In this document: piece by piece, positions 1 through 64,000 of the stretch | How positions within the stretch are numbered: position 1 is the first letter of the stretch | Layout: each line of letters begins with the position of its first letter | Source of the DNA: a virus | Taxonomy: Duplodnaviria; Caudoviricetes | Reading direction: 5' to 3' (one strand) | IMG/VR virus record: IMGVR_UViG_3300025789_000018 | DNA length: 64,000 nucleotides | Program-made: the position numbers and the translations under genes | Notes under the pieces: generated by a model | Seen by the model: the letters and a program-made list of their open reading frames with translations, nothing else | Told to the model about the DNA's origin: nothing | Databases searched by the model: none

Positions 1-1470
1 ATAGCCTGAAGGCGTACCGGTTGCTGTAACGTTAGCAACGTGTAGCTGATGCTGATAGGTTAGTGAAGCAACTGAAGTGTTGGTGAAACCAGCACCTGGA
101 TAAGCAAGTGCAACAGAAGCGATGTTAGCGCCTGAACCAGCAGCACCAGCGTTAGTTGTGATAATGCCGAGAGCATTAGCAGAACCACCAGATACGATGA
201 CTGTTTCGCCGTTAGCATAACCTGAAGTTGAAGTTGAGTTAACAGTGAATGTAGCAACTGGACCTGAACCGTAACGAACTTCTGTCCAACCAGCATGTTG
301 GCTGTGGCCAAATACTGTTTGTTCATATGTTGAGAAGTTTACAGTGTTGCCAGTAGAAGAACCAGTCGCATAAGCGTTTGATGATAGTGTAACTGTAGTA
401 GCGTTGACTGCAACAACCTTAGGAAGAACAGTTGACATTGTAACAGTAGCACCAGAAGCGCCGTTTGAGATTGAGTTACCGCTTAGAACGTAGTTACCGA
501 TACCGTTTGTGGCAGTTGATGAAACAACATAAGTGCCGTTTGCGATACCGAGAGTTGCGTTAGCAAGTAGTTCTTGACCAATGCAAAGAACTGGACCAGT
601 AAATGATGTAACGTTTAGAATGTTACCATTTGAACCGATTGTACCATTTGAAATGGTGCCAGTGATTGTTGCGGTGTTTGTTGAAGTTGTACCATAAAGT
701 GTTGGTAGTGTTGGTAAGTTATTACCAGAAGCAACCATACCTGGTGCAATCTTTGAGAAGAAGAATGTTGCTGATGCGTTTGTTAGTGGTGATACGCCAC
801 TTAGTAGAACAGCCGATGAGTTGATTACGTTAGCAACAGCAGCGTATGCGCCAGTATTTGACCAAACGGGTGAACCGCCAGTCGTATTAGCAGCAGTACC
901 ATAGATTGCCATACCAGGAGCGATGTTTGAGGTCGATGTTAGACCGGTCATGATCGCGTTACCCTGTGAAAGGGTGCCTGTCTGTGTATTTGCAAATGCT
1001 GGAGTTGGGTTGGTTAGAACGTTATTGCCAGCAATGGTGTTTGCAGTTACAGTAACATAGTTTGGAATATTCAACATATTGAATACGCCAAGTGCTTGAT
1101 TGTTCTGGAATGCATTTGGTGTAGTGTTGTTGTATAGGTTATAACCAGTTACGTGGTTATATTCAAAAGTAATATTTGCACTAGCAGCAGTTGTACCTGA
1201 AAATGTCTGTGACATTTGAACTGCGGTTGAGTTGATGATACCTGTAACGATAGCACCAGATGATAGGTTAGCCAGCACAGTGTTTGAAATGACTAGCTGA
1301 TTGACTGTAACACCTACAGTTGATGCCATTGAAGTGATGACATTACTACCTTGAGTAAATGTTCCAGTTGTAGTGACGTTAGCTTGCTGTGCATAAGCTT
1401 TATCTTTTGCAGTAATGCCATAAAACTTTGGTGCAGAGTTAGCTTGATCTGTTGATTTCCATAAAGACAT
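1..1470 (-). CDS. Virion structural / fibre-like protein, 3'-truncated by the window edge (not in the ORF track)
   Basis: ATG at 1470 after AAGGAG; open for 490 codons (MSLWKSTDQANSAPKFYGITAKDKAYAQQANVTTTGTF...), N/T/S/G/A-rich like T4-like fibre proteins. Confidence 0.8.
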   Translation of the reverse strand, partial: MSLWKSTDQANSAPKFYGITAKDKAYAQQANVTTTGTFTQGSNVITSMASTVGVTVNQLVISNTVLANLSSGAIVTGIINSTAVQMSQTFSGTTAASANITFEYNHVTGYNLYNNTTPNAFQNNQALGVFNMLNIPNYVTVTANTIAGNNVLTNPTPAFANTQTGTLSQGNAIMTGLTSTSNIAPGMAIYGTAANTTGGSPVWSNTGAYAAVANVINSSAVLLSGVSPLTNASATFFFSKIAPGMVASGNNLPTLPTLYGTTSTNTATITGTISNGTIGSNGNILNVTSFTGPVLCIGQELLANATLGIANGTYVVSSTATNGIGNYVLSGNSISNGASGATVTMSTVLPKVVAVNATTVTLSSNAYATGSSTGNTVNFSTYEQTVFGHSQHAGWTEVRYGSGPVATFTVNSTSTSGYANGETVIVSGGSANALGIITTNAGAAGSGANIASVALAYPGAGFTNTSVASLTYQHQLHVANVTATGTPSGY

Positions 1471-1508
1471 TCGTATTCTCCTTGCGAGTTCTTTTTCTGA
1501 TTATTTAT

Positions 1509-1709
1509 CTATTTATGCAAATGAAACATGCTTGAAACGTAGTCAGATGGCTTCTCAACAAAGTCTGGGATTTGCACCACAGCAACATTAGCCGTTACTT
1601 TCACAACAGGAGGAGCCGATACCTTCAGATGCACCTCTTCTTGGTGTTTGATCTGAGGTACGGCTTCCTGCTTATTCGTGATAATAATATTATGTGCTAT
1701 AATAGGCAC
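1509..1709 (-). CDS. Hypothetical protein (66 aa)
   Basis: ORF abutting the 541-aa gene, co-oriented. Confidence 0.6.
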   Translation of the reverse strand: MPIIAHNIIITNKQEAVPQIKHQEEVHLKVSAPPVVKVTANVAVVQIPDFVEKPSDYVSSMFHLHK

Positions 1710-3335
1710 TTATTTATCCTTGAATAGACCTGGATTGTTTCTACGAAATGTTTCTTCTTCAGCGATCTTCTTTAGATTCTGATTTTGTGACATGATATCA
1801 CGAACAGCAGATTCGACAGCATGATAGCGCGAAGCAGCAGTATAAGGTGTTACTACTGATTCGCGGATGGCTTCTTCTTTACTGAAAGACTTATTCATTG
1901 CAACTTCGGCATCTTTGGCAAACTTCTTTGCACCGATTGGAGTTGCTGTTTTATCTTTAGCACGATCTTGTCCTGCACGATCAAACTTGGTTTCTGGAGA
2001 TTTGTCCATTTCTTCTAGTTCATTTTCAACTAGACGATCAATATCTGACTCGTCAAAGATACCTTCTTCAAGTGCATCTGCGAAATGATCCATCAACTCT
2101 TCTTTACGAAGCATCTTGAAGTCTTCAGCGTCTAGCTTATCATTGTGATTCTTGTCAAGCTTCTTCTGCTTGCCGATTAGCTTCTTTTCTTCTAGTTCGG
2201 CTTCTTCTTTGGCGGTAACTTTCTTTTTGAGTTTATTGCCAATCTCACCAATCTTGTTGATGCCTTTAGCAAGTGCAGTACCAGCAGTACCACCTGCAAC
2301 AGCGCCACCAGCAGCACCTAGAGTTGCTCCGCCTTTGATGGCCATTGGATCATGATGTACATGCGGCGCCGCAGCCATACCACCAGCAACTGCACCTAGT
2401 GCGCCGCCTGCTAGTGCGCCTTTAATGCCCCATTTTGTAGGATCCAACTTTTCATCAAGTGTACGGAACTTGTTTGATGAACTTACACCCCAAAGTGGCG
2501 CTTTTGTTTCTTCGGACATTACTTGTTCTCCTAGTGCTGATTTGTGTTCTTCATGTGATTTACGAATCTTGGCTTGAAATGCTTCTTTATCCGCAGGCTT
2601 TGGTAGACTATTATAGTGATCTAATGTCTTTGATGCCATAGAGCCTGAAACGTGATGTGTCTTACCATTCTCATACTTGATGTCTTGACCACCAGTCTGA
2701 TTGGTAGAAGCTTGTCTTAGTCTGTTGATGATGTGTTCTGATGGCGCATGTTGCTCTGGCGGTAGGACACCATTCTTGCGAAGTCTGCGAATGCGATCCA
2801 TATGCTCTGGATTGTCATGATACAACTTTTCTTTGTTGTTAGGATTGACAGTGTAGCCAAGATCCTTCTTTGGTCGACCACGTGCTTCGTCTAGTTCGGT
2901 TTCTTCTTTCTTGATGTTATTTTTAGAAGATTTCACTTTTGTGATATTTTCAATATCAGAGATTGTAAACTTTCCTGGACCATCAGTTCTGGCTGGAAAT
3001 AAAGACATGAAATCTTTCTTTGGCTTTTCTTCATCGACCTGCTCAATATCTTCTGAAATGCCAGCATGACGCATAGCAGAATCTTTAAACTCTGCACCAA
3101 ACGTCTTTACCTTACCGTGCTTGTTCATTGCATCCCAAGCATTTGGATTTGTCTTGCTCTTTCTCACATATGGTGTGTTGTTTGATTCTTCAACTTTTTC
3201 ACCATGAACCTTATAAGATGCAGCAACAGCCTGTTTCACTCGCTCGGCCTTACTCTTGCCCGCGAACTTTGGATTCTTTGATTTCACAAAGTCATGAATG
3301 ATTTCAGATGTTGGTGTATCTTTATTGATTGGCAT
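1710..3335 (-). CDS. Putative capsid-internal protein (541 aa) with glycine-zipper segment
   Basis: Late promoter TATAAATA at 3363-3370; highly charged; repeated (L/I/V)xE sites (ELDE, ELEE, AIRE); GALAGGALGAVAGG segment. Confidence 0.55.
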   Translation of the reverse strand: MPINKDTPTSEIIHDFVKSKNPKFAGKSKAERVKQAVAASYKVHGEKVEESNNTPYVRKSKTNPNAWDAMNKHGKVKTFGAEFKDSAMRHAGISEDIEQVDEEKPKKDFMSLFPARTDGPGKFTISDIENITKVKSSKNNIKKEETELDEARGRPKKDLGYTVNPNNKEKLYHDNPEHMDRIRRLRKNGVLPPEQHAPSEHIINRLRQASTNQTGGQDIKYENGKTHHVSGSMASKTLDHYNSLPKPADKEAFQAKIRKSHEEHKSALGEQVMSEETKAPLWGVSSSNKFRTLDEKLDPTKWGIKGALAGGALGAVAGGMAAAPHVHHDPMAIKGGATLGAAGGAVAGGTAGTALAKGINKIGEIGNKLKKKVTAKEEAELEEKKLIGKQKKLDKNHNDKLDAEDFKMLRKEELMDHFADALEEGIFDESDIDRLVENELEEMDKSPETKFDRAGQDRAKDKTATPIGAKKFAKDAEVAMNKSFSKEEAIRESVVTPYTAASRYHAVESAVRDIMSQNQNLKKIAEEETFRRNNPGLFKDK

Positions 3336-3362
3336 CGGGCGCTCCTACAGGATTCTTTTCTG

Positions 3363-3398
3363 TATTTATAAAAACTGATTACATCACTTATATAAGTA
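3363..3398. promoter_or_regulatory. Back-to-back T4-type late promoters
   Basis: TATAAATA on - (3363-3370) and TATAAGTA on + (3391-3398); gp55 is encoded in the window. Confidence 0.75.
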
Positions 3399-3403
3399 TT
3401 GAT

Positions 3404-3459
3404 GTCTGTCACGATACTGGAAATATCCACAGACTCTAACGCTTATAAGGAGCATCAGC
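3404..3459 (+). promoter_or_regulatory. Conserved hairpin leader, copy 1 of 5
   Basis: GTCTGT-CAC-GATA-ctggaaa-TATC-C-ACAGAC-TCTA then GCT..AGC stem over GGAG. Confidence 0.8.
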
Positions 3460-4122
3460 ATGAATATTTATCGCAGAATCTGGACTCGTCATTTCGGTCC
3501 CATTCCTAAAGATGAGAATGGTAGATCATACGAGATTCATCATATAGACGGCAATCGTAAGAACAACGATATTTCCAACTTAGTTTGCATAACGATACAA
3601 GAACACTATAACATACATTATTCTCAAAACGATTGGGCAGCCTGTTTACGTATCTCACAGAGAATGTCCATTAGTGCAGAAGAAAAGTCTAACTTGGCCA
3701 AGCTTGTTCAAACAAAAAGGCTTGAAGATGGTACACATCCTTTTTTGGATAAAGAAAATCATAAAAGATGGAATAAAGAAAAGATTCAAAATGGAACACA
3801 CAACTTTTTAGGTGGTGAAGTTCAAAGAAAACGTATAGAAGAAGGAACTCACCACTTTCTAGGAAGCGATATAAACAACAAAAGAGTAGAAGAAGGCACA
3901 CATCCATTTCTAGGTGGTGAAATACAGAGACAATCTAATAAAAAAAGAGTAGAAAATGGAACACACCATTTATTGGGTGGTGAAATGAACCGTAAAAGAT
4001 TCAAAGATGGAACTCATCCGTTTCTGAAGAAAAAAGAATGTCCTCATTGTTTAAACTATCTCGATCCTGGTAACTTTGCAAAACATCATGGCGATAAGTG
4101 TAAAATGAAGATCAGATCGTAG
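3460..4122 (+). CDS. Free-standing HNH endonuclease with tandem GTHxFL repeats
   Basis: YEIHHIDGNRKNNDISNL HNH motif; six GTH(P/N/H)(F/L)L repeats; C-terminal CPHC; antisense to flanking genes. Confidence 0.85.
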   Translation: MNIYRRIWTRHFGPIPKDENGRSYEIHHIDGNRKNNDISNLVCITIQEHYNIHYSQNDWAACLRISQRMSISAEEKSNLAKLVQTKRLEDGTHPFLDKENHKRWNKEKIQNGTHNFLGGEVQRKRIEEGTHHFLGSDINNKRVEEGTHPFLGGEIQRQSNKKRVENGTHHLLGGEMNRKRFKDGTHPFLKKKECPHCLNYLDPGNFAKHHGDKCKMKIRS

Positions 4123-4552
4123 ATATGGTTGCCTTTAACATCCAAGATAGTTTATTGTGTTTGTCAACCAAATCTTGAAGGAAGTTGCTGATTCCTATTT
4201 CACCAGCAAGTTCAGCCGCATGATATGCAGTTTCTAGAGATTGTGTAAGTATTAGATTATCTTCGTGCAGTGTTTCAAACATTCTTTGGCTAGAAGGAAC
4301 AGTAAGTGCATCATCAATATTAGTTAACTCTATAAACCGAGTAAAGGATGCTGGTGTGTATTCGTTTAGTGTTCTGATCTTTTCACCGATAGAATCAAAC
4401 TCTTCGAATACTTGAGTGTATATCTTTTCTAGAAATGTGTGATATTCATAGAAGTTGTTTCCTATTACATTAAAGTGATAGTTGTGTGACTTTAAATAAA
4501 ACGCAAAAGCATCTGCTAATGCTACTTTCAAAGAATCTATCAGTGTTGTCAT
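4112..4552 (-). CDS. dps: Dps / ferritin-like protein
   Basis: KSHNYHFNVIGNNFYEYHTFLEKIY..FDSIGEKIRTL ferroxidase-type motif; KLSWML C-terminus. Confidence 0.9.
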   Translation of the reverse strand: MTTLIDSLKVALADAFAFYLKSHNYHFNVIGNNFYEYHTFLEKIYTQVFEEFDSIGEKIRTLNEYTPASFTRFIELTNIDDALTVPSSQRMFETLHEDNLILTQSLETAYHAAELAGEIGISNFLQDLVDKHNKLSWMLKATISTI

Positions 4553-4935
4553 TGTTGTTCCTTTACATATCTGCCGTCGGGTGTTTTGGTTACTTTACCA
4601 TCTTTGATAGAAACCCAACCGATAATCGAGTAGCCTCTTTCTTTCCAGTCGGGTGCTTGCGAAAGTAGGGTCTTATTATATATGACGACAAACTGTTTAA
4701 CGTGTGCTTGTTGGTAGTCTCTATAAGAGAGAACATATGCACGATCATCTGGATTGGTTTGCTCTGAAGCCATCTTCGAAGCCGCATTGAATGCGCCGTT
4801 TCTGTCATTGTACATAAGAGAAGGATTCTTTAACACATCCTGTTTAGGTTGTGGTTGCCCTTGCTGGCCTTGTGGACCAGCAGGAATAGAAGCAACTTCA
4901 CTTTCCTCGATGATGTATCCTAGATATGTTTTCAT
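4549..4935 (-). CDS. Hypothetical protein, possible capsid-targeting N-terminus
   Basis: MKTYLGYIIEE resembles the T4 internal-protein CTS MKTYQEFIAE. Confidence 0.6.
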   Translation of the reverse strand: MKTYLGYIIEESEVASIPAGPQGQQGQPQPKQDVLKNPSLMYNDRNGAFNAASKMASEQTNPDDRAYVLSYRDYQQAHVKQFVVIYNKTLLSQAPDWKERGYSIIGWVSIKDGKVTKTPDGRYVKEQQ

Positions 4936-5052
4936 TACATTTCCTGTTTCTATTATTTATACTTCTAGTTAGGCATACTGAATACGTATAGCAGGAATAT
5001 ATACCGTATTTGCAAAATACTACTTTGGTCTTTGGGATTGATTATAGTTGGA

Positions 5053-7041
5053 TTAAACAATAGCAGTGACAAATGTGTTATATGTATTTCCATCTAAACA
5101 AAAGTACTTTACATACATTAAATTGTGTGTACATAAGTAAAATGACTGCCCACCAGTTGCTTGTGTTCCTGATCTTAGACTATGATTGAACTGTTGAGTA
5201 CCACCAATATTATTAAAAATGAATAATTCAATTGATCTACCAGCACCTGAACTTAGATTCTGAATGTTAGCAGTCAATGTTGCACCATTAGTATGCACAT
5301 AAATAATATTATCAGAAGCAAAGTCAATTAACACAGTATTCGATATAGCGGCATCAATTCGTACATTTGGTGCTTTGTATGCAGTACTTTGTGTGGTGTT
5401 ATCAGGGAAAGTAATGCCTGCATTTGCTTCAAGCGTAATATTGTTTGCTAACGTGTTTCCGTATATTGCCACGTTGCCTGAGAATGTAGCATTGTTAGAT
5501 GTTGTATTGCCTGTAACACTTAGATCGCCATATACATACGTATTATTTGCTGTAAATGCTCCATTTACTGTAGTTGCGTTTGATGTCATTAACATCGTTA
5601 CAGTAACTGTATTAGTTCCTAGTGGTGTTGTCCAAAATCTTAATGACGACCCTTGGTTTGCTACAGAGAAGTTTTCCGCTGTAACAAAGTCGATCCTTGC
5701 TGTTCCAGTAGAAGGAAATCCTGCGCCATCATATCCATTACCGCTAATACGTAAGATAACATCATTTGATGCTAAAGAAGTAGGTGCGCTGATTGTTCCT
5801 CTTGATGTTCTGCCAGCAATAGAGTTGTATACACCATTACCATAAGTGTCCATAACAAGACGATTGCTGACATTCGCAGAGTTGATAGCATACATCGTCA
5901 CACCAGGATCAGTAAATCCTTGTGGAGTTCCTAGCTGTGACTGAATGGTGAATGGTGCAGCGTTGGTTTGTGTGATAGGATTGATAATCTGTAGATTATT
6001 ACGGATTGTTGTTAATCCGTTGTTAGCCACTTCAAATGCAGATACAGCAGCATTTGCTACAGAGTTACCGATGTCTAGCGTTCTTTGGATTATGATTCTA
6101 CCGCCGTCACCAGGAGAACCGATAGTAAAGTCGTGTTGAGCATCAGCTAGTCTGATGGTATAGTTCTGTAGAATAACACCACCAGCATTGAAGCCAGCGT
6201 TTGCGTTAAATGTGGTGTTAGATCCTGAACCTTGTGTGATATAGAATACTTGATTCGCGAGAGACAGAACTTGGTCAGGTCCACCAAGAGTATCAGAGAA
6301 AGTGATAGAGTTAGAACCAACCCACAAAGATTCCCAACGATTGGTGTTGTTTCCTAGAGAATGGGCTAGTGAAACATCGGGATTTATACTTGAAGGTATG
6401 TGTAACCAATCAACCGCAGTTGTAACATTAGCGAACAAAAAGTTATTGGTACTTGAACTGTAACTTAGAAAATAGTTATTGACAAAAGTTGACTTGTCGA
6501 TGTCATCTAGATAGCGAAGATTGACTTCACCACCGCCTCCCATTTGTGACATGCGGGATGCAAATGAATGTAGATCAGTGATCGACTGTTTCATTTGCTG
6601 GATTTCAGCACGAACAGGATCAACCTTGACTACTTCTGGTCCTTCAGACTTCTTTGCAGTCTTAGTGATTGTGTCTGCCACTTTGTTTATGAAACTATCA
6701 GGCAATACAGGCTGTGGTTGTACTGGAGTAGCCTGAGAGTTAGGAACAGTGACTTCTCTAGAGTTAGCGTTCTTTATGTCAGCAAATGTATCTTCAACGA
6801 CAATAGGCTCCACAAACTCTTCCATGCTATCAACAAGAGAGTTGTGAAGTGTTTCGTTTTGCTTTTCCGTTGGTTTGATTTGGATGCCAAGTAGAGCATT
6901 CTCAAACTGTTCTAATAGTTTGCGCTCTTTCTCTTTCTTTGCAGCCGCTTCTTCAATCTGCTTAAATGCACTTTCTGAAACTTCTGGATTGCCCAGAAGT
7001 CTAGATAGATTATTCAGAAGTTTTTTCTCTTTCTCATTCAC
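5053..7041 (-). CDS. Virion structural / fibre-like protein (662 aa)
   Basis: Charged N-terminus, GGGGEVNLRYLDDID linker, long N/T/S/G-rich beta-type C-terminal part. Confidence 0.65.
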   Translation of the reverse strand: MNEKEKKLLNNLSRLLGNPEVSESAFKQIEEAAAKKEKERKLLEQFENALLGIQIKPTEKQNETLHNSLVDSMEEFVEPIVVEDTFADIKNANSREVTVPNSQATPVQPQPVLPDSFINKVADTITKTAKKSEGPEVVKVDPVRAEIQQMKQSITDLHSFASRMSQMGGGGEVNLRYLDDIDKSTFVNNYFLSYSSSTNNFLFANVTTAVDWLHIPSSINPDVSLAHSLGNNTNRWESLWVGSNSITFSDTLGGPDQVLSLANQVFYITQGSGSNTTFNANAGFNAGGVILQNYTIRLADAQHDFTIGSPGDGGRIIIQRTLDIGNSVANAAVSAFEVANNGLTTIRNNLQIINPITQTNAAPFTIQSQLGTPQGFTDPGVTMYAINSANVSNRLVMDTYGNGVYNSIAGRTSRGTISAPTSLASNDVILRISGNGYDGAGFPSTGTARIDFVTAENFSVANQGSSLRFWTTPLGTNTVTVTMLMTSNATTVNGAFTANNTYVYGDLSVTGNTTSNNATFSGNVAIYGNTLANNITLEANAGITFPDNTTQSTAYKAPNVRIDAAISNTVLIDFASDNIIYVHTNGATLTANIQNLSSGAGRSIELFIFNNIGGTQQFNHSLRSGTQATGGQSFYLCTHNLMYVKYFCLDGNTYNTFVTAIV

Positions 7042-7043
7042 TA

Positions 7044-8177
7044 TTAATGCCCTGAACTTCCACTTTTACCAGGTGGTAATGATTTAATAGAACCGTCTGC
7101 CATACGAATAGGAACTTTTGATGAAAACACTTTCTTGCGTTTCCCTGTGGTTCCAAGTGATACTTCGATTTCCTCTTTGACTGCCTTTTTCTTGGCTTTG
7201 CGCTTCTCATTGCTGATGGCTGAGTCAATCGTCAATGGCTGTCCGATAGTACCAGTATTTATTTCGTCTTGATTTGGGCTTGCATCAGTTGCACCAGAGA
7301 TGCCATCGAAACCCATTTCAGAAAAAAGCGATTCTTTCATCGCCTTGAATGTCTTGGCTTTCTTGTAGCCTTTAGAGTTTGCATTCTTTGCTAGTGTATA
7401 GTTCTGACCACCACTAGCAGAAGCACCTGGGTCACCAGCATTCTCTGCTCCCCAACCACCTGAAGTGCCTTCACCGCCAATGCCTTCTTCATCGACATAA
7501 GCTTTCACCAACTTCATGGCTTTGCGGCGCTTCAGTTGCTTTGTGGTGTCTTTTGATTCGAGGTCTTTGTCTAGACCAATAGGCTTATCGTCTGAGTCAG
7601 CACGATCAAAAGGAATGTTGTATCGGGCACTTTCGTATGGATTTGTAGTCACGCCTGTTGTATCTCCTTGACTCTGATTGTTACCACCAAAAGTGGCATT
7701 AAGCCCCATGATCTGCTTATCTTTGTAGTTTGGTGCTTTCTTGTACTTCTTTGGCTTTACTTCTTCAAATTGATTTCGTGAACCTGCATTCTGTGGATTT
7801 GCTGGTCGTGCAGGATTGGTTCTAGAAGCATTAGCATAACCAATAGAACGTTGATGTAGTTGTCCAGCTTGAACCTGTTGCTTGTCATGCATAGTTTCTG
7901 CTTTGGCACGTTTCGCGGCCGCTTCAGCAGCACGTTTTGCATTATCGACAACGATCTTTGCGCCAAGTTTTGCTACTTTTGCTCGATCTTTGTTGCCGCC
8001 AATGTCCTTGTGGATAGACTGATTCTGATATGTGACGGCCCTCGATAATGTATTGACCGCCGGTTTACTTTGAAATCCTGGATTGTTGCCAATAGATCCA
8101 GTCTTTAGCATTGGTTTGGCACGATTATCTAATGGCTTATTCACCCTTGTAGGTGGTTTGATCGGCATTTTGTCCAT
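7044..8177 (-). CDS. Hypothetical low-complexity protein (377 aa), possibly capsid-internal
   Basis: Long ORF in late cluster; K/G/N-rich with VKEE, MKES, VDEE sites. Confidence 0.55.
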   Translation of the reverse strand: MDKMPIKPPTRVNKPLDNRAKPMLKTGSIGNNPGFQSKPAVNTLSRAVTYQNQSIHKDIGGNKDRAKVAKLGAKIVVDNAKRAAEAAAKRAKAETMHDKQQVQAGQLHQRSIGYANASRTNPARPANPQNAGSRNQFEEVKPKKYKKAPNYKDKQIMGLNATFGGNNQSQGDTTGVTTNPYESARYNIPFDRADSDDKPIGLDKDLESKDTTKQLKRRKAMKLVKAYVDEEGIGGEGTSGGWGAENAGDPGASASGGQNYTLAKNANSKGYKKAKTFKAMKESLFSEMGFDGISGATDASPNQDEINTGTIGQPLTIDSAISNEKRKAKKKAVKEEIEVSLGTTGKRKKVFSSKVPIRMADGSIKSLPPGKSGSSGH

Positions 8178-8182
8178 GATTA

Positions 8183-8998
8183 TTACTTTCTTCTATGAAC
8201 CAAGCATCCTGTTCTGCCGCAGATATCACAGTCTTCCATGCTTTCTTTCAGACCCTTCTTGCCCTTACCAGCAGCCATGCCAGCGCGAACGTCATTATAC
8301 ATCTTTGTTCTTTGTTCTGGCTTCATTGCAGATGGCGCACCAGCTTCAAACTCTTTCTGGCGACCAGCACCAGCGTGTGCGCGCATGACCGATGCAGAGA
8401 TACCAGCAACGCCTTCAGCGTCTGGATCGCGATCACCAGACGAATGGATATTGATTGTCTTGAAGTTGTAGTATCCATGATTGCCATGAACACCATTGTA
8501 TTGGCCAAGCAATCTCTGATATTCTGGAATACGATCAGAACCAGCAACTAGATGTAGATCAGTAACACCATTCTCGTGTAGTTTTGATAAGTGGTGCATT
8601 AGTGTAGGATGCTCTTTATCTGTTACAGAAGTATTCACATCAGGGAAAGCAGCCTTAGCATGTTCTTCCTTTTGTGCTGGTGTCAATGGGTTCTTCTTTG
8701 GATCTTGTGATCGTGTAAGAACCATCGATGATGTGCCACCATTCTTCTTTGCTGTTTTTTTGACAACATCATATGCTGCTTCATGCCCAGCATGTGGTGG
8801 ATTTGCACGACCCCAGAACAGTGTATGATGCTTGCGAAACATATCAGGATCAGCAGCTTCGGTACGAAGTTGAACGTCTGGATTGATTAGAATCTGATTT
8901 GGCTGAGAACCAGTCATAGTTGCACCAGCTTGAATAGCAGACTGTGTGCCCTTGGCAGCTTCGATTCTCTTTGTAATCTTATCGTAAAAATCGCCCAT
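8183..8998 (-). CDS. Cytidyltransferase-like (HIGH-type) nucleotidyltransferase
   Basis: FWGRANPPHAGH, SQDPKKNPL, LVAGSDR, GISASVMR; start set at MGDFYD (8998). Confidence 0.8.
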   Translation of the reverse strand: MGDFYDKITKRIEAAKGTQSAIQAGATMTGSQPNQILINPDVQLRTEAADPDMFRKHHTLFWGRANPPHAGHEAAYDVVKKTAKKNGGTSSMVLTRSQDPKKNPLTPAQKEEHAKAAFPDVNTSVTDKEHPTLMHHLSKLHENGVTDLHLVAGSDRIPEYQRLLGQYNGVHGNHGYYNFKTINIHSSGDRDPDAEGVAGISASVMRAHAGAGRQKEFEAGAPSAMKPEQRTKMYNDVRAGMAAGKGKKGLKESMEDCDICGRTGCLVHRRK

Positions 8999-8999
8999 G

Positions 9000-10163
9000 T
9001 TATGATACCATCTTTGAGAGTTTGGGGGAAGCCTTGAGGATGGCACTTCTTGCACGATTCGCTTGACTGAAGCCACCTTCACCACGATCAACGATCTTTA
9101 GCCCGTTTGAAACGAAACCTTCTGGTCCAGTTTCTTTGCCTTCAATCGCGTGCCCATATCCGCCATGTGCAGACTTGGCCAATGCTCTTGCTAGAATGTT
9201 GGTAGCATTTTGAACGTGCCCATGAATCTTTAGCGACTTACCAAAAGACTTTGCATTCTCTTCAACGTGTTTCATTGCAGCATCGCGTTCGGCTGTCTTA
9301 GCTTCTTTGGTCTTTTGCATCTTAACAGCATCGATTTTCTTTTGATGAGAACGACCAAGATGCTCTTTATATCCTTCAACCGTAGGCTCTTCACCAGACG
9401 ATACTGTTGAGTTGATATAAGTGCGAAGTGGAATCTCGTGACCAGCTAAATGATCATAGGTGTGGTTCTTCATTAGCTTTTCAGCGCGGTCTAGATGTGT
9501 CAATGCTTGACGCTTTGCAACAGGATCAATGCCATGTTGTTCATCGTGTGATACTAGATGACTCACCATGTGAACGTCTGGATTCTCTTTAAACTCAGAA
9601 AGGTCCGTAACAGGATGTGCTTCCCTGTTCGGACCTGTAAGTTCGCTGTGAATAACTGTAGAGACTTTAGAGTTGCGAAGCTTCTGCCCCTCTTTCGTGT
9701 CTGTTGGTACAGAATATTCGATTGTGTTTGGTTGATGTGAGATACGACCATTTGAGATTGTTCTCATTGATGGATCGCTCATATAACCACCCTGCCACTC
9801 GCCTGGGCGATCAGGTAGGACTTTTGGTAGATGCTCTAGTAATAGCTTCAGAGGATGAGCAAGATATGGCTTGTGCCCATGCTGTGTATCGACATCTTCG
9901 CTGGTGAAGTTGTAATGCGAACCTTTGCCCTTGTATTTTACACCAACGCGACCATCAGGAGTCTTGATGACATTGTATGACATCTTATCGTCAATCTTAC
10001 GTGAGATTGGAGCAGTTCCTGTTGCTGCACCACGTAGCGTGTCTACCGCATGTTTTGCTGCTTCTGGTCCATCGAAAGTTCTGTCTGACGGATGCTCAAT
10101 ATGTTGGATACCACCGATGTGTTCTACTGCTTCTGATAAGAATGATAGGAAGTTGATCATCAT
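9000..10163 (-). CDS. Conserved T4-like protein (DUF6267-like)
   Basis: IQHIEHPSD N-terminus, KIDD, GPEGFV; adjacent to cytidyltransferase as in many T4-like phages; late promoter at 10190-10197. Confidence 0.6.
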   Translation of the reverse strand: MMINFLSFLSEAVEHIGGIQHIEHPSDRTFDGPEAAKHAVDTLRGAATGTAPISRKIDDKMSYNVIKTPDGRVGVKYKGKGSHYNFTSEDVDTQHGHKPYLAHPLKLLLEHLPKVLPDRPGEWQGGYMSDPSMRTISNGRISHQPNTIEYSVPTDTKEGQKLRNSKVSTVIHSELTGPNREAHPVTDLSEFKENPDVHMVSHLVSHDEQHGIDPVAKRQALTHLDRAEKLMKNHTYDHLAGHEIPLRTYINSTVSSGEEPTVEGYKEHLGRSHQKKIDAVKMQKTKEAKTAERDAAMKHVEENAKSFGKSLKIHGHVQNATNILARALAKSAHGGYGHAIEGKETGPEGFVSNGLKIVDRGEGGFSQANRARSAILKASPKLSKMVS

Positions 10164-10192
10164 TATGCCTTGATTGCTGGATTATGTTGTAT

Positions 10193-10936
10193 TTATATAA
10201 AGCAAGACAAGTTAAGTTTGTTCTCTTGTATCTTTACTGACTTACCATCAACAGGCGCAATGTTGTAAGTAGACTTTGATGATATAGAGAACTGCATTTC
10301 AAAAGTAAACTGATAGTTATCAGATCCCTTATATTGAACTCTTGCTCTATATGTTGCTTTTGCTGAAGAACCAAATCTTGGAACATCTTTTAGTCCTAAT
10401 GGATTTCTAGATCCCATCAGATAAAATCCGTGTGTTCCCACATTAACATAGTATGTGTTTTTCTTATTATAATACTGTTCGATTTTACTGGCAGGTATTT
10501 CGCCCCTTATATCTTTGAAGGTGTCGCGGTCTCTTTCGTATACTTGCTTCTTTGATAGTTTACCGGCAGTGGCCATCCAGAGAGCATCTTTGTCTCTTTT
10601 ATAAGGAACTTCTTTCCAATATTGTTTGATTAGATCGAAAAGTTTAATATCATTTGCTAGATTTTTTATGAAAATCTTTTCTTCATCTTGCTCAGATATA
10701 TCAGAAAAACCCCAAGGATTTGATTTATTGTTTGAGTTGTACTTTAAAACCAAAGAACCAGCCGATGCAGCAGAAATCTTCAACTCACATCCTGCTTCTT
10801 TACCTTTATAGAGAAGCATTAGATCGGGTTGATTGTGTCCGGCACCGGCTGGTCTGAAGTTACTAGGCACAAATCCATATTTTTTCAACAGATCACATGC
10901 ATTTATTTCGTATTGAAATCCCTGTTGGGCCACCAT
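10193..10936 (-). CDS. PD-(D/E)XK restriction-like endonuclease
   Basis: GFQYE...QPDL...GCELK motif; AT-rich; SD in a hairpin (CTCCT-aaa-AGGAG). Confidence 0.65.
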   Translation of the reverse strand: MVAQQGFQYEINACDLLKKYGFVPSNFRPAGAGHNQPDLMLLYKGKEAGCELKISAASAGSLVLKYNSNNKSNPWGFSDISEQDEEKIFIKNLANDIKLFDLIKQYWKEVPYKRDKDALWMATAGKLSKKQVYERDRDTFKDIRGEIPASKIEQYYNKKNTYYVNVGTHGFYLMGSRNPLGLKDVPRFGSSAKATYRARVQYKGSDNYQFTFEMQFSISSKSTYNIAPVDGKSVKIQENKLNLSCFI

Positions 10937-10958
10937 GTCATTCTCCTTTTAGGAGTAT

Positions 10959-11495
10959 TTATGACATCCAATCTGGTGCATCACGCTTAGTCCACTTGTG
11001 AAGATTTGCTTTACCAATCTTGTAGTATTCGCGATAGTTCAATACAGGATCATCTGACACTTTGTATTCGTCTGGCATACAGCAAGGCATTGGAGTCCAG
11101 TCCCATTCTTTCAACTTGTAAGGTGGAGACTGCAACTGATAACCAAGCTTTTCGATTGTCGAATGCTTCTTGCCGTAACGATAAGTGTACTCATCACCAA
11201 GAGCAAACATGTGGTCAACAAGCCAGTTGTAGTTTTCTACCGACTGTCGCACCCACACAGCAGAAGGGTGATTGATATGACTAGCAGAATACAAAACATC
11301 TTGACGACCATCATTTAATCGCCAACGCTTTGCTTTACGACCAGTTTTAGATTCACCAACATACTCATCACCGTCAAGAATGCGATGTGCAGTAGACAAC
11401 AGTTGTGCCGTCTCAACGATCATCTTGACGCAATGTTTATCAACAAGACATTGTGCAGCGATGATGGGATCTTGATCCACATAGAAGATATTCAC
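10959..11495 (-). CDS. Pyrimidine-dimer DNA glycosylase-like protein (DenV superfamily)
   Basis: MNIFYVD..PIIAAQCLVDKHCVKMIVETAQLLSTAH; HINHPSAVWVRQS. Confidence 0.75.
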   Translation of the reverse strand: MNIFYVDQDPIIAAQCLVDKHCVKMIVETAQLLSTAHRILDGDEYVGESKTGRKAKRWRLNDGRQDVLYSASHINHPSAVWVRQSVENYNWLVDHMFALGDEYTYRYGKKHSTIEKLGYQLQSPPYKLKEWDWTPMPCCMPDEYKVSDDPVLNYREYYKIGKANLHKWTKRDAPDWMS

Positions 11496-11678
11496 TTACA
11501 GAGACCTTTCGTACATCTTGTATACGCAATGTGTAACAAAAATAAACCAAACTGTCAAGAGAAAAGGCAGGGCGATATCAGGATATTTGAAGCACAATAA
11601 AAAAACAAGAACCATAGCAATGATGAACAACCAAAACTTTATGGTTGCAAGTGCTGCTTTCTTATTGATCTTCATCAT
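11496..11678 (-). CDS. Small membrane protein
   Basis: Two hydrophobic segments; start MMKINKK. Confidence 0.5.
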   Translation of the reverse strand: MMKINKKAALATIKFWLFIIAMVLVFLLCFKYPDIALPFLLTVWFIFVTHCVYKMYERSL

Positions 11679-11847
11679 ACTTCCAGTCACCGTTCTCATC
11701 TGTGTAACCATACTGTTCAAGCAGAAATGCTGCGTCTTCAGGATCACCACCGGTGATTAAGCAATAGATAGCATAAGCCAGTTCGACAGCTTCTCCAGTT
11801 TTCGCAAGAGCGATATCTAGTGTTTTATCAGAAAAGTTATCAGGCAT
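11662..11847 (-). CDS. Hypothetical acidic protein
   Basis: Co-oriented ORF in gene-dense run. Confidence 0.5.
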   Translation of the reverse strand: MPDNFSDKTLDIALAKTGEAVELAYAIYCLITGGDPEDAAFLLEQYGYTDENGDWKYDEDQ

Positions 11848-12012
11848 CTGGTGGTTCCTCGCCTACTTCTGCATTACGGGAACAATATTTGTGAACCTTC
11901 TCTTCATCGTATTCTGGGCACCAAGTTTTAAAGTATAGTCGCCAGCGATTATAAAGTGCCTTCTCTTGTGAGGTTGGCTTACGCACATGCAACATTTCTG
12001 ACCAGTCAATCA

Positions 12013-12630
12013 TTAGTTTGGTCCACTTCCATTACCCCAAGCCCTAGCAACAGGTGCATAACCAGTATCAGCCCAACGCTTCTGAATACGTGCTTCCACT
12101 TCTTCAAAAGACAGCGGTTCATAGTTGGTGTGTTCAACAGAGACACACAGGTAGCGAGGATCAGGTTCACGCGCCAGCGTATTCATGGCATTTAGTGGAC
12201 GCCACTGCACCTCATTCGCATGAAGGTGTCCATGCACATTGACACGGAATCGACCAGACACACAATCAGGATGCAGCGGAATATGGCTCAAAATGAACTG
12301 GTCCACAAACACCCGAACACCATACAGTGTATCAAAGCCAACATCACGGTAATCCTGATTCTTAAAGATATCATGATTGCCGAGAATCAAACGCTTCTTA
12401 CCGTTCAGGCGCTTGACATGATGCAACGACTTGCGATTGATAACAACATCGCCCAGATGATACACCGTGTCATTAGGACCGACCTTAGCGTTCCAACGCT
12501 CTACCATCGCTTCATCCATTTCCTCAGTGGAAGTGAACGAGCGCAGCGGATCGCCGTTTGGTAGCTTGAACTTTTCCCACGAGTTGGTGTGCCCAAAGTG
12601 AGTGTCAGAGATTACAAAACGATTGGACAT
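12013..12630 (-). CDS. Calcineurin-like metallophosphoesterase
   Basis: SDTHFGH, HLGD, LGNHD, SH.P, HGHLH motifs. Confidence 0.9.
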   Translation of the reverse strand: MSNRFVISDTHFGHTNSWEKFKLPNGDPLRSFTSTEEMDEAMVERWNAKVGPNDTVYHLGDVVINRKSLHHVKRLNGKKRLILGNHDIFKNQDYRDVGFDTLYGVRVFVDQFILSHIPLHPDCVSGRFRVNVHGHLHANEVQWRPLNAMNTLAREPDPRYLCVSVEHTNYEPLSFEEVEARIQKRWADTGYAPVARAWGNGSGPN

Positions 12631-12850
12631 ATTTTATACTCAATGAATAAGGTGATAGTTGTTTATCACAACAAGTCCGCCAGAAACAGACAGAATCAGA
12701 AACAGAATCTTGAGGCTCAAGTTAAACAAATCTCCTCGACGCCAAATGATGAACATAAAAATATTGACGATAACTGAGGCGATAATATAGAAATCAAACA
12801 TTGTCAGTCTCCTTGTTACTCATTCCTTATAACTCAGATCCGAAAAAATG

Positions 12851-13336
12851 TCAAGAAGAAATATCGATTTTAGAAAATCCCTCAGACAATGTTGGCTGTT
12901 GCATAGATTGTACCATACTGTCAAGAACAGTTTGGGGAATGTTTTTGCCAGGGCGACTGTTCAACCTACGTTCCCATTCTTCTTTCTCAGGAGTAGGAAA
13001 CACAACCGCTTCAATCTCATAACCATGATTAGGATGAAAGTTCTTAAGACGATCAAAGAACTTCTTACGAACCTTAGCGTTCAGGTTGGTACGATCAATA
13101 ACAATGGGATACTGCTTTGTTTCCACAGCACGATCAAACTCTTCCCACATGATACGTTCAGCAGCTTTGATGCTGTTAGCCCAAACATCATTATAGGTCT
13201 TGCCTGCGGCTTCTGCGATTTCTTCAACAATGTTATCGGTAGAGATAACAACACATTCGCCTTGAAACTCTTTTTCAATCCAAGTGGACTTGCCAGAAGC
13301 AGGAACACCAACGAGCATGATAATACGCTTAGTCAT
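12851..13336 (-). CDS. P-loop polynucleotide-kinase-like protein
   Basis: GVPASGKST Walker A, STD, VIDRTNL, RLNSR. Confidence 0.8.
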   Translation of the reverse strand: MTKRIIMLVGVPASGKSTWIEKEFQGECVVISTDNIVEEIAEAAGKTYNDVWANSIKAAERIMWEEFDRAVETKQYPIVIDRTNLNAKVRKKFFDRLKNFHPNHGYEIEAVVFPTPEKEEWERRLNSRPGKNIPQTVLDSMVQSMQQPTLSEGFSKIDISS

Positions 13337-13528
13337 CTCGAATCACTCCATCTATCTGCTACATTTTCAATATAGCTGATTATGAAAAAATGTCAATCGT
13401 TATTTTCCAACCGCTGCTTGATGGCAGCAATCACATCATCAAGGCATTCGTGCGAATCGGTGCCGTCTAACTCAAGCATGGCCTTTGCCCAATCAAGGTC
13501 ATCAAGCGCCATTTCCAAAAGTTCACGA

Positions 13529-14782
13529 TCAGTCATTGTACTTCACTCCCGGAAACCAAGCATCACGGATCGCTTCATACTTTGCCGTGCGACCAAGGTT
13601 ATTACGGATCGTTTTGCGAACGTCTTCGCCAATCTTCAGACCACTGATAATGTCGTTATCAAAGTTCTTGAAAATAATAGGACGAATGAAAGCATCAACA
13701 CCAACACTGTGCTTCGGATCGATTGCAAACGTTTTACGATCAATACCACGCTCACGGAGATATTCCAGCTTCATACCAATCAGCCTTACGCGACGGGCAA
13801 TATCAAAATGAATATTGCTCTCAAACTGAGTCAGCCGATCACGATCTTCGGCAGGCAGATGAGCCTTGATGTCATCCAGCTTTTCTTCCAGAATCAGTTC
13901 AACGATGTTGCGATCTTGCAGGATAGCTTCCTTCGCCTTGTGAATCTGGAGATACCAATGGCACTTCAACTTCAACATATGACCATCATCAAAACGAACC
14001 ACGAACCCTTCAAGGTCTTCCAGATCGTGGACGTATTCAAGGAAAGCCTTCATATCATTCTGTTCACCATAGTTAGTGAACTCAAATGCACGGACGACAG
14101 GGATATCCCAATCTTCAACATGCAATCGGTTGATACGACCATCACCGAACAGTTTGATATATTCGCCAGTATGCATATCGCGAAGAGCGGTGAGGATCAG
14201 TTGATCTTCCTTGTAGTCCAGAACAATGCGCTGCTTACGCGAACACCATTCAAAGATAGGAGTTACACCGTTGGCAATGCAGGAAGTAGCAAACTTCTCA
14301 TACTGAGGTTTGTTCTTGACGAACTCCTCAACAGGCTTTGCCACGTCGGTAGCACCCATCTTCGTGCCCCAGATCATTTGACCATTCACAATGAACGGAG
14401 CGATCATGGAACCATCCAGCTTCTCAAGGATAGCATGAGGGCGCGACAGATCAATGACATGATCCTGCGTCTCCTCACGCTCGTTCACATTGAAGAACTT
14501 ATGGAACGGGCGACGAATGATATAACCAGTTTCAGTATCAAAGATGATACCACGACATTCACGACGGATTGCTGCGGTGGGATCGTACTCACCAAAAGCA
14601 ATACGATTGAGAGGCTCCTGCCACTTCATATCAACTGGCACATCAGGAAACGTATCGGACATCATCACGTTGTAGTTGATGACCGTGTAGCCTTCCTTCT
14701 CAGCCACAACGAACTCGTAACGACCTTCAATAGCAGGCAGCACATCAGCGATGTTGGTGATGTGAGGAAACTCATAGTTCAT
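13529..14782 (-). CDS. RNA ligase 1 (T4 Rnl1 family)
   Basis: RECRGIIF, RRPFHKFFNVNE, EKLDGSMI, IFEWCS, EGFVV, LKLKCHWY. Confidence 0.9.
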   Translation of the reverse strand: MNYEFPHITNIADVLPAIEGRYEFVVAEKEGYTVINYNVMMSDTFPDVPVDMKWQEPLNRIAFGEYDPTAAIRRECRGIIFDTETGYIIRRPFHKFFNVNEREETQDHVIDLSRPHAILEKLDGSMIAPFIVNGQMIWGTKMGATDVAKPVEEFVKNKPQYEKFATSCIANGVTPIFEWCSRKQRIVLDYKEDQLILTALRDMHTGEYIKLFGDGRINRLHVEDWDIPVVRAFEFTNYGEQNDMKAFLEYVHDLEDLEGFVVRFDDGHMLKLKCHWYLQIHKAKEAILQDRNIVELILEEKLDDIKAHLPAEDRDRLTQFESNIHFDIARRVRLIGMKLEYLRERGIDRKTFAIDPKHSVGVDAFIRPIIFKNFDNDIISGLKIGEDVRKTIRNNLGRTAKYEAIRDAWFPGVKYND

Positions 14783-14835
14783 TGTTCAATCTTTCACTCT
14801 GCTACATTCTCACCATACACGATTCGTATTAAATG

Positions 14836-15945
14836 TCAAGAGGCATTATACCGCTGGATATACCATGGGCGTGCTACATTCGCAATAGCAGATCCCAGCT
14901 TCTTGGTATCAATCTGATTCGCAACGATGGTATCAGCTTCTTCCTTGACGACATCATTGTAGACCCAACGGATAAAATCGCCGAGAGACTTCATATCAAA
15001 GGGCAGCAGTTGTTCGCGAACCAGATTGTCTAGACCCTGTTCAAGACGCGATTCAGTGACAACTGATTCGATGAAAGCCTTCATGTTCTCTACTGCTTCA
15101 ACATCAACAGCAGCAAGAGTCTTGACCTTCGAAGAAGAATGCTTTTCGCCCTTGACTTTAAACCAAGTGCCCGAGTCGTTATAACCAGGAGTGACGCAAG
15201 TCCACACAACACCTTCGCCAATGCCGCTAACACCAAAGTGCTTACCGACAGGGCATTCGGCTTCAACAGCTTCCGTGATTTCGATCATCTTGTTCTGAGC
15301 GATTTCAGGAAAGTTGAAGTCAATGTCGATTTCGTAGGTAGGAAACTCATTGATCCAGTAAATATTAGGGACAGCCCGTTGACTCACTTCAATGAAACTT
15401 GGCATGTTTGCCCAGACAGAATCATCATCTGCATACATTTCTTTATATGCAAACACAACAAACATCTTGTCCAGACCAGTAAGAGCAACACCCTTTTGGA
15501 TATTACCACCGCACCATTCACCAAACAAAACTAGTTTTGTTGGCATTTTATTGGTCTTGCGCGGAGCAAACTGTTCCATAAGACCGTTGTGGAAACATGC
15601 TTCAAAATACTGAATAAAGATTGATTCGTGACTCTTAGCCCAAAGCATGAAGCCAGCATTGTCAGAAGTCAGCGACAGTTCACGTTCACGCGACTGATAG
15701 CTAATAGTGTCGGTGGCAACGTCATACACGATACCCGCGTTGGTACCATGCAGCTTGACAGTACCACGAAACTTCAGCGTAGGAAGCGGGCGAGAATGAT
15801 CATACACAGCATTGCCATCAGCATCCTTGCCAGCATACCGCGTATGGTTCTTGACATGATGAATCGTGGAACGGAACTGTTCAATAGAGGGAAACCTAAT
15901 CAAGTGCAATCTCCTTTTCTTTGCATGGCATATCTTCCGCACCAA
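14836..15945 (-). CDS. RNA ligase 2-family protein
   Basis: TVKLHGTNAGI motif I, LFGEWCGGNIQKG, GEGVVW, FKVKGEKH; true start may be a downstream TTG. Confidence 0.85.
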   Translation of the reverse strand: MVRKICHAKKRRLHLIRFPSIEQFRSTIHHVKNHTRYAGKDADGNAVYDHSRPLPTLKFRGTVKLHGTNAGIVYDVATDTISYQSRERELSLTSDNAGFMLWAKSHESIFIQYFEACFHNGLMEQFAPRKTNKMPTKLVLFGEWCGGNIQKGVALTGLDKMFVVFAYKEMYADDDSVWANMPSFIEVSQRAVPNIYWINEFPTYEIDIDFNFPEIAQNKMIEITEAVEAECPVGKHFGVSGIGEGVVWTCVTPGYNDSGTWFKVKGEKHSSSKVKTLAAVDVEAVENMKAFIESVVTESRLEQGLDNLVREQLLPFDMKSLGDFIRWVYNDVVKEEADTIVANQIDTKKLGSAIANVARPWYIQRYNAS

Positions 15946-16087
15946 AATCTACGATATAAGGAAAGGGAAGATAATCTTCCAGAACATCAACCACTGTTCC
16001 TACTTGATTTTCGTTAACAAGTCCAATATCTCGCGTGGCATACACCCTATCACCAATCTTAAACATAATCTTCTTCCTCATCTTCAA
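15896..16087 (-). CDS. Small hypothetical protein
   Basis: FKIGDRV..GTVVDV, SH3-like pattern. Confidence 0.5.
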   Translation of the reverse strand: MKMRKKIMFKIGDRVYATRDIGLVNENQVGTVVDVLEDYLPFPYIVDFGAEDMPCKEKEIALD

Positions 16088-16226
16088 TCAAGAAACCTTC
16101 ACCACCACAAACGACGCAAGTTTCACCATATTCTACACCACTGCCACCACAGACCATACAATCAATAGGATTGCAGCCACGACGACCATACGCATCTTCA
16201 TACACATCAGGATCAATCATAAAGAC

Positions 16227-16457
16227 TCACTTATAAAGTTCAAGAGGATGAACGACCGTCAGTTCTTCTTTGACATATAGCCAGAAGGGTTCAGGAAAAG
16301 GCGGAGCATATTCACGCCCATAGAACACTTTGATCAACTTGCCATCGACATCGGCGACAACACCAACGCGATCCTTGTTGGGCCAAATGCACGAGCGGAC
16401 CGAATCACCAACTTTAATCATAAAAAATCTTCCTTTCGCTGTCTGATAACTCATCAT
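16227..16457 (-). CDS. Small hypothetical protein
   Basis: IKVGDSV..GVVADV, SH3-like pattern. Confidence 0.5.
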   Translation of the reverse strand: MMSYQTAKGRFFMIKVGDSVRSCIWPNKDRVGVVADVDGKLIKVFYGREYAPPFPEPFWLYVKEELTVVHPLELYK

Positions 16458-16499
16458 ATCAAAAGGGAGATAAATGTCAACCAGTTTTTTCAGAAAAAA

Positions 16500-16811
16500 T
16501 CAGATATCGTCCAGATCGATAGCCTTGATGCCTGGATACTCTACATGATTGATTTGTTGGAACTTTTGTTCATCTGGCCATGCAGATAGGTAATCGTTAT
16601 CCTCGTTGAAGACCTTAAGATATTCTTCAGGAGAAACTTCGCGTCCACTAGAGATAACCTCACCGATATGATATTGTGACATTTCACGCCAGTCATCATC
16701 ATAGATTTCTGTCTTTACCGCTACTTCATTCTTAGCATCTTCAAGAGTATGTGCTTCTACCGCATAACGCATACGATGTGAAGAAACAGTTTCAATAATA
16801 AAGATTGCCAT
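16500..16811 (-). CDS. Conserved hypothetical protein
   Basis: VETVSSHRMRYAVEA..EMSQYHIGE pattern; co-oriented. Confidence 0.6.
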   Translation of the reverse strand: MAIFIIETVSSHRMRYAVEAHTLEDAKNEVAVKTEIYDDDWREMSQYHIGEVISSGREVSPEEYLKVFNEDNDYLSAWPDEQKFQQINHVEYPGIKAIDLDDI

Positions 16812-16813
16812 GA

Positions 16814-17047
16814 TTAATCCTTACTCCAATCTTTACTCACACTCGCACGAGTAACAAGAAGCGATACTAGAATGGAGATGCCCCAAGCTTGGATCCAACC
16901 AATAGGTCGCAAAATAGTCATAGCAGGAACAAGATCAGCATTCCATAGCCACATAACAGGCCATGACATCAACAGACCATAAGCACAACCGAGAACGATA
17001 GTGCCAAAAACAGTAAACAAACCAATAATAAACTTATCCATAATCAT
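16814..17047 (-). CDS. Small membrane protein
   Basis: Hydrophobic; PVMWLWN..IGWIQAWG. Confidence 0.55.
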   Translation of the reverse strand: MIMDKFIIGLFTVFGTIVLGCAYGLLMSWPVMWLWNADLVPAMTILRPIGWIQAWGISILVSLLVTRASVSKDWSKD

Positions 17048-17580
17048 TACCTTCCATAAAAAACAGTTTTAGCGTTTGTTGTATTTGTAAACAGATACCA
17101 AGCACAGTTGTCTTTCCCGCTTGTCTTGCTTCCCTCAATCCACTTTACACGACCCACAGATACAACCATTTCGCAGCGTTTCATCAGCGCGGATGATTGC
17201 TTGGTGTGCATCCAGTCTGCATCAAACAGCAGCCAAGTGGGAAGTTGATTGCTGAAGTGTTCGATCATGGGATGAAGAATCTTGCGATCCCAAGGTGGAT
17301 TGGTGATGATGTAATCTATATTCCATCCATAATATACTGGATTGAACTGAATATCAAGAGCATTTGACTGTAGAATCCACTGTTCTTGTGGTTCAATGTC
17401 CCATGCTTCAATACAAGTATGATTGTGATAATCAAGATGATCAATCAATCTGCCATCGCCAGCGCATGGTTCATAGAAGTTAGAATACTTCTTCAGATGT
17501 GGCAACAGAGGCAGAACGGCTTCCATCGGAGTAGGATAGAAGTCACGTTCTACTCTGTCAAAGTCACTTCGTTTACCCAT
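17047..17580 (-). CDS. DNA N6-adenine methyltransferase-like protein
   Basis: DFYPTP, EPCAGDG (motif I), IITNPPW (motif IV). Confidence 0.8.
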   Translation of the reverse strand: MGKRSDFDRVERDFYPTPMEAVLPLLPHLKKYSNFYEPCAGDGRLIDHLDYHNHTCIEAWDIEPQEQWILQSNALDIQFNPVYYGWNIDYIITNPPWDRKILHPMIEHFSNQLPTWLLFDADWMHTKQSSALMKRCEMVVSVGRVKWIEGSKTSGKDNCAWYLFTNTTNAKTVFYGR

Positions 17581-17990
17581 TATAACCACTCATAACCTTC
17601 GTCCTCTAATGTATAACAAACATGCTTGATATCAAACGCTGCAATAGCGCGCATACAGCCTTCACACGGCTTAGCCAATCCCTGAGTGATCATAGGTTTC
17701 TTGCTATGTGTCCACTTACACCGATAGATGTAGAGTTTGGATTTAGCCACGGTATCAGCATCATGCCTACGCAGTGCGTTAGCGATTGCATCTATTTCTG
17801 CATGGAGATATATAGCTTCTTCATGTTTTGCATATCTGCCTTGAAGTGGATGCGTTTTGTTCTTGTTAGTGCCAATCGCGATGATTTCGTTTTTGTAAAC
17901 GAGAGCAGCGGCTATCTTGGCCCTAGCAAACGGTTCCGAGGCTTCAGCAACCTTGCTGAGGACCTTCATAATCTTCATCGAAATCTTCAT
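17580..17990 (-). CDS. Zinc-dependent cytidine/dCMP deaminase-like protein
   Basis: HAEIDAI and KPCEGC. Confidence 0.8.
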   Translation of the reverse strand: MKISMKIMKVLSKVAEASEPFARAKIAAALVYKNEIIAIGTNKNKTHPLQGRYAKHEEAIYLHAEIDAIANALRRHDADTVAKSKLYIYRCKWTHSKKPMITQGLAKPCEGCMRAIAAFDIKHVCYTLEDEGYEWL

Positions 17991-18107
17991 CGAGAATCAA
18001 CACCCAACCGCGAATAGGATCATAATATGTAATATTGTCAAGTAGATCATATACTTCTGAGAAGTGTGTTAGTGCTTCAAAGGATGAGAATGATTTTTCC
18101 GTTTCCA

Positions 18108-18509
18108 TCAAGCAACACTCCAATCATAGTCATCTTGTGTCATGACAGTTTCATTACCATCATACTCATCAATACGATACAGAGTACCAGCAGGAAGTTC
18201 TTTGATCAGCAGCTTGGCGTAAATATCATTAGCAGCATCACCAAGTTCTTCTACAACCTGAACCAAAGCAGGATCGGTACGACTAATACTACGGTCGCTG
18301 AAAGTTAGTTCATCCGAACGGCGGTAGTCACGTTCTTTATGGCATTCCTCATAGATACGTTCCCATTCTTCCAAAGGAACAGTAGTATACGAATAACCCC
18401 AGCTACGATGATCGTACAGAGTGATTCCCTTGATTTCAGCATAACGCATAACAGCCTCATGCGATAGACCGAAACCACCATAGGAAGAGTTGTAAACAAT
18501 CTTAGTCAT
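18108..18509 (-). CDS. Conserved phage hypothetical protein
   Basis: YGGFGLS...RTDPALVQVVEELG...YRIDEYDGNE. Confidence 0.65.
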   Translation of the reverse strand: MTKIVYNSSYGGFGLSHEAVMRYAEIKGITLYDHRSWGYSYTTVPLEEWERIYEECHKERDYRRSDELTFSDRSISRTDPALVQVVEELGDAANDIYAKLLIKELPAGTLYRIDEYDGNETVMTQDDYDWSVA

Positions 18510-18510
18510 T

Positions 18511-18747
18511 TCACTTAGCCTTTCGGATGAGACGCGCAACGTCTTTGTCAAGAAAATCACCAGTAGTGTACCAAACACGCGATGCAACGCAGTCAGTCAC
18601 GGCCAGAGCGCATATGTCAGCGTTCGGGCATGTATCGCAGGGAATATCGCGAACGTTCTCTGGAGTGTTTAGGATCATCTTGGAAGCAGTGCAGACACCG
18701 TTCATGAAAGATGTGTCTGTTGAAACTGAAAAATAATCTGCGTTCAT
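18511..18747 (-). CDS. Small Cys-rich early protein
   Basis: PCDTCP..C..C; directly downstream of promoter at 18783-18801. Confidence 0.55.
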   Translation of the reverse strand: MNADYFSVSTDTSFMNGVCTASKMILNTPENVRDIPCDTCPNADICALAVTDCVASRVWYTTGDFLDKDVARLIRKAK

Positions 18748-18813
18748 GACAATCTCCGTTTTCTATTATGTATACCTAGCACGATTCGCGATTAATGTCA
18801 ACCGTATTTTCGA

Positions 18814-19014
18814 TCATCGAAAAGATTTTCGATCTGACTCACCATAAAAGCCAGCATCATATTCGTTAATCTGCTCTGGGGTCATATCAGACTTTTCCAC
18901 AAGAGGTGATGCATACGTAGCTTTTTCATAAAAGTGTGGCTTGTAGGGGCGACCATAATAGGCATCAGCACTACCACGATCATAAGGACCACCGTGACGA
19001 TGATTAAAAGACAT
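18814..19014 (-). CDS. Conserved hypothetical protein
   Basis: RHGGPYDRGSADAYYGRP. Confidence 0.6.
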   Translation of the reverse strand: MSFNHRHGGPYDRGSADAYYGRPYKPHFYEKATYASPLVEKSDMTPEQINEYDAGFYGESDRKSFR

Positions 19015-19379
19015 TATTCGCCCTCCACAAGCTTGAAGCCAAACGTATCAACCTCAAAAACTTCACCATCAATGATCATACGGTCACCGACCATAGACGA
19101 GCGATGACCCCACTTTTCGCCGGCGAAACAGTCAAGAGGCTTTACAACAATCACATGAGGATTGAAATCGGGATTCTCATAAAGTTCGCCCTTATAATCG
19201 ATCATTCGTTCCATCGACCAGGAACCACCGATGTTCTGAGTGTGACGATAGGCATATTCCAGAGCGTCTTGTACTCCCATATTATCAAACATGTAGCTTG
19301 ACAGATCAATCGTAGCCATATGCTCAAACCAACGATTGCCGAGACCGTCGCGATCAAAATGAAGAACTTGAACTTCCAT
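19014..19379 (-). CDS. Hypothetical early protein
   Basis: Downstream of promoter at 19421-19439; HRSSMVGD. Confidence 0.6.
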   Translation of the reverse strand: MEVQVLHFDRDGLGNRWFEHMATIDLSSYMFDNMGVQDALEYAYRHTQNIGGSWSMERMIDYKGELYENPDFNPHVIVVKPLDCFAGEKWGHRSSMVGDRMIIDGEVFEVDTFGFKLVEGE

Positions 19380-19690
19380 AACGAATCACCTTTTCTCTTT
19401 GCTACATTCTCACCATACACGATTCGTGAATAATGTCAAACGAAATCTTCGAGAGCCTTGACCTGAATCGGAGTGGCGATGCGAAGAAACTTCCGAATGG
19501 TTTCAGCGGCTAGCGTGTATTCTTGCATTTCTAGAAGTTCCATTTCTAGTAGAAGTTCATTAACGATTTCAGTAACAGTCATTTCAGTTTCCTGTATTAC
19601 ACATGGGTTTGCCGTCACGATCCAGACGAGGAAGCCCATAAAAGATTGTGAATAAAGCCAGAGGAATGCCGGCTGCATATAGAAAAGTTT

Positions 19691-20062
19691 TCATTTACTC
19701 ACCTGTGTAAAAGAAATAGAATCGTATTCGTCATCATTATACCTTTTCGCCCAATCGGACTTCACCTTTTTCCGAAACACAATCTGGTCTTTGTTTTCTT
19801 GATAAAACTTTCGGGCTGCGGCGTCAACACCATAACTGTCTACCGATCGAACTTCAAAGAAGTCCGACACCAGTTGACGGACGTATGTCACCCGAAATGT
19901 CTTCAGTTTCTTCTGCTTCTTGATATGTGCCTTCAGATTATCTTTGGCATCACGACCATTGATAATAGAACAAAAAGTCTTTTCATCAGTGTCAGCTAGT
20001 GGTCCCCATGATTCTGGGGAACGATTTCGTACTTCAACAGTCATATTAATGCAAAATCCCAT
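19691..20062 (-). CDS. Hypothetical protein
   Basis: Co-oriented ORF; start uncertain. Confidence 0.5.
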   Translation of the reverse strand: MGFCINMTVEVRNRSPESWGPLADTDEKTFCSIINGRDAKDNLKAHIKKQKKLKTFRVTYVRQLVSDFFEVRSVDSYGVDAAARKFYQENKDQIVFRKKVKSDWAKRYNDDEYDSISFTQVSK

Positions 20063-20252
20063 ACAAGAGAACTAGGTAGATAATAGCATTGACGGTAACC
20101 AAAGCATTATCTTTCAAATAAATGCCAACAAAAGTCCAGATAAAGGCACCGACCATTCCAAACATCATATCAGCATCGCGATATCCCAATGCTCGACATA
20201 AAACAGAAATTAACACGAACGCGGTACCCAACCACTTATAGAAATTTATCAT
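20046..20252 (-). CDS. Small membrane protein
   Basis: Three hydrophobic segments. Confidence 0.5.
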   Translation of the reverse strand: MINFYKWLGTAFVLISVLCRALGYRDADMMFGMVGAFIWTFVGIYLKDNALVTVNAIIYLVLLYGILH

Positions 20253-20536
20253 CAGATAACCTTTCCATCAAGAACAAAGTAGTTGTGAGCGCCATGCTCA
20301 CCGTAATGAAACGACAGAAGACCATCATCTTCAAAAATCTGAAGAGGAGCGCGACCAGCAGCAATCTTGGCAAAATATTCGTCAACGCTGTAGTGCTTCT
20401 TCAGAACCGCAACAAACTTAGCCTTGTTGACTGGACCACGATGCTTGAAGCGGGCGACAAACTTACGTTCGCCGTTGTGGTTGTAGTGAAGGTATCCACC
20501 GTGATATTCGAAGTTGGCTTTTTCAAACTTGACCAT
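20252..20536 (-). CDS. Hypothetical early protein
   Basis: Downstream of promoter at 20579-20598. Confidence 0.6.
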   Translation of the reverse strand: MVKFEKANFEYHGGYLHYNHNGERKFVARFKHRGPVNKAKFVAVLKKHYSVDEYFAKIAAGRAPLQIFEDDGLLSFHYGEHGAHNYFVLDGKVI

Positions 20537-20599
20537 GACGAATCACTTTCTCTCTCTGTCTACTTTCTGACAATAGACGATTCGCGATAAAATGTCAAG

Positions 20600-21010
20600 C
20601 TAGATTCGTGTGGAAGTTGATCCGTCAGGATAAAAAATGATAAGATATTTTTGTTTTTTGACAGCATAATCATGTGTGTACCATGTGCCGCCATTAGGTT
20701 GCCACTCCATCTGATGTGGTACCACCATGAGAATATCACACTCATCAACGATGTTACGGTTTCGAGCAAAATAAGACAGTGGATTGCGATGCTGGTGCGA
20801 ATGATGATAAGCACGAAGATCATCTTTAATAGGCGGATGATTAACAATATAGTAACCAAGACTAGAGGCCAAGATTGCTACTTCAACGTCTACACCAACA
20901 CAATCGCCGTGATGAAGTTCTTTAGCATCTAGACTTTTTAACCAAAACTTAACGGCATCATATTGAGATTCGGTCATTCCTGAGCGAGTTCCCGTTACAC
21001 CAACTTTCAT
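20600..21010 (-). CDS. SLOG-fold (DprA/YspA-like) protein
   Basis: VGVTGTR, HHGDCVGVD, RNRNIVD, GGTWYT. Confidence 0.65.
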   Translation of the reverse strand: MKVGVTGTRSGMTESQYDAVKFWLKSLDAKELHHGDCVGVDVEVAILASSLGYYIVNHPPIKDDLRAYHHSHQHRNPLSYFARNRNIVDECDILMVVPHQMEWQPNGGTWYTHDYAVKKQKYLIIFYPDGSTSTRI

Positions 21011-21177
21011 ATTAAATCTCCACGTTTTTGTAAACTATATGATTTGGTCCATGCTCACCATAGACACATCTAGCGATTCGTTTTGCGTCTTTGAATGACT
21101 TTGCGTTCAGCCCGATATAGTCGATATCGGTTTCACGACCCGATTCTTCTGTTATAAAAATCAGAAAATAGCGTTTC

Positions 21178-21891
21178 TTAAACTTTGGTGATTTGTCCAC
21201 GAGTTAATCCGTGATAATCGTAGTATGTGTTGATGACATTGACTGCTTTTCCAATCCACTGGTTTCTTCTTTGGATGAACAACTGAGGTTCGCTGTTCTC
21301 TACTGCAATGATAACAACAAGATTATTCACAGGTACACCAGTTAGTTCTTCATACATGACCGCATAGATGGCCATCTGCATGAAGTATGTATCAATCCAC
21401 TCCTCTTTCTTAGGTTTATCTGATGTCTTGAAGTCGATGATAGACCTACGGTCATCAAAGTCTGCAATAACGTCAGCAGTTCCAGCAACTCCAAGATGAT
21501 TGGAGTACATCTGCAACTCAACACCAAGAACATTGTCAATACGATCAATAAACTTTTGAATGGATGTAAACAAAAACAATGCAAACGGATCTACTTTGTC
21601 TTTGTCAATCTCTTTATTGTGTAGATAATCTTCACAGATAGCATGAACTTTGGTACCACGACTAGAAGTTCTTCTCAAAACCTTTTGAACTTCTTCTTCA
21701 CCTAGCCGCTTACGCCATTCTGCTAGTTGAGGCTTCTTATACCACCCTAGGACAGTGGTTACAGAAGGAACTTTAGAACCATCGGGGAGACGATAAAGTC
21801 TCCCCGTGTTCTCATCACCATCAATCCTGTCAATACTAGGCAGTGTTGTCGTGTTGTGTTTGAACTTTTTTTGTATCACGAAAATAACCAA
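21178..21891 (-). CDS. PD-(D/E)XK exonuclease
   Basis: PSVTTVL, RGTKVH, AGTADVI, IIDFKTS, YFMQMAIYA. Confidence 0.85.
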   Translation of the reverse strand: MVIFVIQKKFKHNTTTLPSIDRIDGDENTGRLYRLPDGSKVPSVTTVLGWYKKPQLAEWRKRLGEEEVQKVLRRTSSRGTKVHAICEDYLHNKEIDKDKVDPFALFLFTSIQKFIDRIDNVLGVELQMYSNHLGVAGTADVIADFDDRRSIIDFKTSDKPKKEEWIDTYFMQMAIYAVMYEELTGVPVNNLVVIIAVENSEPQLFIQRRNQWIGKAVNVINTYYDYHGLTRGQITKV

Positions 21892-22624
21892 TCTGTTGTA
21901 GTTCTGCTAAAATAAACTCACGGACAAATCCAGAACGAACAATATCGTCCACATCAAACTCAACTTTTCGGATAGAAGGAATCTTATCTAAAACTCTCAT
22001 CATAGATTTTAAACCAGACTCTTCATTATAACGAGAACTTGTCAAGTCATCTTGATTGATGTCACCGCATACGATAACTTTAGCATTTTCGCCAATACGT
22101 GTCAAGACTGTTTTAAGTTCGTTATAACCTAGATTCTGACATTCATCTAGAATCACAATAGCGTTGTCGATGGTTGTACCACGAAGGAATGATGTTGATT
22201 CGAACTCAACAATGCCTTTTTGTTTTAGGATGCTGTATGCGTCTCCACGCTTGAATAACTTTGCACAGATGGAGATATATGGCGCCTCAAAGACTTCCAT
22301 CTTCTGAGCCGCGGTGCCAGGCAAGAAGCCGATGGACTTAGATGATTGTGCGCTTCTAATAATGACTACTTTACGAGGTTTGTTTAAGTCTTCCATTACC
22401 TCTTCAAGAGCAAGATAAAGACTGATGAATGATTTGCCAGAACCAGGAACTCCGTGGAGCAAAAGGTTCTTGCCATCATCATAGTATTCGAACGACCTGC
22501 GTTGATTGTCTGTAGCAGGTGTGATTTGAGATAAGTGCAGTTTCAGTTTATCTTCTGTGGTTCTCTCTTTGCTTTGTCTACTCTGTCTATTACGGTCTCG
22601 CTTTTCCGCTCTTGTCGTAGCCAT
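21836..22624 (-). CDS. phoH: PhoH-like ATPase
   Basis: GVPGSGKS, FLRGTT, ILDECQN, LTRIGE, CGDINQDD, DIVRSGFV. Confidence 0.92.
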   Translation of the reverse strand: MATTRAEKRDRNRQSRQSKERTTEDKLKLHLSQITPATDNQRRSFEYYDDGKNLLLHGVPGSGKSFISLYLALEEVMEDLNKPRKVVIIRSAQSSKSIGFLPGTAAQKMEVFEAPYISICAKLFKRGDAYSILKQKGIVEFESTSFLRGTTIDNAIVILDECQNLGYNELKTVLTRIGENAKVIVCGDINQDDLTSSRYNEESGLKSMMRVLDKIPSIRKVEFDVDDIVRSGFVREFILAELQQIGYFRDTKKVQTQHDNTA

Positions 22625-22663
22625 AAGACTCCTTAATCGTTTTTACGTTAAGTCACCGGCACA

Positions 22664-22975
22664 TTATGTCAAAGCACCACCAAGCTTCTTTTTTACTTTG
22701 TTGACAGCTTCGCGGGTCTTTGTTTCTTTAACACTCTTAGAGCCATGTTTCTCTGCGAGGGGAGAAAATGGATTAGCAGCGGCGATTCGACTTAGAACAT
22801 CGTTCATTCCACTGTCTGTTTTTACACGATCACCAGTACCACCTACGAGCATAGGCATATGAAATACTTGCTGAATGTGTGGATTGTCTTGGAGAAACTG
22901 CTTGTGTGATGCATAAGACCACAACTCGTCCCACGTTTCTTGTGTTTCAGGAATGAGGTATTGGTACATTGGCAT
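22664..22975 (-). CDS. Conserved hypothetical protein upstream of phoH (FmdB-like N-terminus)
   Basis: MPMYQY..ETQETWDE..FLQDNPHIQQV. Confidence 0.6.
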   Translation of the reverse strand: MPMYQYLIPETQETWDELWSYASHKQFLQDNPHIQQVFHMPMLVGGTGDRVKTDSGMNDVLSRIAAANPFSPLAEKHGSKSVKETKTREAVNKVKKKLGGALT

Positions 22976-23004
22976 GTAGTTACTCCTTACGATTACTTAT
23001 AAAA

Positions 23005-23367
23005 TCAGTCTGCTTGCCGCGTGATAAAAGTCTTGCGGATTCTAGCTGGGCTGAAAAACTCATTGACAACATTGATAGCATCATCGATGTCATATTCACG
23101 GCAGGAGAAGATGTCAATATAACCTTCTCCTGTATGATCGTTGAAGTGTGCAATGATGTTGCTTGTCTCTATGAGTTGAATCACTGTCCATCCTTCTAGA
23201 TGGACTTCATTGTGACCGAAATGTAGAATCTGAGGCTCACCATAAGGAATCATGTCAATACGTTTGACAAGTTCCTTTACCCAATGCTCTAGTTTTTCTG
23301 GATTTGTGATTGAAGCGATATCACATCCGCCGCAATCCAAAAGTAGGTGATAACCCCAATAACTCAT
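23005..23367 (-). CDS. speD: S-adenosylmethionine decarboxylase-like proenzyme
   Basis: WGYHLLLDC, PYGEPQI, QLIETSNI.AH, YIDIFSC. Confidence 0.8.
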   Translation of the reverse strand: MSYWGYHLLLDCGGCDIASITNPEKLEHWVKELVKRIDMIPYGEPQILHFGHNEVHLEGWTVIQLIETSNIIAHFNDHTGEGYIDIFSCREYDIDDAINVVNEFFSPARIRKTFITRQAD

Positions 23368-23535
23368 TTACTCATCGTCTTCCATTTCTAATAGTTGGTC
23401 AATATCAAGTGTCCTGATCGCTCTATTTAGACGTTTTTGTTTCTTGTGTTCCCGATACTCTCGCAACTGAGAAGTATTGTTCACTTCGTCTTCTTCGTAC
23501 CAGTCCTTGAACTTCATGACCTTCTTCTTATGCAT
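23368..23535 (-). CDS. Small charged protein (55 aa, not in ORF track)
   Basis: MHKKKVMKFKDWYEEDE...; fills the gap between neighbours with coupled starts/stops. Confidence 0.55.
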   Translation of the reverse strand: MHKKKVMKFKDWYEEDEVNNTSQLREYREHKKQKRLNRAIRTLDIDQLLEMEDDE

Positions 23536-24028
23536 TTACCGTTTCTTTCTTAGGGCGCCCGCGACCTCGTTTGACTGGGGCTGGTTCTGCTACTGTTGTA
23601 TCTGCTTCCTGCTTAGGTGGAAGCAAAAGTGTGAATACACTACGAACGAGTTGTTCATCGATGTTTACATATGGAAGATTGCGATCCTTGACTGCCAAGA
23701 TAAGTTTAGCATCAGCAGGATCAAGTGCTTCCAAAAAGTTTACGAACAATGCTTCACGCTTTGCCTTCGAGATGTTTGGATTTTCTGGCCCAACCCAAAG
23801 ATACATCTTGCGGAAAGTGTTATAGAGCATTGCTTGCTGATCTAGAAACTGACATGGCTTGTATGGAGGTGCACCTTCTGGTAGAAGCCAGCGAACACCA
23901 GGATGATATGTCATCTTTAGGATTTCCATAAACGTAGGATTGTTTACGTTTGCGGCTAGCATACTACGACGCTTTTCGTAATCTGGTTCAGCGTCAATCT
24001 TATTCAAAATCTCTGAGATACCTAACAT
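23528..24028 (-). CDS. Conserved T4-like hypothetical protein
   Basis: ISEIL..WLLPEGAPPYKP..FVNFLEALDPADAKLI; KRGRGRPKK tail. Confidence 0.7.
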   Translation of the reverse strand: MLGISEILNKIDAEPDYEKRRSMLAANVNNPTFMEILKMTYHPGVRWLLPEGAPPYKPCQFLDQQAMLYNTFRKMYLWVGPENPNISKAKREALFVNFLEALDPADAKLILAVKDRNLPYVNIDEQLVRSVFTLLLPPKQEADTTVAEPAPVKRGRGRPKKETVNA

Positions 24029-24183
24029 TGTTTATTCCCTATCATTTCTTTCTTCGAGGAGTCTTTCCACTCCAACCTGTATAGACCATTTACCGCTCAA
24101 ACTTTTTGTGTATGTGCGAGTTGAGCCGCTTTTTGTTGTTTTAACTTTACTGATCTTTGGTGGCCCAACTCTTTTTCTTACCA

Positions 24184-25029
24184 TTAAAAATCACCTACAC
24201 ATTCCAAAAGGTTCTTCAAACGATTTTCTACAAAATAGTTGAACAGTTTGCTACGATCTTTCTTCTGAGTATTGTACTGTTCCAGAACTTGCTCTGAGAT
24301 TTCAGTAGGAATACAATCAAGATCGATCAACTGTTGATTGCGCTTATAGTTACGCAGCATGGTTTCATTGCAGAACTGTTCAGGTTCTTGAAGAATCCAA
24401 GAAGACAGCTTCTTAGCAGACACAGGAGACTGCCGAATGCCCATAACGAACACATTATCAGCCGATAGAAAGTTGGGAATGCCATCAGATGCATCGCCCT
24501 TCATGATATGTTCTTTGAGGAACAAGTCAGGATTGGTACAAGTAATGTACTTCTTGAGGACAGGGCTATATTGCTTGACGTTAGGATACTTCTGCAACTG
24601 ACCAAAGTCTTTATCGCCAGACAGCACCAAAATGTTTTCACGCAAATGATACTCTTTGACAAGAGTAGCGATAACATCATCAGCTTCAGCGTGTTCTACC
24701 TGAATGACTTTGTAAGGAAAGAAGTCCTTGATTTCTTGACGAATCTTGTTGAGTGTTTCAAACACTGCATTCCAGTCAAGTTCAGAAGCATCGCGTTCCT
24801 TCTTGCGATTAGCTTTGTAATAAGGATAAACTTGCTTGCGCCAGTAGTTCTTGTCATCACAAGCAATGACCATCTCACCAAACTCGGCAGTAAACTTTAC
24901 CTTGTGTGCGCGTAGAGCGTTCAACACCATATGCCGAATGATATCTTCTTCGATCTTGACATTTTTATGGTTACCGATCTGGACCATAAGAGTCGAAATC
25001 ATGACTTGTGACAAATCTAGGATAATCAT
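24184..25029 (-). CDS. rnh: T4-type RNase H / 5'-3' exonuclease
   Basis: IILDLSQV, ACDDKNYWRK..YKANRK, EADDVIA, SGDKDFGQL, GDASDGIPN. Confidence 0.92.
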   Translation of the reverse strand: MIILDLSQVMISTLMVQIGNHKNVKIEEDIIRHMVLNALRAHKVKFTAEFGEMVIACDDKNYWRKQVYPYYKANRKKERDASELDWNAVFETLNKIRQEIKDFFPYKVIQVEHAEADDVIATLVKEYHLRENILVLSGDKDFGQLQKYPNVKQYSPVLKKYITCTNPDLFLKEHIMKGDASDGIPNFLSADNVFVMGIRQSPVSAKKLSSWILQEPEQFCNETMLRNYKRNQQLIDLDCIPTEISEQVLEQYNTQKKDRSKLFNYFVENRLKNLLECVGDF

Positions 25030-25091
25030 GTTAGGTTGTTCTCACGTTGTTATGATCTATATATACAACATTTTTAGATCATTGTAAAGAG

Positions 25092-25460
25092 TTATTCGTC
25101 AAAATATTCTTCATCGATGTCTGGAAAGTCAATCAACTGTTCTGCTGCTTGTTGCAGCCCATGATTGACTCCCATACTCTTGAGGATCAATGACCGTAGG
25201 GATTCGATGACTAGTGCAACATCTTTGCTGAAGTCATCGTCATCAAAGTTGAACCCTAGCATACCAATCTTATAGAACAACTCTTCGGTCATCTCATCCG
25301 TCACGAAATGAACAAACTCTATTTTGTTTAGAAGAGCCTGCTCTCTCATCTCTTCAAGATGATCTTGGGTAAAGTTTGTTCTATTTTTCAACGGGAACTG
25401 AATGATGTTTGAACGTATCTCAACAGAAACATTAGTAGAAATAGCTGTGTTGGTATTCAC
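25092..25460 (-). CDS. Hypothetical protein
   Basis: Co-oriented ORF with NIIQFP motif. Confidence 0.6.
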   Translation of the reverse strand: MNTNTAISTNVSVEIRSNIIQFPLKNRTNFTQDHLEEMREQALLNKIEFVHFVTDEMTEELFYKIGMLGFNFDDDDFSKDVALVIESLRSLILKSMGVNHGLQQAAEQLIDFPDIDEEYFDE

Positions 25461-25479
25461 ACAAGTCTCCTCTCTACCA

Positions 25480-26439
25480 TTACTTATTTTTTAGAGATTC
25501 TAGAAGACCCGACCATTCCATTGCTTTAGTGTTCCAGTTGTATGTACGATCTGCTTGGATTTTCTGTAGATAAAGATCCTGTGCAATCAAGTCTCTTTGA
25601 TTACGCATAACGTTGATACCCTGTGAAAGAACCTGATAGAATGAGTTTGCATGATGATTCTTATCTTCGCTCCACTGATACATCCATGTCAAGCCCATAG
25701 AAGTTTCTGGTAGTGCTGCTAGATTAGGATGAATGCAGAGTAGACCAGCAGACATAGCTTCGATCAAACAGAGACAGGAGGTTTCTTTCCAGATTGAAGG
25801 ATATGCAAAGATGTCTGCGTTCAACAATGCGCTGCGCAAATCTTCGTTGCTTACAGAGCCGTGATAGTTAATCTGTGGATGCTGGCGACAGACTTCAAAC
25901 AGGTCTTCATACTGTTGATCGCGTTGTTCCCAACCATACAACTTGAATGATGAATAGACATCCAATGTGATGTTAGGATCGTTCTCGGCTAGCTTGATGA
26001 AGACTGGTACCAGAATATCTAGACCACGATGTGGAGTAGGTGTGTAGATCAATCGGATCTTTTTATCATCTACAGTCTTTGCTGTAGTGTCGATAGGTTC
26101 AATAGAGTTTTTAATGACAACAGAATCGCTATATGGTACACCACGAACGTTGTTGTATTGTTCCATCTGCCAGTTTGAAACGAAAACAAACTTATCAAAC
26201 TTCTTACGGTACATGGGATCAGAAAGTCGCGACGACTCTGGATCTTCTGGTAGATCGTGACAGTAGTAAATCTTCGTCTTGGTTTCGTCTAGTTCACGAG
26301 CGCGTGAGAAAACAATCTGTGTGTCTTCTAGAAGTTCACGAGGAACACCACCCGCATATAGACGTTCTTGTAGTAGTTCTGTACCACCCTTTGAGTTCTT
26401 GTTTAACTCATTACGTTCCATTAGGTCATGATTGCTCAT
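25480..26439 (-). CDS. GT-B (family 4-like) glycosyltransferase
   Basis: GGTE, HDLPED, IYTPTPHRGL, YPSIWKETSCLCLIEAMSAG. Confidence 0.85.
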   Translation of the reverse strand: MSNHDLMERNELNKNSKGGTELLQERLYAGGVPRELLEDTQIVFSRARELDETKTKIYYCHDLPEDPESSRLSDPMYRKKFDKFVFVSNWQMEQYNNVRGVPYSDSVVIKNSIEPIDTTAKTVDDKKIRLIYTPTPHRGLDILVPVFIKLAENDPNITLDVYSSFKLYGWEQRDQQYEDLFEVCRQHPQINYHGSVSNEDLRSALLNADIFAYPSIWKETSCLCLIEAMSAGLLCIHPNLAALPETSMGLTWMYQWSEDKNHHANSFYQVLSQGINVMRNQRDLIAQDLYLQKIQADRTYNWNTKAMEWSGLLESLKNK

Positions 26440-26604
26440 TTGGTTCCACCGCTTCCATTTCTTCTGTTAGTTTTTGATGATAAAGTTCATAGGTTTCTAT
26501 CATCAGTGACGCCACTGCGAGGCTGCTAATACGTGCTGCAATGTTGATCACGATCCACTTAGCAATAAATGCTCGGATATATTCCCAGCGTGTTAGTTCG
26601 TTCA

Positions 26605-26940
26605 TTATACAAAAAACCCTACACTGAAATCAACAACAGAATCTTTGCGGAATGATCGCCAGCCACTGTTCTCTAGATCCCATACTGAAATGACATCTGG
26701 ATTTGATTTACGAGTTTGAGATTGTTCATCAAGATTCTGTTCTGGTAGAATCTCTGGAGAAAGAGTGCAAAGCATTTTACGTACTGTTCCGTCCTTCTTT
26801 GTGAAGTTGACTTGACAGATGTTATGCTTTAGATCATCCAAGAAGGACGTTGGTAGATTCGTTTTTGATTCGTTCATTGAGTTCATTATACCCTCCAATG
26901 TATGTTTCATTATAAAAAATCTGTGGTACTGTGCGCGCAT
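26605..26940 (-). CDS. WYL_2-like SH3 beta-barrel protein
   Basis: VNFTKKDGTVRKMLCTL..VWDLENSGWRSFR; start uncertain. Confidence 0.7.
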   Translation of the reverse strand: MRAQYHRFFIMKHTLEGIMNSMNESKTNLPTSFLDDLKHNICQVNFTKKDGTVRKMLCTLSPEILPEQNLDEQSQTRKSNPDVISVWDLENSGWRSFRKDSVVDFSVGFFV

Positions 26941-27079
26941 GTGGCACTTCAGTTAGTAGACGATTCTTTGTTTCTTCGTCTGTGATATCCATTTCAACGA
27001 ATGGAATGGACTTTGATGTGAGAAGATTTTTGGCTGCTGTACAGTTTGAGCATCCTGGCTTTGAGTATACTTTATACAT
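26834..27079 (-). CDS. Glutaredoxin
   Basis: YSKPGCSNC, TVPQIF, IGGY. Confidence 0.9.
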   Translation of the reverse strand: MYKVYSKPGCSNCTAAKNLLTSKSIPFVEMDITDEETKNRLLTEVPHARTVPQIFYNETYIGGYNELNERIKNESTNVLLG

Positions 27080-27110
27080 AGTCGATCCTGTATGTTTTGT
27101 CAAGAGATAA

Positions 27111-27132
27111 AGGGGCAGCCGAAGCCACCCCT
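27111..27132 (-). terminator. UUCG-capped hairpin after the hydrolase gene
   Basis: AGGGGTGGC-TTCG-GCTGCCCCT on -; short U tail. Confidence 0.55.
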
Positions 27133-27140
27133 AAATCTAT

Positions 27141-27590
27141 TTATGCGATTTTATAGAATATGTGATGACCTATCGTCACAACTCTCTTGTACTTCCAATG
27201 TGGATTTACATAGTTTGCATGATAGAAGATTGCGCCATTAATGTTGTCTCCTACATGTCCGTAGTAAACAGAACGAGCAACTTGCTTATTCTTTTCATAT
27301 AGGTCTTGATATACAATCTTAGGATGGTGATGAATCCAGCTAAACTGGTGTTTCATAGCAATAACTTCACATGGAGTTTTAGCATAGCCTTGTTTTACAC
27401 GATTCATTATTACATTTGCAACTGCAACCTGACCATTTAGTGGCTCACCACGGGCTTCAAAATAGATTGTCTGTGCTACGCATTCTAGTTGCGCTTGATC
27501 GTGTTTTGGTGTTTGTGCCATTGCTTGTGGTATTACAACCAACAGTGCGAGAGTGGCAATCGCCTTGAAGATTTTATTTAGGTAAGACAT
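27141..27590 (-). CDS. SleB-like cell wall hydrolase (Hydrolase_2)
   Basis: Signal peptide; CVAQTIYFEARGE, AVANVIMNRV, QFSW, FYHA..V.P.W, IGHHIFY. Confidence 0.9.
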   Translation of the reverse strand: MSYLNKIFKAIATLALLVVIPQAMAQTPKHDQAQLECVAQTIYFEARGEPLNGQVAVANVIMNRVKQGYAKTPCEVIAMKHQFSWIHHHPKIVYQDLYEKNKQVARSVYYGHVGDNINGAIFYHANYVNPHWKYKRVVTIGHHIFYKIA

Positions 27591-27594
27591 TTCT

Positions 27595-28065
27595 TCCCTC
27601 TTAGGTTCGAAGACCTAGGCGACAACTGAAAGTCTTATAGGGTATCTCAACCCGTACAGACAGCTATGCTATGAGAAGATACAAAGTAAATGTATATGGT
27701 ATCTTCTACATCCATTTCCCTCTTACTGGAAATGCAAGATCGTCGTTGTTTCGTTTGAATCATATCGATAGTATAACGTGATACTGTAGATATAATGCTT
27801 ACTAGCCATCGCAGACTTGAAGCGTTGTAAGAGTACAATGGAAGTAGAACTTCCAATGGTATTTATATGAGACATATTCTAGACCGTGCCTAGGTTGATC
27901 GCGAATACGTCTGCGCTTCCATCTCGGCGCAGATTGACACTTACTCCTCATCCCTGGAGCAGTTATCGGATAGTCCTCTTTGGTGCGCTTATGGTGGATT
28001 CCATCCAGAGGCGTAAGAGGCTCAGAAAACCCATACATATGTAACAGAGGTATGGGTCATATTGT
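27595..28065 (-). ncRNA. Candidate structured RNA / long leader
   Basis: About 470 nt with no credible ORF; at least seven hairpins; internal TATAAATA at 27860-27867. Confidence 0.45.
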
Positions 28066-28071
28066 CTTTAC

Positions 28072-28377
28072 TTATACACTAGTTTTACGTGGTTGTCTAG
28101 TCTTTTTTGGAGCAGCAGGTGCAGATGGCTCTGGTGCTACCTTTGGTGCCCTAGGCTTACGCGGTGGCTTGGGCTTATCTGGCTGCTTGCTGCGATGTAG
28201 AATGATGATACCCTTAGATCGCAGTTCACGAATAATCTTACCATGATCCATTAGAAGCTTGTTAAGTGCTTCCTTATCAACAGGAGCATTAGGAGCCTTG
28301 CGCTTCAGATACTTGTCCACAGATTCGTGAATACCATGAAACTCTTCATCTGTGCAATCTAGATATATTGCGGCCAT
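28072..28377 (-). CDS. Hypothetical protein with P/K-rich tail
   Basis: ORF with SD, co-oriented. Confidence 0.6.
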   Translation of the reverse strand: MAAIYLDCTDEEFHGIHESVDKYLKRKAPNAPVDKEALNKLLMDHGKIIRELRSKGIIILHRSKQPDKPKPPRKPRAPKVAPEPSAPAAPKKTRQPRKTSV

Positions 28378-28877
28378 GATTACAGCCTTCCACTGATATC
28401 AATGATGTCATAGCGATCATAATGGTGTGCCTCTTGCAGACACACATCAATATACTTTTGTGCCTCTTCCAAAGTCTCAAACGACTTAAGGAAGTTATCT
28501 TCTGCAGGATAATAACGATCCCAGCCTAGTACCCAAAATACTTTCATATTCATTCTCACCAAAACTTGGCAACAAAGTGCCAGATAACACCGATAATGAT
28601 GCCCCAGAATGCAACATTCGCGAGAAACGTAAACAGCACCATTTTATAAAACGTATTCATAATCAAAACTCCAAAACATTAGAGGTACGACGAGTGATTT
28701 CAGAGAGGACAGTAATCTTTCCTTTATGCCCTGCTATTTTGTAATGAGTGCGCTGTTCAAGTTCAAACAGAAGATCAGCATATTCTTCTTCATCATGCAC
28801 AACTCCATCAAACAGAAAATACGTGTCTCCATCATGATCAGGCACCGTACTAATAGTCACAACAGCAGTAAACATAA

Positions 28878-29129
28878 TCAAAACTCCTTAAATACCTTTT
28901 CAATAGACTTAACACGCCAGGACCAAGCTTTTATGCAAGGACCAACATCAAGCGCTGCTTGATCTGCTTTTTTCCAAGAAGTTGCGGTCACTTTAACTTG
29001 GACATCTTTCTTGCCTTCAAAATAATCCAGATCATGATCGACAAGATAGGGATGACGACCGTTTACTTCCAGTGTCACAATATACTGATGCACACGATTT
29101 TTGCAGAAAAACATAATCAAAACTCCCAA
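28878..29129 (-). CDS. Hypothetical protein
   Basis: One of four small coupled ORFs at 28380-29311 downstream of the promoter at 29356-29374. Confidence 0.5.
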   Translation of the reverse strand: MGVLIMFFCKNRVHQYIVTLEVNGRHPYLVDHDLDYFEGKKDVQVKVTATSWKKADQAALDVGPCIKAWSWRVKSIEKVFKEF

Positions 29130-29610
29130 ATCTTGACGCCACGACGAATCAGTTCCTTTGCGATCAACTTTTCCATTCGATCAACCTGTTTGACAAGGCG
29201 ATCACTCAGCTTGTCACGGTTGCATTCGGAGAGGAAAAAGAGAGCCGCTTCAAGATCATCCGATGACTGAAAACGAATCACGATGGGGGCAAAGAGTTGC
29301 TTAAGATTCATATTGATTGCTCCACAAACTCACTGACTACATTCTTACCATAACAGATTCGAGTTATATGTCAAGCAGCCTTTTGTGCTTTGCGATATTT
29401 TTGAATCTGGCGATCAAGATTCTTTTGGTCGATGTAACCATCTTTACGAACTTGACCTAGATCATCCAAAACATTGAGAATATCGCTCACACCGTCGATA
29501 TTGATACCGTAGCTACGAATCACAGAGATAGAAGCAGATAAACTAAACATAACGAATCACCTTATATCTCACTGACTACATTACTGATAATACACGACTC
29601 GGGAATAATG

Positions 29611-30285
29611 TCAAGAGGGAAATGTGTATCCCACCAAAGATTCTAACTCTGATAAAGATTTTTCTATCAGAGCAGATCCTTCAACGTTGTCAGCCATATA
29701 AACTTTGATAGAGCGATCTTTGAGATAGACAACTTTGTAATACGCCGATGGAACGGGAATCCTACGTTCTCCAATACAAGTAGATGGATCAGTATAGATT
29801 GCACCAGTCACCACGTATTGCGTCTCCATCCCTCTCACCATCGCTTCCAGTTCTTTCCAGATAATCCTGTTTACATCTGGTAGTTGTGGTGTCATGTTGG
29901 TCATTAGAAATGTGTCGCGCATCTGGACTTCGTTTCCAGCGTCAGCAGCGGGTGTTAGATGCCCGCGATCATATCCACTGTCTGTATAGTCATCTGGTGT
30001 TGGTGACCGTTTCAGGCGAGGATCAGAGCAGAATGCGTCGTCTCTTTCCACGTGGTCATGTGGTGGCTGTGTCACTTCAGCAGATAGAATCGTTCTCATA
30101 TTCTTTTCATCATAAAGAACGAGATAGAACGAGTTACAAAGCACTGTGGTACCAGGCACGACAATAGCCTGACCGTAAGGCCAGACTTGATTTGCAGGTA
30201 ACGATGGAGGCAGCTTCCGCTTTGCTAGAAAAGAAAATGCAGCGGAAGCTAACATCCTAGGGATAGATAGCAACCGCTGCATCAT
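29611..30285 (-). CDS. DNA/RNA non-specific endonuclease (NUC family)
   Basis: YDRGHLTPAAD, TFLMTNMTPQ, NRIIWKELE, VPSAYYKVV. Confidence 0.9.
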   Translation of the reverse strand: MMQRLLSIPRMLASAAFSFLAKRKLPPSLPANQVWPYGQAIVVPGTTVLCNSFYLVLYDEKNMRTILSAEVTQPPHDHVERDDAFCSDPRLKRSPTPDDYTDSGYDRGHLTPAADAGNEVQMRDTFLMTNMTPQLPDVNRIIWKELEAMVRGMETQYVVTGAIYTDPSTCIGERRIPVPSAYYKVVYLKDRSIKVYMADNVEGSALIEKSLSELESLVGYTFPS

Positions 30286-30322
30286 TATTTCCTTGAGTGT
30301 TAGATTACACTCTATTTATTAT

Positions 30323-30592
30323 TTAGTCTTCTTGAGCCTGTGTTACGTTCGAACTACGCTTGTAGTTGCCCCAATATTCATTGGCACGAACACGGATATT
30401 CAGCATGTTTGTCTGGTTCTTATTAGGATTGACAATGGTAATCCAAGGATTACGACCAGCACGCCATGCTTTAACAAGATCAAGTTCATGTGTTAGTGTG
30501 CAACGATCACGCTTCACAAGCTTTGAAGTTGCTTTTGAAACGTTTGAGTGAATACCTTTTGAGACCTTAGTCTTACGTGTACTAACTGCCAT
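30323..30592 (-). CDS. Conserved basic hypothetical protein
   Basis: SKG..SNV..AWRAGRNPWITIVNPNK..TN. Confidence 0.65.
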   Translation of the reverse strand: MAVSTRKTKVSKGIHSNVSKATSKLVKRDRCTLTHELDLVKAWRAGRNPWITIVNPNKNQTNMLNIRVRANEYWGNYKRSSNVTQAQED

Positions 30593-30611
30593 TATTTACC
30601 TTTCATGATGT

Positions 30612-30685
30612 TGGAGCCTCATAACGGTACCTCCCCGTTTTCCTCTGGGTGGAAGCCAGATGCATTGATTCTATGCTAATGAGGC
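30612..30685 (-). tRNA. tRNA-Gly(UCC) with non-canonical D- and T-loops
   Basis: GCCTCAT-TA-GCAT-AGAATCA-ATGC-A-TCTGG-CTTCCAC-CCAGA-GGAA-AACGG-GGAGGTA-CCGTT-ATGAGGC-T-CCA; all four stems fully Watson-Crick. Confidence 0.85.
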
Positions 30686-30698
30686 AAAGGGTGTTTTA

Positions 30699-30768
30699 TA
30701 TAAGTAATATTGTCTGTCACGATACTACTAATATCCACAGACTCTAACGCTAAACAGGAGCATCAGCT
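30699..30768 (+). promoter_or_regulatory. Late promoter plus conserved hairpin leader, copy 2
   Basis: TATAAGTA; GTCTGT-CAC-GATA-ctactaa-TATC-C-ACAGAC-TCTA. Confidence 0.8.
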
Positions 30769-31362
30769 ATGGTTATTTATCTATACGTGAAGCAATGTGG
30801 TCATTGTGATATGAAATATTTTGGTTACACTAAAACAAAAAATCCTTTCAGATATAAAGGATCTGGTCAGTATTGGATCAGACACATAAAATCGCATAAC
30901 ATAACACCTATAACTTTAGAAGTACACACCTTCTATAACCAAGAAGACGCTACGGCATATGCTATTTCGTTCTCACAAGAAAATGATATTGTCGAATCTA
31001 AATCTTGGGCAAATCTTGTACAGGAAGACGCTAAACCTGGAAATGTGGGATGTAAATATCACACAGGACCAAGATCGGGGTTAACTGAAGAATCGAGAAT
31101 CAAAATGGGACTTGCGAACAAGGGGAAGAAACGATCATCTGATACTATAAAAAAACTTTCAGATTCACACAAAAACAGAAACAAAACTCAACTAGAAATA
31201 GATCGTTTAACTAGTCTACACAAGAAAAATGTAGGTAAAAAAAGATCAACTGAAACAAAAGAAAAAATGAGACTTGCTCAACTTGGTAAAGTTCCAAGTG
31301 AAGAGACTAAGAAAAAAATAAGCGAAACATTAAAAAATAAACATCAAGGCAAAAGATCGTAG
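30769..31362 (+). CDS. GIY-YIG-like (Seg-type) homing endonuclease with NUMOD3-like repeats
   Basis: IYLYVKQC..C.MKYFG, YKGSGQYW; RSSDTIKKLS, RSTETKEKMR, PSEETKKKIS. Confidence 0.8.
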   Translation: MVIYLYVKQCGHCDMKYFGYTKTKNPFRYKGSGQYWIRHIKSHNITPITLEVHTFYNQEDATAYAISFSQENDIVESKSWANLVQEDAKPGNVGCKYHTGPRSGLTEESRIKMGLANKGKKRSSDTIKKLSDSHKNRNKTQLEIDRLTSLHKKNVGKKRSTETKEKMRLAQLGKVPSEETKKKISETLKNKHQGKRS

Positions 31363-31574
31363 AACCTGCCCGTTTTCTGTCCAACAGCACGAACTCGGTT
31401 CTTAGGATATCTCTTTTTGGTATACTCTAATGCACGAGCAATAGACTGCGCACGATTAGGAACACCGCCTTCAACTCTACGCCAGCTATCATCAACACCT
31501 AGAACTTCAATCTGAATGTTCTCTGGTGTCTCTGTTGTCGATTCTTTGAAAGCTTTGAATATTTTCATTTTCAT
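31344..31574 (-). CDS. Small late protein
   Basis: TATAAATA at 31580-31587; MKIFKAFKE N-terminus. Confidence 0.6.
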   Translation of the reverse strand: MKMKIFKAFKESTTETPENIQIEVLGVDDSWRRVEGGVPNRAQSIARALEYTKKRYPKNRVRAVGQKTGRFYDLLP

Positions 31575-31592
31575 GCTCTTATTTATATGGAA

Positions 31593-31669
31593 TGGTCTAC
31601 CATGAGAGATTTGAACTCCCGATCTCCTGGCCCCAAACCAGGCGGATTACCAGACTTTCCTAATGGTAG
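31593..31669 (-). tRNA. tRNA-Pro(UGG)
   Basis: Cloverleaf; CCTGG-TTTGGGG-CCAGG; TTCAAAT T-loop; encoded CCA. Confidence 0.92.
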
Positions 31670-31779
31670 ACAATAATCTATTTAGATGAACAATGAACGT
31701 TCAAGTTCTGGTCCTGATTTTCATACCATCTAGCGCCTTACGTCTAGTTCGTAATAGATCATTGTTCATCAAAATAGTC

Positions 31780-31853
31780 TGGTGCCGATAAGAAGAATCG
31801 AACTCCTGTCAGAGGGTTACAAATCCACTGTATTACCACTATACTATATCGGC
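31780..31853 (-). tRNA. tRNA-Thr(UGU)
   Basis: GCCGATA/TATCGGC acceptor, TTTGTAA loop, TTCGATT, CCA; two mismatches in the anticodon stem. Confidence 0.85.
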
Positions 31854-31854
31854 A

Positions 31855-32481
31855 TTAAACTTTCGTTGTGCGTACCGTAGTCTCACCAGTGTCATCGTTA
31901 TGACTTACGTGATGAGCATTGAAGTTAACACCAGGATGATGTTGCTTCAATGAAAGAAACTGTGCTAGATTGTCTTTAGAATCATCATAGAGATGGACGT
32001 TTTTATATCCATTCTGATTAATGAGATTGTGTACAATATCACGTTTTCTTACGGCAGGATCACCAGGCTTATTACCAGCCCTGCGAACATGCACTTTATT
32101 TATATCTACTCCATACTTCTTCATAAACTCGGCAAACTTTGGCTGATCGTCAAAGTCTGCCCGAGCAGTTAGTATCTCAACCTTACCGCCATTATTATGA
32201 ATGGCTTTCATCTTAGCAAGCATCTTACGAATAGGTTTACCCGTTTGATGCAACTTGCTAGATGATCTAAAGTCAGAGAAGTCATATGAATGACCTGGAT
32301 CTAACTTATGCGTATTGAACTGTTGATTACTTAAAGACTTCACTCGCTTGCCATGTTCATCGTTTACATGAATAGCGAGTGAACCTGGATCGTGAGTAAA
32401 CAAAGTTTCATCCATGTCAAAGGCATGGAGTGTGTTTTGTGACTCGACAATGAAGTTTTTAAAGTTCGTTACGTTGTTCAT
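31855..32481 (-). CDS. HAD-superfamily phosphatase-like protein
   Basis: FDMDETL (motif I), ILTAR (II), LYDDS (IV); TATAAGTA at 32486-32493. Confidence 0.75.
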   Translation of the reverse strand: MNNVTNFKNFIVESQNTLHAFDMDETLFTHDPGSLAIHVNDEHGKRVKSLSNQQFNTHKLDPGHSYDFSDFRSSSKLHQTGKPIRKMLAKMKAIHNNGGKVEILTARADFDDQPKFAEFMKKYGVDINKVHVRRAGNKPGDPAVRKRDIVHNLINQNGYKNVHLYDDSKDNLAQFLSLKQHHPGVNFNAHHVSHNDDTGETTVRTTKV

Positions 32482-32508
32482 GTTCTACTTATAAAACATG
32501 TTCATGTA

Positions 32509-32865
32509 TCAAGTATTGCTTGCAAGAAACTTTTCAATACGCAAGGCGATTGCTTCATCTGGATCTTGAGAATAATGAATAATAGCAGCCTGTGCAAGCT
32601 TTAGAAGTTTGATAATGTCATCTTGCACTGTCTCTTTTACCAACTCGATTTCATCTTTGTAGATATAAACCGAAAGGTCATGATGACCAAAATAACCAGA
32701 ATCAAACTTTACCCGATAATATATCCCATCAGTTTGTCCATATGGATCGATTTTTTCAGTGACAGTACCCAGACTACCGACATCAAGTCCATTATCAGGT
32801 TCGTCAATATAGCCCGTTGCCGAACTGGTAAGCTTAACTCGATCACCAACATTAAACATAATCAA
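32509..32865 (-). CDS. Hypothetical early protein
   Basis: FNVGDRV..GTVTE SH3-like; downstream of promoter at 32919-32937. Confidence 0.55.
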   Translation of the reverse strand: MIMFNVGDRVKLTSSATGYIDEPDNGLDVGSLGTVTEKIDPYGQTDGIYYRVKFDSGYFGHHDLSVYIYKDEIELVKETVQDDIIKLLKLAQAAIIHYSQDPDEAIALRIEKFLASNT

Positions 32866-32933
32866 TCTCCATTTTGTATCAGAGAGAAGCTTTGTCTCTC
32901 TATATTCCCATCATAGCTGATTCGTGGAATAAG

Positions 32934-33494
32934 TCAAGCAGTTTTGAGCCATTTCATAATGTTTTCAGGTGCAGTCTCGCCGTATGGATCATCATCGACA
33001 TTGTGACCAAAGCCAGGTTCAATGAACCACTTTTCGATCTTGCCGTTGTTTACCACTACAGCATAACGCCAGGAACGTGTGCCAAAGCCAAGATTTTCCT
33101 TATTCACTAGCATCGACATACCACTGGTAAATGTACCAGAACCGTCTGGAATGACCTTGACCTTCTGAAGCTGTTGTGACTTGGCCCAAGCATTCATTAC
33201 AAAGGCATCATTGACTGAGATGCAATATACATCATCAATGCCTAGTGCCTTGAAGTCTTTATAGTTTTCTTCGAAACCAGGAAGCTGATATGTCGAACAA
33301 GTAGGTGTAAAGGCACCAGGAAGAGAAAATAGAACTACGCGCTTGTTTGCAAAATAGTCAAACGAAGTCCTTTTTTCCCAACGATAAGGATTTGGTCCTT
33401 CAATCGAATCGTCACGCACACGAGTCTTGAATACTACGTTTGGAACGACTTCTGGTAGATACTCTTCGGGATCATACTGATGTGTCTGGTACAT
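32934..33494 (-). CDS. Peroxiredoxin (Prx5/redoxin family)
   Basis: LFSLPGAFTPTCS, CISVNDAFVMNAW, PDGSGTFT, RSWRYA. Confidence 0.92.
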   Translation of the reverse strand: MYQTHQYDPEEYLPEVVPNVVFKTRVRDDSIEGPNPYRWEKRTSFDYFANKRVVLFSLPGAFTPTCSTYQLPGFEENYKDFKALGIDDVYCISVNDAFVMNAWAKSQQLQKVKVIPDGSGTFTSGMSMLVNKENLGFGTRSWRYAVVVNNGKIEKWFIEPGFGHNVDDDPYGETAPENIMKWLKTA

Positions 33495-33497
33495 ATT

Positions 33498-33896
33498 TTA
33501 TCCTTTCATAATACGTTCACGTAGCCCAGAAGAACTATAGTTATGTTCGCGTCTGTTATAATAAATCTCAATGCCTGGCATATATTTGCCAGTAAAAGTT
33601 TTAGACTCATACTCTTCTCCTACAAACCGAATATCAATCTTCTGGGTGAGTAGAAGATTATATAGGTCACCTTCAGTGGAGTATGGAATGATTTTGTCTA
33701 CATATTTACAGGCATTTAACTGTGACCAACGTTCATATACATCTTGAACTGGCTTATTCTTTTCTGGACGATCAATCGTAGGATCAGTCTGAAGTGCTGC
33801 GATAAGAAAATCACAGTGTTCTTTAGCTTCTTCAAGCATAAGAACATGACCCGAATGAAACAGATCAAAGCAGGAACATGTAATACCAATCTTCAT
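33498..33896 (-). CDS. Glycerol-3-phosphate cytidylyltransferase-like protein
   Basis: FDLFHSGH, ALQTDPT, YVDKIIPY, RFVGEEY, YSSSGLR. Confidence 0.85.
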   Translation of the reverse strand: MKIGITCSCFDLFHSGHVLMLEEAKEHCDFLIAALQTDPTIDRPEKNKPVQDVYERWSQLNACKYVDKIIPYSTEGDLYNLLLTQKIDIRFVGEEYESKTFTGKYMPGIEIYYNRREHNYSSSGLRERIMKG

Positions 33897-34094
33897 AACA
33901 ATCCTTTATTTCACTTAGACCTTTTCAGTGTCATCAATCACCACTTCAAGACAGACATTATCTCTGCCATAGATTAGGTCCAGACTTTCAGCAAGCTTTA
34001 AAGCAGCTTTATAATCTTCGACCAGACATTCAACAACCATTTCGTAATCTGCGTTCAATGCGTATACGTGAAACATGGTAGTTTCCTTTTTAAA

Positions 34095-34171
34095 TGGCTC
34101 CCTAGATAGGATTCGAACCTATAACGACAAGATTAACAGTCTTGTGCCCCTACCGATAGGGCCCCTAGGGA
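34095..34171 (-). tRNA. tRNA-Asn(GUU)
   Basis: TCCCTAG/CTAGGGA, CAAGA-CTGTTAA-TCTTG, TTCGAAT, CCA; G8 and U14 are atypical. Confidence 0.9.
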
Positions 34172-34179
34172 ATATAACT

Positions 34180-34650
34180 CTACTTATAACGCTCGTTGAT
34201 GAATGCAAACCACTTGTGATAGAGCCCGACTTCTTTGCCGTAAGCTTCTACCTCCCAAGGCGAATCAAAATAGTTATCTTCATGCCGCTTGGGCTTCCAG
34301 ATTTCGCCTTGCCACTTGCTGCTGATCTTTAGACCACCCCTCGTAGGGATCACGATACCGCGTTGAAGTTCATTCTTAGCGTGTTGCTTAACATGGACCA
34401 TTTCGTGCGCTAGAGTTTTAATCATACCGTCGATCTTCTGGCGCTTGAGACGAATCGTGAACCACCGAGGATTCCTAGTGCCCTGCTCATCAACACATTC
34501 GCCTTCGGCGTCTAGATTTGTTTCAATCTCCAGATCAATGGATAGATTGCGAACCATACGAGGATCCATCAACTGGCGCGCAAAAAACTCTGCTGCCTCG
34601 GTGAGTTCCTCAGCTTTGGTCGCATTGATACCTGATACGTGAACTTCCAT
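34180..34650 (-). CDS. HExxH metallopeptidase-like conserved phage protein
   Basis: TLAHEMVHVKQ, SPWEVEAY. Confidence 0.7.
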   Translation of the reverse strand: MEVHVSGINATKAEELTEAAEFFARQLMDPRMVRNLSIDLEIETNLDAEGECVDEQGTRNPRWFTIRLKRQKIDGMIKTLAHEMVHVKQHAKNELQRGIVIPTRGGLKISSKWQGEIWKPKRHEDNYFDSPWEVEAYGKEVGLYHKWFAFINERYK

Positions 34651-34707
34651 TTCATCTCCATCGTCTATGATCTGAACCTATCATGATTCGCGATGAATGT
34701 CAAGTGG

Positions 34708-34944
34708 TTAATTTGGCAACCGAAGGCCTTCAGGATTGATAGGCTCAAGGGTCTTGAACCCCCATTCGACACGACCATCTTCGAGGCGAGGAAGTTCTTG
34801 ATCTTTCTTCCACTTGAGCCAACCGTTTCCGTAACCGTTGAACCCCCAGTGGCGAGAGAACCACTGACCATCCTCGCGGACAGCAGCATGAATGTGACGG
34901 CCGTAGGAGTCATGCCCCATGAACGCTTCGATTGCCTTTGCCAT
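34708..34944 (-). CDS. Hypothetical early protein
   Basis: Downstream of repeat copy 1 promoter. Confidence 0.55.
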   Translation of the reverse strand: MAKAIEAFMGHDSYGRHIHAAVREDGQWFSRHWGFNGYGNGWLKWKKDQELPRLEDGRVEWGFKTLEPINPEGLRLPN

Positions 34945-35004
34945 AACGAATCACCTTTCTCACTAACTACATTCTCAATGTAGCTGATTCTGAAAAAATG
35001 TCAA
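34942..35004 (-). repeat. 63-bp promoter/RBS cassette, copy 1
   Basis: Identical to 35200-35262; contains TTGACA, two GANTC and CTACATT-CTC-AATGTAG stem-loop. Confidence 0.9.
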
Positions 35005-35010
35005 GAGATA

Positions 35011-35202
35011 TCAGAAGCGTTCAGGACCGCCACAGATGCCTACCGCAAAGGGATACCAAGCGGTAATCGCAGCAATGGCAACGAACGGAATAGCGATGAA
35101 AAACTTAATCAACGCAATGGGATGCATAAAACTAACGAGTTCCTTGAACCCAAAGAGTTCTAGGGCAACCAGAGCGAATGCAATAGCAAAAATCTTAATC
35201 AT
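35011..35202 (-). CDS. Small membrane protein between the 63-bp repeats
   Basis: Two hydrophobic segments. Confidence 0.55.
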   Translation of the reverse strand: MIKIFAIAFALVALELFGFKELVSFMHPIALIKFFIAIPFVAIAAITAWYPFAVGICGGPERF

Positions 35203-35262
35203 AACGAATCACCTTTCTCACTAACTACATTCTCAATGTAGCTGATTCTGAAAAAATGTCAA
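35200..35262 (-). repeat. 63-bp promoter/RBS cassette, copy 2
   Basis: Identical to 34942-35004. Confidence 0.9.
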
Positions 35263-35440
35263 TCGGTAATGTCAACTTTGTGGCAAAAAAATGCAGGGGT
35301 GGCTCCATTGAAACCACCTCCTGAGTTTAAGAAACGACAGATAGATTTCACCTTGTCTTCCTCGGCTGAGGAATAGATGGTAAACCCAGTGGTTGTCTCA
35401 AAAATGTGGTACTTACCATCGAACGTTCTGATTCTGTATA

Positions 35441-36886
35441 TCAAGTCATTCTCAATCCGCTAAAATCTTTACGGCCGGCAGCCTTAGTCATCCACTTCAT
35501 ATTGTCTTCTTCGTTGGCACGAATACCGACCTGAGTGTTGTCCATTACCGGCTTGTCCTGATACTTATCTTTCTTAGGACCTTCTAGAATATTCTCTTGC
35601 TCAGAATCATCCACATCATGAAAACGCATCTTAGACTTGTTTACACCGATAACGAACCTCTTGTTTTCATTGATATCGCTATAGCGGTTCTTCAACTGCT
35701 TGACAAGGATCTGGTTCATTTCAGCCAGTTCATCTGTTACCATCAGAGCAAACATGAAGTCTACTGTTGCAGGCAAGCCAAATGATTCAGAGGTGTTGTC
35801 TAGCCCAAGATCAGAAGAGTTATAACCATCACGATTTGACTGTGTAGCCGTGATGATTGGTAGATCAAACTCAACCGCAAGACCACGTAGTTCTTCGGCA
35901 ATCGACTTGATGTACATATAACTATTTACAGAACCACCCATCTTCATACGTGTAGAAGCACAAATGTTTAGATAGTCAACGTAGATTACATCTGGTTTGA
36001 AGTTCTTCTTAATACGAAGTTCTTGCAATAGATGCCGGAAGTGTGCAGCACCAGCAGATGATGTTGGATACTCCTTGATAATCAACTTGCCTTGTGTTGA
36101 TGACTTGATTCGATTGATCTTCTTGTTGAAAGAATCTTTCGGTAGATCACGAAGTTCGTCCATCGTGATATTCATCAAGTTGGCGTCAATACGTTCTGCA
36201 ATCCGCTCTTCGGACATTTCCATGGTGATATAGAGAACGTTCTTGCCCATGTCCAGATGATTCGCTGCACAGTGCGTCATAAACATCGTCTTACCAACGC
36301 CTGTGGACGCTAGAATACAAGACAACGTTTTCTTAGATACACCACCCTTAGTAATCTTATTGAAATACTTCAGGTCAAACTCTAGCTTCTCTTCCTTCAG
36401 ATGGTAGAAGTCATACCTCTGTTCAGCATCACCAAGAAAGTCATGCCCGATGTTTGTATCAAAAGAGACTGCCAGAGCCTCAGTTAGAATCTCTGGCAAT
36501 GCTCCTTTACCGCGTTTGTCATCTTTGCCATCAATGATCTTGATGGAGTCCATGATTGCATTATAGACGGCTCGTTCTTGACAGAACTTCTCCGTTTCGT
36601 TAAACAACCAATCAATGGACGTAGCCAAGTCTGCATTGAATGTCTGTACAGTATCTTTGCAGATTGAATACTCATCTTCACTAATATTTGTGAGAGACAA
36701 GATTTCAGACTGCAAAGCTTCCTTTGTAGGCACCCTGTAATAAGTCTTGACATACTTGTCAATAAGTCCAAACACGATCTTGTTAGGCCGTGTTTGGAAG
36801 TATTCGGTCTTCAGGAATGGGATCACCTTTCTGCAATATTCTTCATTATAAAGTAGATGTGAAAAGATTACCTGTTCTTCAATCAC
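35441..36886 (-). CDS. 41: Replicative DNA helicase gp41
   Basis: ASTGVGKT, YITMEMSEE.IAERIDAN, IYVDYLNI, TATQSNR, SESFGLPATVD, QLKNRY. Confidence 0.95.
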   Translation of the reverse strand: MIEEQVIFSHLLYNEEYCRKVIPFLKTEYFQTRPNKIVFGLIDKYVKTYYRVPTKEALQSEILSLTNISEDEYSICKDTVQTFNADLATSIDWLFNETEKFCQERAVYNAIMDSIKIIDGKDDKRGKGALPEILTEALAVSFDTNIGHDFLGDAEQRYDFYHLKEEKLEFDLKYFNKITKGGVSKKTLSCILASTGVGKTMFMTHCAANHLDMGKNVLYITMEMSEERIAERIDANLMNITMDELRDLPKDSFNKKINRIKSSTQGKLIIKEYPTSSAGAAHFRHLLQELRIKKNFKPDVIYVDYLNICASTRMKMGGSVNSYMYIKSIAEELRGLAVEFDLPIITATQSNRDGYNSSDLGLDNTSESFGLPATVDFMFALMVTDELAEMNQILVKQLKNRYSDINENKRFVIGVNKSKMRFHDVDDSEQENILEGPKKDKYQDKPVMDNTQVGIRANEEDNMKWMTKAAGRKDFSGLRMT

Positions 36887-37035
36887 TTAACATCCTCCTT
36901 ATAGTCAATAAGTCTCACGAACTCTTGACGCTTTTTATAGTGCCAACCCATCTTGCTAATCCAACCAGTGCCTGGATTAGATCCTTGTTCATTCAAATAT
37001 TCTTTGAACTTAACTTCAAACTCTTCTTTAGTCAA
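36883..37035 (-). CDS. Small protein between uvsX and 41 (50 aa, TTG start)
   Basis: MTKEEFEVKFKEY...; overlaps the uvsX stop and the 41 start. Confidence 0.5.
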   Translation of the reverse strand: MTKEEFEVKFKEYLNEQGSNPGTGWISKMGWHYKKRQEFVRLIDYKEDVK

Positions 37036-38093
37036 TCCGCTTCTCCGTAGATGTCCGAGATATCTTCATTAGATACCATATCTTCCTGTGCAAGTCTATA
37101 GTTATCCTCAATATACTTGCGGAAAGATTTTGATTTCAAAACAGGAAGCCAGAAATCTTTGATGTCTGTATCTGCACGGCGATAGTTCTTTGGTAGAACT
37201 TCGCCAGTTTCCATGTCAACTTGCTGATACCAACCGTTCTTTGGCTTAATCACATGACCAGAATCTAGAGCAACATCTAGTAGACCAGACCATGTTGAGA
37301 TACCACCTTCAAAACGAACTTCAATAGGAATCTTGGACTTTTCACGAACATGGCGTGACTTTTCAACATTGATGATGAAGTTGTAACCAGTGACTTCGGT
37401 GCCATCTTTCTCTTGTTGACGACCAATGATGAAGATTGTATCAGCAGAATAATAGATACCAGTACCACCAGATACGACGGCCTTTGAGTACATTTCTTGT
37501 GTCTGATATGTGTGATTCACAACGACCATTGGAATGTCTTTGATGTTTAGATGTGGCGTAATCATACGAAACACAGACTTGATCTGCTTCGCCCGTGACA
37601 TATCTGCAACAGACTTGCCATCCTTGGCATCATCAACTTCTTTCTTAGAAGCCAAGTTACCAACAGAGTCAACAAAGATGATTACCTTGTCGCCACGAGA
37701 AATCACTTCAAGTTGCTGCATAACATCAAACTTGAACTGTTCAACGTCGGTGATTGGACTATGAATAACACGAGTAGTATCAATGCCAATGGTTTCAAAA
37801 TACTTCTTACCAGCACCAAACTCCGAGTCGTAAAAGAGGCAGATAGCTTCAGGATATTTGTCAAGGTACGCTTTGACTTCTAGAAGACAGAAGAATGACT
37901 TGAAGTGCTTTGATGGACCACACCAGAGAGTTAGACCTGGTGTAATACCACCGTCTAGACTACCTGATAGTGCAACATTGAGCATGGGAATGGAAGTCTG
38001 AATCATGTCCTTCTTATTAAAGAACTTGGAATCCGATAGCACATCTGCTTCCTTGATTGTGCTTGCTTTACGTAGTTTGTCTAGAATGCTCAT
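37032..38093 (-). CDS. uvsX: RecA-like recombinase UvsX
   Basis: MLNVALSGSLDGG, GPSKHFKS, FYDSEFG, DSVGNLASKKE, VVNHTY, SGGTGIYYSAD. Confidence 0.95.
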   Translation of the reverse strand: MSILDKLRKASTIKEADVLSDSKFFNKKDMIQTSIPMLNVALSGSLDGGITPGLTLWCGPSKHFKSFFCLLEVKAYLDKYPEAICLFYDSEFGAGKKYFETIGIDTTRVIHSPITDVEQFKFDVMQQLEVISRGDKVIIFVDSVGNLASKKEVDDAKDGKSVADMSRAKQIKSVFRMITPHLNIKDIPMVVVNHTYQTQEMYSKAVVSGGTGIYYSADTIFIIGRQQEKDGTEVTGYNFIINVEKSRHVREKSKIPIEVRFEGGISTWSGLLDVALDSGHVIKPKNGWYQQVDMETGEVLPKNYRRADTDIKDFWLPVLKSKSFRKYIEDNYRLAQEDMVSNEDISDIYGEAD

Positions 38094-38135
38094 ATAATCT
38101 CCTTGGTTTAAACCAGTATTCACTGTATCACAAAA

Positions 38136-38387
38136 TCACTTCTTAGGCAATGTTTTTCCAGCGATCTTGTATAGTTTCTTGCGAAACTCTTCAATCTTTG
38201 CAGCACGATTTGGCCAATGGATGACATCTTTGTCTGCATCCTTGGCTAGATTGTCTAGTAGTGGTGTGATAGCTTTGAGTAGCTTGTCAATCGTTTGATC
38301 GTTCTTTGTTGTCTTAGAGACAATAATCGGTGCTGCAATATCTTCCGATGTGGTCGATGTGAAGCCAAAATCAAAATCTTCGTCCAT
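38136..38387 (-). CDS. Conserved hypothetical protein
   Basis: MDEDFDFGF..PLLDNLAKD..IHWPNR; TAATG coupling to 43. Confidence 0.65.
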   Translation of the reverse strand: MDEDFDFGFTSTTSEDIAAPIIVSKTTKNDQTIDKLLKAITPLLDNLAKDADKDVIHWPNRAAKIEEFRKKLYKIAGKTLPKK

Positions 38388-40894
38388 TAGCTGAAAAAGT
38401 CCTCTAGTGTTGCGATCTTCTCTGACTTCCAACCAATCACATCCAGAATGCCCTGTAGTGGTGCAATGAACGCTTTATCAAACTGCATTGGATAGTCGAT
38501 GTACTTCTCCAAATCAAACTCTGATGGCAACTCAGATGGACAGGAGATGACATTTGTTCTAGCGGGATTAGGTGTTTTCATGTAACAGAACTTCACCTTA
38601 TCACCGTTTGTTATCTGCTCGTATTTATTACCTAGTCCATGACGCTCTAGCATACGATTGTACAGAATACTGCCACGAACATGAATAGGAGTACCAGAAG
38701 CATACGTTTCAATGTCTTTGGTTTCATACTTGTCTAGATCACTGACACCACGAGGGAATGCCACTTCCTCAAAAGGCAACTGTGTAAACATTTTACGAAA
38801 ATCTGCGATGAACGTTTGCAGTGTCGTTTCACTTTCGTTCATGACAAGATTTAATGCCTTCTTAATGTTATCACGACAAGATTGTGGTGTTGATGATTTG
38901 ACCGCTTCAATGCCAGACATCTTTAGCTTTGCCGAATCGTATGCAACCCCTTCTTGATTCCAGACGTTTAGGATGTATCGCTTCTTTGCTGTCCAGATGG
39001 CTTTATCGGCAATAGCTTCACGCTTCATGAACATCTTTTGTGCATATGCATTCATCCGAACAGATAGTTCCAGATATGCTTTATCGATGAATGGTTCAAT
39101 CTTACTAAGGCAAAACTTATCTAGAACTTCAACGATCTTCTTTGTGTCCGTTTCATCTGGCATGATCTTGTCGACCAGAGGTGCTAGTGTCACATAGATA
39201 GAATCTGTATCTGATGCAATGATATAATCATAGTCTGTCGTACCACATAGCTTGTTCAAGTATTCATTCATACGATCAGCAATCCAGCGGATGGAAAGCT
39301 GGCCAGACATAGTAATAGCTTCAGCGTGGTTGATGTCATACCAACGGAAGTATTTGTTGCCAAGTGCGCCATAAGCGGAGTTTAGCTGAATCTTCTTCGC
39401 CATCTGTAGGTTGTTGAGCCGTGCAATCTCTTTAGCAAGCTTAGGATCTTTGGTCTTTTCATACATCTTCTTGGCTTCGATCATCTGCTTCTTATAGACA
39501 ACACGATCATCATACATCTTGGCCATGATAGCACCAAGAAAGCCCTGCTTGTCTTTGCGATATACACAACCATTGGCTGCATAAGAGTATTCAGAGCCTT
39601 GCAACCCAGTGTCTCTAACTCTCAACAGTTGATCGATGCTTAAGAAGTCCCACATCTTTTCAACAAACGTCTCGGGTGAGATGTTGTATTGTTGAATCAA
39701 ATGTGGGTACAGAGAGTTAAGGTCGAATGAAACCATCCAACGATGCATACCTGTTTTTGGATCTTTAACATAACCACCAACAAGACTATCATCACTACGA
39801 CCAGATTTCTTCTGATTGCCTACAACGATATTTCGTTGCATCAGATAGTTGTGGATGATTACGTCCCACTGGCGCACAGATGCTAGTGTATCCTGATAGT
39901 TTACCTTTGCGTCATAAGCAATAGCAAACACCAGTTCAATCAGTTTCATCTTATCTTCTAGCCGATCAACGATATGAACGTCATGAATGTTGTATTCAAC
40001 GTAAAGCTGAAAGTTTCTTTCATACAAATCTTGTAGACTTGTGTAACCTTGTGCTTTATAGTCTAGCTTCTGATCACCAAGTTCGACCTTGGCAATATGA
40101 TCCAAACGATAGGATTCCTGTGATGTGTATGTAAACTTCTTGTAAAGTGCCATCCAGTCAAGTACAGTGATGCCCATCATGTAGTATGATGTCATCTTAC
40201 GTCCCTTGATTTCAACATCATACTCGCGAAGCATTTGCCATGGGCTAAGACGCTTCGCAGCATCTTCTCCTAGAACCATCCGAATGCGACCAACAAGATA
40301 GGGAACGTCAAAAAACTCTACGTTCCAACCAGTCAGCACATCTGGGCTATAATCATAGGAGTTCCAGATATCTAGAAACTTCTGAAACAGTTGGTATTCA
40401 TTTTTGCATTTGTAGTAGGTGATGTTGTCTTCGTGTGGTGTATAATCTCCACAACCAAACACCGCTTTCTTACCATTGCGCGAAATGGTAATAGCAGTCA
40501 CTTCATTTGGAGTTGTTTGAATGGCAGTAGCAATATCTACATCGCCAACCACAGTTTCGATATCAAGACTGACAACAGAGATTGCAGAAGGATCGTACTT
40601 GATTTCACCTGGAAATGTGTCATACATGAATGGATAGATGAAATGAGTCATGCCATAGATTGGCATTCCATCGATGTTTTCATATTTTTTCTGAAACTCT
40701 TTTGCATCATCAACCGAATCGAAGTCGATCTTACCCACAGGAGAACCATGGATGTTTTTATACTTCGTATGTTCTGTTGTAGGAATAAACAGATATGGCT
40801 TATAGTTGACAACTTGCTTTACTTGTTTGCCGTTTTGAATGCCGCGTACATACATCTTGCCGCGCTGCATGAATGTGTTTGTATAATAATCCAT
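38387..40894 (-). CDS. 43: Family B DNA polymerase gp43
   Basis: DIET, GWN..FFD.PYL, SFDLNSLYP, KIQLNSAYG, ASDTDS, KKRYILNV; uninterrupted. Confidence 0.97.
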   Translation of the reverse strand: MDYYTNTFMQRGKMYVRGIQNGKQVKQVVNYKPYLFIPTTEHTKYKNIHGSPVGKIDFDSVDDAKEFQKKYENIDGMPIYGMTHFIYPFMYDTFPGEIKYDPSAISVVSLDIETVVGDVDIATAIQTTPNEVTAITISRNGKKAVFGCGDYTPHEDNITYYKCKNEYQLFQKFLDIWNSYDYSPDVLTGWNVEFFDVPYLVGRIRMVLGEDAAKRLSPWQMLREYDVEIKGRKMTSYYMMGITVLDWMALYKKFTYTSQESYRLDHIAKVELGDQKLDYKAQGYTSLQDLYERNFQLYVEYNIHDVHIVDRLEDKMKLIELVFAIAYDAKVNYQDTLASVRQWDVIIHNYLMQRNIVVGNQKKSGRSDDSLVGGYVKDPKTGMHRWMVSFDLNSLYPHLIQQYNISPETFVEKMWDFLSIDQLLRVRDTGLQGSEYSYAANGCVYRKDKQGFLGAIMAKMYDDRVVYKKQMIEAKKMYEKTKDPKLAKEIARLNNLQMAKKIQLNSAYGALGNKYFRWYDINHAEAITMSGQLSIRWIADRMNEYLNKLCGTTDYDYIIASDTDSIYVTLAPLVDKIMPDETDTKKIVEVLDKFCLSKIEPFIDKAYLELSVRMNAYAQKMFMKREAIADKAIWTAKKRYILNVWNQEGVAYDSAKLKMSGIEAVKSSTPQSCRDNIKKALNLVMNESETTLQTFIADFRKMFTQLPFEEVAFPRGVSDLDKYETKDIETYASGTPIHVRGSILYNRMLERHGLGNKYEQITNGDKVKFCYMKTPNPARTNVISCPSELPSEFDLEKYIDYPMQFDKAFIAPLQGILDVIGWKSEKIATLEDFFS

Positions 40895-40949
40895 ATCACC
40901 TCAACTGTTTAGAATCTCTCAATGGCTCATCTTACACCAAAGCGAGAGA

Positions 40950-41702
40950 TTAGTAAACAGATAAATGTCGATCTTGCATTTTTATCAGATATTCGTTTAG
41001 CTTATCAATGTAGCCCATATTACGTAACTCCTTAAAGAGGAGGTTCTCAACAGAAAGTTCACCAGATTTGTGAATACCAGAAGAACGCATATTGCGGATC
41101 TTGATCTTGAGGCGCTTAATGTCCTCGCTATGGTCACCAGTCTTTGTGAGAACATCTTCGATCTGTTTGATTAGATGTTCAAGTCTATTCTTAAAGCCTG
41201 TGTCATTGTGAAAGTCACCTGGCTTCTCTTTTCTTGGCTTGAACAGCCACTTGTCTTGCATTAGAGAGTAGACACCACGATTTGCTTTAGGTGACACCAA
41301 CTTCTCTCTATAACTCTGCGCATATAGTTCAACAGGATATCCCATGACAGTCAGCGATGGATGTTTGTATCCCCATAAAAGTTTCTTATCATAAAGATAA
41401 TCATCAAGATACACGCGGTTGATACCTGGAATCTTTGAAATGTTGATCAGTAGATGAACGTCTAGATCGGAATGTGGTGTATAGTTATAGTTTGCATTGC
41501 CACCAGTGAACACGATGTCTTTGATAGCATCTTCTGGAATATTGGCAAACACAGCAAACATTCTACCAATCAATAGAAGACGTTCTTTGATGTTCTGCTT
41601 TAGTTCATCACCATCCCAGATAAGAGGATTCAACTCATCATGATACTGAAACGTAAGAGAGATATCTTCTCTTAGAAAGTGACCAAACTTGTGCATTGAC
41701 AT
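40950..41702 (-). CDS. Pol-beta-superfamily nucleotidyltransferase-like protein
   Basis: TGGNANYNYTPHSDLDVHL (GxxA..SDLD), VELYAQ, GVYSL, ENLLFKELRN. Confidence 0.7.
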   Translation of the reverse strand: MSMHKFGHFLREDISLTFQYHDELNPLIWDGDELKQNIKERLLLIGRMFAVFANIPEDAIKDIVFTGGNANYNYTPHSDLDVHLLINISKIPGINRVYLDDYLYDKKLLWGYKHPSLTVMGYPVELYAQSYREKLVSPKANRGVYSLMQDKWLFKPRKEKPGDFHNDTGFKNRLEHLIKQIEDVLTKTGDHSEDIKRLKIKIRNMRSSGIHKSGELSVENLLFKELRNMGYIDKLNEYLIKMQDRHLSVY

Positions 41703-41705
41703 TCC

Positions 41706-42188
41706 TTATAGATTTTGATAAGGATCATAGTTGGCATCTGGGTACCATGAACCATTGAAGAGTTTGTTTTGATCTTTTACAGAAACAAACTGGACATGAT
41801 CCATGTCCTTGAATGTATGTACTGCTTTAGGAGTGCCCCAATCTGCACCAGAGATAAGACCGTGCTTTGTTGCTAGTCTGCAAAGGAACGTATAGTCGCC
41901 TTCAAATGAAGGTTGACCATTGACCAGCTTTACGATATCACAAGCAAGCCCATAGTGATGTACACCAACATTCTTCAGCTTCGTGGCATGTTGATTGAAG
42001 AGTTGTACCTGGCGTTCATCTGAGCGATAAGTTTCTAGGATCTTTAGTGGTTGACCAGCAGCAGCAGATTCTGCCATAAGTGCCTCGACTTTGGCTTTGA
42101 ACGCTGGGAATAACAAGTCTAAAGAGTTTACCATGTTTGTTGTATGAAACAATGGGCTCTTTTGGATTACATCTGTGTAGAAACTCAT
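41706..42188 (-). CDS. M15-family peptidase (endolysin-like)
   Basis: ETYRSDERQ, HHYGLACDI, GADW, DMDHVQ. Confidence 0.8.
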   Translation of the reverse strand: MSFYTDVIQKSPLFHTTNMVNSLDLLFPAFKAKVEALMAESAAAGQPLKILETYRSDERQVQLFNQHATKLKNVGVHHYGLACDIVKLVNGQPSFEGDYTFLCRLATKHGLISGADWGTPKAVHTFKDMDHVQFVSVKDQNKLFNGSWYPDANYDPYQNL

Positions 42189-42206
42189 CGCTATAGTCCT
42201 TGAAAC

Positions 42207-42235
42207 AAAAAGAGAGGGACAATATGCCCCTCTCT
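42207..42235 (-). terminator. Intrinsic terminator
   Basis: AGAGAGGG/CCCTCTCT stem followed by a U-run on -. Confidence 0.65.
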
Positions 42236-42393
42236 ATTTATAGATTATCCTAGATAATCCCATTCGTCCTCAGTATATGGCCACATAGACAATCTCCTTA
42301 TAGTGCAAGAAGATTATACATAGTGATCAAACATAGACCTGCAATGGTAAACCCTGCAACTCTTGATACAGGGACGATGTATTTTTCTAGCAT

Positions 42394-42939
42394 TTATTTT
42401 CCTTCTCTTTCAGCCAGATATTCTGCGGTAGAAGAAGATTTTTTTGTTGTATGGATATCATGTTTGTCTTGAATGTCAATCTTCTTCGGTTTCTTATGTT
42501 CTGGAATGACATACTCCAGACCAACGCGAAGAATCCCATTTAGAAGTTCTGCGCCAGTGATTTCAACATGATCAGCAAGTGTGAACTGGCGCGTAAATGG
42601 ACGCATTGCCAATCCTTGATGTAGAAATAGTGGCCAAGTCCATTCGCCTTCTGAATCTTTCTCAGAAGATTCACCTGACTTGACATTGCCCTTAATAGTT
42701 AGTTTACCATCAGAGAGTTCAACGTCAATATCTTCGCGCGCGAAACCCGCAACTGCCACTTCAATGACATACTTGTTTTCATCAATCTTTTTGATGTTGT
42801 ATGGTGGGTAGTTCGTAGAAAGCTTTGCTGTCTGCTCTGCCGCTGATGCTAGTTTCTGTACTAGAGGATCAAAGCCAACAAAAAACTTATCTATTTCTGG
42901 GGTAAAAGCAAAGCTTGAGCCGTAAAAAGTGTTAGCCAT
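42394..42939 (-). CDS. Small heat shock protein Hsp20
   Basis: YPPYNIKK, IEVAVAGF, LHQGLAMRPFTRQF, AELLNGILRV. Confidence 0.92.
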   Translation of the reverse strand: MANTFYGSSFAFTPEIDKFFVGFDPLVQKLASAAEQTAKLSTNYPPYNIKKIDENKYVIEVAVAGFAREDIDVELSDGKLTIKGNVKSGESSEKDSEGEWTWPLFLHQGLAMRPFTRQFTLADHVEITGAELLNGILRVGLEYVIPEHKKPKKIDIQDKHDIHTTKKSSSTAEYLAEREGK

Positions 42940-43210
42940 ATTAGTTCTCCTATTTAAGCGAGAGTTGATGTAATGTCTACCCATTTGGCATAGACGAGTT
43001 ATTTATAAACGTTTCCACTTACTGCCGAGAAGAATCCTGGTCTTCATTCTGAACCACCAGGATTTCTCTTCTCTAAACTTTAACACGATTGCATTAGGAT
43101 CACCAAATACAACCCACTCCCATATGAAGGGTGGTAGCTTCGGTGTAGGCGTCCATACTGGTTCCCATGGTTGCATAATGTATCATCCTGAAAGTTTGTC
43201 TTTGTATAAT

Positions 43211-43606
43211 CTAACGTTTTCCTATATTATATTTTGTTACAAGATTCCAATCATGCTTTTCTTTGTATGATAAAATCTTGATTTGATTTAGTGGAGTGAT
43301 TGGTTCTTCTGTTTTCTTTGGTTCAACAATAGTGAGTAAACCCCACTCTGCCAAAAGATTGATGATTGTGTTTCTACGACCTTCATCTGTATCCGAGAAA
43401 TCAGTTGGTTTGCCATCAAGAGCAAACAACTCTTTGAAGTGAACGATATAGTATTTCTTCTGCTTATGCAGAATATGACAGGACTGATACAGGATCTTGT
43501 CCTTACGTGAAGCGATCCCAATGCGAGTCAACGTTTCTTTAATCTTCAAGAAATCGTCTGGCTCTTTTAGGGTTACCTCTACTAGAGCCTCTACTGTCAG
43601 TTTCAT
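43211..43606 (-). CDS. regA: Translational repressor RegA
   Basis: DFLKIKETLTRIGIAS, LYQSCHILHK..YYIVHFKELFALDG, RRNTI..LLAEWGL. Confidence 0.96.
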   Translation of the reverse strand: MKLTVEALVEVTLKEPDDFLKIKETLTRIGIASRKDKILYQSCHILHKQKKYYIVHFKELFALDGKPTDFSDTDEGRRNTIINLLAEWGLLTIVEPKKTEEPITPLNQIKILSYKEKHDWNLVTKYNIGKR

Positions 43607-44082
43607 TTTGTTCCACCCTTACTTAATCTTTTCTTTATATTTTTTACCTGTTCGGATGACAATACAGACAACGCAACTTCAGCTTTTCGGTCCGAGTAAC
43701 CGAATGCTTCTTTGATGATGTCTAGATCGGCATCTTTTTCTTTCTTAGGCCATTTCGACTTCCGAAACTTTGGTCTAACAGTATTTAGTAAAAAATCGTA
43801 TTGAAGTTTCTTGTCTAGGTGATAGTATTGGTTAACAAGGTTTGCTAATGTTGCGGTATCATGAAACAAAGATAGCCCGCGGTTGACAATCCAAGGATTG
43901 TATTCTTTCTCCACTTGCGCTGGATCGTGTGGTCCGTTGAATAGGTTCTTATGTGTATTGATACTGTCGATGAAATCGAAGGGGCTGTAGATCGCTTTAG
44001 GCCTAAAGTCCTCTTCTTCAACCTCTACAATATCACTGGCAAGATTCATTACATCGAATACACTGTTCACTTGAAATCGCAA
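43603..44082 (-). CDS. 62: Clamp loader small subunit gp62
   Basis: SPFDFIDSIN, YNPWIVNRGLS, QYDFLLN, YSDRKA; start probably a little downstream. Confidence 0.9.
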   Translation of the reverse strand: MRFQVNSVFDVMNLASDIVEVEEEDFRPKAIYSPFDFIDSINTHKNLFNGPHDPAQVEKEYNPWIVNRGLSLFHDTATLANLVNQYYHLDKKLQYDFLLNTVRPKFRKSKWPKKEKDADLDIIKEAFGYSDRKAEVALSVLSSEQVKNIKKRLSKGGTK

Positions 44083-45005
44083 TCTGCCATGATCGATAGA
44101 ACGAACGCAGCGGTATTGATTTCCTGATTGGCGACAAATGCAGACTTGTATTGAAACTCAGCTAGGTGAAGGATCAGTTGACCAATAGAGTTGTCTTTAA
44201 CAATATCTGCAATGTTATCGTACATATCACGAAACAGTGTGGTGCTATCAATGTCAGTGTTCTCTCCTACCCACTTACGAGCAGCAAAGAAGTTCTTTGC
44301 TTTCAGTGCAACAAGAAGTGTCTTATAACTATCAGACCCACTATTACCAAGAATACTCTTGTCGATATTGCCTGTCGCGGAATGCCTCTGAAGTTCATTT
44401 AGAACCCTCCTCCAATCTGGAAAGTGACGATTGATCAACTCAGCGATTACAGGCTTATCATACGTAACGCCTTCAGCATCTAGGATACCAGAGATACGCT
44501 TCATAAACTGAACCGCAAGAACGGGCTTATCTTTCTTGGCAATGTTAAACTCAACAACAGAACACCGAGAATGTAGAGGTGCGATAAGCCGATTCTTAAA
44601 GTTGCATGTCAGAATGAAACCACAGTTACGGCTAAACTCTTCCATGAAGTTACGAAACGCTGGCTGCACTTTGTCAGCAGACAGATAATCTGCCTCGTCA
44701 ATGATGACGTATTTACGACCACCCTTGAACGAGACAGACGATGCAAAACCAGTGATTTCATTTCGAAGAACATCGATACCAGCATTCAACGAACCGTTGA
44801 TGATGATATAATCACAGTCCAGTTGCTCTAGCATTGCACGAGCAACGGTGGTCTTGCCTACACCAGGACCACCCGTGAGTAGTAGATTTGGGATGTTCTT
44901 TTGATCAACAAACTGTTGAAACGTTTCTTTTAGATCAGCAGGAAGAATACAATCTTCAATCGACTTTGGCCGATATCGCTCCACCCACAAAAAGTCTTCA
45001 AGCAT
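44067..45005 (-). CDS. 44: Clamp loader large subunit gp44
   Basis: LWVERYRP, GPGVGKTT, IIDEAD, FILTCN, SRC, HFPDWRRVLNELQ. Confidence 0.96.
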   Translation of the reverse strand: MLEDFLWVERYRPKSIEDCILPADLKETFQQFVDQKNIPNLLLTGGPGVGKTTVARAMLEQLDCDYIIINGSLNAGIDVLRNEITGFASSVSFKGGRKYVIIDEADYLSADKVQPAFRNFMEEFSRNCGFILTCNFKNRLIAPLHSRCSVVEFNIAKKDKPVLAVQFMKRISGILDAEGVTYDKPVIAELINRHFPDWRRVLNELQRHSATGNIDKSILGNSGSDSYKTLLVALKAKNFFAARKWVGENTDIDSTTLFRDMYDNIADIVKDNSIGQLILHLAEFQYKSAFVANQEINTAAFVLSIMADCDFK

Positions 45006-45032
45006 AATATATTCCTTTCAAACAAGATTCAT

Positions 45033-45099
45033 TATAAGTAGATGTAGGTCACGATGTAACAGCATCTACCTACTCTAACGCTTTTACGGAGCATCAGCT
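45033..45099 (+). promoter_or_regulatory. Late promoter plus conserved hairpin leader, copy 3
   Basis: TATAAGTA; GTAGGT-CAC-GATG-taacag-CATC-T-ACCTAC-TCTA. Confidence 0.8.
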
Positions 45100-45648
45100 A
45101 TGTTTATATATAAGATCACGAACAAAGTCAATGGTAAAACATACATTGGCAAAACATCAAAGTCTATCGAAGAGAGATTTCGTAGACACTTCTATCATCA
45201 CAAAACAGGAAATACACATCTATATAGAGCCATGAGAAAATATGGATTCGATAGTTTTTCTGTAGCAATGATCGAAGAAACTTCTCAACTAAATGAGAGG
45301 GAGATATTCTGGATCAAAGAACTTCAGCCCGAATATAATATGACTAAAGGTGGAGATGGTGGCGATTCATCTAAATCTCTCACTTTCATAAAATCAATAG
45401 AAGTGTATCATAAAAACAAATCTAAAGAATCTTATGCTACATATGGAATGCTAGGTAAAAAACAATCACAGAAGTTCTTCGAATCGATCAAGAAATCTAA
45501 CAGTTGTCCAGTAATGTGTGAAGGTGTCCAATATTCTTCTGTAGGTGAAGCAGAAAAAGCTTATCCTGGTATCAATCTAAGAAAAAGATTGGACAACCCA
45601 AAATATCCACATTTCTATCGTTTGCGAGAAAGAACCAGAAGAGGTTAA
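45100..45648 (+). CDS. GIY-YIG homing endonuclease
   Basis: FIYKITN..NGKTYIGKT, RF..H, EREIFWI, YNMTKGGDGG. Confidence 0.88.
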   Translation: MFIYKITNKVNGKTYIGKTSKSIEERFRRHFYHHKTGNTHLYRAMRKYGFDSFSVAMIEETSQLNEREIFWIKELQPEYNMTKGGDGGDSSKSLTFIKSIEVYHKNKSKESYATYGMLGKKQSQKFFESIKKSNSCPVMCEGVQYSSVGEAEKAYPGINLRKRLDNPKYPHFYRLRERTRRG

Positions 45649-46301
45649 CTGAAGGAAGAATCTTTCTCTGTCGCAATGAAGTATGTAACACCAGTCGCAG
45701 TAAACTTTGAGATGCCCGCCTTTGAGATTGATACATCATAGTCATTAGGAAGAAGCTTAAGATTTTCATTCTTAAAGATAGCATTGAATACAAGATTGGT
45801 AGAACCTACCACGATGCTGTACTTGTCCTTCGAAGGATTCTTGCTATCATCAGCCGATAGATAGATGTTTTCACCATCACCAGAGATGATTGTTTCTGGA
45901 AGACCAAGAACACCAGCAGCCTTTTGAACCTTAGTGAGGTCTTCTTGGGTGATAGATAGATTGATTTCAGCAGCAGGGAAGTTTAGATCCTTTGCGGGTG
46001 AAGTAACGAACGTTGATGGATCAGCGTAGGTGTATACTAGCTTACGCTTGTCTGAGGCAATAGTAGCCTGTGTTTCACCGAAGTGGATTTCTGGCTGATC
46101 AAACAGCAATAGCGCACCAAGAAACTTTGATAGATCATAGATTGCAAAGTCACGGTCAAAGGTTTCTTGAACTTCTGCACTCGCCATCACAGTCTTTTGT
46201 GGTGAGATAGTGCGAATCATATTACCAGAGCGAAACAGAATGCCGTGATTGATTGACGAAAAGTTCTTGAGGACAGTAAGGGTATTTTCACTTAGCTTCA
46301 T
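45645..46301 (-). CDS. 45: Sliding clamp gp45
   Basis: MKLSENTLTVLKNFSSIN, FAIYDLSKFL, FKNENLKLLP.DYDV. Confidence 0.95.
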   Translation of the reverse strand: MKLSENTLTVLKNFSSINHGILFRSGNMIRTISPQKTVMASAEVQETFDRDFAIYDLSKFLGALLLFDQPEIHFGETQATIASDKRKLVYTYADPSTFVTSPAKDLNFPAAEINLSITQEDLTKVQKAAGVLGLPETIISGDGENIYLSADDSKNPSKDKYSIVVGSTNLVFNAIFKNENLKLLPNDYDVSISKAGISKFTATGVTYFIATEKDSSFS

Positions 46302-46385
46302 AGTATCATCCTTTTCAATGTGGTGTTTCCAAAGATCACCTTGGAAACACCGTTATAACAAACCTATAGGCAGAAGTCTAGACTT

Positions 46386-47348
46386 TTATCCCTTTTTGCC
46401 CAACTTTGATGGATCAGCAGTAGCAGCAGCGCCAACGGCTGCTAGATCAGCGAGTGAACCACCAAACACGTATGAACCAACATGCTGTAGCTGAATCCAT
46501 GGAGCAAGCCATACCTTTAGACCAATCTTACGTGCCCACTGGCAGAACATATAGTCTTCTGATAGATAGCGATTCGAGTATTCAAAACCAAAAGCAGAAT
46601 GCTTTGCATCGTCAAGGAACGCGACAACTTGTTCCTGAGTAGCCTTAGGATTCTTCTTGTAGAACTCACGAATCTCATTGCTGATATGCGCGTGCTTGTT
46701 GTCGATAAGTGCATCAAACAAGCAAGGGATTTCACGCGAACCATCAAATGCGGCTGTGCGAACGTGGTCAGGGCGATACATCAGATGTGGGTATTCGGTG
46801 GTCATCTTTTCGAGAGCCGAACGCTTGATCATCATAAAGCCAGTACCAGATTCTAGAACTTCGGCGGGTTCAGCGATCTTGATTTCGTTCTTGCCATTAG
46901 CAGGATTGAAAACATAGTCACCAACAAACTTTTCAAGAACACTGGCATCCTGATCGGCAAAGCCCTTATCAACAGCCATCTTGATCTTTTCCCATGAGAT
47001 GCACTTCTTAGGATATGGACCACAAAGGATGTCGTATTCTGATTCTTCACTCATCAGAGCAAGCATCGTCATTACGTCATTGGAGTTAAAGCCAATGTCT
47101 GAGTCGATGAACATCAAGTGTGTGCAGTCTGACCGAAGGAACTCATCTACGCAGTAGTTACGAGCGCGGGTGATAAGTGATTCGTTGAACAGATAGTAAT
47201 ACTTGACTTCAACACCATAATGAACGGCTAGTGCTGATAGATCGTTTGTGCTACGACAGAACATGCCTGCACATGCACCACCATACATTGGAGTTGCAAC
47301 AAATAGTTTACGCTTGCGTAGTTCTTCAATAGGTACCTTAACTTCCAT
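46386..47348 (-). CDS. GT-A fold glycosyltransferase-like protein
   Basis: FVATPMYGG, ESLITRARN, FIDSD (DxD), GTGFMMI, YLSEDYMFC. Confidence 0.75.
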   Translation of the reverse strand: MEVKVPIEELRKRKLFVATPMYGGACAGMFCRSTNDLSALAVHYGVEVKYYYLFNESLITRARNYCVDEFLRSDCTHLMFIDSDIGFNSNDVMTMLALMSEESEYDILCGPYPKKCISWEKIKMAVDKGFADQDASVLEKFVGDYVFNPANGKNEIKIAEPAEVLESGTGFMMIKRSALEKMTTEYPHLMYRPDHVRTAAFDGSREIPCLFDALIDNKHAHISNEIREFYKKNPKATQEQVVAFLDDAKHSAFGFEYSNRYLSEDYMFCQWARKIGLKVWLAPWIQLQHVGSYVFGGSLADLAAVGAAATADPSKLGKKG

Positions 47349-47355
47349 ATTATAT

Positions 47356-48060
47356 TCACCTTTCTTTTACAAAGCGACCATTTTGGTCTTGTTTTGATAA
47401 TCTTTTTTTAGCTTCATTACTTTTTATGCCAACATATAGTCCTTTATTGTTGAGGAATATTTCCCTATCGATCTTCAATATGTTTCCATCCAAATCTACA
47501 CAGACAACTTTACTCTTATTGTTGTAACCAAGTTTGGTTCCAATATCTTTCGCTGCAAGTCTTCTTATTTGTGACTGTTCATGTCCAAATATTTCTTCCC
47601 AAGTCTTATCTTTTTTCGCTAAAGATTGTTTTTGTTTGGTGTGTTCAGATCGTTTACACCCAAAAGATGGGTTGTGTACACCAAACATACGAACTTTTTT
47701 TCTTGATCCGGACGCATATGCAGAAACTAAACTATCAGATATGAGGGATTTTGTATGATCGGAAGTAATAAATCCACATCCTCTACCACCATATCTACCG
47801 TTTTCTGATTTTAGATTTGCCCACTCTTTGGATTGAACTATGTCATTTTTTTCTGAGAAGATCAAAGCAAACGTTGAACATAATTCCTGATCATCAAACC
47901 CAAAAATTTCTAAAGTTGTCTGTGTGGATTTATGTTTCTTTAGATGACGTATCCAATATTTTCCTGATCCTCTATATCTGAAAGGATCAGTATTCTCGGT
48001 TTTGCCGAAATATTTGAGTCCGCAATGTGTGCATTGTTTGACATAGAGATAAATAGTCAT
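47356..48060 (-). CDS. GIY-YIG-like (Seg-type) homing endonuclease
   Basis: IYLYVKQCTHCGLKYFGKT, YRGSGKYW; paralogue of 30769 and 59653. Confidence 0.8.
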   Translation of the reverse strand: MTIYLYVKQCTHCGLKYFGKTENTDPFRYRGSGKYWIRHLKKHKSTQTTLEIFGFDDQELCSTFALIFSEKNDIVQSKEWANLKSENGRYGGRGCGFITSDHTKSLISDSLVSAYASGSRKKVRMFGVHNPSFGCKRSEHTKQKQSLAKKDKTWEEIFGHEQSQIRRLAAKDIGTKLGYNNKSKVVCVDLDGNILKIDREIFLNNKGLYVGIKSNEAKKRLSKQDQNGRFVKER

Positions 48061-48127
48061 GCTGGTAACTCCTATATAGTTCTAGAGTAGTCGGAGGCGG
48101 CAACCTCGTGGACTACAATTATTTATA
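48061..48127 (-). promoter_or_regulatory. Late promoter plus conserved hairpin leader, copy 4
   Basis: TATAAATA; GTAGTC-CAC-GAGG-ttgccg-CCTC-C-GACTAC-TCTA; AACT..AGTT stem over the SD. Confidence 0.8.
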
Positions 48128-48144
48128 TAGGAGTACATTTATAG

Positions 48145-48630
48145 CTATCTCTTATGCTCTAGATCGTGTACGTACAAAGCTATAATAGCATAATGTATTA
48201 CTTTCATCAAGTCTTTTCTCCAATCGTCTGTAGATCCTTTTTGACCGTAACGACCAGAATACTTATCAACATTGCCTAGACAAAATCCTAGTCCACGACC
48301 ACGATCAATCGCAATTTCAGTTGATTGTATGTTGCCTTGCGCATAGTGTTCGCCATACGTCTTATCGATATAATCGGCGATTTCTTGAAGTGCTTTGTCT
48401 TCGTTGTATTTATAATCGATTTTTGATGGTTGTATTCTACGAAAAAACTCTTCATTAGTTTCTCCATTATATTGATTATGTTGTTTTTTCATTTCTTTAC
48501 GATTAAGTTCATCTGCCAAATATGTGTCGATTGGGCGTTTATACGGGCTGTCTGCTACCTGCCGTCTTACAAAGTCCTCCCAAGTTTCTATTCCAAGACC
48601 AACTGGATTTAATCCATCACTTTCACTCAT
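48145..48630 (-). CDS. DUF3310-like conserved phage protein
   Basis: YKYNED..YIDKTY..HY, FCLGNVDKY..RYG.KG, DLMKVIHY. Confidence 0.7.
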   Translation of the reverse strand: MSESDGLNPVGLGIETWEDFVRRQVADSPYKRPIDTYLADELNRKEMKKQHNQYNGETNEEFFRRIQPSKIDYKYNEDKALQEIADYIDKTYGEHYAQGNIQSTEIAIDRGRGLGFCLGNVDKYSGRYGQKGSTDDWRKDLMKVIHYAIIALYVHDLEHKR

Positions 48631-49079
48631 TCTTCACCTTCCATTTCATATTGCAGATAAATCACACCCGCTTCTTCAAGAATGTCTTTAGCGAGTTTTG
48701 TGGATTCTTTCCAGTGTTCAGGCAGATTCTTAGGAACTTCTGCAATAACAGTTCTGATGCCAACTTGAATGATACCTTTGCAACATTCAGAGCATACAGG
48801 TAAACCATACACGTATAGTTTGGCTCCGTCAAGAGATATTCCATTTAAACATGCATTATAGATGCAGTTCATTTCTCCGTGAACGACATACTTATACTTC
48901 GTTTCACGATCATTCAAGCGATCATCATCTTTGATACCTCTTGGAAAGCCATTGTATCCAGTTGCCAGGACATTTTGATTTTTTCCAATAGCAACAACAC
49001 CAATCTGTTTAGATGGATCTTTTGACCAAGTTGAGATATTCTTAGCCGTATCCAAATGACGGCGTGTCCACTTATGCAT
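48627..49079 (-). CDS. cd: dCMP deaminase
   Basis: SKDPS..IG, GYNGFPRG, VVHGEMNCI, PVCSEC. Confidence 0.9.
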   Translation of the reverse strand: MHKWTRRHLDTAKNISTWSKDPSKQIGVVAIGKNQNVLATGYNGFPRGIKDDDRLNDRETKYKYVVHGEMNCIYNACLNGISLDGAKLYVYGLPVCSECCKGIIQVGIRTVIAEVPKNLPEHWKESTKLAKDILEEAGVIYLQYEMEGEE

Positions 49080-49993
49080 TATACAGTTTCTTTCTTCAAA
49101 CGAACTAGTTTCATTCCGTAGTTGTCTACTTTAGGTAGTGACTTCAGATCAATGTCTTTCTTCATAATCAACTGGTTCTTCTTGAATGGACCATAGTCAA
49201 CGTAATGATGCCATCTACCGTAGCGAAATACCATGCGGGCCACGTCTGGATGCATGTCTACGAGCATTTGTGACTTGTTGATTGTTCCCTCTGGATTAAG
49301 CTGGCCATCTCTCCATTGAGCCTTGTCTTGTGTGCCTTCAGCATGATAAAACTCAGCAGTGTTACCACCTTTGACAGTCTGTGTTGCAGCTTTGCCTTGA
49401 AGAAAAGCATTAAACTGAATAGTACAATCACCATCTTTCAATACACGAAGGCAGATATCAGTATCTTCGTTGTAACGACCACGCCAGCGATGCTTACAAT
49501 CATTTCGGATAAGCAATGTGGAATAGATACGAGTGTTTGTTACAAAGGCAGGATACTTCTGATTTGGTGCAATAAAGAAACGATATTGAAAACCAGAGAT
49601 AGGAACATTCTCATATCGGTCAACAAAGTCTTCAGCAACTTTGAAGATCACACCAGATTCAACGCGAATACGACTGTTTTCATGGAGACGATAAAAGTCT
49701 GTGATGTTGTCGTCCATTACCCAGTGACTAGTTGCACCAATAGAGATAGAATGATCCCAGCACCAGTTTCTAGCGCGACCTGGTCCGTCGCCGTGATTAC
49801 TGAAAGGTGCAACTAGAAGAGTGACATACTCACGGATGCCAAAGTTGTCTAGTGCTTGTTCATACAAAGCTTCATCCTGTGGTTCAATCGCAATGTAATG
49901 TGGCACTTTCATTCGTGCCAATGAACGAGAGGTCAGCATTGATTCATGCCGACCTTTACTAATGATATAGACAGGATATTTTGGATTAGTCAT
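49079..49993 (-). CDS. TET/JBP-associated-type (GREB1-like) glycosyltransferase
   Basis: YPVYIISKGR, GPGRARNW, WVMDDN, IYSTLLI, RGRYNED.D, GGNT. Confidence 0.7.
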   Translation of the reverse strand: MTNPKYPVYIISKGRHESMLTSRSLARMKVPHYIAIEPQDEALYEQALDNFGIREYVTLLVAPFSNHGDGPGRARNWCWDHSISIGATSHWVMDDNITDFYRLHENSRIRVESGVIFKVAEDFVDRYENVPISGFQYRFFIAPNQKYPAFVTNTRIYSTLLIRNDCKHRWRGRYNEDTDICLRVLKDGDCTIQFNAFLQGKAATQTVKGGNTAEFYHAEGTQDKAQWRDGQLNPEGTINKSQMLVDMHPDVARMVFRYGRWHHYVDYGPFKKNQLIMKKDIDLKSLPKVDNYGMKLVRLKKETV

Positions 49994-50336
49994 CAGTTTC
50001 AATCCACCTACGAAGTGCATTTGCATCACGATCTAGCTTTGGATGCCAGATGCTTTTTGTTTTGATAGTAAGATGCTGATCGATCAACTTGGCAAACTCT
50101 TCATAGTCTTCTTTGTTACGGAAGCTTACGTAAATCTGTTTATATGGTGGATTAGTATCTTGCTTGAACTCGGGCATTCCTACCCAATGTTTCTTCCACT
50201 TTACATCATCTTGCTCCAAAGTTTCGTCTTCAGGCAAGAATGCATCAAGAGTAGATACACCATAAGAGATGTTCTTTGAGTCAATCAGACTTTCGTATTC
50301 TGTAGATTCATCAACTACAGGCTTATTGTCTTCCAT
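49986..50336 (-). CDS. Conserved partner of the glycosyltransferase
   Basis: WVGMPEF..IYVSF..EDYEEFAKLIDQ..T.KTKSIWHP; overlaps the GT start. Confidence 0.6.
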   Translation of the reverse strand: MEDNKPVVDESTEYESLIDSKNISYGVSTLDAFLPEDETLEQDDVKWKKHWVGMPEFKQDTNPPYKQIYVSFRNKEDYEEFAKLIDQHLTIKTKSIWHPKLDRDANALRRWIETDD

Positions 50337-50349
50337 AATATACTCCGTC

Positions 50350-50865
50350 TTATGCGATAGCTAGTTTCTTATTGATTTTGTTGAACGCTTTCTGTTGTTT
50401 GAAAGCCTGTTCTTTGTGGATCAAACTAGCGCGATTGATATGAACAATGCCGTTTAGATGATCTAGTTCATGTTGAAACACACGAGCAGTTAGACCTTCA
50501 AACTTTTCTGTTCTCGTTTCGCCGTTAGGCATAGTAAAGCGAACTTTGATCACAGCTGGACGCTTGATCTTTACCGATAGCCCAGGATGACTTAAGCAGC
50601 CTTCTAACATATACACTTGCTCGGCGGAAGAGTCAACGATTTTTGGGTTGAAACATGCAAGAATCTGTTCGCCATTGATGACAAATGCACGATAGGGCAG
50701 ACCGACCTGATTCGCAGCAAGCCCCAAGCCTTTGTTCTCAATCATAGTCTCAGCTAGATCACGAGCCAACTGAATAGGATCAGTAGGTGGATTGCTGAAA
50801 TCAAAATATTCAAGTTCTGTTTTGAGAATAAGATCGTTCTTATCTACAAGAGGTAGAATAGCCAT
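50350..50865 (-). CDS. def: Peptide deformylase
   Basis: GLGLAANQVG, EGCLS, QHELDH. Confidence 0.95.
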   Translation of the reverse strand: MAILPLVDKNDLILKTELEYFDFSNPPTDPIQLARDLAETMIENKGLGLAANQVGLPYRAFVINGEQILACFNPKIVDSSAEQVYMLEGCLSHPGLSVKIKRPAVIKVRFTMPNGETRTEKFEGLTARVFQHELDHLNGIVHINRASLIHKEQAFKQQKAFNKINKKLAIA

Positions 50866-51242
50866 CAGTTTACTCCTAGGATTGGCTTAAGATTTGGTCG
50901 AACATAGTTTGGTCCTTTGATGATCTTGCCATCTTCGCGATGAACAGGCTTACCATCTTCACCAAGCTTGGTCATGTTACTATTGTGTACTTCTGCTAGA
51001 CAAGCATCTAGATCAATGCCAAAAGCAACACCAGCACCGTAGGTGACATATAGAATGTCAGTCAGCGCGTCTGCTACTTCTACCAAGTTCTTGTCCTTGA
51101 TCGCATCCTTAAGTTCCTGAAACTCTTCGCGAATCAGTTCTACGCGAAGTTTAATAACGTCTTTTGCAGGAAACCCTGGAGTATCTGGAGCATCTTGACC
51201 AAATACTGTAGTGAACTCTTTTACTTTTTCAAAGTTAGTCAT
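50865..51242 (-). CDS. MazG-like / PRA-PH NTP pyrophosphohydrolase
   Basis: [29 protein letters not shown]. Confidence 0.85.
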
Positions 51243-51265
51243 GCTATTCCTCACATTAAAATTTA

Positions 51266-51335
51266 TATAAATATATTGTGGTTCACGATATTACCAGTAT
51301 CCAACCACTCTAGTCCTCGTACAAGGAGTCCAGCC
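51266..51335 (+). promoter_or_regulatory. Late promoter plus conserved hairpin leader, copy 5
   Basis: TATAAATA; GTGGTT-CAC-GATA-ttaccag-TATC-C-AACCAC-TCTA; TCCT..AGGA stem. Confidence 0.8.
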
Positions 51336-51914
51336 ATGAATACTTATTACGTCTATGCATATATCAGAAAATCTGATAACACACCATACTACATAGGTAA
51401 AGGGAAATCAAGAAGAATGTACGAAAAACATTCTGTTTCTATTCCCAAAGATAAATCCAAAATAGTTTTTCTAGAAACAAATCTTTCAGAGATTGGGGCA
51501 TTCGCATTAGAACGTCGATATATTAGATGGTATGGCAGAAAAGATTTAGGAACAGGCATTCTTCGCAATAGAACGGACGGAGGAGAAGGATGTTCCGGAA
51601 GAATTATGAGCGAAGAACACAAAATCAAAGTCTCTATAACTGGCAAGAAAAATAAAGGCAAAAAACATTCTGCCGAAACTATAGAAAAAAGAGCAGCGAA
51701 ACTAAGAGGCATTCCGCAAAGTTTAGAATTAGTAAGAAAACGAACAGGGCCCAGGATAGGCACAAAGGTGTCCGACGAAAGCAAACTAAAAAACTCGATA
51801 TCAAACAAAAATAGACCTAAAGAGTTATGTCCACATTGTTTAATAATTGCGTCTAAGGGTAATATTCTTAGATGGCACTTGGATAAATGTAAACAAGCTA
51901 CTCGACAACCATAA
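51336..51914 (+). CDS. GIY-YIG-like homing endonuclease with NUMOD3-like region
   Basis: [17 protein letters not shown]...I..YGR.D...GIL.N.TDGGEG; start after AAGGAG. Confidence 0.85.
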
Positions 51915-53619
51915 CACTGAAATTTCTCTTCTTCTCAAAACGAATGATGTTAGTGAATTTGTCCATCAGTGATGCTCCCTTATGTGAAATGATGAACACA
52001 TTGGTGTCAGCCGTTACGCTGCTTAGAATCTTGAAGAACTCATCTGTACCACTAGTATCCAAAGAACTATCAAAAACCTCGTCCATAATCAAAAGATTTG
52101 TGCTGACGCTGTTACGAAGTTTTGCCACTGCTCTCCATGTAAACAAAATAGCTAAATCCAGGCGCATCTTTTCGCCTTCAGAGAATGACGCATAAGAGAA
52201 CTCATCACGAAACCGCGACTTAATCTTTTCATCAAAACTTTCATCAAGTTCAAACTGGACAAAGAAGTCCATTGCCGCAAGATACTTGTTGATTAGCTTG
52301 TTCATGACAGGAACATATTGCTTGATGATCTTGGTCTTGATACCACCATCTTTCAGCAGAACAGCAGCAGTACCCAACAAAGAACGATTTTCGGTTAGTT
52401 CTTCAATAAGTGTGTGAACGTCTTTCAGTTCTTTCTTGGCTTTGTTTAGATCAACAGCATCCGTCTCTACCTTAGTCTGCTTATTACGAAGTGCTTCAAT
52501 CTCTTTCTGCAACTCGCTGTTATACTTCTGGTACATACGAATCTTGTTGTTGCGGTCTGTTATCTCTGCATTATATTCTGAGATTTGATTGCTAATATCA
52601 ACAATCTCTTTCATTCGTGTATTGATCTTCGCCTGTTCTTCTGATAGTTTAGTTAAGGCTGTGTCTAACTCTTCTGCACTGGCAATCTTTGTGTTTAGAT
52701 TTTCTTCCTTGAAAACAGGATCAATGTCTTGTGTACAAGTCGGGCAGTGATCGTGAGTATGCAGAAACTTGATATGCTTGTTATGATCGGTCAGTTTGAA
52801 CTTCAACTCAGAGTGAAGCGTGGTGACCTTGTTCAATCTATCCGTAATAGATTGCTCATCGCCAATATTGAGTTTCAAATCGTCAATCTGTTCGGAGATT
52901 TTGTCAATCTCGGCATTTGCAGTCTCGATCAGAGTTTTATGTTCGTAAATCTTGCCGTGCTTGATGTCGATCAAGTCTTCATTGTTTTGCCGAAGTGATT
53001 CGATATGCTTCTTATTCAAATCAATCTTTTGTTCACAAAGAGCCAGTTGTGTGTTGGCATCCTTTAGTGCATCTTTGTTGTCTTGAATACGTGTCTTCAG
53101 TAGATTGTTCATCGTTGAGAAAATCTGGATATCCAGAAGGTCTTCAATGAAGTCACGTCTAGCTTGTGCTGGCAACTGCATGAAAGGAACAAAGGTAGAA
53201 GCACCGAGCGTGATGATCTGTGAGAATGACTTATGAGACAGCTTCAGGATATTCTTCTCCAGAACGTCCTGATAGTCACCAGACTTGGCTTCTTGATTCA
53301 GTAGAGAACCATCAACAAAGATTTCAAAGACGTTTGGCTTGATGCCACGTCGAACCAGATACTCTTTCTTACCAATAGCGAACTCGATTTCAACAAGCAA
53401 GTTCTTGCCGTTGATCGCATTCAAGAGTTGTGGCTTATTGATCTTGCGAAAGGGTTTACCATAAAGAGCAAACGAAATCGCTTCGATAAAGGTGGACTTA
53501 CCAGCGCCATTTTCACCGACAATCAGAGTTGATGCGGCTTCATTTAGTTTGACTTCTGTAAAGGTATTGCCCGTTGAAAGCAGGTTCCTCCAACGTACTA
53601 CTTTGAATAGAATCATCAT
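51898..53619 (-). CDS. 46: Recombination endonuclease subunit gp46 (Rad50-like)
   Basis: [13 protein letters not shown] hook, [23 protein letters not shown]. Confidence 0.96.
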
Positions 53620-53625
53620 TATACC

Positions 53626-53880
53626 TTAGTTTAGATTTATCTTAGGCGGTTCAACAAAGATATATCCCACATCTTTCAAATACTCGATTTGATCATTTGT
53701 TGCTTTGATTGCTGGATAAACTGCCGATCTTTCATAGCTATGATTGAAAGCCCATAGTTGATATATCTCTGCACCACATTTCAATGCATGGAAGCAAAAC
53801 TCACCCAAACTTTTTTTTGAAAGATTGATGCGTTTGCCGTCATGCTCATGGATGTGATATGAGTTTTTATCTTTATGCAT
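53626..53880 (-). CDS. Hypothetical protein between 47 and 46
   Basis: AT-rich ORF filling the gap. Confidence 0.5.
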   Translation of the reverse strand: MHKDKNSYHIHEHDGKRINLSKKSLGEFCFHALKCGAEIYQLWAFNHSYERSAVYPAIKATNDQIEYLKDVGYIFVEPPKINLN

Positions 53881-53886
53881 ATTACC

Positions 53887-54948
53887 TCAATCGATGCTCA
53901 TGGCTTCATCATACAAGGAACGTATCAGATTGTCAAGAGATTTCTTGTCCACATCCAGTTCAAGATTGTCTGTGTATTTCCGCAAAATAGTCAATGTGTC
54001 TTCTGCTTCATCCACAATATCTTCATCGGTTTCAAGGTTGAGATTCAAGTTATCATCAACAACCTGGATGTTTGCTGGGCTAGATTTCTCCATCGTATCA
54101 ATGAACATATCAAACCAATAGGGATTGTTCTTGTTCTTGACGATCACTTTTACGTATGTGTTTCTGTATGGGCTATAGTCAATGTCTGTAAAGTCTGTCA
54201 GTTTTGCATTCGAATCATCATAGACAAACTTGTAGAACATGCGGAATGGATTCTCCACAAAGGTCGCTGTGCGCGTTTCTGTATCAAAGATATGGAAACC
54301 CTTAGGATCGTTATAATCGCTCCAAGTCATCTCATATGGGCAACCAAAGTATGTTATATTGCCTTTAGTTGAGCGGTGATGAAAGTGACCAGAGCCAACA
54401 AAGTCAAACTTCTGAAAGACGCTGGAATCCATACCTTCATGACCAGTATCACCTTTGTACATGGAGAAACCACCAAGTTCTAGGTGACCAAATGCAACCT
54501 GTGCATCAGTCGATTTAATCAGATCCATTGTTTGCTTCTGATTGTCTTCGCAGATCCAAGGAAGCAGCAGCGTCTTCATGCTGCCTAGTTCAATCTCCGC
54601 GGGTTTGGAGATGACTTTGATGTTGTCATAGTCTGATAGCAGAAGGTCTAGAGCATTCATCTCCAGAGTGTTCTTGTAGGGGATTACATGGTTTCCAACT
54701 AGCGTAATCAGAGACATATTATTATCACGGATCTTATCAAACCAGTATGAACGAGCGCGTGACAATGTATAGAAACTAATGTACTTCCGACGGTCTAATG
54801 TATCACCAGTGTCTAGAATAAGATTGATGTCGTGTTCCTTGAGGTATGGAAAGAAGAACTCAGAATAGAAGTTCTCCATCATGTCATGGAACACAACACT
54901 GTCACCGCGTACACCAAAATGCTGATCGGTAATAATAGCAAACTTCAT
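53887..54948 (-). CDS. 47: Recombination endonuclease subunit gp47 (Mre11-like)
   Basis: ITDQHFG, GDTLDRRK, VGNH, GHLEL.GF, SGHFH. Confidence 0.95.
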   Translation of the reverse strand: MKFAIITDQHFGVRGDSVVFHDMMENFYSEFFFPYLKEHDINLILDTGDTLDRRKYISFYTLSRARSYWFDKIRDNNMSLITLVGNHVIPYKNTLEMNALDLLLSDYDNIKVISKPAEIELGSMKTLLLPWICEDNQKQTMDLIKSTDAQVAFGHLELGGFSMYKGDTGHEGMDSSVFQKFDFVGSGHFHHRSTKGNITYFGCPYEMTWSDYNDPKGFHIFDTETRTATFVENPFRMFYKFVYDDSNAKLTDFTDIDYSPYRNTYVKVIVKNKNNPYWFDMFIDTMEKSSPANIQVVDDNLNLNLETDEDIVDEAEDTLTILRKYTDNLELDVDKKSLDNLIRSLYDEAMSID

Positions 54949-55208
54949 GTATTACTTTCCATCATCTAGATATGTCGATAGCGCATGTTCATGACCAACA
55001 AACCAAGCTGCTTTCAACCAAGCCCTAAGTTTGTTGTAGTCTTTTTGATCTAGCATCGAAAAATCATCATCCAATCTATCTTCACGAATAGAGAAGCATT
55101 CAGCTTCATTTAACCAATGTTCAAATGTCATACACTCACTTCCACATATTTATGATTGTACCTATAGCAAACATTACACTACCCGCAAGATAAAACCAGT
55201 TTGCCATC

Positions 55209-55424
55209 TTATACAATCTTTCGTTTCTTTGGCTTTGCCAACTCTTCTTGTGCTTGTTTCTTGTCATAGAACTTTACCGCATCATCGCAGTAGTCTCTGA
55301 TATTCATCAAGGTGCGCTTGTAGTTGTCACGAATATAAACATTGTTCGTTGGATCAAACAGGTTCTTCACAACGGCTTCTACGCCTGCGGGAATGTTATT
55401 TTTGTCTGTCTTCATCTTAGTCAC
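55209..55424 (-). CDS. Conserved hypothetical protein downstream of 55
   Basis: RDNYKRTLMNIRDYC. Confidence 0.6.
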   Translation of the reverse strand: MTKMKTDKNNIPAGVEAVVKNLFDPTNNVYIRDNYKRTLMNIRDYCDDAVKFYDKKQAQEELAKPKKRKIV

Positions 55425-55986
55425 TTTCTATGAACTTGTCAATACCTTTTTTCACCTTTGGCTTTTTCTCTGCGGTCTCAGCTTTACGTTCTGCTATTTT
55501 CTTTTCATAATCAGACACAAAGCTGGTCATGTTATCAGTGTTGTTCATTTCTGTAGAGTTAGGATTATCCGAATCTCCATACTCTGTAGCAGCACCGACT
55601 AACACCGCATTCTCAAAGGCTTTATACTTAATGTACGTTTGCTTCTTCTCTTTCTGAATACGAAGGACGTAGGCATTATATATGATACGAGTAAAGTATG
55701 CGAAGGGATTGTTCGACTTGTCTGGATTGAAGTTGTGCATGTAGCTGATGCAGTTTTCAATGCCATCTGAAATCATTTCTTCTTTATAAGAATAGTTGAC
55801 AAAGTTACCCTTGGTGGCTAGCTTAGTTGCGATCTTGAAGATACATACACCAATATACTCAGGGATTCTTGGTGCTGGTAACCCTGCTTCTAGCGCATCT
55901 TGCTTTTTCTTACGATAATCAATCAGTGCATTGTAGAATGATTTGTTGTCAACATAATGCCTGCTGGTATCTTTAGGTCGTGCCAT
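55417..55986 (-). CDS. 55: Late-transcription sigma factor gp55
   Basis: HYVDNK.FY, PEYIG.C..KIA, FVNYSYKEEMISDGIENC, NPFAYFTRI. Confidence 0.95.
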   Translation of the reverse strand: MARPKDTSRHYVDNKSFYNALIDYRKKKQDALEAGLPAPRIPEYIGVCIFKIATKLATKGNFVNYSYKEEMISDGIENCISYMHNFNPDKSNNPFAYFTRIIYNAYVLRIQKEKKQTYIKYKAFENAVLVGAATEYGDSDNPNSTEMNNTDNMTSFVSDYEKKIAERKAETAEKKPKVKKGIDKFIESD

Positions 55987-56044
55987 AATATATTCCTTTT
56001 TCTCTTGACTTTTTCCACAGCTTGTATATAATAAGCAATGTGCT

Positions 56045-56398
56045 TTAATGAATACTAGAACTTAGTGGTATTAGAGATTGATCATCATCTTCAGATTGAT
56101 ATCTCATTGATACATTCTTCTCATAGAATGTAACTACTTCTTGCTCTAGATTAGATACGAATATAACATGTTTCTTATCTAAAGTAAAGAGAATATTGAC
56201 ATCATCGAAAGGATTCAATGAGGTAAGATAAGCTTGAAACTTACCAGTGTCTTCTTCGTAATAGCGATTCGCGACCATTGGATACTCAACAACATATCCA
56301 GTTTCAGTCTCAGTATCGAACCTAGACATTACCAACTCTCCTGTTACCAACTTTAATAGAATGTGTGTTGGAACAGGTTCTTTAGATGTCGATGTCAT
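56045..56398 (-). CDS. Conserved hypothetical protein between uvsW and 55
   Basis: LLKLVTGE; likely start MTSTSK overlapping the uvsW C-fragment end. Confidence 0.65.
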   Translation of the reverse strand: MTSTSKEPVPTHILLKLVTGELVMSRFDTETETGYVVEYPMVANRYYEEDTGKFQAYLTSLNPFDDVNILFTLDKKHVIFVSNLEQEVVTFYEKNVSMRYQSEDDDQSLIPLSSSIH

Positions 56399-56706
56399 AA
56401 ATCTTGAAAGCAAACTCTTCTTCTTCATAAATCTTCTTTCTCTCTTTGAGATGTTGCATAGTATAGTTCTGTTTGGACTTCCATGAAAGGTCATCTGCTA
56501 TATCAAAAAGAGTAACAGAATCTTTTATGTTTGACTTTCTTAACCCTCGACCAATAGACTGAAGTGTTTTGATCTTGGACTTGCCTGGTGATGCAAAGAT
56601 GATATTGTGAATGTTCTTGATGTTAACACCCGTGGAGAAACGTACCAGAACTGGCTACGATAATCGCGCCATGTTCAACCTCCTGTCCCACTTTATTTGG
56701 TTTCAT
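56382..56706 (-). CDS. uvsW: UvsW C-terminal fragment (needs +1 shift at TTT-C, 56637-56640)
   Basis: MKPNKVGQEVEHG-AIIVASSGT in one frame, then FSTGVNIKNIHNIIFASPGKSKIKTLQSIGRGLRK...KIYDIDI* in the +1 frame (motifs V, VI). Confidence 0.75.
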
Positions 56707-57364
56707 TTTTCTTATTCTTTCTTCTCTCTAGCATCATTGCTTTGAATGCAGGATCTTTCCAACGCTCTTTTAGTTTGCTACCGTCAGAACCTCTTTTTGG
56801 TCTATTTTTCATTTTTTCTAGATATTCAGGATCTTTCCATTTTTCTTTCAACTTATAGCTAGCGTCTTGTCTCTTATCTATATCACCATTCACTTCCGAC
56901 ATGGTTGTGACAAATCTACTATAAAAAACTTCGTCTGAGTATCGGTTTTTCATATATTCTGTGTGTTGCTTATGTCTCTCTTCCGACCAACTCATATTCT
57001 GCACTCTAACGTTATATTCTTCTGGTGTTAGATTCTTCCATTGTTCTCTAAAAAATACACTAAGATTTTTGCTGTGCAATCTTTTGATCCATCCATACTC
57101 TTTATTACACAAACGTCTATCACTATTATGATACATTAGCATTGTTGTCGCATATATCAGCTTAGGATTATTTGGGTGCATTTTTATCAAAAGCTGATGG
57201 GCAACATAGTGTTCTTCTGGTGTTAGCTTCACAAGATTGCTGGAATCATCAGTGCCACCTAAACATTTAGGAACAATGTGGTGTTTTTCATAATAATCAT
57301 CTACATTGATGCATCTAGTCTTTCCACGTTGTACTAACTCTCCGTAGATTCTCGTGTAGTCCAT
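56693..57364 (-). CDS. MobE-like HNH homing endonuclease inserted in uvsW
   Basis: MDYTRIY..EKHHIVPKCLGGTDDSSNLVKLTPEEHYVAHQLL matches the T4 MobE pattern; TATAAGTA upstream. Confidence 0.88.
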   Translation of the reverse strand: MDYTRIYGELVQRGKTRCINVDDYYEKHHIVPKCLGGTDDSSNLVKLTPEEHYVAHQLLIKMHPNNPKLIYATTMLMYHNSDRRLCNKEYGWIKRLHSKNLSVFFREQWKNLTPEEYNVRVQNMSWSEERHKQHTEYMKNRYSDEVFYSRFVTTMSEVNGDIDKRQDASYKLKEKWKDPEYLEKMKNRPKRGSDGSKLKERWKDPAFKAMMLERRKNKKNETK

Positions 57365-58692
57365 ATAACTTTGCCTATCAATGTTGACGCCTGTATATTA
57401 CTTATACATTTACTGGTGTCAACATCATCATTTTCTGTAATGTTGTCAATTTTTTTCGTTGTACCATCCATTAGAGGTACGTTTTGGCCATCTTTTATTT
57501 TGAGAATGAAGTCATCAAAGTGTAATGATATCACGGTGTTTGTCTGTGTCTCTACCAGTTTACGTATTTCTTCGCGAACGTCACCGTCAACACCGCCATA
57601 GATGAAATGTATAGGTCTATCGCCAGCAGCATCATTGATTGCTTTATACAAGTCTTTGCCGTGCTTCTCCACGTATTGAAAAAGAAGTAGAGTATTACCT
57701 TTTAGAGATAGAGCAAGGTTCTTAACAAACTTGTTACGTGCTTGATTGCCAACAATGAAATCCATTTCCTGTTTGTAGTCATTGTCTTTGTTGACTTTAC
57801 GAACTTCTTCTGCGTACTTTAAGACAAGTATCTTAATCTTCAGTTCGGCCAAATGCTTCTGTTCTATTAGATCAGCCGTTGATGCAACACGCTTTGCTGT
57901 ACCAAATAGCCCTTCTAGTACCAGCTTATTCGTTTCAATGCCGTCTAGTGTACCAGTGAAACCAAACCGATGTTTGCAGTTGACAAGATTGTCCATGATT
58001 GCAGTAAGAGATTTAGCTTTGAAAAGATGACATTCATCACCCATTACCACATCATACTGTGAGAACCAAGACTTTGGTTGCTTATAGATTGACTGCCATG
58101 TTGAAATAGTAAACATAGCATTAGTCTTCTTATCAGCACCAGCAGTGATCTTGTGTACTAGTTCATCATAGCCATAAGACTTAAAATCATCTGCTAACTG
58201 ATGAACCAAAGAAATAGTTGGTACAATGATTAGAGTTTTTTTAGCGTAATACTGTGCGATCATATAAATGATCAATGACTTACCAGAAGCGGTAGGAGAC
58301 AGTAGGAGCGATCTTGTCTTACGTACTGCATGTGCCAGTGCAGCTAACTGGTAATCGCGTGGTGCGAACGGGAGGTTTAAGGATTGAGCAAAATCTTCAG
58401 CTTCCCTTAGTGAAAATGGTGTTTCGTTAAACTCATCACTAAACTGGACATCATATCCACGATTACGAGCGAATGCTAGAACGTTTTGAAACAATCCTGC
58501 ATAGACGGTCTTTGTCATCACATTGAACAAACGAATCTTGCCGTCCCATAGTCTTTGTCTGACTAGAGGATGAAACTTGGCATTTGGTACCATGAACGTA
58601 AAGTATTCTGACAACTCCATAGCTAGACCGCTTTCACAGTCTACTCTGATGTGTACCTCGTTTACCTTTGTGATGTATAATGTGTCTGTCAT
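57334..58692 (-). CDS. uvsW: UvsW helicase N-terminal fragment with a non-helicase tail
   Basis: RDYQ, SPTASGKS, IVPTISLV, GDECH, GFTGT, LLLFQYVEKHG; homology ends at ETQTN (about 57538). Confidence 0.92.
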   Translation of the reverse strand: MTDTLYITKVNEVHIRVDCESGLAMELSEYFTFMVPNAKFHPLVRQRLWDGKIRLFNVMTKTVYAGLFQNVLAFARNRGYDVQFSDEFNETPFSLREAEDFAQSLNLPFAPRDYQLAALAHAVRKTRSLLLSPTASGKSLIIYMIAQYYAKKTLIIVPTISLVHQLADDFKSYGYDELVHKITAGADKKTNAMFTISTWQSIYKQPKSWFSQYDVVMGDECHLFKAKSLTAIMDNLVNCKHRFGFTGTLDGIETNKLVLEGLFGTAKRVASTADLIEQKHLAELKIKILVLKYAEEVRKVNKDNDYKQEMDFIVGNQARNKFVKNLALSLKGNTLLLFQYVEKHGKDLYKAINDAAGDRPIHFIYGGVDGDVREEIRKLVETQTNTVISLHFDDFILKIKDGQNVPLMDGTTKKIDNITENDDVDTSKCISNIQASTLIGKVIWTTRESTES

Positions 58693-59141
58693 TAGTTTCC
58701 GTTTTTAAATCTCTGCCACTCAATATAGTTGCGAACTATGAACCCACGCTCTGTGACGTTCTTGATGATCGACTCAAGCAATGCGGTCTTTTCTTTTTGA
58801 TATGAAATCTTAAGTGTTAAGTTGATAATGTCTTGATCTGAATCGATATGCATCGGAATATCAGACTTAAGAATGGCGCGAGGATTTGGTTTCCATCCAC
58901 TTTCTTCCAGTGTTTCTCGGTCTAGTGTACCCATGAAGTATTCAAACTTCAGGTGATACAACTGCTTATAATCTGCTTCTAACTTCCGAAGCTGTAGTCG
59001 TTCGTTTGAGAATACCTTGTAGTATTTATGATGTAGTTTTGGGATATTTACTGCAACCTGATCAATCGCAGTGGTATCAATCTCTGAGTCTTCTGCCCAG
59101 AGGTCATAGATTTCTTCAAGCTTCATGAATATAAACCTCAA
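58692..59141 (-). CDS. uvsY: Recombination mediator UvsY
   Basis: IPKLHHKYY, RGFIVRNYIEWQRF; position between gene 3 and uvsW. Confidence 0.85.
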   Translation of the reverse strand: MRFIFMKLEEIYDLWAEDSEIDTTAIDQVAVNIPKLHHKYYKVFSNERLQLRKLEADYKQLYHLKFEYFMGTLDRETLEESGWKPNPRAILKSDIPMHIDSDQDIINLTLKISYQKEKTALLESIIKNVTERGFIVRNYIEWQRFKNGN

Positions 59142-59656
59142 GTTAAGCGGGTGTATGTGTACTCGCGATATGAAAACTCTGCTGTAGCCGTAACGTAGTT
59201 TACATCAGTTTCAGTGGAATCAAATCTGAAACCCGACAGTGAAATGGGGTTGACATCACTAAATGTGATCTTAAGATTTGGATTCATTGTACCATTCAAT
59301 ACAATCAAGTCCGCGTCTACCAGAACACCGAAACCGTTTGGTTGTGCATTCAATGCTGCATACTGATTGAAACTCTCTGGAGTACCAATACCAGTCATCC
59401 AGTCATAGATTTCAAAGTAGTTGTACATGTCTTCATCGATCTTGAATGTCAACGAGAATGTATCAAACGTCAATGGAGTACCTGGCAACTGCATCTTACC
59501 GAAAGGTGTCTGTTGATTTCTGCTAGTGCTTAGACTGATGCGAGGAAAATCAAAGCTTTGGGCAAAGTAGTCAACATTTGGATTCTTGGTGAGATTAAAC
59601 TTATAACCAAGCGGGCTGAGAAAGTCGATTGATACAGGTTGAGTTGGATTTGTCAT
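59138..59656 (-). CDS. 3: Tail completion / sheath stabiliser gp3
   Basis: FLSPLGYKF, F.IDEDM.NY.EIYDWM, FDSTETDV.Y.TA.A.F.Y; synteny. Confidence 0.8.
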   Translation of the reverse strand: MTNPTQPVSIDFLSPLGYKFNLTKNPNVDYFAQSFDFPRISLSTSRNQQTPFGKMQLPGTPLTFDTFSLTFKIDEDMYNYFEIYDWMTGIGTPESFNQYAALNAQPNGFGVLVDADLIVLNGTMNPNLKITFSDVNPISLSGFRFDSTETDVNYVTATAEFSYREYTYTRLT

Positions 59657-60276
59657 AAAACATCTTTCTTTTTGTATGGACCTCGTTTGATTCCAGTTCG
59701 CGCTAATCCGCTTTTTCTTCCTGCTTCATTCATCAATTCTTTTGGTCTAGATTTTTGTGCGATAGACTGTTTTTCTTTCCAAACATCACCTCTATTTCTT
59801 GCATTTTCCCTAAACGCGCATAGAGTAGCTTCCGAATACACTCCAGTTTTTCCTTTATTCCAGGGCTCTTTACCAAGTAGGATTTTAGATTTATTATCTT
59901 TCCATTCCTGAGTACGCTCGTATTTGCCCATTTTTGCGCTATTAGATTTAGGCTTCCTCATCTTCTGCCTGGTCTCTTCGGTGTGTTGCCATCCTGATAT
60001 TCTGCCGGCGCTTATATTCTCTACGATCAGATTGGCCCATTCTTTAGATTCTACTATATTATTATCTTCGGAAAACTTGATTGCAAAATCTCTAGCTTCT
60101 TCCTCGTCATAAAACGAGAACAACTCTAACGTTTCTTGTTTAGAATTGTGTTTTTTTAGATGATCTTTCCAGTAGATTCCAGAACCCGTATATGATATGG
60201 GATCGGATCCCATTGTTTTACCGAAATATCTCAGTTCGCAGTGTGTGCATTTTTTCACATAAAGATGTATTGCCAT
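59653..60276 (-). CDS. GIY-YIG-like (Seg-type) homing endonuclease
   Basis: IHLYVKKCTHC.LRYFGKT, YTGSGIYW, HTEETRQKM, PWNKGKTG; TATAAATA at 60304-60311. Confidence 0.8.
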   Translation of the reverse strand: MAIHLYVKKCTHCELRYFGKTMGSDPISYTGSGIYWKDHLKKHNSKQETLELFSFYDEEEARDFAIKFSEDNNIVESKEWANLIVENISAGRISGWQHTEETRQKMRKPKSNSAKMGKYERTQEWKDNKSKILLGKEPWNKGKTGVYSEATLCAFRENARNRGDVWKEKQSIAQKSRPKELMNEAGRKSGLARTGIKRGPYKKKDVL

Positions 60277-60345
60277 GCTGTTACCTATCTGTTTTTACTT
60301 CACTATTTATATCAGATTCACCGTCAAATGTCTAGAGTTTTATGC

Positions 60346-60373
60346 TTGACATTTTATGCGAATCGTGTAATAT
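60346..60373 (+). promoter_or_regulatory. Early sigma70-type promoter with GANTC in the spacer (representative of 12 or more)
   Basis: TTGACA-ttttatgc-GAATC-gtg-TAATAT. Confidence 0.8.
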
Positions 60374-60402
60374 GATGATATAGACAGTGAAAGGACAAGA
60401 CA

Positions 60403-60753
60403 ATGAAGCCACTCATTCACGCTAAAGTTTCGGTAAAACGTCATGGTGGTTGTGTAGAAGATTATCTGCCCATTCACAACTTTATCGACTCATCAAAGAT
60501 TTCTATGCCAGATGTACGCCACCGTGCTATTCTGCATAGTTCATTTGGATGCTATCTCGCTGAACAGATGTTCGGTACATACATCACCAATGCTCAAGGC
60601 AAAGATGTGTCTGTACGCGACATTGCAGAAGAACACATTCAAGAAGACTTGGGCTTCATTCCCACTATTGAAAACTGGTTAGAAGAGATTCCACTAAAGC
60701 CTTGGATGTCTGGTGGAGCAAAGAAGCGTCGTGAAGAAAGGCTAGTTGACTGA
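60403..60753 (+). CDS. Conserved phage protein (DUF6915-like)
   Basis: HAK.SV..HGG..EDYLPIH.F.DSSK..PD.RHRAILHSSFG, VRDIAEEHI.EDLG. Confidence 0.65.
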   Translation: MKPLIHAKVSVKRHGGCVEDYLPIHNFIDSSKISMPDVRHRAILHSSFGCYLAEQMFGTYITNAQGKDVSVRDIAEEHIQEDLGFIPTIENWLEEIPLKPWMSGGAKKRREERLVD

Positions 60754-60832
60754 TGACTTATAGTAATCAAGAAATCTATGAAGTTACTCCCAAAGAAGTT
60801 GTGATTACCAAAACTGTTTATGAAAGGATTAA

Positions 60833-61411
60833 GTGATGAGTGCTTTTGATAATATTACCAAGAAGATCGCTGAAAAGAACTCTGAAATCGATGCGCTTAA
60901 GAAGGCGTACATGAAGGAACTTCAGTCGTCATTCAATGAAATCATCAAGTTGTTCTTTGAGGAATGCCCCAAGGTTCAGGCTGTTGTTTGGTCGCAGTAC
61001 ACTCCATACTTCAACGATGGTGAAGAATGTGTATTCAGCATCAACGAACCGCATTTTATTGTTGAAGGCTTCGATCCTGATGATCTGAAGGATCCTTATG
61101 AATACGAAGATGATGATGAATACAAGACTTTGCAGTATAGCAGTTATCAGACTCTTGAAGAAATCCTGATTCGTTATAAAAATGAACTTGCTAAGCCACA
61201 TGTAAGCGATTGGGTTAAAGGATACTATCCAACGTATATTGCTCAAGTCGAAAAGCAGTTTGAAGAATTTCCTGAATACCACAATAAGATTTTGACGTTT
61301 GTTAAGTTGCTGAACGATAATGAAGATGTACTGCAGGAAGTCTACGGCGATCACGTTGCTGTCTACCTGACTCCAGAAAAGGTTATCGTTGAGGAATATA
61401 GTCACGATTAA
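60833..61411 (+). CDS. Conserved hypothetical protein
   Basis: WSQYTPYFNDGEECVF. Confidence 0.7.
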   Translation: MMSAFDNITKKIAEKNSEIDALKKAYMKELQSSFNEIIKLFFEECPKVQAVVWSQYTPYFNDGEECVFSINEPHFIVEGFDPDDLKDPYEYEDDDEYKTLQYSSYQTLEEILIRYKNELAKPHVSDWVKGYYPTYIAQVEKQFEEFPEYHNKILTFVKLLNDNEDVLQEVYGDHVAVYLTPEKVIVEEYSHD

Positions 61412-61446
61412 GGGTTGACATTTTTAGCGAATCGTATATAGTGGGA

Positions 61447-61518
61447 ATATAGAGAGCGAACGAGTGGTCTTTCGCAGATTGGCAGTCGCCTAAGTGGACC
61501 TCGCTCTCATATTTTTTT
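61447..61518 (+). ncRNA. Candidate small RNA / attenuator hairpin
   Basis: Starts just after promoter 61415-61442; GAGAGCGA/TCGCTCTC plus GGTC/GACC stems, then a T-run. Confidence 0.45.
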
Positions 61519-61529
61519 GGAGATTCGCT

Positions 61530-61745
61530 ATGAAAGTTTTTGGTGCTGCTCTGTTCATTTTCGGCGGTCTTCTGATTGCTGGTTCTGCCAGTGCTGATGA
61601 TTACTGGGAAGCATGTCGCCACGCTGTAGATTGTGTTGCAGGTGATCCTCCCAGTGGTCTAGTACAAATCGCTGAGTTGACTTTTGGATTGATCTTTGCT
61701 ATCGTTGGATGTCGTTTTCTGATGCTTGGCTTTGATCAAGACTAA
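61530..61745 (+). CDS. Small membrane/secreted protein
   Basis: Signal-peptide-like N-terminus and C-terminal TM; GGAG SD. Confidence 0.55.
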   Translation: MKVFGAALFIFGGLLIAGSASADDYWEACRHAVDCVAGDPPSGLVQIAELTFGLIFAIVGCRFLMLGFDQD

Positions 61746-61769
61746 TAAATATATCTATTAGAGGAGGTC

Positions 61770-61937
61770 ATGATGTTGGTTAAGCAGTATTCTCTACCTA
61801 CTTTTAAACAAGGATATCGTGCTATCTCCAATACACGAAGCGAACTTATGAAACGATATCGTGCTGGTCAGAAGTTGGATGTCGAAGAGAAAGACTGGCT
61901 GGACTGGTCTGATATCGCGCTGGATCAAACTAACTAA
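61770..61937 (+). CDS. Small hypothetical protein (55 aa)
   Basis: GAGGAGG SD; MMLVKQYSLP... Confidence 0.55.
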   Translation: MMLVKQYSLPTFKQGYRAISNTRSELMKRYRAGQKLDVEEKDWLDWSDIALDQTN

Positions 61938-61944
61938 GCTTTAT

Positions 61945-62023
61945 GCGCTGGTATGCCGCCTGACTTCTAATCAGGAGAAAGCTAACTGGACACATGGGGG
62001 TTCGAATCCCTCCCAGCGCGCCA
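61945..62023 (+). tRNA. tRNA-Arg(UCU)-like RNA lacking a D-arm, with D-loop-like sequence in the variable region
   Basis: GCGCTGG-TATGCCG-CCTGA-CTTCTAA-TCAGG-AGAAAGCTAACTGGACACAT-GGGGG-TTCGAAT-CCCTC-CCAGCGC-G-CCA. Confidence 0.7.
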
Positions 62024-62051
62024 GATTCTATATTCAATATTTCTTAGGGCT

Positions 62052-62261
62052 TTGATTATGATTGAAGGGTTGAACTTATGTATTCGAAGCACCGAAACTA
62101 TCAATAAAGGCATGGGCGGAAGAGATATGCCTTTGTATTATCTTAAAAAGTGTAAGACTGCACTTGAAGTTGCGACAGTCGCATTAGAAGAAGCATATGC
62201 TTCTGATGATGCAACAGAAATGCGACATATCATTTCTAATGCTCTGGAAGCTTTAAAGTGA
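62052..62261 (+). CDS. Hypothetical protein whose last 21 nt overlap a tRNA
   Basis: 69-aa ORF between tRNAs. Confidence 0.45.
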   Translation: MIMIEGLNLCIRSTETINKGMGGRDMPLYYLKKCKTALEVATVALEEAYASDDATEMRHIISNALEALK

Positions 62262-62314
62262 AGCCAGCCGCTCATAACGGCTAGAAGGCGGGGCAGTACC
62301 GTCACGGAGTACCA
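62241..62314 (+). tRNA. tRNA(CAU) (Ile2 or Met) with non-canonical elbow
   Basis: GCTCTGG-AA-GCTT-TAAAGTG-AAGC-C-AGCCG-CTCATAA-CGGCT-AGAA-GGCGG-GGCAGTA-CCGTC-ACGGAGT-A-CCA. Confidence 0.75.
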
Positions 62315-62331
62315 AAAAAGAAAGTTTGTAA

Positions 62332-62408
62332 GGACCCTTAGCTTAGTAGGCTAAAGCATTCGACTTTTAATCGAAAGATCCTGGGTTCGAGTCCCAGAGG
62401 GTCCACCA
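62332..62408 (+). tRNA. tRNA-Lys(UUU)
   Basis: Canonical cloverleaf; TTCGA-CTTTTAA-TCGAA; CCA. Confidence 0.95.
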
Positions 62409-62571
62409 AACTAAGTGAAGGTAATTTATGATCAAGATCATACTTGTTGTGATGTTAATTTCGGTTGCAATAGCTATCATCAACGGTATATGTGATAAGG
62501 ATGATAATACTGCTGGTTGGAGTTAGCAACAAGGATACTGGTGAAAATCCAGGCGGGTCCACCAATTTAAT

Positions 62572-62646
62572 GCGCGATTAACTCAGCGGTAGAGTGCTGT
62601 CCTGACTCGACAGATGCCGGAAGTTCGATCCTTCCATCGCGCACCA
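62572..62646 (+). tRNA. tRNA-Val(GAC)
   Basis: Cloverleaf; CTGTC-CTGACTC-GACAG (U37 atypical); CCA. Confidence 0.9.
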
Positions 62647-62649
62647 ATA

Positions 62650-63231
62650 TTATTGTGAAACTCTAAAAGCAGAACTTACACCCAAGGTAAACTTGTGTTC
62701 GCTATAGCCAATGTCAAACTGTAGATTCTGTTTCTTAGGTGGAACCCATGAAACATAGATGCCAGTTTTGACCTTTGTGTCATAGTAGACAGAAGGCATG
62801 ATTGTAAGTGTATCTGTTGGTGTAAAGTTGTATTCAGTCACATATGTCTGTGAATGTTTAGCAATCTGAACATCTGTACCAAAGTAAAAGTATTTGTTAA
62901 AAACATACTTTGATGGCACTTCAATGAAAACACCATTGTTATTATCGTATCCTAGCTTGGCTGATAAGTCAAACTTGTGATTATAAATGATAGCATACTT
63001 TGCACCAAAGCTGGTGTTATCTTTGGATACTTCTAAGTCCTTTGCAATAGCCATTCTAAACTCATAACCATCAGTACCTATTTCAGCCTGAAAAGTTTTA
63101 AGTGGAATGACGTCAGCATCGATACCTACGCCTGGTCTATCAGCATTGATCTGTTGATCTTCCGCGAGTGCTGGAGCAGAGAACAGAAGTGTTAGTGCTA
63201 CTATTACTGCTTTTGTTCTACGTAGCCACAT
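62650..63231 (-). CDS. Putative outer-membrane beta-barrel protein
   Basis: Signal peptide ending PALA; I.ADRP..P..FQ.E.G like MetA-pathway/phenol-degradation barrels; alternating beta pattern. Confidence 0.55.
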   Translation of the reverse strand: MWLRRTKAVIVALTLLFSAPALAEDQQINADRPGVGIDADVIPLKTFQAEIGTDGYEFRMAIAKDLEVSKDNTSFGAKYAIIYNHKFDLSAKLGYDNNNGVFIEVPSKYVFNKYFYFGTDVQIAKHSQTYVTEYNFTPTDTLTIMPSVYYDTKVKTGIYVSWVPPKKQNLQFDIGYSEHKFTLGVSSAFRVSQ

Positions 63232-63566
63232 CCTGCTTTGTCCTCATGGAGTGATGTTAGTTCGACATGCATTGCTTTGATTTCAGCAAACTCGGCCAAG
63301 ATCGTTTCGTGATCTTGCTGGCTTCTAGCTTCTGTCTTTCTGGCTTGAACTTCTTGACCTACCATGATTACACTAAGTAGAACTAGTTGAAGAAATGTCT
63401 GTGCGATCCATGAGATTGTAGCTGCAAGCCCAGCGTGAATAGCGTCTGGTAGACTGATTAGAGCCAACAAAGCAAACGCATAAGCACACCACATGGTGCC
63501 TACTGTATCTGTAAGGGTCACTGCAACCATGTCGTTGAACTTAGTGATGTTATCTTTGATAGACAT
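63204..63566 (-). CDS. DUF1003-like membrane protein
   Basis: GTMWCAYAFALLALISLP..WIAQTFLQLVLLSVIMVGQ. Confidence 0.65.
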   Translation of the reverse strand: MSIKDNITKFNDMVAVTLTDTVGTMWCAYAFALLALISLPDAIHAGLAATISWIAQTFLQLVLLSVIMVGQEVQARKTEARSQQDHETILAEFAEIKAMHVELTSLHEDKAGCGYVEQKQ

Positions 63567-63611
63567 GATTATACTCCCTTTTTATTATTATTTATGATTT
63601 AGAGAGTTTGT

Positions 63612-63696
63612 GCGGGCGTGGGGGAATTGGTAGACCCGCGAGACTTAAAATCTTGTTGCTTCGGCAGTGCTGGTTCGATTCCAGTCGCCCGTACCA
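63612..63696 (+). tRNA. tRNA-Leu(UAA)
   Basis: Class II cloverleaf; CTTAAAA loop; TGC-TTCG-GCA variable arm; CCA. Confidence 0.95.
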
Positions 63697-63712
63697 AATA
63701 AGTAACGAATAC

Positions 63713-63786
63713 TGCCCTTTCGTCTAATGGTAGGACCACGCCCTTTGAAGGCGTTAATCTTGGTTCGAATCCAAGCGGAGCATCCA
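63713..63786 (+). tRNA. tRNA-Gln(UUG)
   Basis: ACGCC-CTTTGAA-GGCGT; TTCGAAT; CCA; two acceptor-stem mismatches. Confidence 0.88.
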
Positions 63787-63795
63787 AAGTTTAAA

Positions 63796-63826
63796 GGGGA
63801 GTAGTTTTGCTACTCCCCCTTTTTTT
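63796..63826 (+). terminator. Intrinsic terminator, possibly bidirectional
   Basis: GGGGAGTAG/CTACTCCCC stem followed by a T-run. Confidence 0.8.
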
Positions 63827-64000
63827 ATTTACGGATTGTCCAAGCGTCTGTAGCTAACTTGGGATCTTCTAGATATCTTGCTGGAATCCAGAAGTGGCCA
63901 TCGTCGCCCCAGTCTGTTCCCCAAGAGTTGCGTACTTCATAGTATGGTTCTACTTTACCATCTGCACCATGCGCACTAGGATCAAAGTTATTATCATAAC
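63825..64000 (-). CDS. Papain-like (C1) cysteine peptidase, C-terminal end only
   Basis: YD...YYEVRNSWGTDWGDDGHFWIP. Confidence 0.8.
   Translation of the reverse strand, partial: YDNNFDPSAHGADGKVEPYYEVRNSWGTDWGDDGHFWIPARYLEDPKLATDAWTIRK

Follow-up and report, generated by a model that had tools for sequence, protein, structure and literature searches.

How a phage could keep a helicase gene that has been cut in two by a nuclease gene, and whose second half runs out of frame, is the question raised by this locus, which lies within the 64,000-nucleotide stretch of viral DNA analysed here (the window). The gene is on the minus strand and, judged by its sequence, encodes UvsW, the SF2 helicase of T4-like phages, as the repair helicase of a lake phage. 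The first half (N-half) gives Pfam hits to ResIII (3.9e-20) and UvsW_N (3.3e-14), helicase motifs I–VI are all present, with motifs V and VI in the second half (C-half), and uvsY is a neighbour in a gene order (uvsY-uvsW-small gene-gp55-gp47) that is the Kyanoviridae order. In BLASTP, UvsW of cyanophage P-RSM1 was 45% identical to the N-half and 58% identical to the C-terminal piece (E 2e-33). No GenBank phage matched the locus by megablast, and no published description of such a uvsW cassette was found in the literature.

UvsW homology of the N-half stops at ...ETQT(N), residue 384/385, where a 67-residue C-terminal extension (the tail) follows. Next come a free-standing Mob-type HNH homing endonuclease gene and an ATG that opens the C-half with an N-terminal extension (the head), before host sequence resumes at AIIVAS (Table 1). 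A first-pass annotation had described the break at ETQT(N)|AIIVAS, the tail, the HNH reading frame, the overlapping ATG and the extra head, all of which were recovered in place, and the fracture of uvsW by a Mob-type gene is borne out by the PHROG 655 match. The nuclease shares 33–38% identity with endonucleases annotated as Mob-like in T4-like phages, with a Pfam HNH score under the cut-off. The start of its reading frame overlaps the tail reading frame by 31 nt, out of frame, and its end overlaps the start of the C-half (ATG at 56706) by 14 nt.

Table 1. Features of the interrupted uvsW locus, in window coordinates.
Feature	Position	Strand	Basis or remark
uvsW N-half ORF	58692-57334	-	452 aa
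Host-derived helicase part of the N-half, codons 1-384 (UvsW_N, motifs I-IV, first part of RecA2)	57541..58692	-	Pfam
C-terminal extension (tail): codon 385, 67 tail codons, TAG stop	57334..57540	-	Intein similarity
Mobile cassette	56641..57540	-	900 nt vs HNH-free allele of run X20
Free-standing Mob-type HNH homing endonuclease, 223 aa	56693..57364	-	PHROG 655 'homing endonuclease', E 1.6e-49
N-terminal extension (head) of the C-half, 13 codons; ATG overlaps HNH 3' end	56668..56706	-	Sequence
RNA hairpin predicted across the end of the head and the recoded segment; 12 bp, bulged	56648..56676	-	Folding prediction
Recoded 10-codon version (AIIVASSGTF) of the deleted host segment, carried by the cassette; motif V begins here	56638..56667	-	L009 comparison
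Frame break UUU_C: 0-frame Phe UUU overlaps +1-frame Phe UUC; proposed +1 slip site	56637..56640	-	Frame comparison
0-frame run-on LHGC, then TAA	56623..56636	-	Differs in every lineage
uvsW C-piece, +1 frame: rest of motif V, motif VI QSIGRGLR, C-terminus, stop	56382..56636	-	P-RSM1 58%, L009

The interruption is a mobile cassette of approximately 900 nt, found in near-identical alleles with and without the element, as in recent homing. Against the HNH-free allele L009 it measures 910 nt and reaches 56631, and the HNH-free contig of run X20 connects 56640 to 57541 through 29 different letters. Identity breaks cleanly at the borders, L009 showing 2 differences over the first 1152 nt of uvsW and none over the final 249 nt. 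In all, 39 nt of the helicase gene were exchanged for about 910 nt of cassette, and the right border lies 0–9 nt past an extra base described below, with 6–8 nt as the narrower estimate. Within cassettes pS is ~0, compared with 0.4–0.6 in the flanks, and the cassettes appear mostly to be recent arrivals within each host lineage.

Homing endonucleases often reside in introns or inteins, and the interruption might be removed by RNA or protein splicing, or the extra base might be a sequencing error; we regard either as very improbable. A group I intron was considered and rejected, as an Rfam cmscan at E ≤ 10 over 55800–59300 gave only three chance snoRNA/miRNA rows. RNA splicing is unlikely because no Rfam intron was matched even at this threshold, and just 25 nt lie between the end of the HNH reading frame and the resumed host sequence.

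As to protein splicing, the tail does descend from a HINT domain. With hhalign it matches inteins from block B as far as the N-intein end (94–96%, E 1e-7 and 5e-9), a library-wide hmmsearch with the tail profile matched two genuine inteins (E 2.7e-4 and 7.1e-4), and an AF2 model (pLDDT 78.7) had structural matches to inteins only, corresponding to residues ~52–97 of Npu DnaE at a low Z of 2.1–3.6. Foldseek of this model against the PDB gave nothing at E ≤ 0.001, and inteins were distinguished there by rmsd only, later by these Z values. The tail alone matched no Pfam family at E ≤ 10, and its profile against PDB sequences retrieved only chance DARPin and CsvR rows and no intein. The HINT-like core spans ~57534–57397, and the final 31 nt of the tail are shared with the HNH reading frame. 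An origin of the tail as a decayed duplicate of the motif V region, suggested by BLAST extension, was dropped for HINT homology.

The alignment of the tail to inteins starts at block B, with no block A (Cys/Ser/Ala1); the residues just past the break vary (T, F, N or S), and TxxH is absent, the aligned positions reading KDGQ here and DHNN, KENE or similar in relatives. The first-pass view of the tail as a HINT block-B homologue lacking Cys1 (block A), the TxxH histidine and a +1 nucleophile is therefore supported by hhalign, hmmsearch and the model alike, and the tail is, by these comparisons, a true HINT remnant, evidently catalytically dead, which runs from block B to the end of the N-intein. 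The companion suggestion that the head is a HINT or intein C-fragment failed: its hhalign probability against inteins was 0.2%, it has no blocks F/G and no terminal Asn plus nucleophile, and the next residue is Ala. A by-eye assignment of the head to the first strand of a C-intein was dropped on the same value. Because the tail has neither block A nor TxxH, and the locus has no block F, block G or +1 nucleophile, no splicing is possible.

The tail occurs in split uvsW genes whose helicases share ~55% identity, and sits at the C-terminus in nearly all of its 69 library matches, mostly helicase fragments. Its pN/pS is 0.25–0.5 (0.25 for L013 compared with L018). True (split) inteins are borne by the uvsW relatives P0128, P0133, P0144 and P0145, at the DE|CH box. 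This lineup resembles the fractured genes of environmental T4-like phages, in which replication and repair genes are halved by a nuclease gene and carry split inteins (Dassa et al. 2009, PMC2677866). There too a nuclease gene lies between the halves and the N-fragment ends in HINT-derived sequence, but those are real split inteins, whereas only block B to the N-intein end is left here. The eight enzyme types given by Dassa et al. do not include UvsW.

A HINT remnant that is conserved and almost always C-terminal could, together with the head, be a non-splicing docking tag that re-associates the two helicase halves and constitutes the key adaptation of the locus, a reading we hold only tentatively. 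A precedent exists in phage Aeh1, where mobE splits nrdA without an intron or intein and the halves, both extended, reassemble non-covalently (Friedrich 2007, Crona 2011, via bioRxiv 10.1101/2022.08.31.505936). As related in the same preprint, the extensions of this MobE-split NrdA are needed for activity, which favours a role for the tail, but not for binding of the halves to each other, which does not favour docking. Aeh1 shares with the present locus a Mob-family HNH gene that splits an enzyme gene into halves with terminal extensions; it differs in the enzyme, and in that account no downstream frame break is reported and the extensions are not known to be HINT-derived. The head, furthermore, has no similarity to an intein C-fragment, and part of the 3' region of the tail also carries upstream signals of the nuclease, so DNA-level conservation may account for some of what is seen in the tail. 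A predicted complex of tail and C-half (L156/P0202 pair) scored 0.02 and carries no weight either way.

The most unusual feature of the locus is a recoding site rather than the tail. The C-half had initially been taken as a ready-made protein; instead, it is written in two frames, and a +1 shift is needed after codon 23. The frame of the ATG is 27 codons long and stops at a TAA (56625–56623), the +1 frame carries STGVNIKN... on to a stop at 56384–56382, and one extra base at TTT_C (56640–56637) separates them. The helicase would therefore be completed only if ribosomes slip forward one base. The extra base is confirmed by independent contigs of many other runs, with no indel there, and by diverged lineages, which argues against a sequencing error. 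Sequencing runs of at least 16 studies contain the element, but no RNA run was found to contain the locus in a search of sequencing runs. The sole run labelled 'metatranscriptomic' contains a nuclease-free relative and is probably DNA.

The frame break is conserved. The slip site is common to eight lineages (L003, L007, L008, L099, L113, L142, L148 and L149), and the GTF|STG break recurs in cassettes whose host helicases share only ~55% identity and whose nucleases either share 46% identity or are unrelated in their catalytic domains. In sister cassettes an insert of 8 or 6 nt that contains a stop lies a few codons upstream of the window's break. It is precisely at the Phe codon that the conserved frame changes from 0 to +1, and the C-piece is open to its native end in 25/25 cassette loci that reach it. 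The lineage comparison shows a conserved frame break with protein-level selection on both sides of it. Among these lineages, the catalytic domain of the L008 nuclease is unrecognised by Pfam and PHROGs; by eye only, it looks 'GIY-YIG-like'.

These data bear on whether the element is a pure parasite with a dead C-half. On that account the extra base, either a guard against self-cleavage or a hitch-hiked chance indel, truncates the product after 27 codons, UvsW is lost, and super-Mendelian spread pays for the loss. T4 can do without uvsW, and its disruption could therefore be affordable for a driving element. Most lineages seem to have gained their cassettes recently, so intact C-pieces could date from before the invasion; functional HNH-free alleles coexist at near identity, and no recognised frameshift stimulator is present at the break. 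The MobA element is itself regarded as perhaps mildly deleterious (Manning and Atkins, bioRxiv 10.1101/2022.08.31.505936). We nonetheless consider a dead C-half, though the main rival of the reading favoured below, fairly unlikely, given among other things the 10 recoded codons. These differ from the L009 host at 10/30 nt (~67% DNA identity), with almost the same peptide, and between cassettes they show 8 synonymous and 1 non-synonymous differences (window vs L007: Nd 1/22, Sd 8/8), so that synonymous sites are saturated while the peptide is kept. Such strong constraint in the ATG frame is senseless for a peptide that ends four codons later.

The fate of the nuclease points the same way. None of the 25 complete C-pieces, and none of the N-halves, carries a secondary lesion. 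Lineages that have lost the nuclease retain both halves, the tail and the head intact, one of them with the frame restored; this is L156, an endonuclease-free descendant that shares 92% identity in the head with a frameshifted cassette. In L018 and L152 the nuclease is dead, and the split and the insert are kept.

A helicase in three pieces, in which the 27-residue product and a separately started C-piece dock on the N-half with no recoding at all, is improbable. A TTG in the C-piece frame of L007 and L008, and a GTG overlapping the stop (GTGA) in the 8-nt variant, could serve as starts, but neither has a Shine-Dalgarno sequence at a useful distance. In the window and L003 types the +1 frame contains neither ATG nor GTG nor TTG ahead of the Phe codon, the 6-nt variant also has no such start, and motif V cut into separate peptides is hard to square with function.

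We therefore favour the reading that the cassette is a homing-endonuclease mobile element built, by analogy, on the plan of T4 MobA/gene 39-60 and residing in uvsW, whose extra base both protects it against self-cleavage and is overcome by +1 recoding; we put its probability at about 0.55. The element consists, in order, of the C-terminal extension, the Mob-type HNH gene, a start codon with the 13-residue head, the 10 recoded codons and the extra base within motif V. The extra base would destroy the nuclease's own target, so cassette-bearing genomes would be protected; the 8-nt and 6-nt inserts of sister cassettes would do the same, as would a substitution in L157 and L160, which have the nuclease and no insert, and in which the same Phe-Ser codons are altered instead (Phe-to-Val plus a Ser-codon change). 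Ribosomes starting at the cassette ATG would slip +1 on UUU_C, where tRNA-Phe could re-pair with UUC, to yield a 107-aa C-half, and the two halves would reassemble non-covalently into a working helicase, possibly aided by the tail.

Programmed +1 sites at which the P-site tRNA re-pairs include influenza PA-X (UCC_UUU_CGU) and bacterial prfB (CUU_UGA). As at these sites, tRNA-Phe can shift at UUU_C from UUU to UUC, which is the better match, and the next 0-frame codon is the least-used of its family; re-pairing is likewise possible at UUU_U in L008. Unlike prfB, there is neither an adjacent stop codon nor an upstream Shine-Dalgarno sequence: no Shine-Dalgarno-like sequence lies within a few nucleotides of the slip site, and no known +1 stimulator is adjacent. 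The A-site CUC is the rarest Leu codon, yet at 6.7 per 1000 only moderately rare, and the window has two further in-frame TTT_CTC sites, about the number expected; a hungry-codon explanation of the slip was set aside as weakly supported. [quoted passage not shown] A matched landing codon is missing from the 6-nt variant (TAG AAC), and the variants therefore do not all fit one recoding rule.

A predicted RNA hairpin ends 7 nt 5' of the slip codon in the window. It is weak (-12.8 kcal/mol, z -1.2, not significant), whereas hairpins of sister cassettes are strong (z -3.9 to -6), and L007 has none. Most interrupted cassettes have a 5' hairpin ahead of the break; intact alleles lack it. Significance was judged by per-sequence z-scores, and the hairpin pairs have no common register across lineages.

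By this analogy, the T4 MobA/gene 39-60 element models the locus most closely, ahead of split-intein decay by itself. The MobA element places a nuclease inside the topoisomerase II large-subunit gene with a 50-nt bypass gap, which protects element-bearing genomes from their own nuclease, and is the sole described bypass family, confined to one gene with a gap of always ~50 nt (Manning and Atkins, bioRxiv 10.1101/2022.08.31.505936). Both loci have a Mob-type HNH gene inside an open reading frame and splitting its host gene, a conserved in-frame C-terminal extension that overlaps the nuclease start, and an N-terminal extension, made of a unique head plus a recoded segment, that overlaps the nuclease end. 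In both, a frame-breaking insert comes after the recoded host segment, with the end of the element just past it, and near-identical alleles free of the nuclease are known. The split can outlast truncation or loss of the nuclease or its exchange for another type, and the insert can vanish after nuclease loss; nuclease swaps and losses were indeed seen among uvsW cassettes.

The differences are also clear. The element sits in uvsW and not in the gene for the topoisomerase large subunit, and its insert measures 1 nt (in sisters 8 or 6 nt) rather than 50 nt, so it may be MobA-like in its working and is not a member of the MobA element family. The head has 13 residues, compared with ~30 in the MobA element, although its MKP-x-K is conserved in all uvsW cassettes, and the C-terminal extension is recognisably HINT-derived, unlike that of MobA. 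The T4 gp39 extension did not significantly match the tail profile (E 0.014, probability 3%) or inteins (probability 0.9%), and the HNH nuclease had no detectable similarity to the T4 60.1 remnant, Mob proteins being only distant relatives. No take-off stem-loop, in-gap Shine-Dalgarno sequence or long nascent-peptide signal was identified here, unlike in T4 gene 60, and recoding in uvsW is putative.

The T4 gene 60 bypass has long been an isolated curiosity. If our reading is true, uvsW would be a second host gene, and its site a smaller, simpler and naturally variable counterpart. The uvsW cassettes would offer a natural allelic series for minimal shift and hop signals (0, 1, 6 and 8 nt; with and without nuclease and hairpin), and the locus would allow a test of whether homing endonucleases give rise to recoding sites as a means of self-immunity. 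Split-intein fractured genes and intein-less split genes bearing terminal extensions, hitherto regarded as distinct classes, are connected by the HINT-derived tail, which is also a candidate small non-splicing association module. Annotation pipelines label such genes as broken or overlook the C-half, as in L003-type contigs. More broadly, we consider it about an even chance that lake T4-like phages carry a family of uvsW cassettes in which a 1-, 6- or 8-nt insert behind a hairpin serves both as a shield against the element's own nuclease and as a natural recoding site, with a +1 slip here and short stop-hops in sisters, and that such intein-less 'genes in pieces' may descend from split inteins that have shed their catalytic halves.

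The uvsW gene of this phage is split by a mobile cassette, and the first-pass annotation was right to read it as fractured by an HNH gene: the N-half, the HNH open reading frame (ORF) and the C-terminal part follow one another, within a minus-strand gene order as in Kyanoviridae, e.g. P-RSM1 and Pelagibacter phage Mosig. UvsW shares <50% identity with that of the nearest GenBank phages, and the element was found in freshwater metagenomes of at least 16 studies.

Features of the uvsW locus and their positions
Feature	Position	Strand	Domains and neighbours
uvsY	59141-58692	minus	next to uvsW N-half, tail-tube gene on other side
uvsW N-half	58692-57334	minus	UvsW_N and ResIII domains
HNH ORF	57364-56693	minus	between uvsW halves
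uvsW C-terminal part	56706-56382	minus	followed by a 94-aa gene, gp55 and gp47

The N-half is alignable to intact UvsW through residue 384/385 and then continues into a 67-residue tail. The C-half starts at an ATG (56706) 14 nt within the HNH ORF, with a 13-residue head followed by AIIVASSGTF. The frame of this ATG meets a stop after 27 codons, and the rest of motif V, motif VI and the native C-terminus (the C-piece) lie in the +1 frame relative to it. If TTTC is read as a single Phe, a 107-aa C-half results which matches intact UvsW over its full length; in the window, the +1 frame upstream of the Phe codon contains no ATG, GTG or TTG. We infer that ribosomes shift by +1 at UUU_C, with a probability of roughly 55%.

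A 207-aa ORF (59653-60276, minus strand) that separates the tail-tube gene from the gene next to it carries a NUMOD3 motif (E 3e-4), has no match among PHROGs and probably encodes a further free-standing homing endonuclease. L009, a related contig that is HNH-free at uvsW, has this ORF too.

The cassette borders could be placed using related contigs with an uninterrupted UvsW (479 aa, 99% identical; P0006 in L009). Over uvsW, window and L009 DNA differ at two positions in the first 1152 nt, the last 249 nt are identical, and between these flanks ~910 nt in the window stand in place of 39 nt of L009; in a contig from another run, 57541 and 56640 are separated by just 29 host-type letters. The ten codons between head and frame break encode a peptide near-identical to that of the replaced host segment, with 10 of 30 nt differing from the host, including a change of Ser codon family, hence these recoded codons move along with the cassette.

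The frame break is conserved and is not a private lesion. The same kind of tail occurs on split N-halves of helicases just 55–56% identical (P0024, P0042), and on those contigs the C-half likewise has the ATG, an MKP-type head, AII(V/I)ASxGTF and, at the Phe codon, the +1 break. Five more lineages with this break (L099, L113, L142, L148, L149) came from a DNA pattern scan; the sequence at the break is TTT_C, except for TTT_T in L008, and no indel was found there among the independent contigs compared. In a second cassette type (L013, L014, L018, L019 and others) the frame is broken a few codons upstream by an 8-nt insert beginning with TGA, and in a third (L152/L154) an in-frame TAG AAC is present, also a few codons upstream. 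The C-half is uninterrupted in L157 and L160, which retain the HNH and carry substitutions at the same spot (Phe to Val, Ser TCN to AGC), and in L156, where the nuclease has been cleanly lost, the extra base is absent and the head shares 92% identity with the one in the frameshifted L008. Tail, head and insert are all kept in L018, with its nuclease internally deleted, and in L152, with a 70-aa nuclease remnant. In L142 (2814-5746) uvsW is cut at least twice, the order being an upstream fragment with a HINT-like end, a GIY-YIG-like gene, a middle piece of 291 aa with the tail at its end, a nuclease of 302 aa and a C-half with the +1 break.

Cassettes are mostly far more similar than their flanks (window vs L003; L013 vs L014), which is a signature of recent homing. 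This favours the chief rival explanation, in which the C-half is dead and carried along by a driving element, and it weakens C-piece conservation as an argument on its own. We consider a dead C-half less likely, however, as the cassette-borne ten codons themselves differ by eight synonymous and one non-synonymous changes (window vs L007; Nei-Gojobori counts, as throughout), and the C-piece remains open to its native end in 25/25 cassette loci reaching that end. C-piece pN/pS is 0.06–0.08 in the L013/L018 group, and the tail (L013 vs L018) gives 0.25, with a pS of 0.56 similar to that of the helicase. The conserved peptide is that of the ATG frame up to the Phe codon and that of the +1 frame from precisely there on, and the 0-frame run-on beyond this codon is different in each lineage; these sequence comparisons show protein-level constraint on either side of the break.

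As for signals that might support a +1 shift, UUU is followed in the 0 frame by CUC, which is used less than any other Leu codon yet is not rare (6.7 per 1000), and no Shine-Dalgarno-like sequence adjoins the break site. Directly 5′ of the break, the head end and recoded segment are predicted to form a hairpin. Its stability is very high in cassettes of the 8-nt and 6-nt types (-15 to -19 kcal/mol, with z from -3.9 to -6 vs shuffles and from -3.1 to -3.6 vs synonymous recoding); L008 and the L099 group have a clear hairpin, the window a weak one (z -1.2, -12.8 kcal/mol), and L007, L160 and intact genes none. The stems differ in sequence and register from lineage to lineage. In L013 (3345-3370), L018 and L152 the take-off codon that precedes TGA or TAG marks the exact end of a perfect 11-bp hairpin. 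The 8-nt insert lies between two identical TCG codons, which would suit a short ribosome hop; translation could alternatively restart at a GTG that overlaps its stop (GTGA). ARAGORN detected seven tRNA genes in the window (Pro, Thr, Asn, Lys, Val, Leu-UAA, Gln; 31593-34171 and 62332-63786), with no tRNA-Phe and none with an extended anticodon loop able to read UUUC.

The tail is of HINT ancestry and cannot splice. Its resemblance to the HINT block-B region, suggested in the first-pass annotation, held up in profile, hhalign and model comparisons, whereas the head, also proposed for comparison, showed no intein similarity. A search of 1.8 billion representative proteins with a profile built from six tails gave 69 matches, nearly all at protein C-termini and mainly in UvsW-type helicase fragments; the matches also include block-B regions of two real inteins (terminase, GyrB; E 2.7e-4 and 7.1e-4). 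With hhalign, 23 tails matched the GyrB intein (probability 94%, E 1e-7) and tails matched four inteins (96%, E 5e-9), from the strand before block B through the TxxH position, degenerate in every tail, up to where the N-terminal splicing region ends. An AF2 tail model (pLDDT 78.7; four strands, one helix) matched only inteins at Z>=2, including Npu DnaE residues ~52-97 (rmsd 2.1 Å over 44 residues), although Z was low (2.1–3.6) and the underlying alignment included two intein rows. Five UvsW relatives (P0128, P0133, P0135, P0144, P0145) carry a mini-intein or initial split-intein C-fragment at the DECH box, between DE and CH, and also end in the non-splicing tail, hence a live intein and a dead half-intein occur together in one helicase. 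The 3′ part of the tail ORF (57395-57412, minus strand) contains TATAAGTA, which departs from the T4 late-promoter box at one position, and at the equivalent place in the tail ends of L157 and L160, directly before their nuclease genes, stands an exact TATAAATA, so part of the tail conservation may serve nuclease expression.

The cassette nucleases are diverse. That of L007 is 46% identical to the window HNH, and that of L008 (4356-5057, on the contig of P0042) shares its last 95 residues with it (42% identity, common ...NET(K/N) end). Its N-terminal catalytic domain is unrelated, unrecognised by Pfam and PHROGs and by eye GIY-YIG-like, and the sequences suggest that, at this one uvsW site, nuclease domains were exchanged on a shared DNA-binding module.

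No published account of this uvsW arrangement was found in the literature searched. The T4 MobA element of the topoisomerase gene has a conserved C-terminal extension of ~44 aa, an HNH in some cases lost or replaced by GIY-YIG or VSR enzymes, and an N-terminal extension in which a unique part is joined to a recoded version of the host segment that was deleted (67–81% DNA identity); its bypass cassette comes last, the landing codon marks the end of the element, and the bypass blocks MobA nicking of its own genome and can disappear once the nuclease is lost (Manning and Atkins, bioRxiv 10.1101/2022.08.31.505936). All of these points have a counterpart in the uvsW locus, which differs in being another gene with an insert of 1 nt. 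The T4 gp39 C-terminal extension (FTFELNGDTIIVNENDEVQINGKWITVGEL; L162:1779-2021, gene 39 end) is by eye like the tail/HINT pattern, and hhalign found no significant match between them (E 0.014; probability 3%). By analogy with MobA, and from the same-codon substitutions in uninterrupted cassettes, the insert likely guards against self-cleavage. The uvsW halves may reassemble, with the tail perhaps aiding.

Follow-up and report, generated by a model that had tools for sequence, protein, structure and literature searches.

The window (the whole 64,000-nucleotide stretch of viral DNA that was analysed) contains, at positions 61945-62023 of its + strand, what reads directly as a tRNA-Arg(UCU)-like gene in which a D-stem strand and the D-loop lie 3' of the anticodon arm. 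The window, with a GC content of 40%, carries genes for a T4-type DNA polymerase approximately 50% identical to the enzymes of cyanomyoviruses, for DnaB-like and other helicases and for an SbcC-like protein, and belongs to an uncultured T4-like phage of fresh water. The gene starts 7 nt past the stop of a 55-aa ORF and is followed on the same strand, within 1.8 kb, by genes for tRNA-Lys, Val, Leu and Gln identified by ARAGORN. This program called seven ordinary tRNAs in the window, none of them a tRNA-Arg, and called no tRNA at 61945-62023; AGA represents 26% of the Arg codons of the window ORFs. No RNA run was listed for the long stretch, and a shorter query gave shares of at most 0.14. A putatively tRNA(CAU)-like region at window 62241-62314, which overlaps the end of ORF 62052-62261, was recognised as a tRNA neither by ARAGORN nor by Rfam (E<=10); in one relative (L010), an ordinary tRNA-Met(CAT) gene is found about 85 nt downstream of the permuted gene.

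The elements of the gene are as follows, with tRNA position numbers given as the equivalents that we propose:

61945-61951, + strand: acceptor stem 5' strand, positions 1-7, 7/7 pairs with 62013-62019
61952-61954, + strand: UAU, presumably U8, A9 and the U opposite U13 (position-22 equivalent)
61955-61957, + strand: strand h, GCC, equivalent of the D-stem 3' strand 23-25, pairs with 61980-61982
61958, + strand: single nucleotide G joining h to the anticodon stem, presumed equivalent of position 26
61959-61975, + strand: anticodon arm, 5-bp stem (61959-61963 with 61971-61975, 5/5) and 7-nt loop CTTCTAA
61966-61968, + strand: anticodon UCU (TCT in DNA) by direct reading, which reads AGA
61976-61979, + strand: spacer AGAA between the anticodon stem and h', presumably position 44 and a 3-nt bulge
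61980-61982, + strand: strand h', AGC, equivalent of the D-stem 5' strand 10-12, covaries with 61955-61957
61983-61990, + strand: D-loop equivalent UAACUGGA, matched by family conservation to U13 A14 A15 C16 U17 G18 G19 A20
61991-61995, + strand: connector CAC, then A (A21 equivalent) and U (U48 equivalent), directly 5' of the T stem
61996-62012, + strand: T arm, 5-bp stem (61996-62000 with 62008-62012, 5/5 including one G.U) and loop TTCGAAT
62013-62019, + strand: acceptor stem 3' strand, positions 66-72, pairs with 61945-61951
62020-62023, + strand: discriminator G73 and encoded CCA, by direct reading

Many features of a canonical tRNA are present, namely a closed 7-bp acceptor stem, a 5-bp/7-nt anticodon arm with U33 and a purine at 37, and a T arm with a TTCRANY loop. 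The stem lengths are standard (7/5) and it is the order that is altered. The D hairpin expected between positions 9 and 26 is missing, with only 7 nt (61952-61958) from the acceptor stem to the anticodon stem, and strand h continues via 61958 directly into the anticodon stem; the region between the anticodon and T stems extends over 20 nt (61976-61995) and contains AGCTAACTGGA. Direct reading therefore bears out the original prediction, made from the sequence alone, of a 7/7 acceptor stem, a 5/5 anticodon stem, a T arm and G73-CCA, together with a 7-nt 5' linker and a 20-nt region that holds a D-loop-like motif. The Rfam model RF00005 matches the gene with 40.9 bits (E 1.5e-6), over the gathering score of 29, and the cmscan alignment deletes 15 model positions corresponding to the D-arm and inserts 17 nt in the variable region.

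The original prediction had proposed a search for homologues with the same order, and relatives proved plentiful: at least 118 genes have an identical order of elements, 102 of them in an alignment termed A3 and 16 more, drawn from IMG/VR viral contigs and cultured phages and recognised with the covariance model R1. Members were collected by BLAST, by two pattern scans of IMG/VR and by a descriptor script (at least 94 distinct genes), and R1 was built from A2, an ungapped alignment of 25 sequences. Members score from 40.9 to 92.6 bits with R1, and those outside the seed from 40.9 to 84; the window copy has 92.6 bits, a score that is partly by construction as this copy belongs to the seed alignment. 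Ordinary tRNAs score at most 27 bits for those of the window and at most 36 bits for bacterial tRNA-Arg(CCT). Of 100 member loci, 66 have at least three other tRNAs; an encoded CCA is present in 52 of 94 members, and about a quarter of the members have U73, which is unusual as an Arg discriminator.

Using BLAST, the first matches were obtained in Streptomyces phage TunaTartare (anticodon TCG) and Microbacterium phage Zooman (ACG), where the copies are unannotated, lie in tRNA arrays and adjoin ordinary tRNA-Arg genes. Later BLAST searches identified the permuted gene in phi92-like coliphages, Mildred21 and A3Wally, and Antha is also among the cultured carriers found in this way, with TunaTartare, Zooman and phi92. 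Model R1 added Agrobacterium phage Atu_ph04, Limnohabitans phage DC31, Stenotrophomonas phage SOVA965, Salmonella phage SSBI34 and Alishewanella phage Slicko01. BLAST matches in Salinibacter and Gordonia phages cover the last 25 nt only, so these phages were not retained as members.

The family is found almost only in viral sequence. In a set of prokaryote genomes with one genome per species, two members (L170 and L210), both on short MAG contigs, were recognised among the first 100 of 120 pattern matches, and the other 98 were ordinary tRNA-Arg(CCT) or chance matches. No member was detected in 151 sampled genomes of one class, in a search of limited sensitivity that scored 31 candidates for each genome. 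The L170 gene (88-162, - strand), on a 5-kb contig of a Rhizobiaceae MAG, is aligned with one nucleotide too many in the anticodon loop, so that TCT lies in a loop of 8 nt; either the alignment or a true variant of the loop could account for this. Three genes (L062:37-112, - strand; L210:3918-3991; L264:385-460) form a divergent subgroup, which when aligned to R1 has mismatched pairs in helix h and in the outer anticodon stem; the helix around the anticodon arm seems to be in another register in these genes. The 10-kb contig that carries one of them was assigned to a Nitrosotalea (archaeal) MAG.

The family is large and gene finders mostly miss it: ARAGORN called 4 of approximately 118 members, with wrong 5' ends. 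GenBank labels the permuted gene as tRNA-Phe(gaa) in Mildred21 (L019:1001-1076), as tRNA-Ser in Slicko01 (L264:385-463) and as tRNA-OTHER in Antha (L022:995-1073), and has no feature at that of phi92 (L018:995-1076).

According to alignments A2 and A3, the acceptor, anticodon and T helices all covary. The acceptor stem has compensatory changes at all 7 pairs and is 99.6% paired, the T stem is 99.4% paired, and the anticodon arm combines covarying stem pairs with U33 (102/102), A37 (102/102) and C35 (99/102), the three exceptions at the last position being members with Ile anticodons. A fourth covarying helix joins nucleotides 4-6 of the linker (strand h) to the three nucleotides that precede a conserved UAA 3' of the anticodon arm (strand h'). 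In A2, which was not fitted to structure, its two outer pairs are formed in 25/25 sequences, as CG, GC or AU. In the 102 sequences of A3, pair 1 is 98% paired (CG 72, GC 14, AU 10, UA 4), pair 2 is 100% paired (CG 42, GC 35, UA 15, AU 10) and pair 3 is mixed and 79% paired, with a recurrent C.A exception that is found in 21 of the 102 members. Sixteen distinct strand combinations occur. With the strands fixed by position and by the UAA motif, not by pairing, 93.6% of cells are paired, whereas 2000 shuffles average 47% and reach 56% at most. The window copy is of the C.A type, with two pairs formed (G61955-C61982 and C61956-G61981) and a C61957.A61980 mismatch.

The proposed helix h/h' has a comparative basis. 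Both the single-sequence fold and RNAalifold return the three standard arms and omit helix h, the energy of which averages about -0.5 kcal/mol, a roughly neutral value that neither supports nor excludes it. Two other pairings had been suggested from the window sequence, and both fared poorly in A2: for CCG with TGG, 57% of cells are paired with no compensatory change, and for ATG with CAT the G:C pair is kept in 10/25 sequences and the two A-U pairs never vary informatively. The junction of h and the anticodon stem is always exactly one nucleotide across the family, and this 26-equivalent faces the first spacer nucleotide in a mostly non-Watson-Crick combination (G/A, C/U, A/A), like 26-44 of ordinary tRNAs; the spacer has the consensus N-G-A-A(-A), and 8 nt in the phi92 type.

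The presumed equivalents of the nucleotides that hold the core of a tRNA together are highly conserved. In A3, the equivalents of U8, A9, U13, G18 and A21 are found in all 102 members, A14 and G19 in 100 and A20 in 97, position 15 is A in 99 and G in 3, the third linker nucleotide is U in 88 of 102, and the T-loop is nearly invariant, the conservation of the letters UAA, GGA, AU and GGTTCGA being partly by construction, as both IMG/VR patterns demanded them. Free of this bias are the covariation of the helices, U8/A9, the anticodons and the exceptions at the 15/48 equivalents; the pattern-free subset is small (11 genes and the isolates found by BLAST). The combination at the 15/48 equivalents is A/U in 99 members and G/C in the other 3, without any mixed case, and the three G/C members (two in L079 and one in L117) were found by the model as neighbours and not by the patterns, which require A/U.

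These data point to a core that is a non-circular permutation of the cloverleaf, with segment 10-21 moved behind position 44. The chain would run from the acceptor strand 1-7 through U8, A9, [22-25] and 26 to the anticodon arm 27-43 and to 44 with its GAA(A) bulge; then through [10-12], U13 A14 A15 Y16 U17 G18 G19 A20, a connector of 2-3 nucleotides, A21 and U48; and finally through the T arm 49-65 and the acceptor strand 66-72 to G73 and CCA. The D-stem would become a 3-bp helix that encloses and continues the anticodon arm, and the usual L-shape would be rebuilt if the relocated GG docks on the T-loop, A15 pairs with U48 and U8 pairs with A14. In the structure of yeast tRNA-Phe, 10-25 carries 26-44 stacked on it, A21 is placed on the layer of U8-A14, adjacent to that of 15-48, and A9 is a neighbour of 22-23. 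Because of this packing, the new junctions 9->22, 44->10 and 21->48 would all join neighbours of the canonical structure, which is probably what a viable permutation would need. Both the L-shaped fold and this mapping onto canonical positions are predictions drawn from comparative sequence data. An internally permuted tRNA with GG-A kept 3' of the anticodon arm, as had been proposed from the window sequence, is now supported by a large covarying family.

A tRNA-Arg that decodes without adopting the canonical L is an unlikely alternative, in which h would simply lengthen the anticodon arm and the relocated loop would form another kind of elbow or stay flexible. Such a fold would suit a helix as short and thermodynamically marginal as h, and mitochondrial and engineered tRNAs without a D-arm do work with flexible cores (PMC7609411, PMC11551756); however, the near invariance of U8, A14, G18, G19 and the T-loop and the covariation of positions 15 and 48, which is that of a Levitt pair, are constraints that a flexible fold without an elbow leaves unexplained.

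Concerning the decoding role of a permuted tRNA with a rebuilt L, 99 of the 102 genes of A3 have an Arg anticodon (TCT 57, ACG 20, TCG 12, CCT 9, CCG 1) and three have an Ile anticodon (GAT 2, TAT 1). The identity set of bacterial ArgRS comprises A20 after G18G19, C35, U36 or G36, and A or G at 73. The window copy has ArgRS-type features, with C35, U36 and, after GG, an A at 61990 that would be equivalent to position 20. The nucleotide after GG is U in two of the three Ile members, and among the 11 pattern-free genes it is A in 8/9 with an Arg anticodon and U in 2/2 with an Ile anticodon, so that its tracking of Arg versus Ile agrees with the part that A20 is known to play in recognition by ArgRS. 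The Ile members (L042:10605-10681, GAT; L052:2428-2504, - strand, GAT; L055:5506-5582, TAT) all have A73; they sit within an Arg subgroup and share its helix type, which suggests a switch of anticodon and identity inside the family.

The relation of permuted genes to ordinary ones is also informative. Of 29 arrays in which ordinary tRNA-Arg genes accompany permuted ones, 3 have an anticodon that occurs in both forms, compared with a mean of 12.2 in shuffles (P about 5e-5), and all three overlapping arrays belong to a single lineage of Microbacterium phages. This overlap below chance indicates that the permuted genes fill decoding slots. The Arg set is completed only through permuted genes in L009, L052, L034 and L117. 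Three permuted Arg genes with three anticodons lie close together in L009 (1178-1539, - strand), L079 (8183-8420, - strand) and L034 (3917-5578); an ordinary tRNA-Arg adds a further anticodon in L009 and L034, and none was found in the available part of L079. In Zooman, A3Wally and a relative (L002:1360-1582; L020, L021), ordinary and permuted tRNA-Arg(ACG) genes occur together, at about 70 nt from each other in Zooman.

The permuted tRNA would be transcribed with the downstream Lys, Val, Leu and Gln array and then processed at both ends; the arginyl-tRNA synthetase of the host would charge it, probably through the A after GG and C35, and it would read AGA codons in translation. The translation machinery of E. 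coli takes even a tRNA without a D-arm with no adaptation (PMC11551756), which makes acceptance of the milder permutation plausible. The reading that we favour, at a probability of roughly 80% and from sequence comparison, is that this freshwater T4-like phage encodes an elongator tRNA-Arg(UCU) that works and has a permuted core and a rebuilt L-shape.

It is quite unlikely that the RNA is a mimic or decoy that does not decode and that misleads a tRNA-directed nuclease, a sensor of uncharged tRNA or a tRNA-binding defence protein. Phages counter anticodon nucleases with tRNAs of their own, a general precedent for such a role. A decoy would also agree with the near confinement of members to viral sequence (2 in the first 100 of 120 prokaryote matches and 0/151 genomes) and with the ordinary and permuted ACG genes that Microbacterium phages hold side by side. 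However, a decoy has no need for anticodons complementary to those of the ordinary tRNA-Arg of its array (3/29 against 12.2), for A37 or an A after GG that tracks Arg and Ile, nor for N73 with an encoded CCA or a perfect, covarying 7-bp acceptor stem. A decoy for tRNA-targeting defences, which had been considered from the window sequence, is accordingly disfavoured by the complementary anticodons, the maintained acceptor and anticodon-loop features and the frequently encoded CCA.

If the permuted gene is a decoding tRNA-Arg, its rewiring might itself be adaptive, a doubtful possibility in which the needs of ArgRS, EF-Tu and the ribosome would be kept and a feature that an attacker needs would be removed. 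Candidates for this attacker are a host nuclease or defence system for which the D-arm of ordinary tRNA-Arg is the recognition feature and, acting on DNA, a homing endonuclease with ordinary tRNA-Arg genes of rival phages as its cleavage targets; the latter would explain both the confinement to phages and the frequent HNH, EndoVII or GIY-YIG neighbours. In several cultured phages, a gene with an HNH or endonuclease VII annotation stops 1-7 nt upstream of the permuted tRNA or begins immediately downstream; the neighbours of this kind are the following:

L001:996-1505, HNH/EndoVII neighbour
L019:565-999, HNH/EndoVII neighbour
L020:632-994, HNH/EndoVII neighbour
L260:1-391, HNH/EndoVII neighbour
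L263:497-856, HNH/EndoVII neighbour

Among metagenomic members, Pfam searches found HNH in 1 of 26 upstream ORFs and, for 40 downstream ORFs, about 9 matches (HNH families, Endonuclease_7, GIY-YIG/SegE, DUF559), some of which perhaps concern the same ORF; these counts cover permuted members alone, and we claim no enrichment.

The gene itself is real and conserved in its freshwater T4-like phage. Near-identical copies are found on five IMG/VR contigs from different samples, and at least 19 metagenome runs of fresh water, belonging to 19 studies dated 2012-2017, contain the gene stretch. Contigs from four runs not marked as the source have 16 differences from the window, all of which are in the upstream flank or are G62020A, and none of these contigs varies within 61945-62019. 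Position 62020 is a G/A polymorphism between lake populations, and the tRNA body is under purifying selection, as the flanks vary and the body does not. An assembly artefact, which the original prediction had left open, is contradicted by these runs and by the absence of any difference within the tRNA body. A decayed tRNA pseudogene or an assembly artefact could account for the missing ARAGORN call and for the lack of a D-arm in its usual place and is nevertheless highly improbable, given an identical gene in at least 19 runs of many studies, compensatory changes that affect all four helices among at least 118 relatives, and a gene body that stays invariant while its flanks vary. Other contigs from the same lakes match just the middle of the gene (window 61951-61985) and then diverge into other T arms and flanks, so permuted tRNA-Arg variants of other phages share these samples.

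The closest known system is the canonical class I tRNA-Arg (RF00005; for example E. coli argU and phage T4 tRNA-Arg(UCU)), with which the permuted tRNA-Arg shares the 7-bp acceptor stem and the 5-bp anticodon and T stems, U33, C35, A37, TTCGAAT, N73-CCA, U8, A14/A15/G18/G19/A20, an Arg anticodon and a position in phage arrays. By contrast with the canonical tRNA, the D-stem strands of the permuted gene flank the anticodon arm, there is no D hairpin between 9 and 26, and the D-loop runs into the T stem in place of a variable loop. [quoted passage not shown]

Other RNAs with an unusual segment order are known. The circularly permuted tRNA genes of Cyanidioschyzon merolae (Soma 2014, as cited in PMC10085705) also depart from the cloverleaf order: the 5' half is encoded after the 3' half, and an ordinary tRNA is regained by processing via a circular intermediate, according to the same citation. 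Unlike these, the phage gene has terminal acceptor strands, its permutation is internal and the covariation fits the encoded order. Non-circularly permuted self-cleaving ribozymes were described by Eckert et al. 2023 (PMC10085705; the hammerhead, as cited in PMC11472068), and formally the rearrangement is the same, an internal segment being moved while neighbours in three dimensions are kept. The passages of PMC10085705 that deal with permutation of natural RNAs state that no earlier non-circular permutations were known and report no permuted tRNA. Allo-tRNAs, or 8/4 and 9/3 tRNAs (Mukai et al. 2017, PMC5389517), are also non-standard, occur partly in phage clusters and are missed by standard finders; they keep the cloverleaf order and alter the stem lengths, and the permuted gene does the reverse. 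YrlA and the bacterial Y RNA mimics of tRNA (RF02553; PMC11472068) are also tRNA-shaped, with a permuted strand order, and are found in phages. The Y RNA module is circularly permuted, has no end that can be aminoacylated and binds Ro60 (PMC11472068), whereas the acceptor end of the permuted gene is open and has CCA; Rfam gave no match to RF02553 in 61000-64000 at E<=10.

To our knowledge, the order of cloverleaf segments has been treated as invariant outside mitochondria. No description of a tRNA with a permuted core was found in the freely available full-text literature that was searched; a 2020 review of non-canonical natural tRNAs (PMC7609411) mentions neither phages nor permutation, and the allo-tRNA paper PMC5389517 contains no such architecture. 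The gene of the window is a new member of an undescribed and widespread variant of tRNA architecture, and its sequence makes a working tRNA-Arg(UCU) very probable. With cultured carriers such as phi92 in E. coli, the function of permuted tRNAs can be tested directly. If these tRNAs are charged and used, they would represent a natural non-circular permutation in a central RNA and would offer a new scaffold for the design of orthogonal tRNAs, and the tRNA repertoires of phages, with the codon-usage arguments that are built on them, would have been systematically undercounted.

Follow-up and report, generated by a model that had tools for sequence, protein, structure and literature searches.

Can a cloverleaf that lacks most of the bases of the canonical tRNA elbow be a working tRNA gene, and if so, which amino acid does it carry? 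The question is raised by a 74-nt element with the anticodon CAU on the plus strand of a 64-kb stretch of viral DNA, the whole of which is called the window here. The original prediction had described this element as a tRNA with a rewired elbow and a weak acceptor stem, overlapping the end of a coding sequence.

Genomic context

By its sequence the window is assigned to an uncultured freshwater T4-like myophage, of which it is a part. Its UvsW-like helicase has 45-50% identity to the helicases of pelagiphage, Methylophilales-phage and cyanophage myoviruses, and T4-type late-promoter boxes (TATAAATA) are four times over-represented in it. The DNA of the window recurs in many freshwater metagenomes.

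The candidate lies in a cluster of small ORFs and tRNA genes that is preceded by a sigma-70-like promoter match (Table 1). Upstream in the cluster is an Arg(UCU)-like tRNA without a D arm, the homologue of which directly adjoins the homologue of the CAU candidate on another viral contig (L126). A clear terminator (63796-63818) is found after tRNA-Gln. A second terminator, at 62262-62315, was considered and rejected; the minus-strand terminator-like match at 62284-62264 is the anticodon arm read backwards. ORFs that bear NUMOD3 and resemble homing endonucleases are located beside both tRNA clusters of the window.

Table 1. Coordinates of the candidate tRNA gene, its parts and the neighboring features in the window.
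Feature	Coordinates	Strand	Basis or remark
tRNA gene, anticodon CAU, CCA encoded	62241-62314	+	sequence, fold, covariance model, lineage covariation
G7 A8 A9; G7 mismatched with A66 (62304)	62247-62249	+	comparison with eight relatives
D loop UAAAGUG (U14 A15 A16 A18 G19 U20 G21)	62254-62260	+	invariant in the lineage; covariation of 18:55 and 19:56
Anticodon CAU	62273-62275	+	within loop CUCAUAA (62271-62277), with U33, A37 and A38
T loop GGCAGUA (G54 G55 C56 A57 G58 U59 A60)	62292-62298	+	between T-stem strands 62287-62291 and 62299-62303
Putative ORF, 69 codons (67 from the ATG at 62058)	62052-62261	+	final 21 nt coincide with tRNA positions 1-21
Arg(UCU)-like tRNA without D arm	61945-62023	+	Rfam; upstream, same cluster
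Canonical tRNA-Lys(UUU)	62332-62408	+	ARAGORN, Rfam; 17 nt downstream of the candidate
Sigma-70-like promoter match (TTGACA, 16 nt, TATAGT; 11/12)	61415-61442	+	consensus match only
tRNA-Gly(UCC), second class member, CCA encoded	30612-30685	-	scanner; 69.6 bits with model R2

The candidate and its fold

Read from its 5' end, the candidate RNA consists of the acceptor strand GCUCUGG (positions 1-7), A8 and A9, a D stem GCUU/AAGC in which all four pairs are Watson-Crick, C26, a fully paired anticodon stem AGCCG/CGGCU (5/5), a 4-nt variable loop AGAA, a T stem GGCGG/CCGUC that is paired with one G.U, the 3' acceptor strand ACGGAGU, A73 and an encoded CCA (62312-62314); the loops are given in Table 1. 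The cloverleaf (7-bp acceptor, 4-bp D, 5-bp anticodon and 5-bp T stems) has 20 of 21 pairs. The acceptor contains the wobbles G1.U72 and U5.G68 and the single exception, G7xA66. The anticodon loop has the usual 7 nt with U33 and a purine at position 37, and both a discriminator and CCA are present. The cloverleaf is also the minimum-energy structure from RNAfold, with a fold-energy z-score of -1.56. The elbow is where the candidate departs from other tRNAs. From the canonical set of G18 G19, T54-Psi55-C56, A58 and U8:A14 it retains only C56 and G19. Its D loop has no GG, and in the elbow G55 and C56 are matched by A18 and G19. Direct parsing of the sequence confirmed the earlier description of the T loop, the D loop, A8 with U14, the perfect D and anticodon stems and C4-G69.

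How often would such a cloverleaf be expected by chance? A loop-blind scanner, which requires the four stems and places no condition on the sequence of any loop, was run over the 64-kb window. It returned five matches, namely the three canonical tRNAs, the CAU candidate and a tRNA-Gly(UCC). In simulated sequence 0.12 matches were obtained per window and none with CCA; about 0.002 are expected with CCA. The cloverleaf of the candidate is more than chance.

A class of phage tRNAs with an altered elbow

The Gly(UCC) gene has 21/21 Watson-Crick pairs, the T loop GGAGGUA, the D loop AGAAUCA and a U19-A56 pair, and has the T arm CGG-GGNNGUA-CCG in common with the CAU copy. Its independent occurrence had been taken in the original prediction as the sign of a class, and that sign extends far beyond the two copies in the window. 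The pattern CGGGGNNGTACCGT-N9-CCA is present at no fewer than 117 viral loci in IMG/VR (at least 117), with about 80 complete cloverleaves among the matches listed. These listed T-arm loci gave 57 distinct cloverleaves with anticodons for Ile, Val, Lys, Glu, Gln, Trp, Thr, Gly, Pro and Ala. Because the expected identity marks are present (G3.U70 in Ala, G73 in Trp and Gln, U73 in Gly), the members of the class look like chargeable tRNAs. Overall, no fewer than 93 distinct phage tRNAs, with about 25 anticodons among them, have the altered elbow, in a sample that was seeded with a pattern fixing part of the T arm and in which the other tRNAs of the same loci were unconstrained.

The tertiary pairs of the class co-vary. 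In a gapless alignment of 36 class sequences, 97.7% of the stem cells are paired compared with 62% in shuffles. The pair 8:14 is UA in 24 sequences and AU in 12 with no mixed cases, so that the predicted swap of U8-A14 to A8-U14 is a recurrent state of the class. The pair 19:56 is GC in 33, UA in 2 and AU in 1. Neither pair played a role in the selection of the sequences and both co-vary perfectly in this alignment, kinship being ignored.

A broader set of 584 distinct cloverleaves was parsed from the fetched viral loci, all of which had been chosen for carrying the class T arm. Position 55 is U where the D loop has GG and G where it has AG. Among the 7-nt D loops in this set, 18:55 is G:U in 115 cases and A:G in 80, with 2 mixed cases (G/A-U/G; Fisher 2e-53, ignoring relatedness). 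The pair 54:58 is U:A in 394 cloverleaves, G:G in 98 and A:U in 52. T loops of the GGNRGNA type occur in 93 cloverleaves, and in 78 of these the D loop has AG and lacks GG. T loops with G55 make up 175 of the 584 (30%), in loci preselected for the class T arm. The co-variation of 18:55 and 54:58 therefore identifies the rewired elbow as a coherent alternative solution. The candidate has a T loop of the GGNRGNA type, an AG D loop, a Watson-Crick 19:56 pair (G19-C56) and a complementary 8:14 pair (A8-U14). From the covariation we infer that it would make the contacts A18:G55 and G54:G58 in an L-shaped fold.

Standard tRNA finders perform poorly on this class. ARAGORN did not call the candidate in the window, and the Rfam model RF00005 gave no match to it even at E<=10. 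ARAGORN detects 2 of the 57 class cloverleaves. Rfam detects some members of the U8 type, at 33-54 bits, and none of the A8 type. Both programs miss the candidate because its elbow is built of different, co-varying bases. A covariance model (R2) was built without both window genes and without the nearest homologue of the candidate. With this held-out model the candidate scores 73.2 bits (E 4e-19) and the Gly(UCC) gene 69.6 bits, and the canonical tRNAs of the window score at most 42 bits. A joint covariance model had been proposed as a check on the two altered copies, and R2 scores both of them highly.

The CAU lineage

Searches restricted to CAU anticodons found 8 further CAU tRNAs of the A8 type. 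One of these, L126, is on a 163-kb viral contig and the other seven (L177, L185, L188, L196, L190, L179 and L186) are on metagenome contigs. In the nine sequences 188 of 189 stem cells are paired and 11 pairs have changed on both sides. Shuffles of the nine-member set are 80% paired, and 0/500 reach the observed value, kinship again being ignored. No variation is seen in the D loop, the anticodon loop, C56, A73 or CCA, and in the T loop only R57 varies. The candidate and L126 have 12 differences, all 12 of which are in stems and none in the 32 unpaired positions; 11 of them keep pairing. RNAalifold, applied to six CAU members, predicted the cloverleaf independently, with 16 of 21 pairs compensated. 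Together with the class alignments, these comparisons show that all four stems and the tertiary pairs are under selection. The elbow pattern, on whose conservation the original prediction depended, is kept in all eight CAU relatives. The compensatory changes in this lineage, the co-varying tertiary pairs and the many T-arm loci, most of them full cloverleaves, uphold the view that the two window copies represent a class rather than decay. On this evidence the candidate is very probably a real tRNA gene of the altered-elbow class.

Close relatives of the window (G001/L001 and L003-L006) are 99% identical to it and carry the tRNA unchanged. They are silent on selection because the tRNA sequence is identical there. 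The DNA contigs compared at the locus show two SNPs, both outside the tRNA.

Amino acid identity

tRNA-Ile2 has the anticodon CAU, in which C34 is converted to lysidine by TilS. In E. coli, the marks that TilS reads in the acceptor stem are C4-G69 and C5-G68. The candidate has C4-G69, and its 5:68 pair is U.G; both marks occur in L126. Among the determinants that Table 1 of PMC9976931 gives for bacterial Ile tRNAs are A73, C4-G69, U12-A23, C29-G41, A37 and A38, all of which are present in the candidate. These identity rules are derived from E. coli and may not hold for the host of this phage. The combination of C4-G69, C29-G41 and A73 was found in 10/21 tRNAs with a GAU anticodon, 8/30 with CAU and 15/533 other tRNAs (Fisher 7e-6). 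In the lineage of the candidate C29-G41 is kept in 9/9 members, and C4-G69 is replaced by G4-C69 in 4/9. It had been suggested from C4-G69 that the candidate has Ile2 identity. The suggestion gains strength from the bacterial Ile set as a whole, with C29-G41 as the main element, and not from C4-G69 alone, which is inconstant in the lineage.

The CAU tRNAs of these phage clusters fall into three groups. Those of an initiator-like group have an unpaired 1:72 and A11:U24. A second group, with the anticodon loop UUCAUAC and without the Ile marks, contains probable Met elongators. The third group is Ile-like (C4-G69, U12-A23, C29-G41, A73) and includes the candidate. Initiator tRNA-fMet was considered and rejected, as the candidate has a G1.U72 wobble, C11-G24 and the anticodon stem pairs C29-G41, C30-G40 and G31-C39. 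A bacterial initiator would be expected to have an unpaired 1:72, A11:U24 and three G-C pairs at 29-31:39-41.

Could the candidate instead be a working member of the class that serves as an elongator tRNA-Met, with C34 unmodified, charging by MetRS and reading of AUG? MetRS relies mainly on the CAU anticodon and A73 (determinant list in PMC9976931), and the candidate has both. The inconstancy of C4-G69 in the lineage would also fit with Met, and AUG is three times as frequent as AUA in the ORFs of the window. AUA makes up 12% of the Ile codons in the window, which is compatible with Ile2 or Met. However, the bacterial Met marks in the acceptor are U4-A69 and A5-U68 (Table 1 of PMC9976931), in place of which the candidate has C4-G69 and U5.G68. 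Its C29-G41, U12-A23 and C4-G69 are like those of the GAU-Ile tRNAs of these phages, and the separate CAU group with the loop UUCAUAC already looks like Met elongators. A Met elongator is therefore a possible but rather unlikely reading of the locus as a whole. If the candidate is taken to be a real functional tRNA of the class, it is probably tRNA-Ile2 by its identity marks; under the same condition an elongator Met is conceivable, with distinctly less weight, and any other identity, or a non-decoding role, is improbable.

The acceptor mismatch and the overlapping reading frame

The acceptor stem had been described as weak on account of G1.U72, U5.G68 and G7xA66. Only the last of these is a real weakness. 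G1.U72 is constant in the lineage (9/9), and position 5:68 is a G.U or U.G wobble in 7/9 members, with U5.G68 itself common to the candidate and 3/8 relatives; both are traits of the lineage. In contrast, G7xA66 is the sole unpaired cell in the nine-member set, and all 8 relatives have U7-A66. An unpaired 7:66 is unique to the candidate among the 36 class members as well. With the mismatch and two G.U pairs in one acceptor, processing or charging of the RNA could be reduced.

The predicted overlap between the end of an ORF and the first 21 nt of the tRNA was also confirmed, and the stop codon of the ORF is the TGA at 62259-62261, at the end of the D loop. In the relatives U7-A8-A9 forms a UAA stop in the frame of the window ORF. 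G7 in the window abolishes this UAA, and the reading frame stays open for another four codons, until it meets the UGA where the D loop ends. A single U7-to-G substitution thus accounts for the mismatch in the acceptor as well as for how far the ORF reaches into the tRNA. Searches of Pfam and PHROG assigned the ORF to no family, its homologues were found only in the 99%-identical contigs, and no comparable ORF is located in front of the 8 CAU relatives. The ORF is best regarded as putative only and specific to this phage lineage. The overlap with a CDS end is an accident of this lineage and not a property of the class. Translation of the ORF and maturation of the tRNA would compete on one transcript.

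It could be argued that the candidate is a recently disabled copy, in which decay has begun with G7xA66 and the 3' end of a protein-coding gene is taking over. The mismatch is without parallel in the lineage and in the class alignment, and the same substitution removes a stop codon and lengthens an ORF by four codons. However, this is the only defect in a gene that retains CCA, every loop and all 20 other pairs. The sequence of the candidate is identical, with no further change, in contigs whose freshwater samples date from 2012 to 2017. Other conserved members of the class also have single acceptor mismatches; the Trp lineage has two, and they are kept across five variants. The ORF that would benefit belongs to no family found and has homologues only in near-identical DNA. 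Decay is thus an unlikely account of the locus.

Decoding or another role

A different possibility is that the candidate is a tRNA-shaped RNA that does not decode, such as a processing signal between mRNAs or a decoy that draws off host factors which sense tRNAs or attack them. Phage tRNA clusters are known to hold RNAs of this kind, for example the annotated stable RNAs of T5, and the cluster in the window also holds the tRNA-like RNA without a D arm. An altered elbow would in addition escape proteins that read T54-Psi55. Such a role does not sit well with an anticodon loop that is invariant (U33, CAU, A37, A38) on a stem that co-varies, or with the retention of synthetase determinants. The class as a whole, with about 25 anticodons and matching identity elements such as G3.U70 in Ala, has the look of a decoding set. 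A non-decoding role is accordingly considered very unlikely. That the cloverleaf arose by chance where a coding region ends, as the modest fold-energy score (z only -1.56) and the silence of the standard tRNA finders might suggest, is all but excluded by the scanner rates in simulated sequence, the R2 score and the compensatory evolution in eight relatives.

Relation to known systems

Bacterial and phage tRNA-Ile2, represented by E. coli ileX and T5 tRNAI2(CAU), have the same loop CUCAUAA, A73, C4-G69, U12-A23 and C29-G41 as the candidate. T5 tRNA-Ile2 is also encoded in a phage tRNA cluster and has A8. The candidate differs from these tRNAs in its T loop, which is GGCAGUA and not UUCRANY, in the lack of a GG D loop, in its 4-nt variable loop and in G1.U72 and U5.G68. 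The T5 tRNAs, including Ile2, have canonical T loops, unlike the candidate. In other respects the tRNA region of T5 (NC_005859) is similar to that of the window, with mixed tRNAs, small ORFs, homing endonucleases and tRNA-like stable RNAs. Overlaps of 14-24 nt between an annotated CDS end and a tRNA gene occur several times in T5, comparable to the ORF in the window.

Counterparts with a canonical elbow are the CAU tRNAs of related phage contigs such as L084, L105 and L117, in which the marks of the acceptor and the anticodon stem are near-identical to those of the candidate. The L105 copy has the acceptor GCUCUGA/UCGGAGC with U5.G68, and the L084 copy has GGUCCUG, A8 A9, C26 and AGCGC. These copies differ from the candidate in having a GG D loop, a UUCGA T loop and a 5-nt variable loop. 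The elbow module thus appears in both states within what is apparently one isoacceptor family.

The class is not limited to uncultured phages. Erythrobacter phage XM05, which is cultured, has an unannotated Val(CAC) gene with the T loop GGCAGGA. In cellular genomes the class is found in tight tRNA arrays of Verrucomicrobia, for example at least 9 within 3.5 kb in Chthoniobacter flavus, and in initiator-type tRNAs of candidate-phyla-radiation bacteria. The verrucomicrobial arrays are of a known kind, the supernumerary, horizontally spread tRNA arrays with homing endonuclease genes, whereas the genes in the window belong to a lytic-type T4-like phage. When the region was compared with GenBank phages by megablast and blastn, only the canonical tRNA-Lys gave matches. 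BLAST with the class members returned mostly canonical Ile, Met and Val tRNAs of Felix-O1-like phages, Vibrio phages and actinophages, in addition to XM05.

Other tRNAs are known in which the elbow is altered. [quoted passage not shown] The phage class differs from both in keeping the contact with other bases, as is indicated by the co-variation of 18:55 and 19:56. Phage tRNAs are absent from this 2020 review (PMC7609411). No description of this elbow variant was found in the open-access literature, a search whose scope falls short of proving novelty. The candidate is therefore of a known kind, a tRNA, and it is the variant architecture that appears to be undescribed in the open-access literature searched.

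A working model

The evidence makes it likely that the candidate is a functional tRNA gene with an altered elbow in a phage cluster of tRNAs and small ORFs, and most likely a tRNA-Ile2. Transcription would probably begin at the early-type promoter match at 61415 and yield a precursor that spans several genes. RNase P of the host would release the 5' end at G1, and trimming on the other side would leave the encoded CCA as the 3' end. The mature RNA is predicted to fold into a normal L shape. In the elbow, A18:G55 would replace G18:Psi55 and G54:G58 would replace T54:A58, with the Watson-Crick pair G19-C56 retained. In the core, A8:U14 with G21 would take the place of U8:A14 with A21, together with a 7-nt D loop and a 4-nt variable loop. 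The T54 and Psi55 modifications are impossible on the candidate because it has no U at position 54 or 55. Host TilS would then turn C34 into lysidine, and the tRNA would be charged by IleRS and read AUA.

Implications

As ARAGORN finds 2 of 57 class members and Rfam none of the A8 type, tRNA counts and estimates of codon supply for phages of this kind are likely too low. The present locus would add a probable AUA-reading tRNA to the set of its phage. The data suggest that the class represents a natural and repeatedly used alternative to two near-universal tertiary pairs, with G18:Psi55 exchanged for A18:G55 and T54:A58 exchanged for G54:G58 or A54:U58. Its clean co-variation makes the rules of contact between the T loop and the D loop testable, along with the way in which this contact is read by RNase P, the ribosome, EF-Tu and the modification enzymes.

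Why would phages carry tRNAs with a different elbow? One suggestion, which we consider doubtful at present, is that the altered elbow is a phage strategy and not the product of neutral drift, by which a parallel set of tRNAs folds without the T54 and Psi55 modifications of the host. If this is true, the set would escape the notice of host factors that recognize the canonical T loop or elbow, or withstand those that cut it, for example tRNA-targeting toxins and defence nucleases, and translation could be sustained while the tRNAs of the host are attacked. The near-identical T arm (CGG-GGCRGUA-CCG) in many isoacceptors and phages would then be under selection for that property. The finding raises the question of whether these tRNA sets evade tRNA-directed host defences.

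Features near the tRNA clusters

An Arg(UCU)-like RNA in which the D arm is replaced by 4 nt is encoded in the window, and it has a homologue in L126, the 163-kb viral contig that also carries a homologue of the CAU tRNA. Comparison of the two copies by eye revealed compensated changes in the acceptor and anticodon stems, and both the linker UAUGCCG and a long variable region are kept. The D-armless RNA looks like a real conserved RNA. On the 3' side of the 32-codon ORF 62428-62526 the sequence reads ...CUGG-UGAAAAU-CCAG-GCGGGUCCACCA. This stretch is a repeat of the 3' end of the adjacent tRNA-Lys (GGGUCCACCA) and looks like a left-over tRNA 3' half.

The two NUMOD3-motif ORFs are paralogous, with one beside each tRNA cluster of the window, and their sequences resemble those of homing endonucleases. 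A similar ORF precedes the CAU homologue in L126. Rfam places GOLLD, skipping-rope and manA RNAs near the tRNA clusters of phage contigs that bear altered-elbow tRNAs. GOLLD scored 194.7 bits in viral locus L065; the GOLLD match in L011 (135.4 bits) lies under the 150-bit gathering score.

Coordinates of the features discussed
Feature	Location	Strand	Remarks
D-armless Arg(UCU)-like tRNA	window 61945-62023	+	Rfam tRNA 40.9 bits
Its homologue	L126:3750-3828	-	directly after CAU homologue
tRNA 3'-half-like stretch	window 62508-62566	+	repeat of tRNA-Lys 3' end
NUMOD3-motif ORF, about 200 aa	window 30769-31362	+	adjoins tRNA cluster
NUMOD3-motif ORF, about 200 aa	window 59653-60276	-	adjoins tRNA cluster
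GOLLD/skipping-rope/manA group	L065:1700-2162, L011:1720-2254, L045:883-966, L042:3930-4104		Rfam
Tight tRNA array	G003 (Chthoniobacter flavus Ellin428) C52:146133-149685		class model
Tight tRNA array	G002 C1:4291538-4299237		class model
Tight tRNA array	G004 C8:218557-220655		class model
Unannotated tRNA-Val(CAC)	L136:1484-1559 (Erythrobacter phage XM05, PV416404, cultured)		class model 57 bits

Variation and distribution of the altered elbow

Further elbow variants are common among the tRNAs of the fetched viral loci. The A54:U58 variant takes two forms, AGCGUUA (G55, D loop AG) and AUCGUUA (U55, D loop GG), and the UGCRANU variant combines G55 with a normal U54:A58. The 18:55 module and the 54:58 module vary independently of one another.

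An RNA-like element of ~85 nt with the altered-elbow T arm was observed in about 30 viral loci, for example L030 (- strand), L009 and L018. It reads GGGGUAG...UUUCGACGAGGGG...CACGG-GGCAGUA-CCGUG-CUACUCC-ACCA, with a 7-bp acceptor that includes G3.U70 and a 5' part similar to the beginning of tmRNA. The element may represent a miniature tmRNA-like RNA, an alanine-type tRNA-like domain that lacks a message part.

The tRNA-Val(CAC) of phage XM05 has the T loop GGCAGGA and the D loop AGUUAGUA. The array tRNAs of three verrucomicrobial genomes scored 45-77 bits with the class model (the covariance model of altered-elbow tRNAs), and these are supernumerary altered-elbow tRNA arrays within cellular genomes. 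Initiator-type CAU tRNAs with A11:U24 were also seen in candidate-phyla-radiation (CPR) and groundwater contigs (L157, L182, L184 and L174). Their T loop is GGCGGUA, their D loop is AAUAGUA or AAAAGUA, and 1:72 is an A1/A72 mismatch in the first three and C1-G72 in L174. In some CPR bacteria, the initiator tRNA may natively have the altered elbow.
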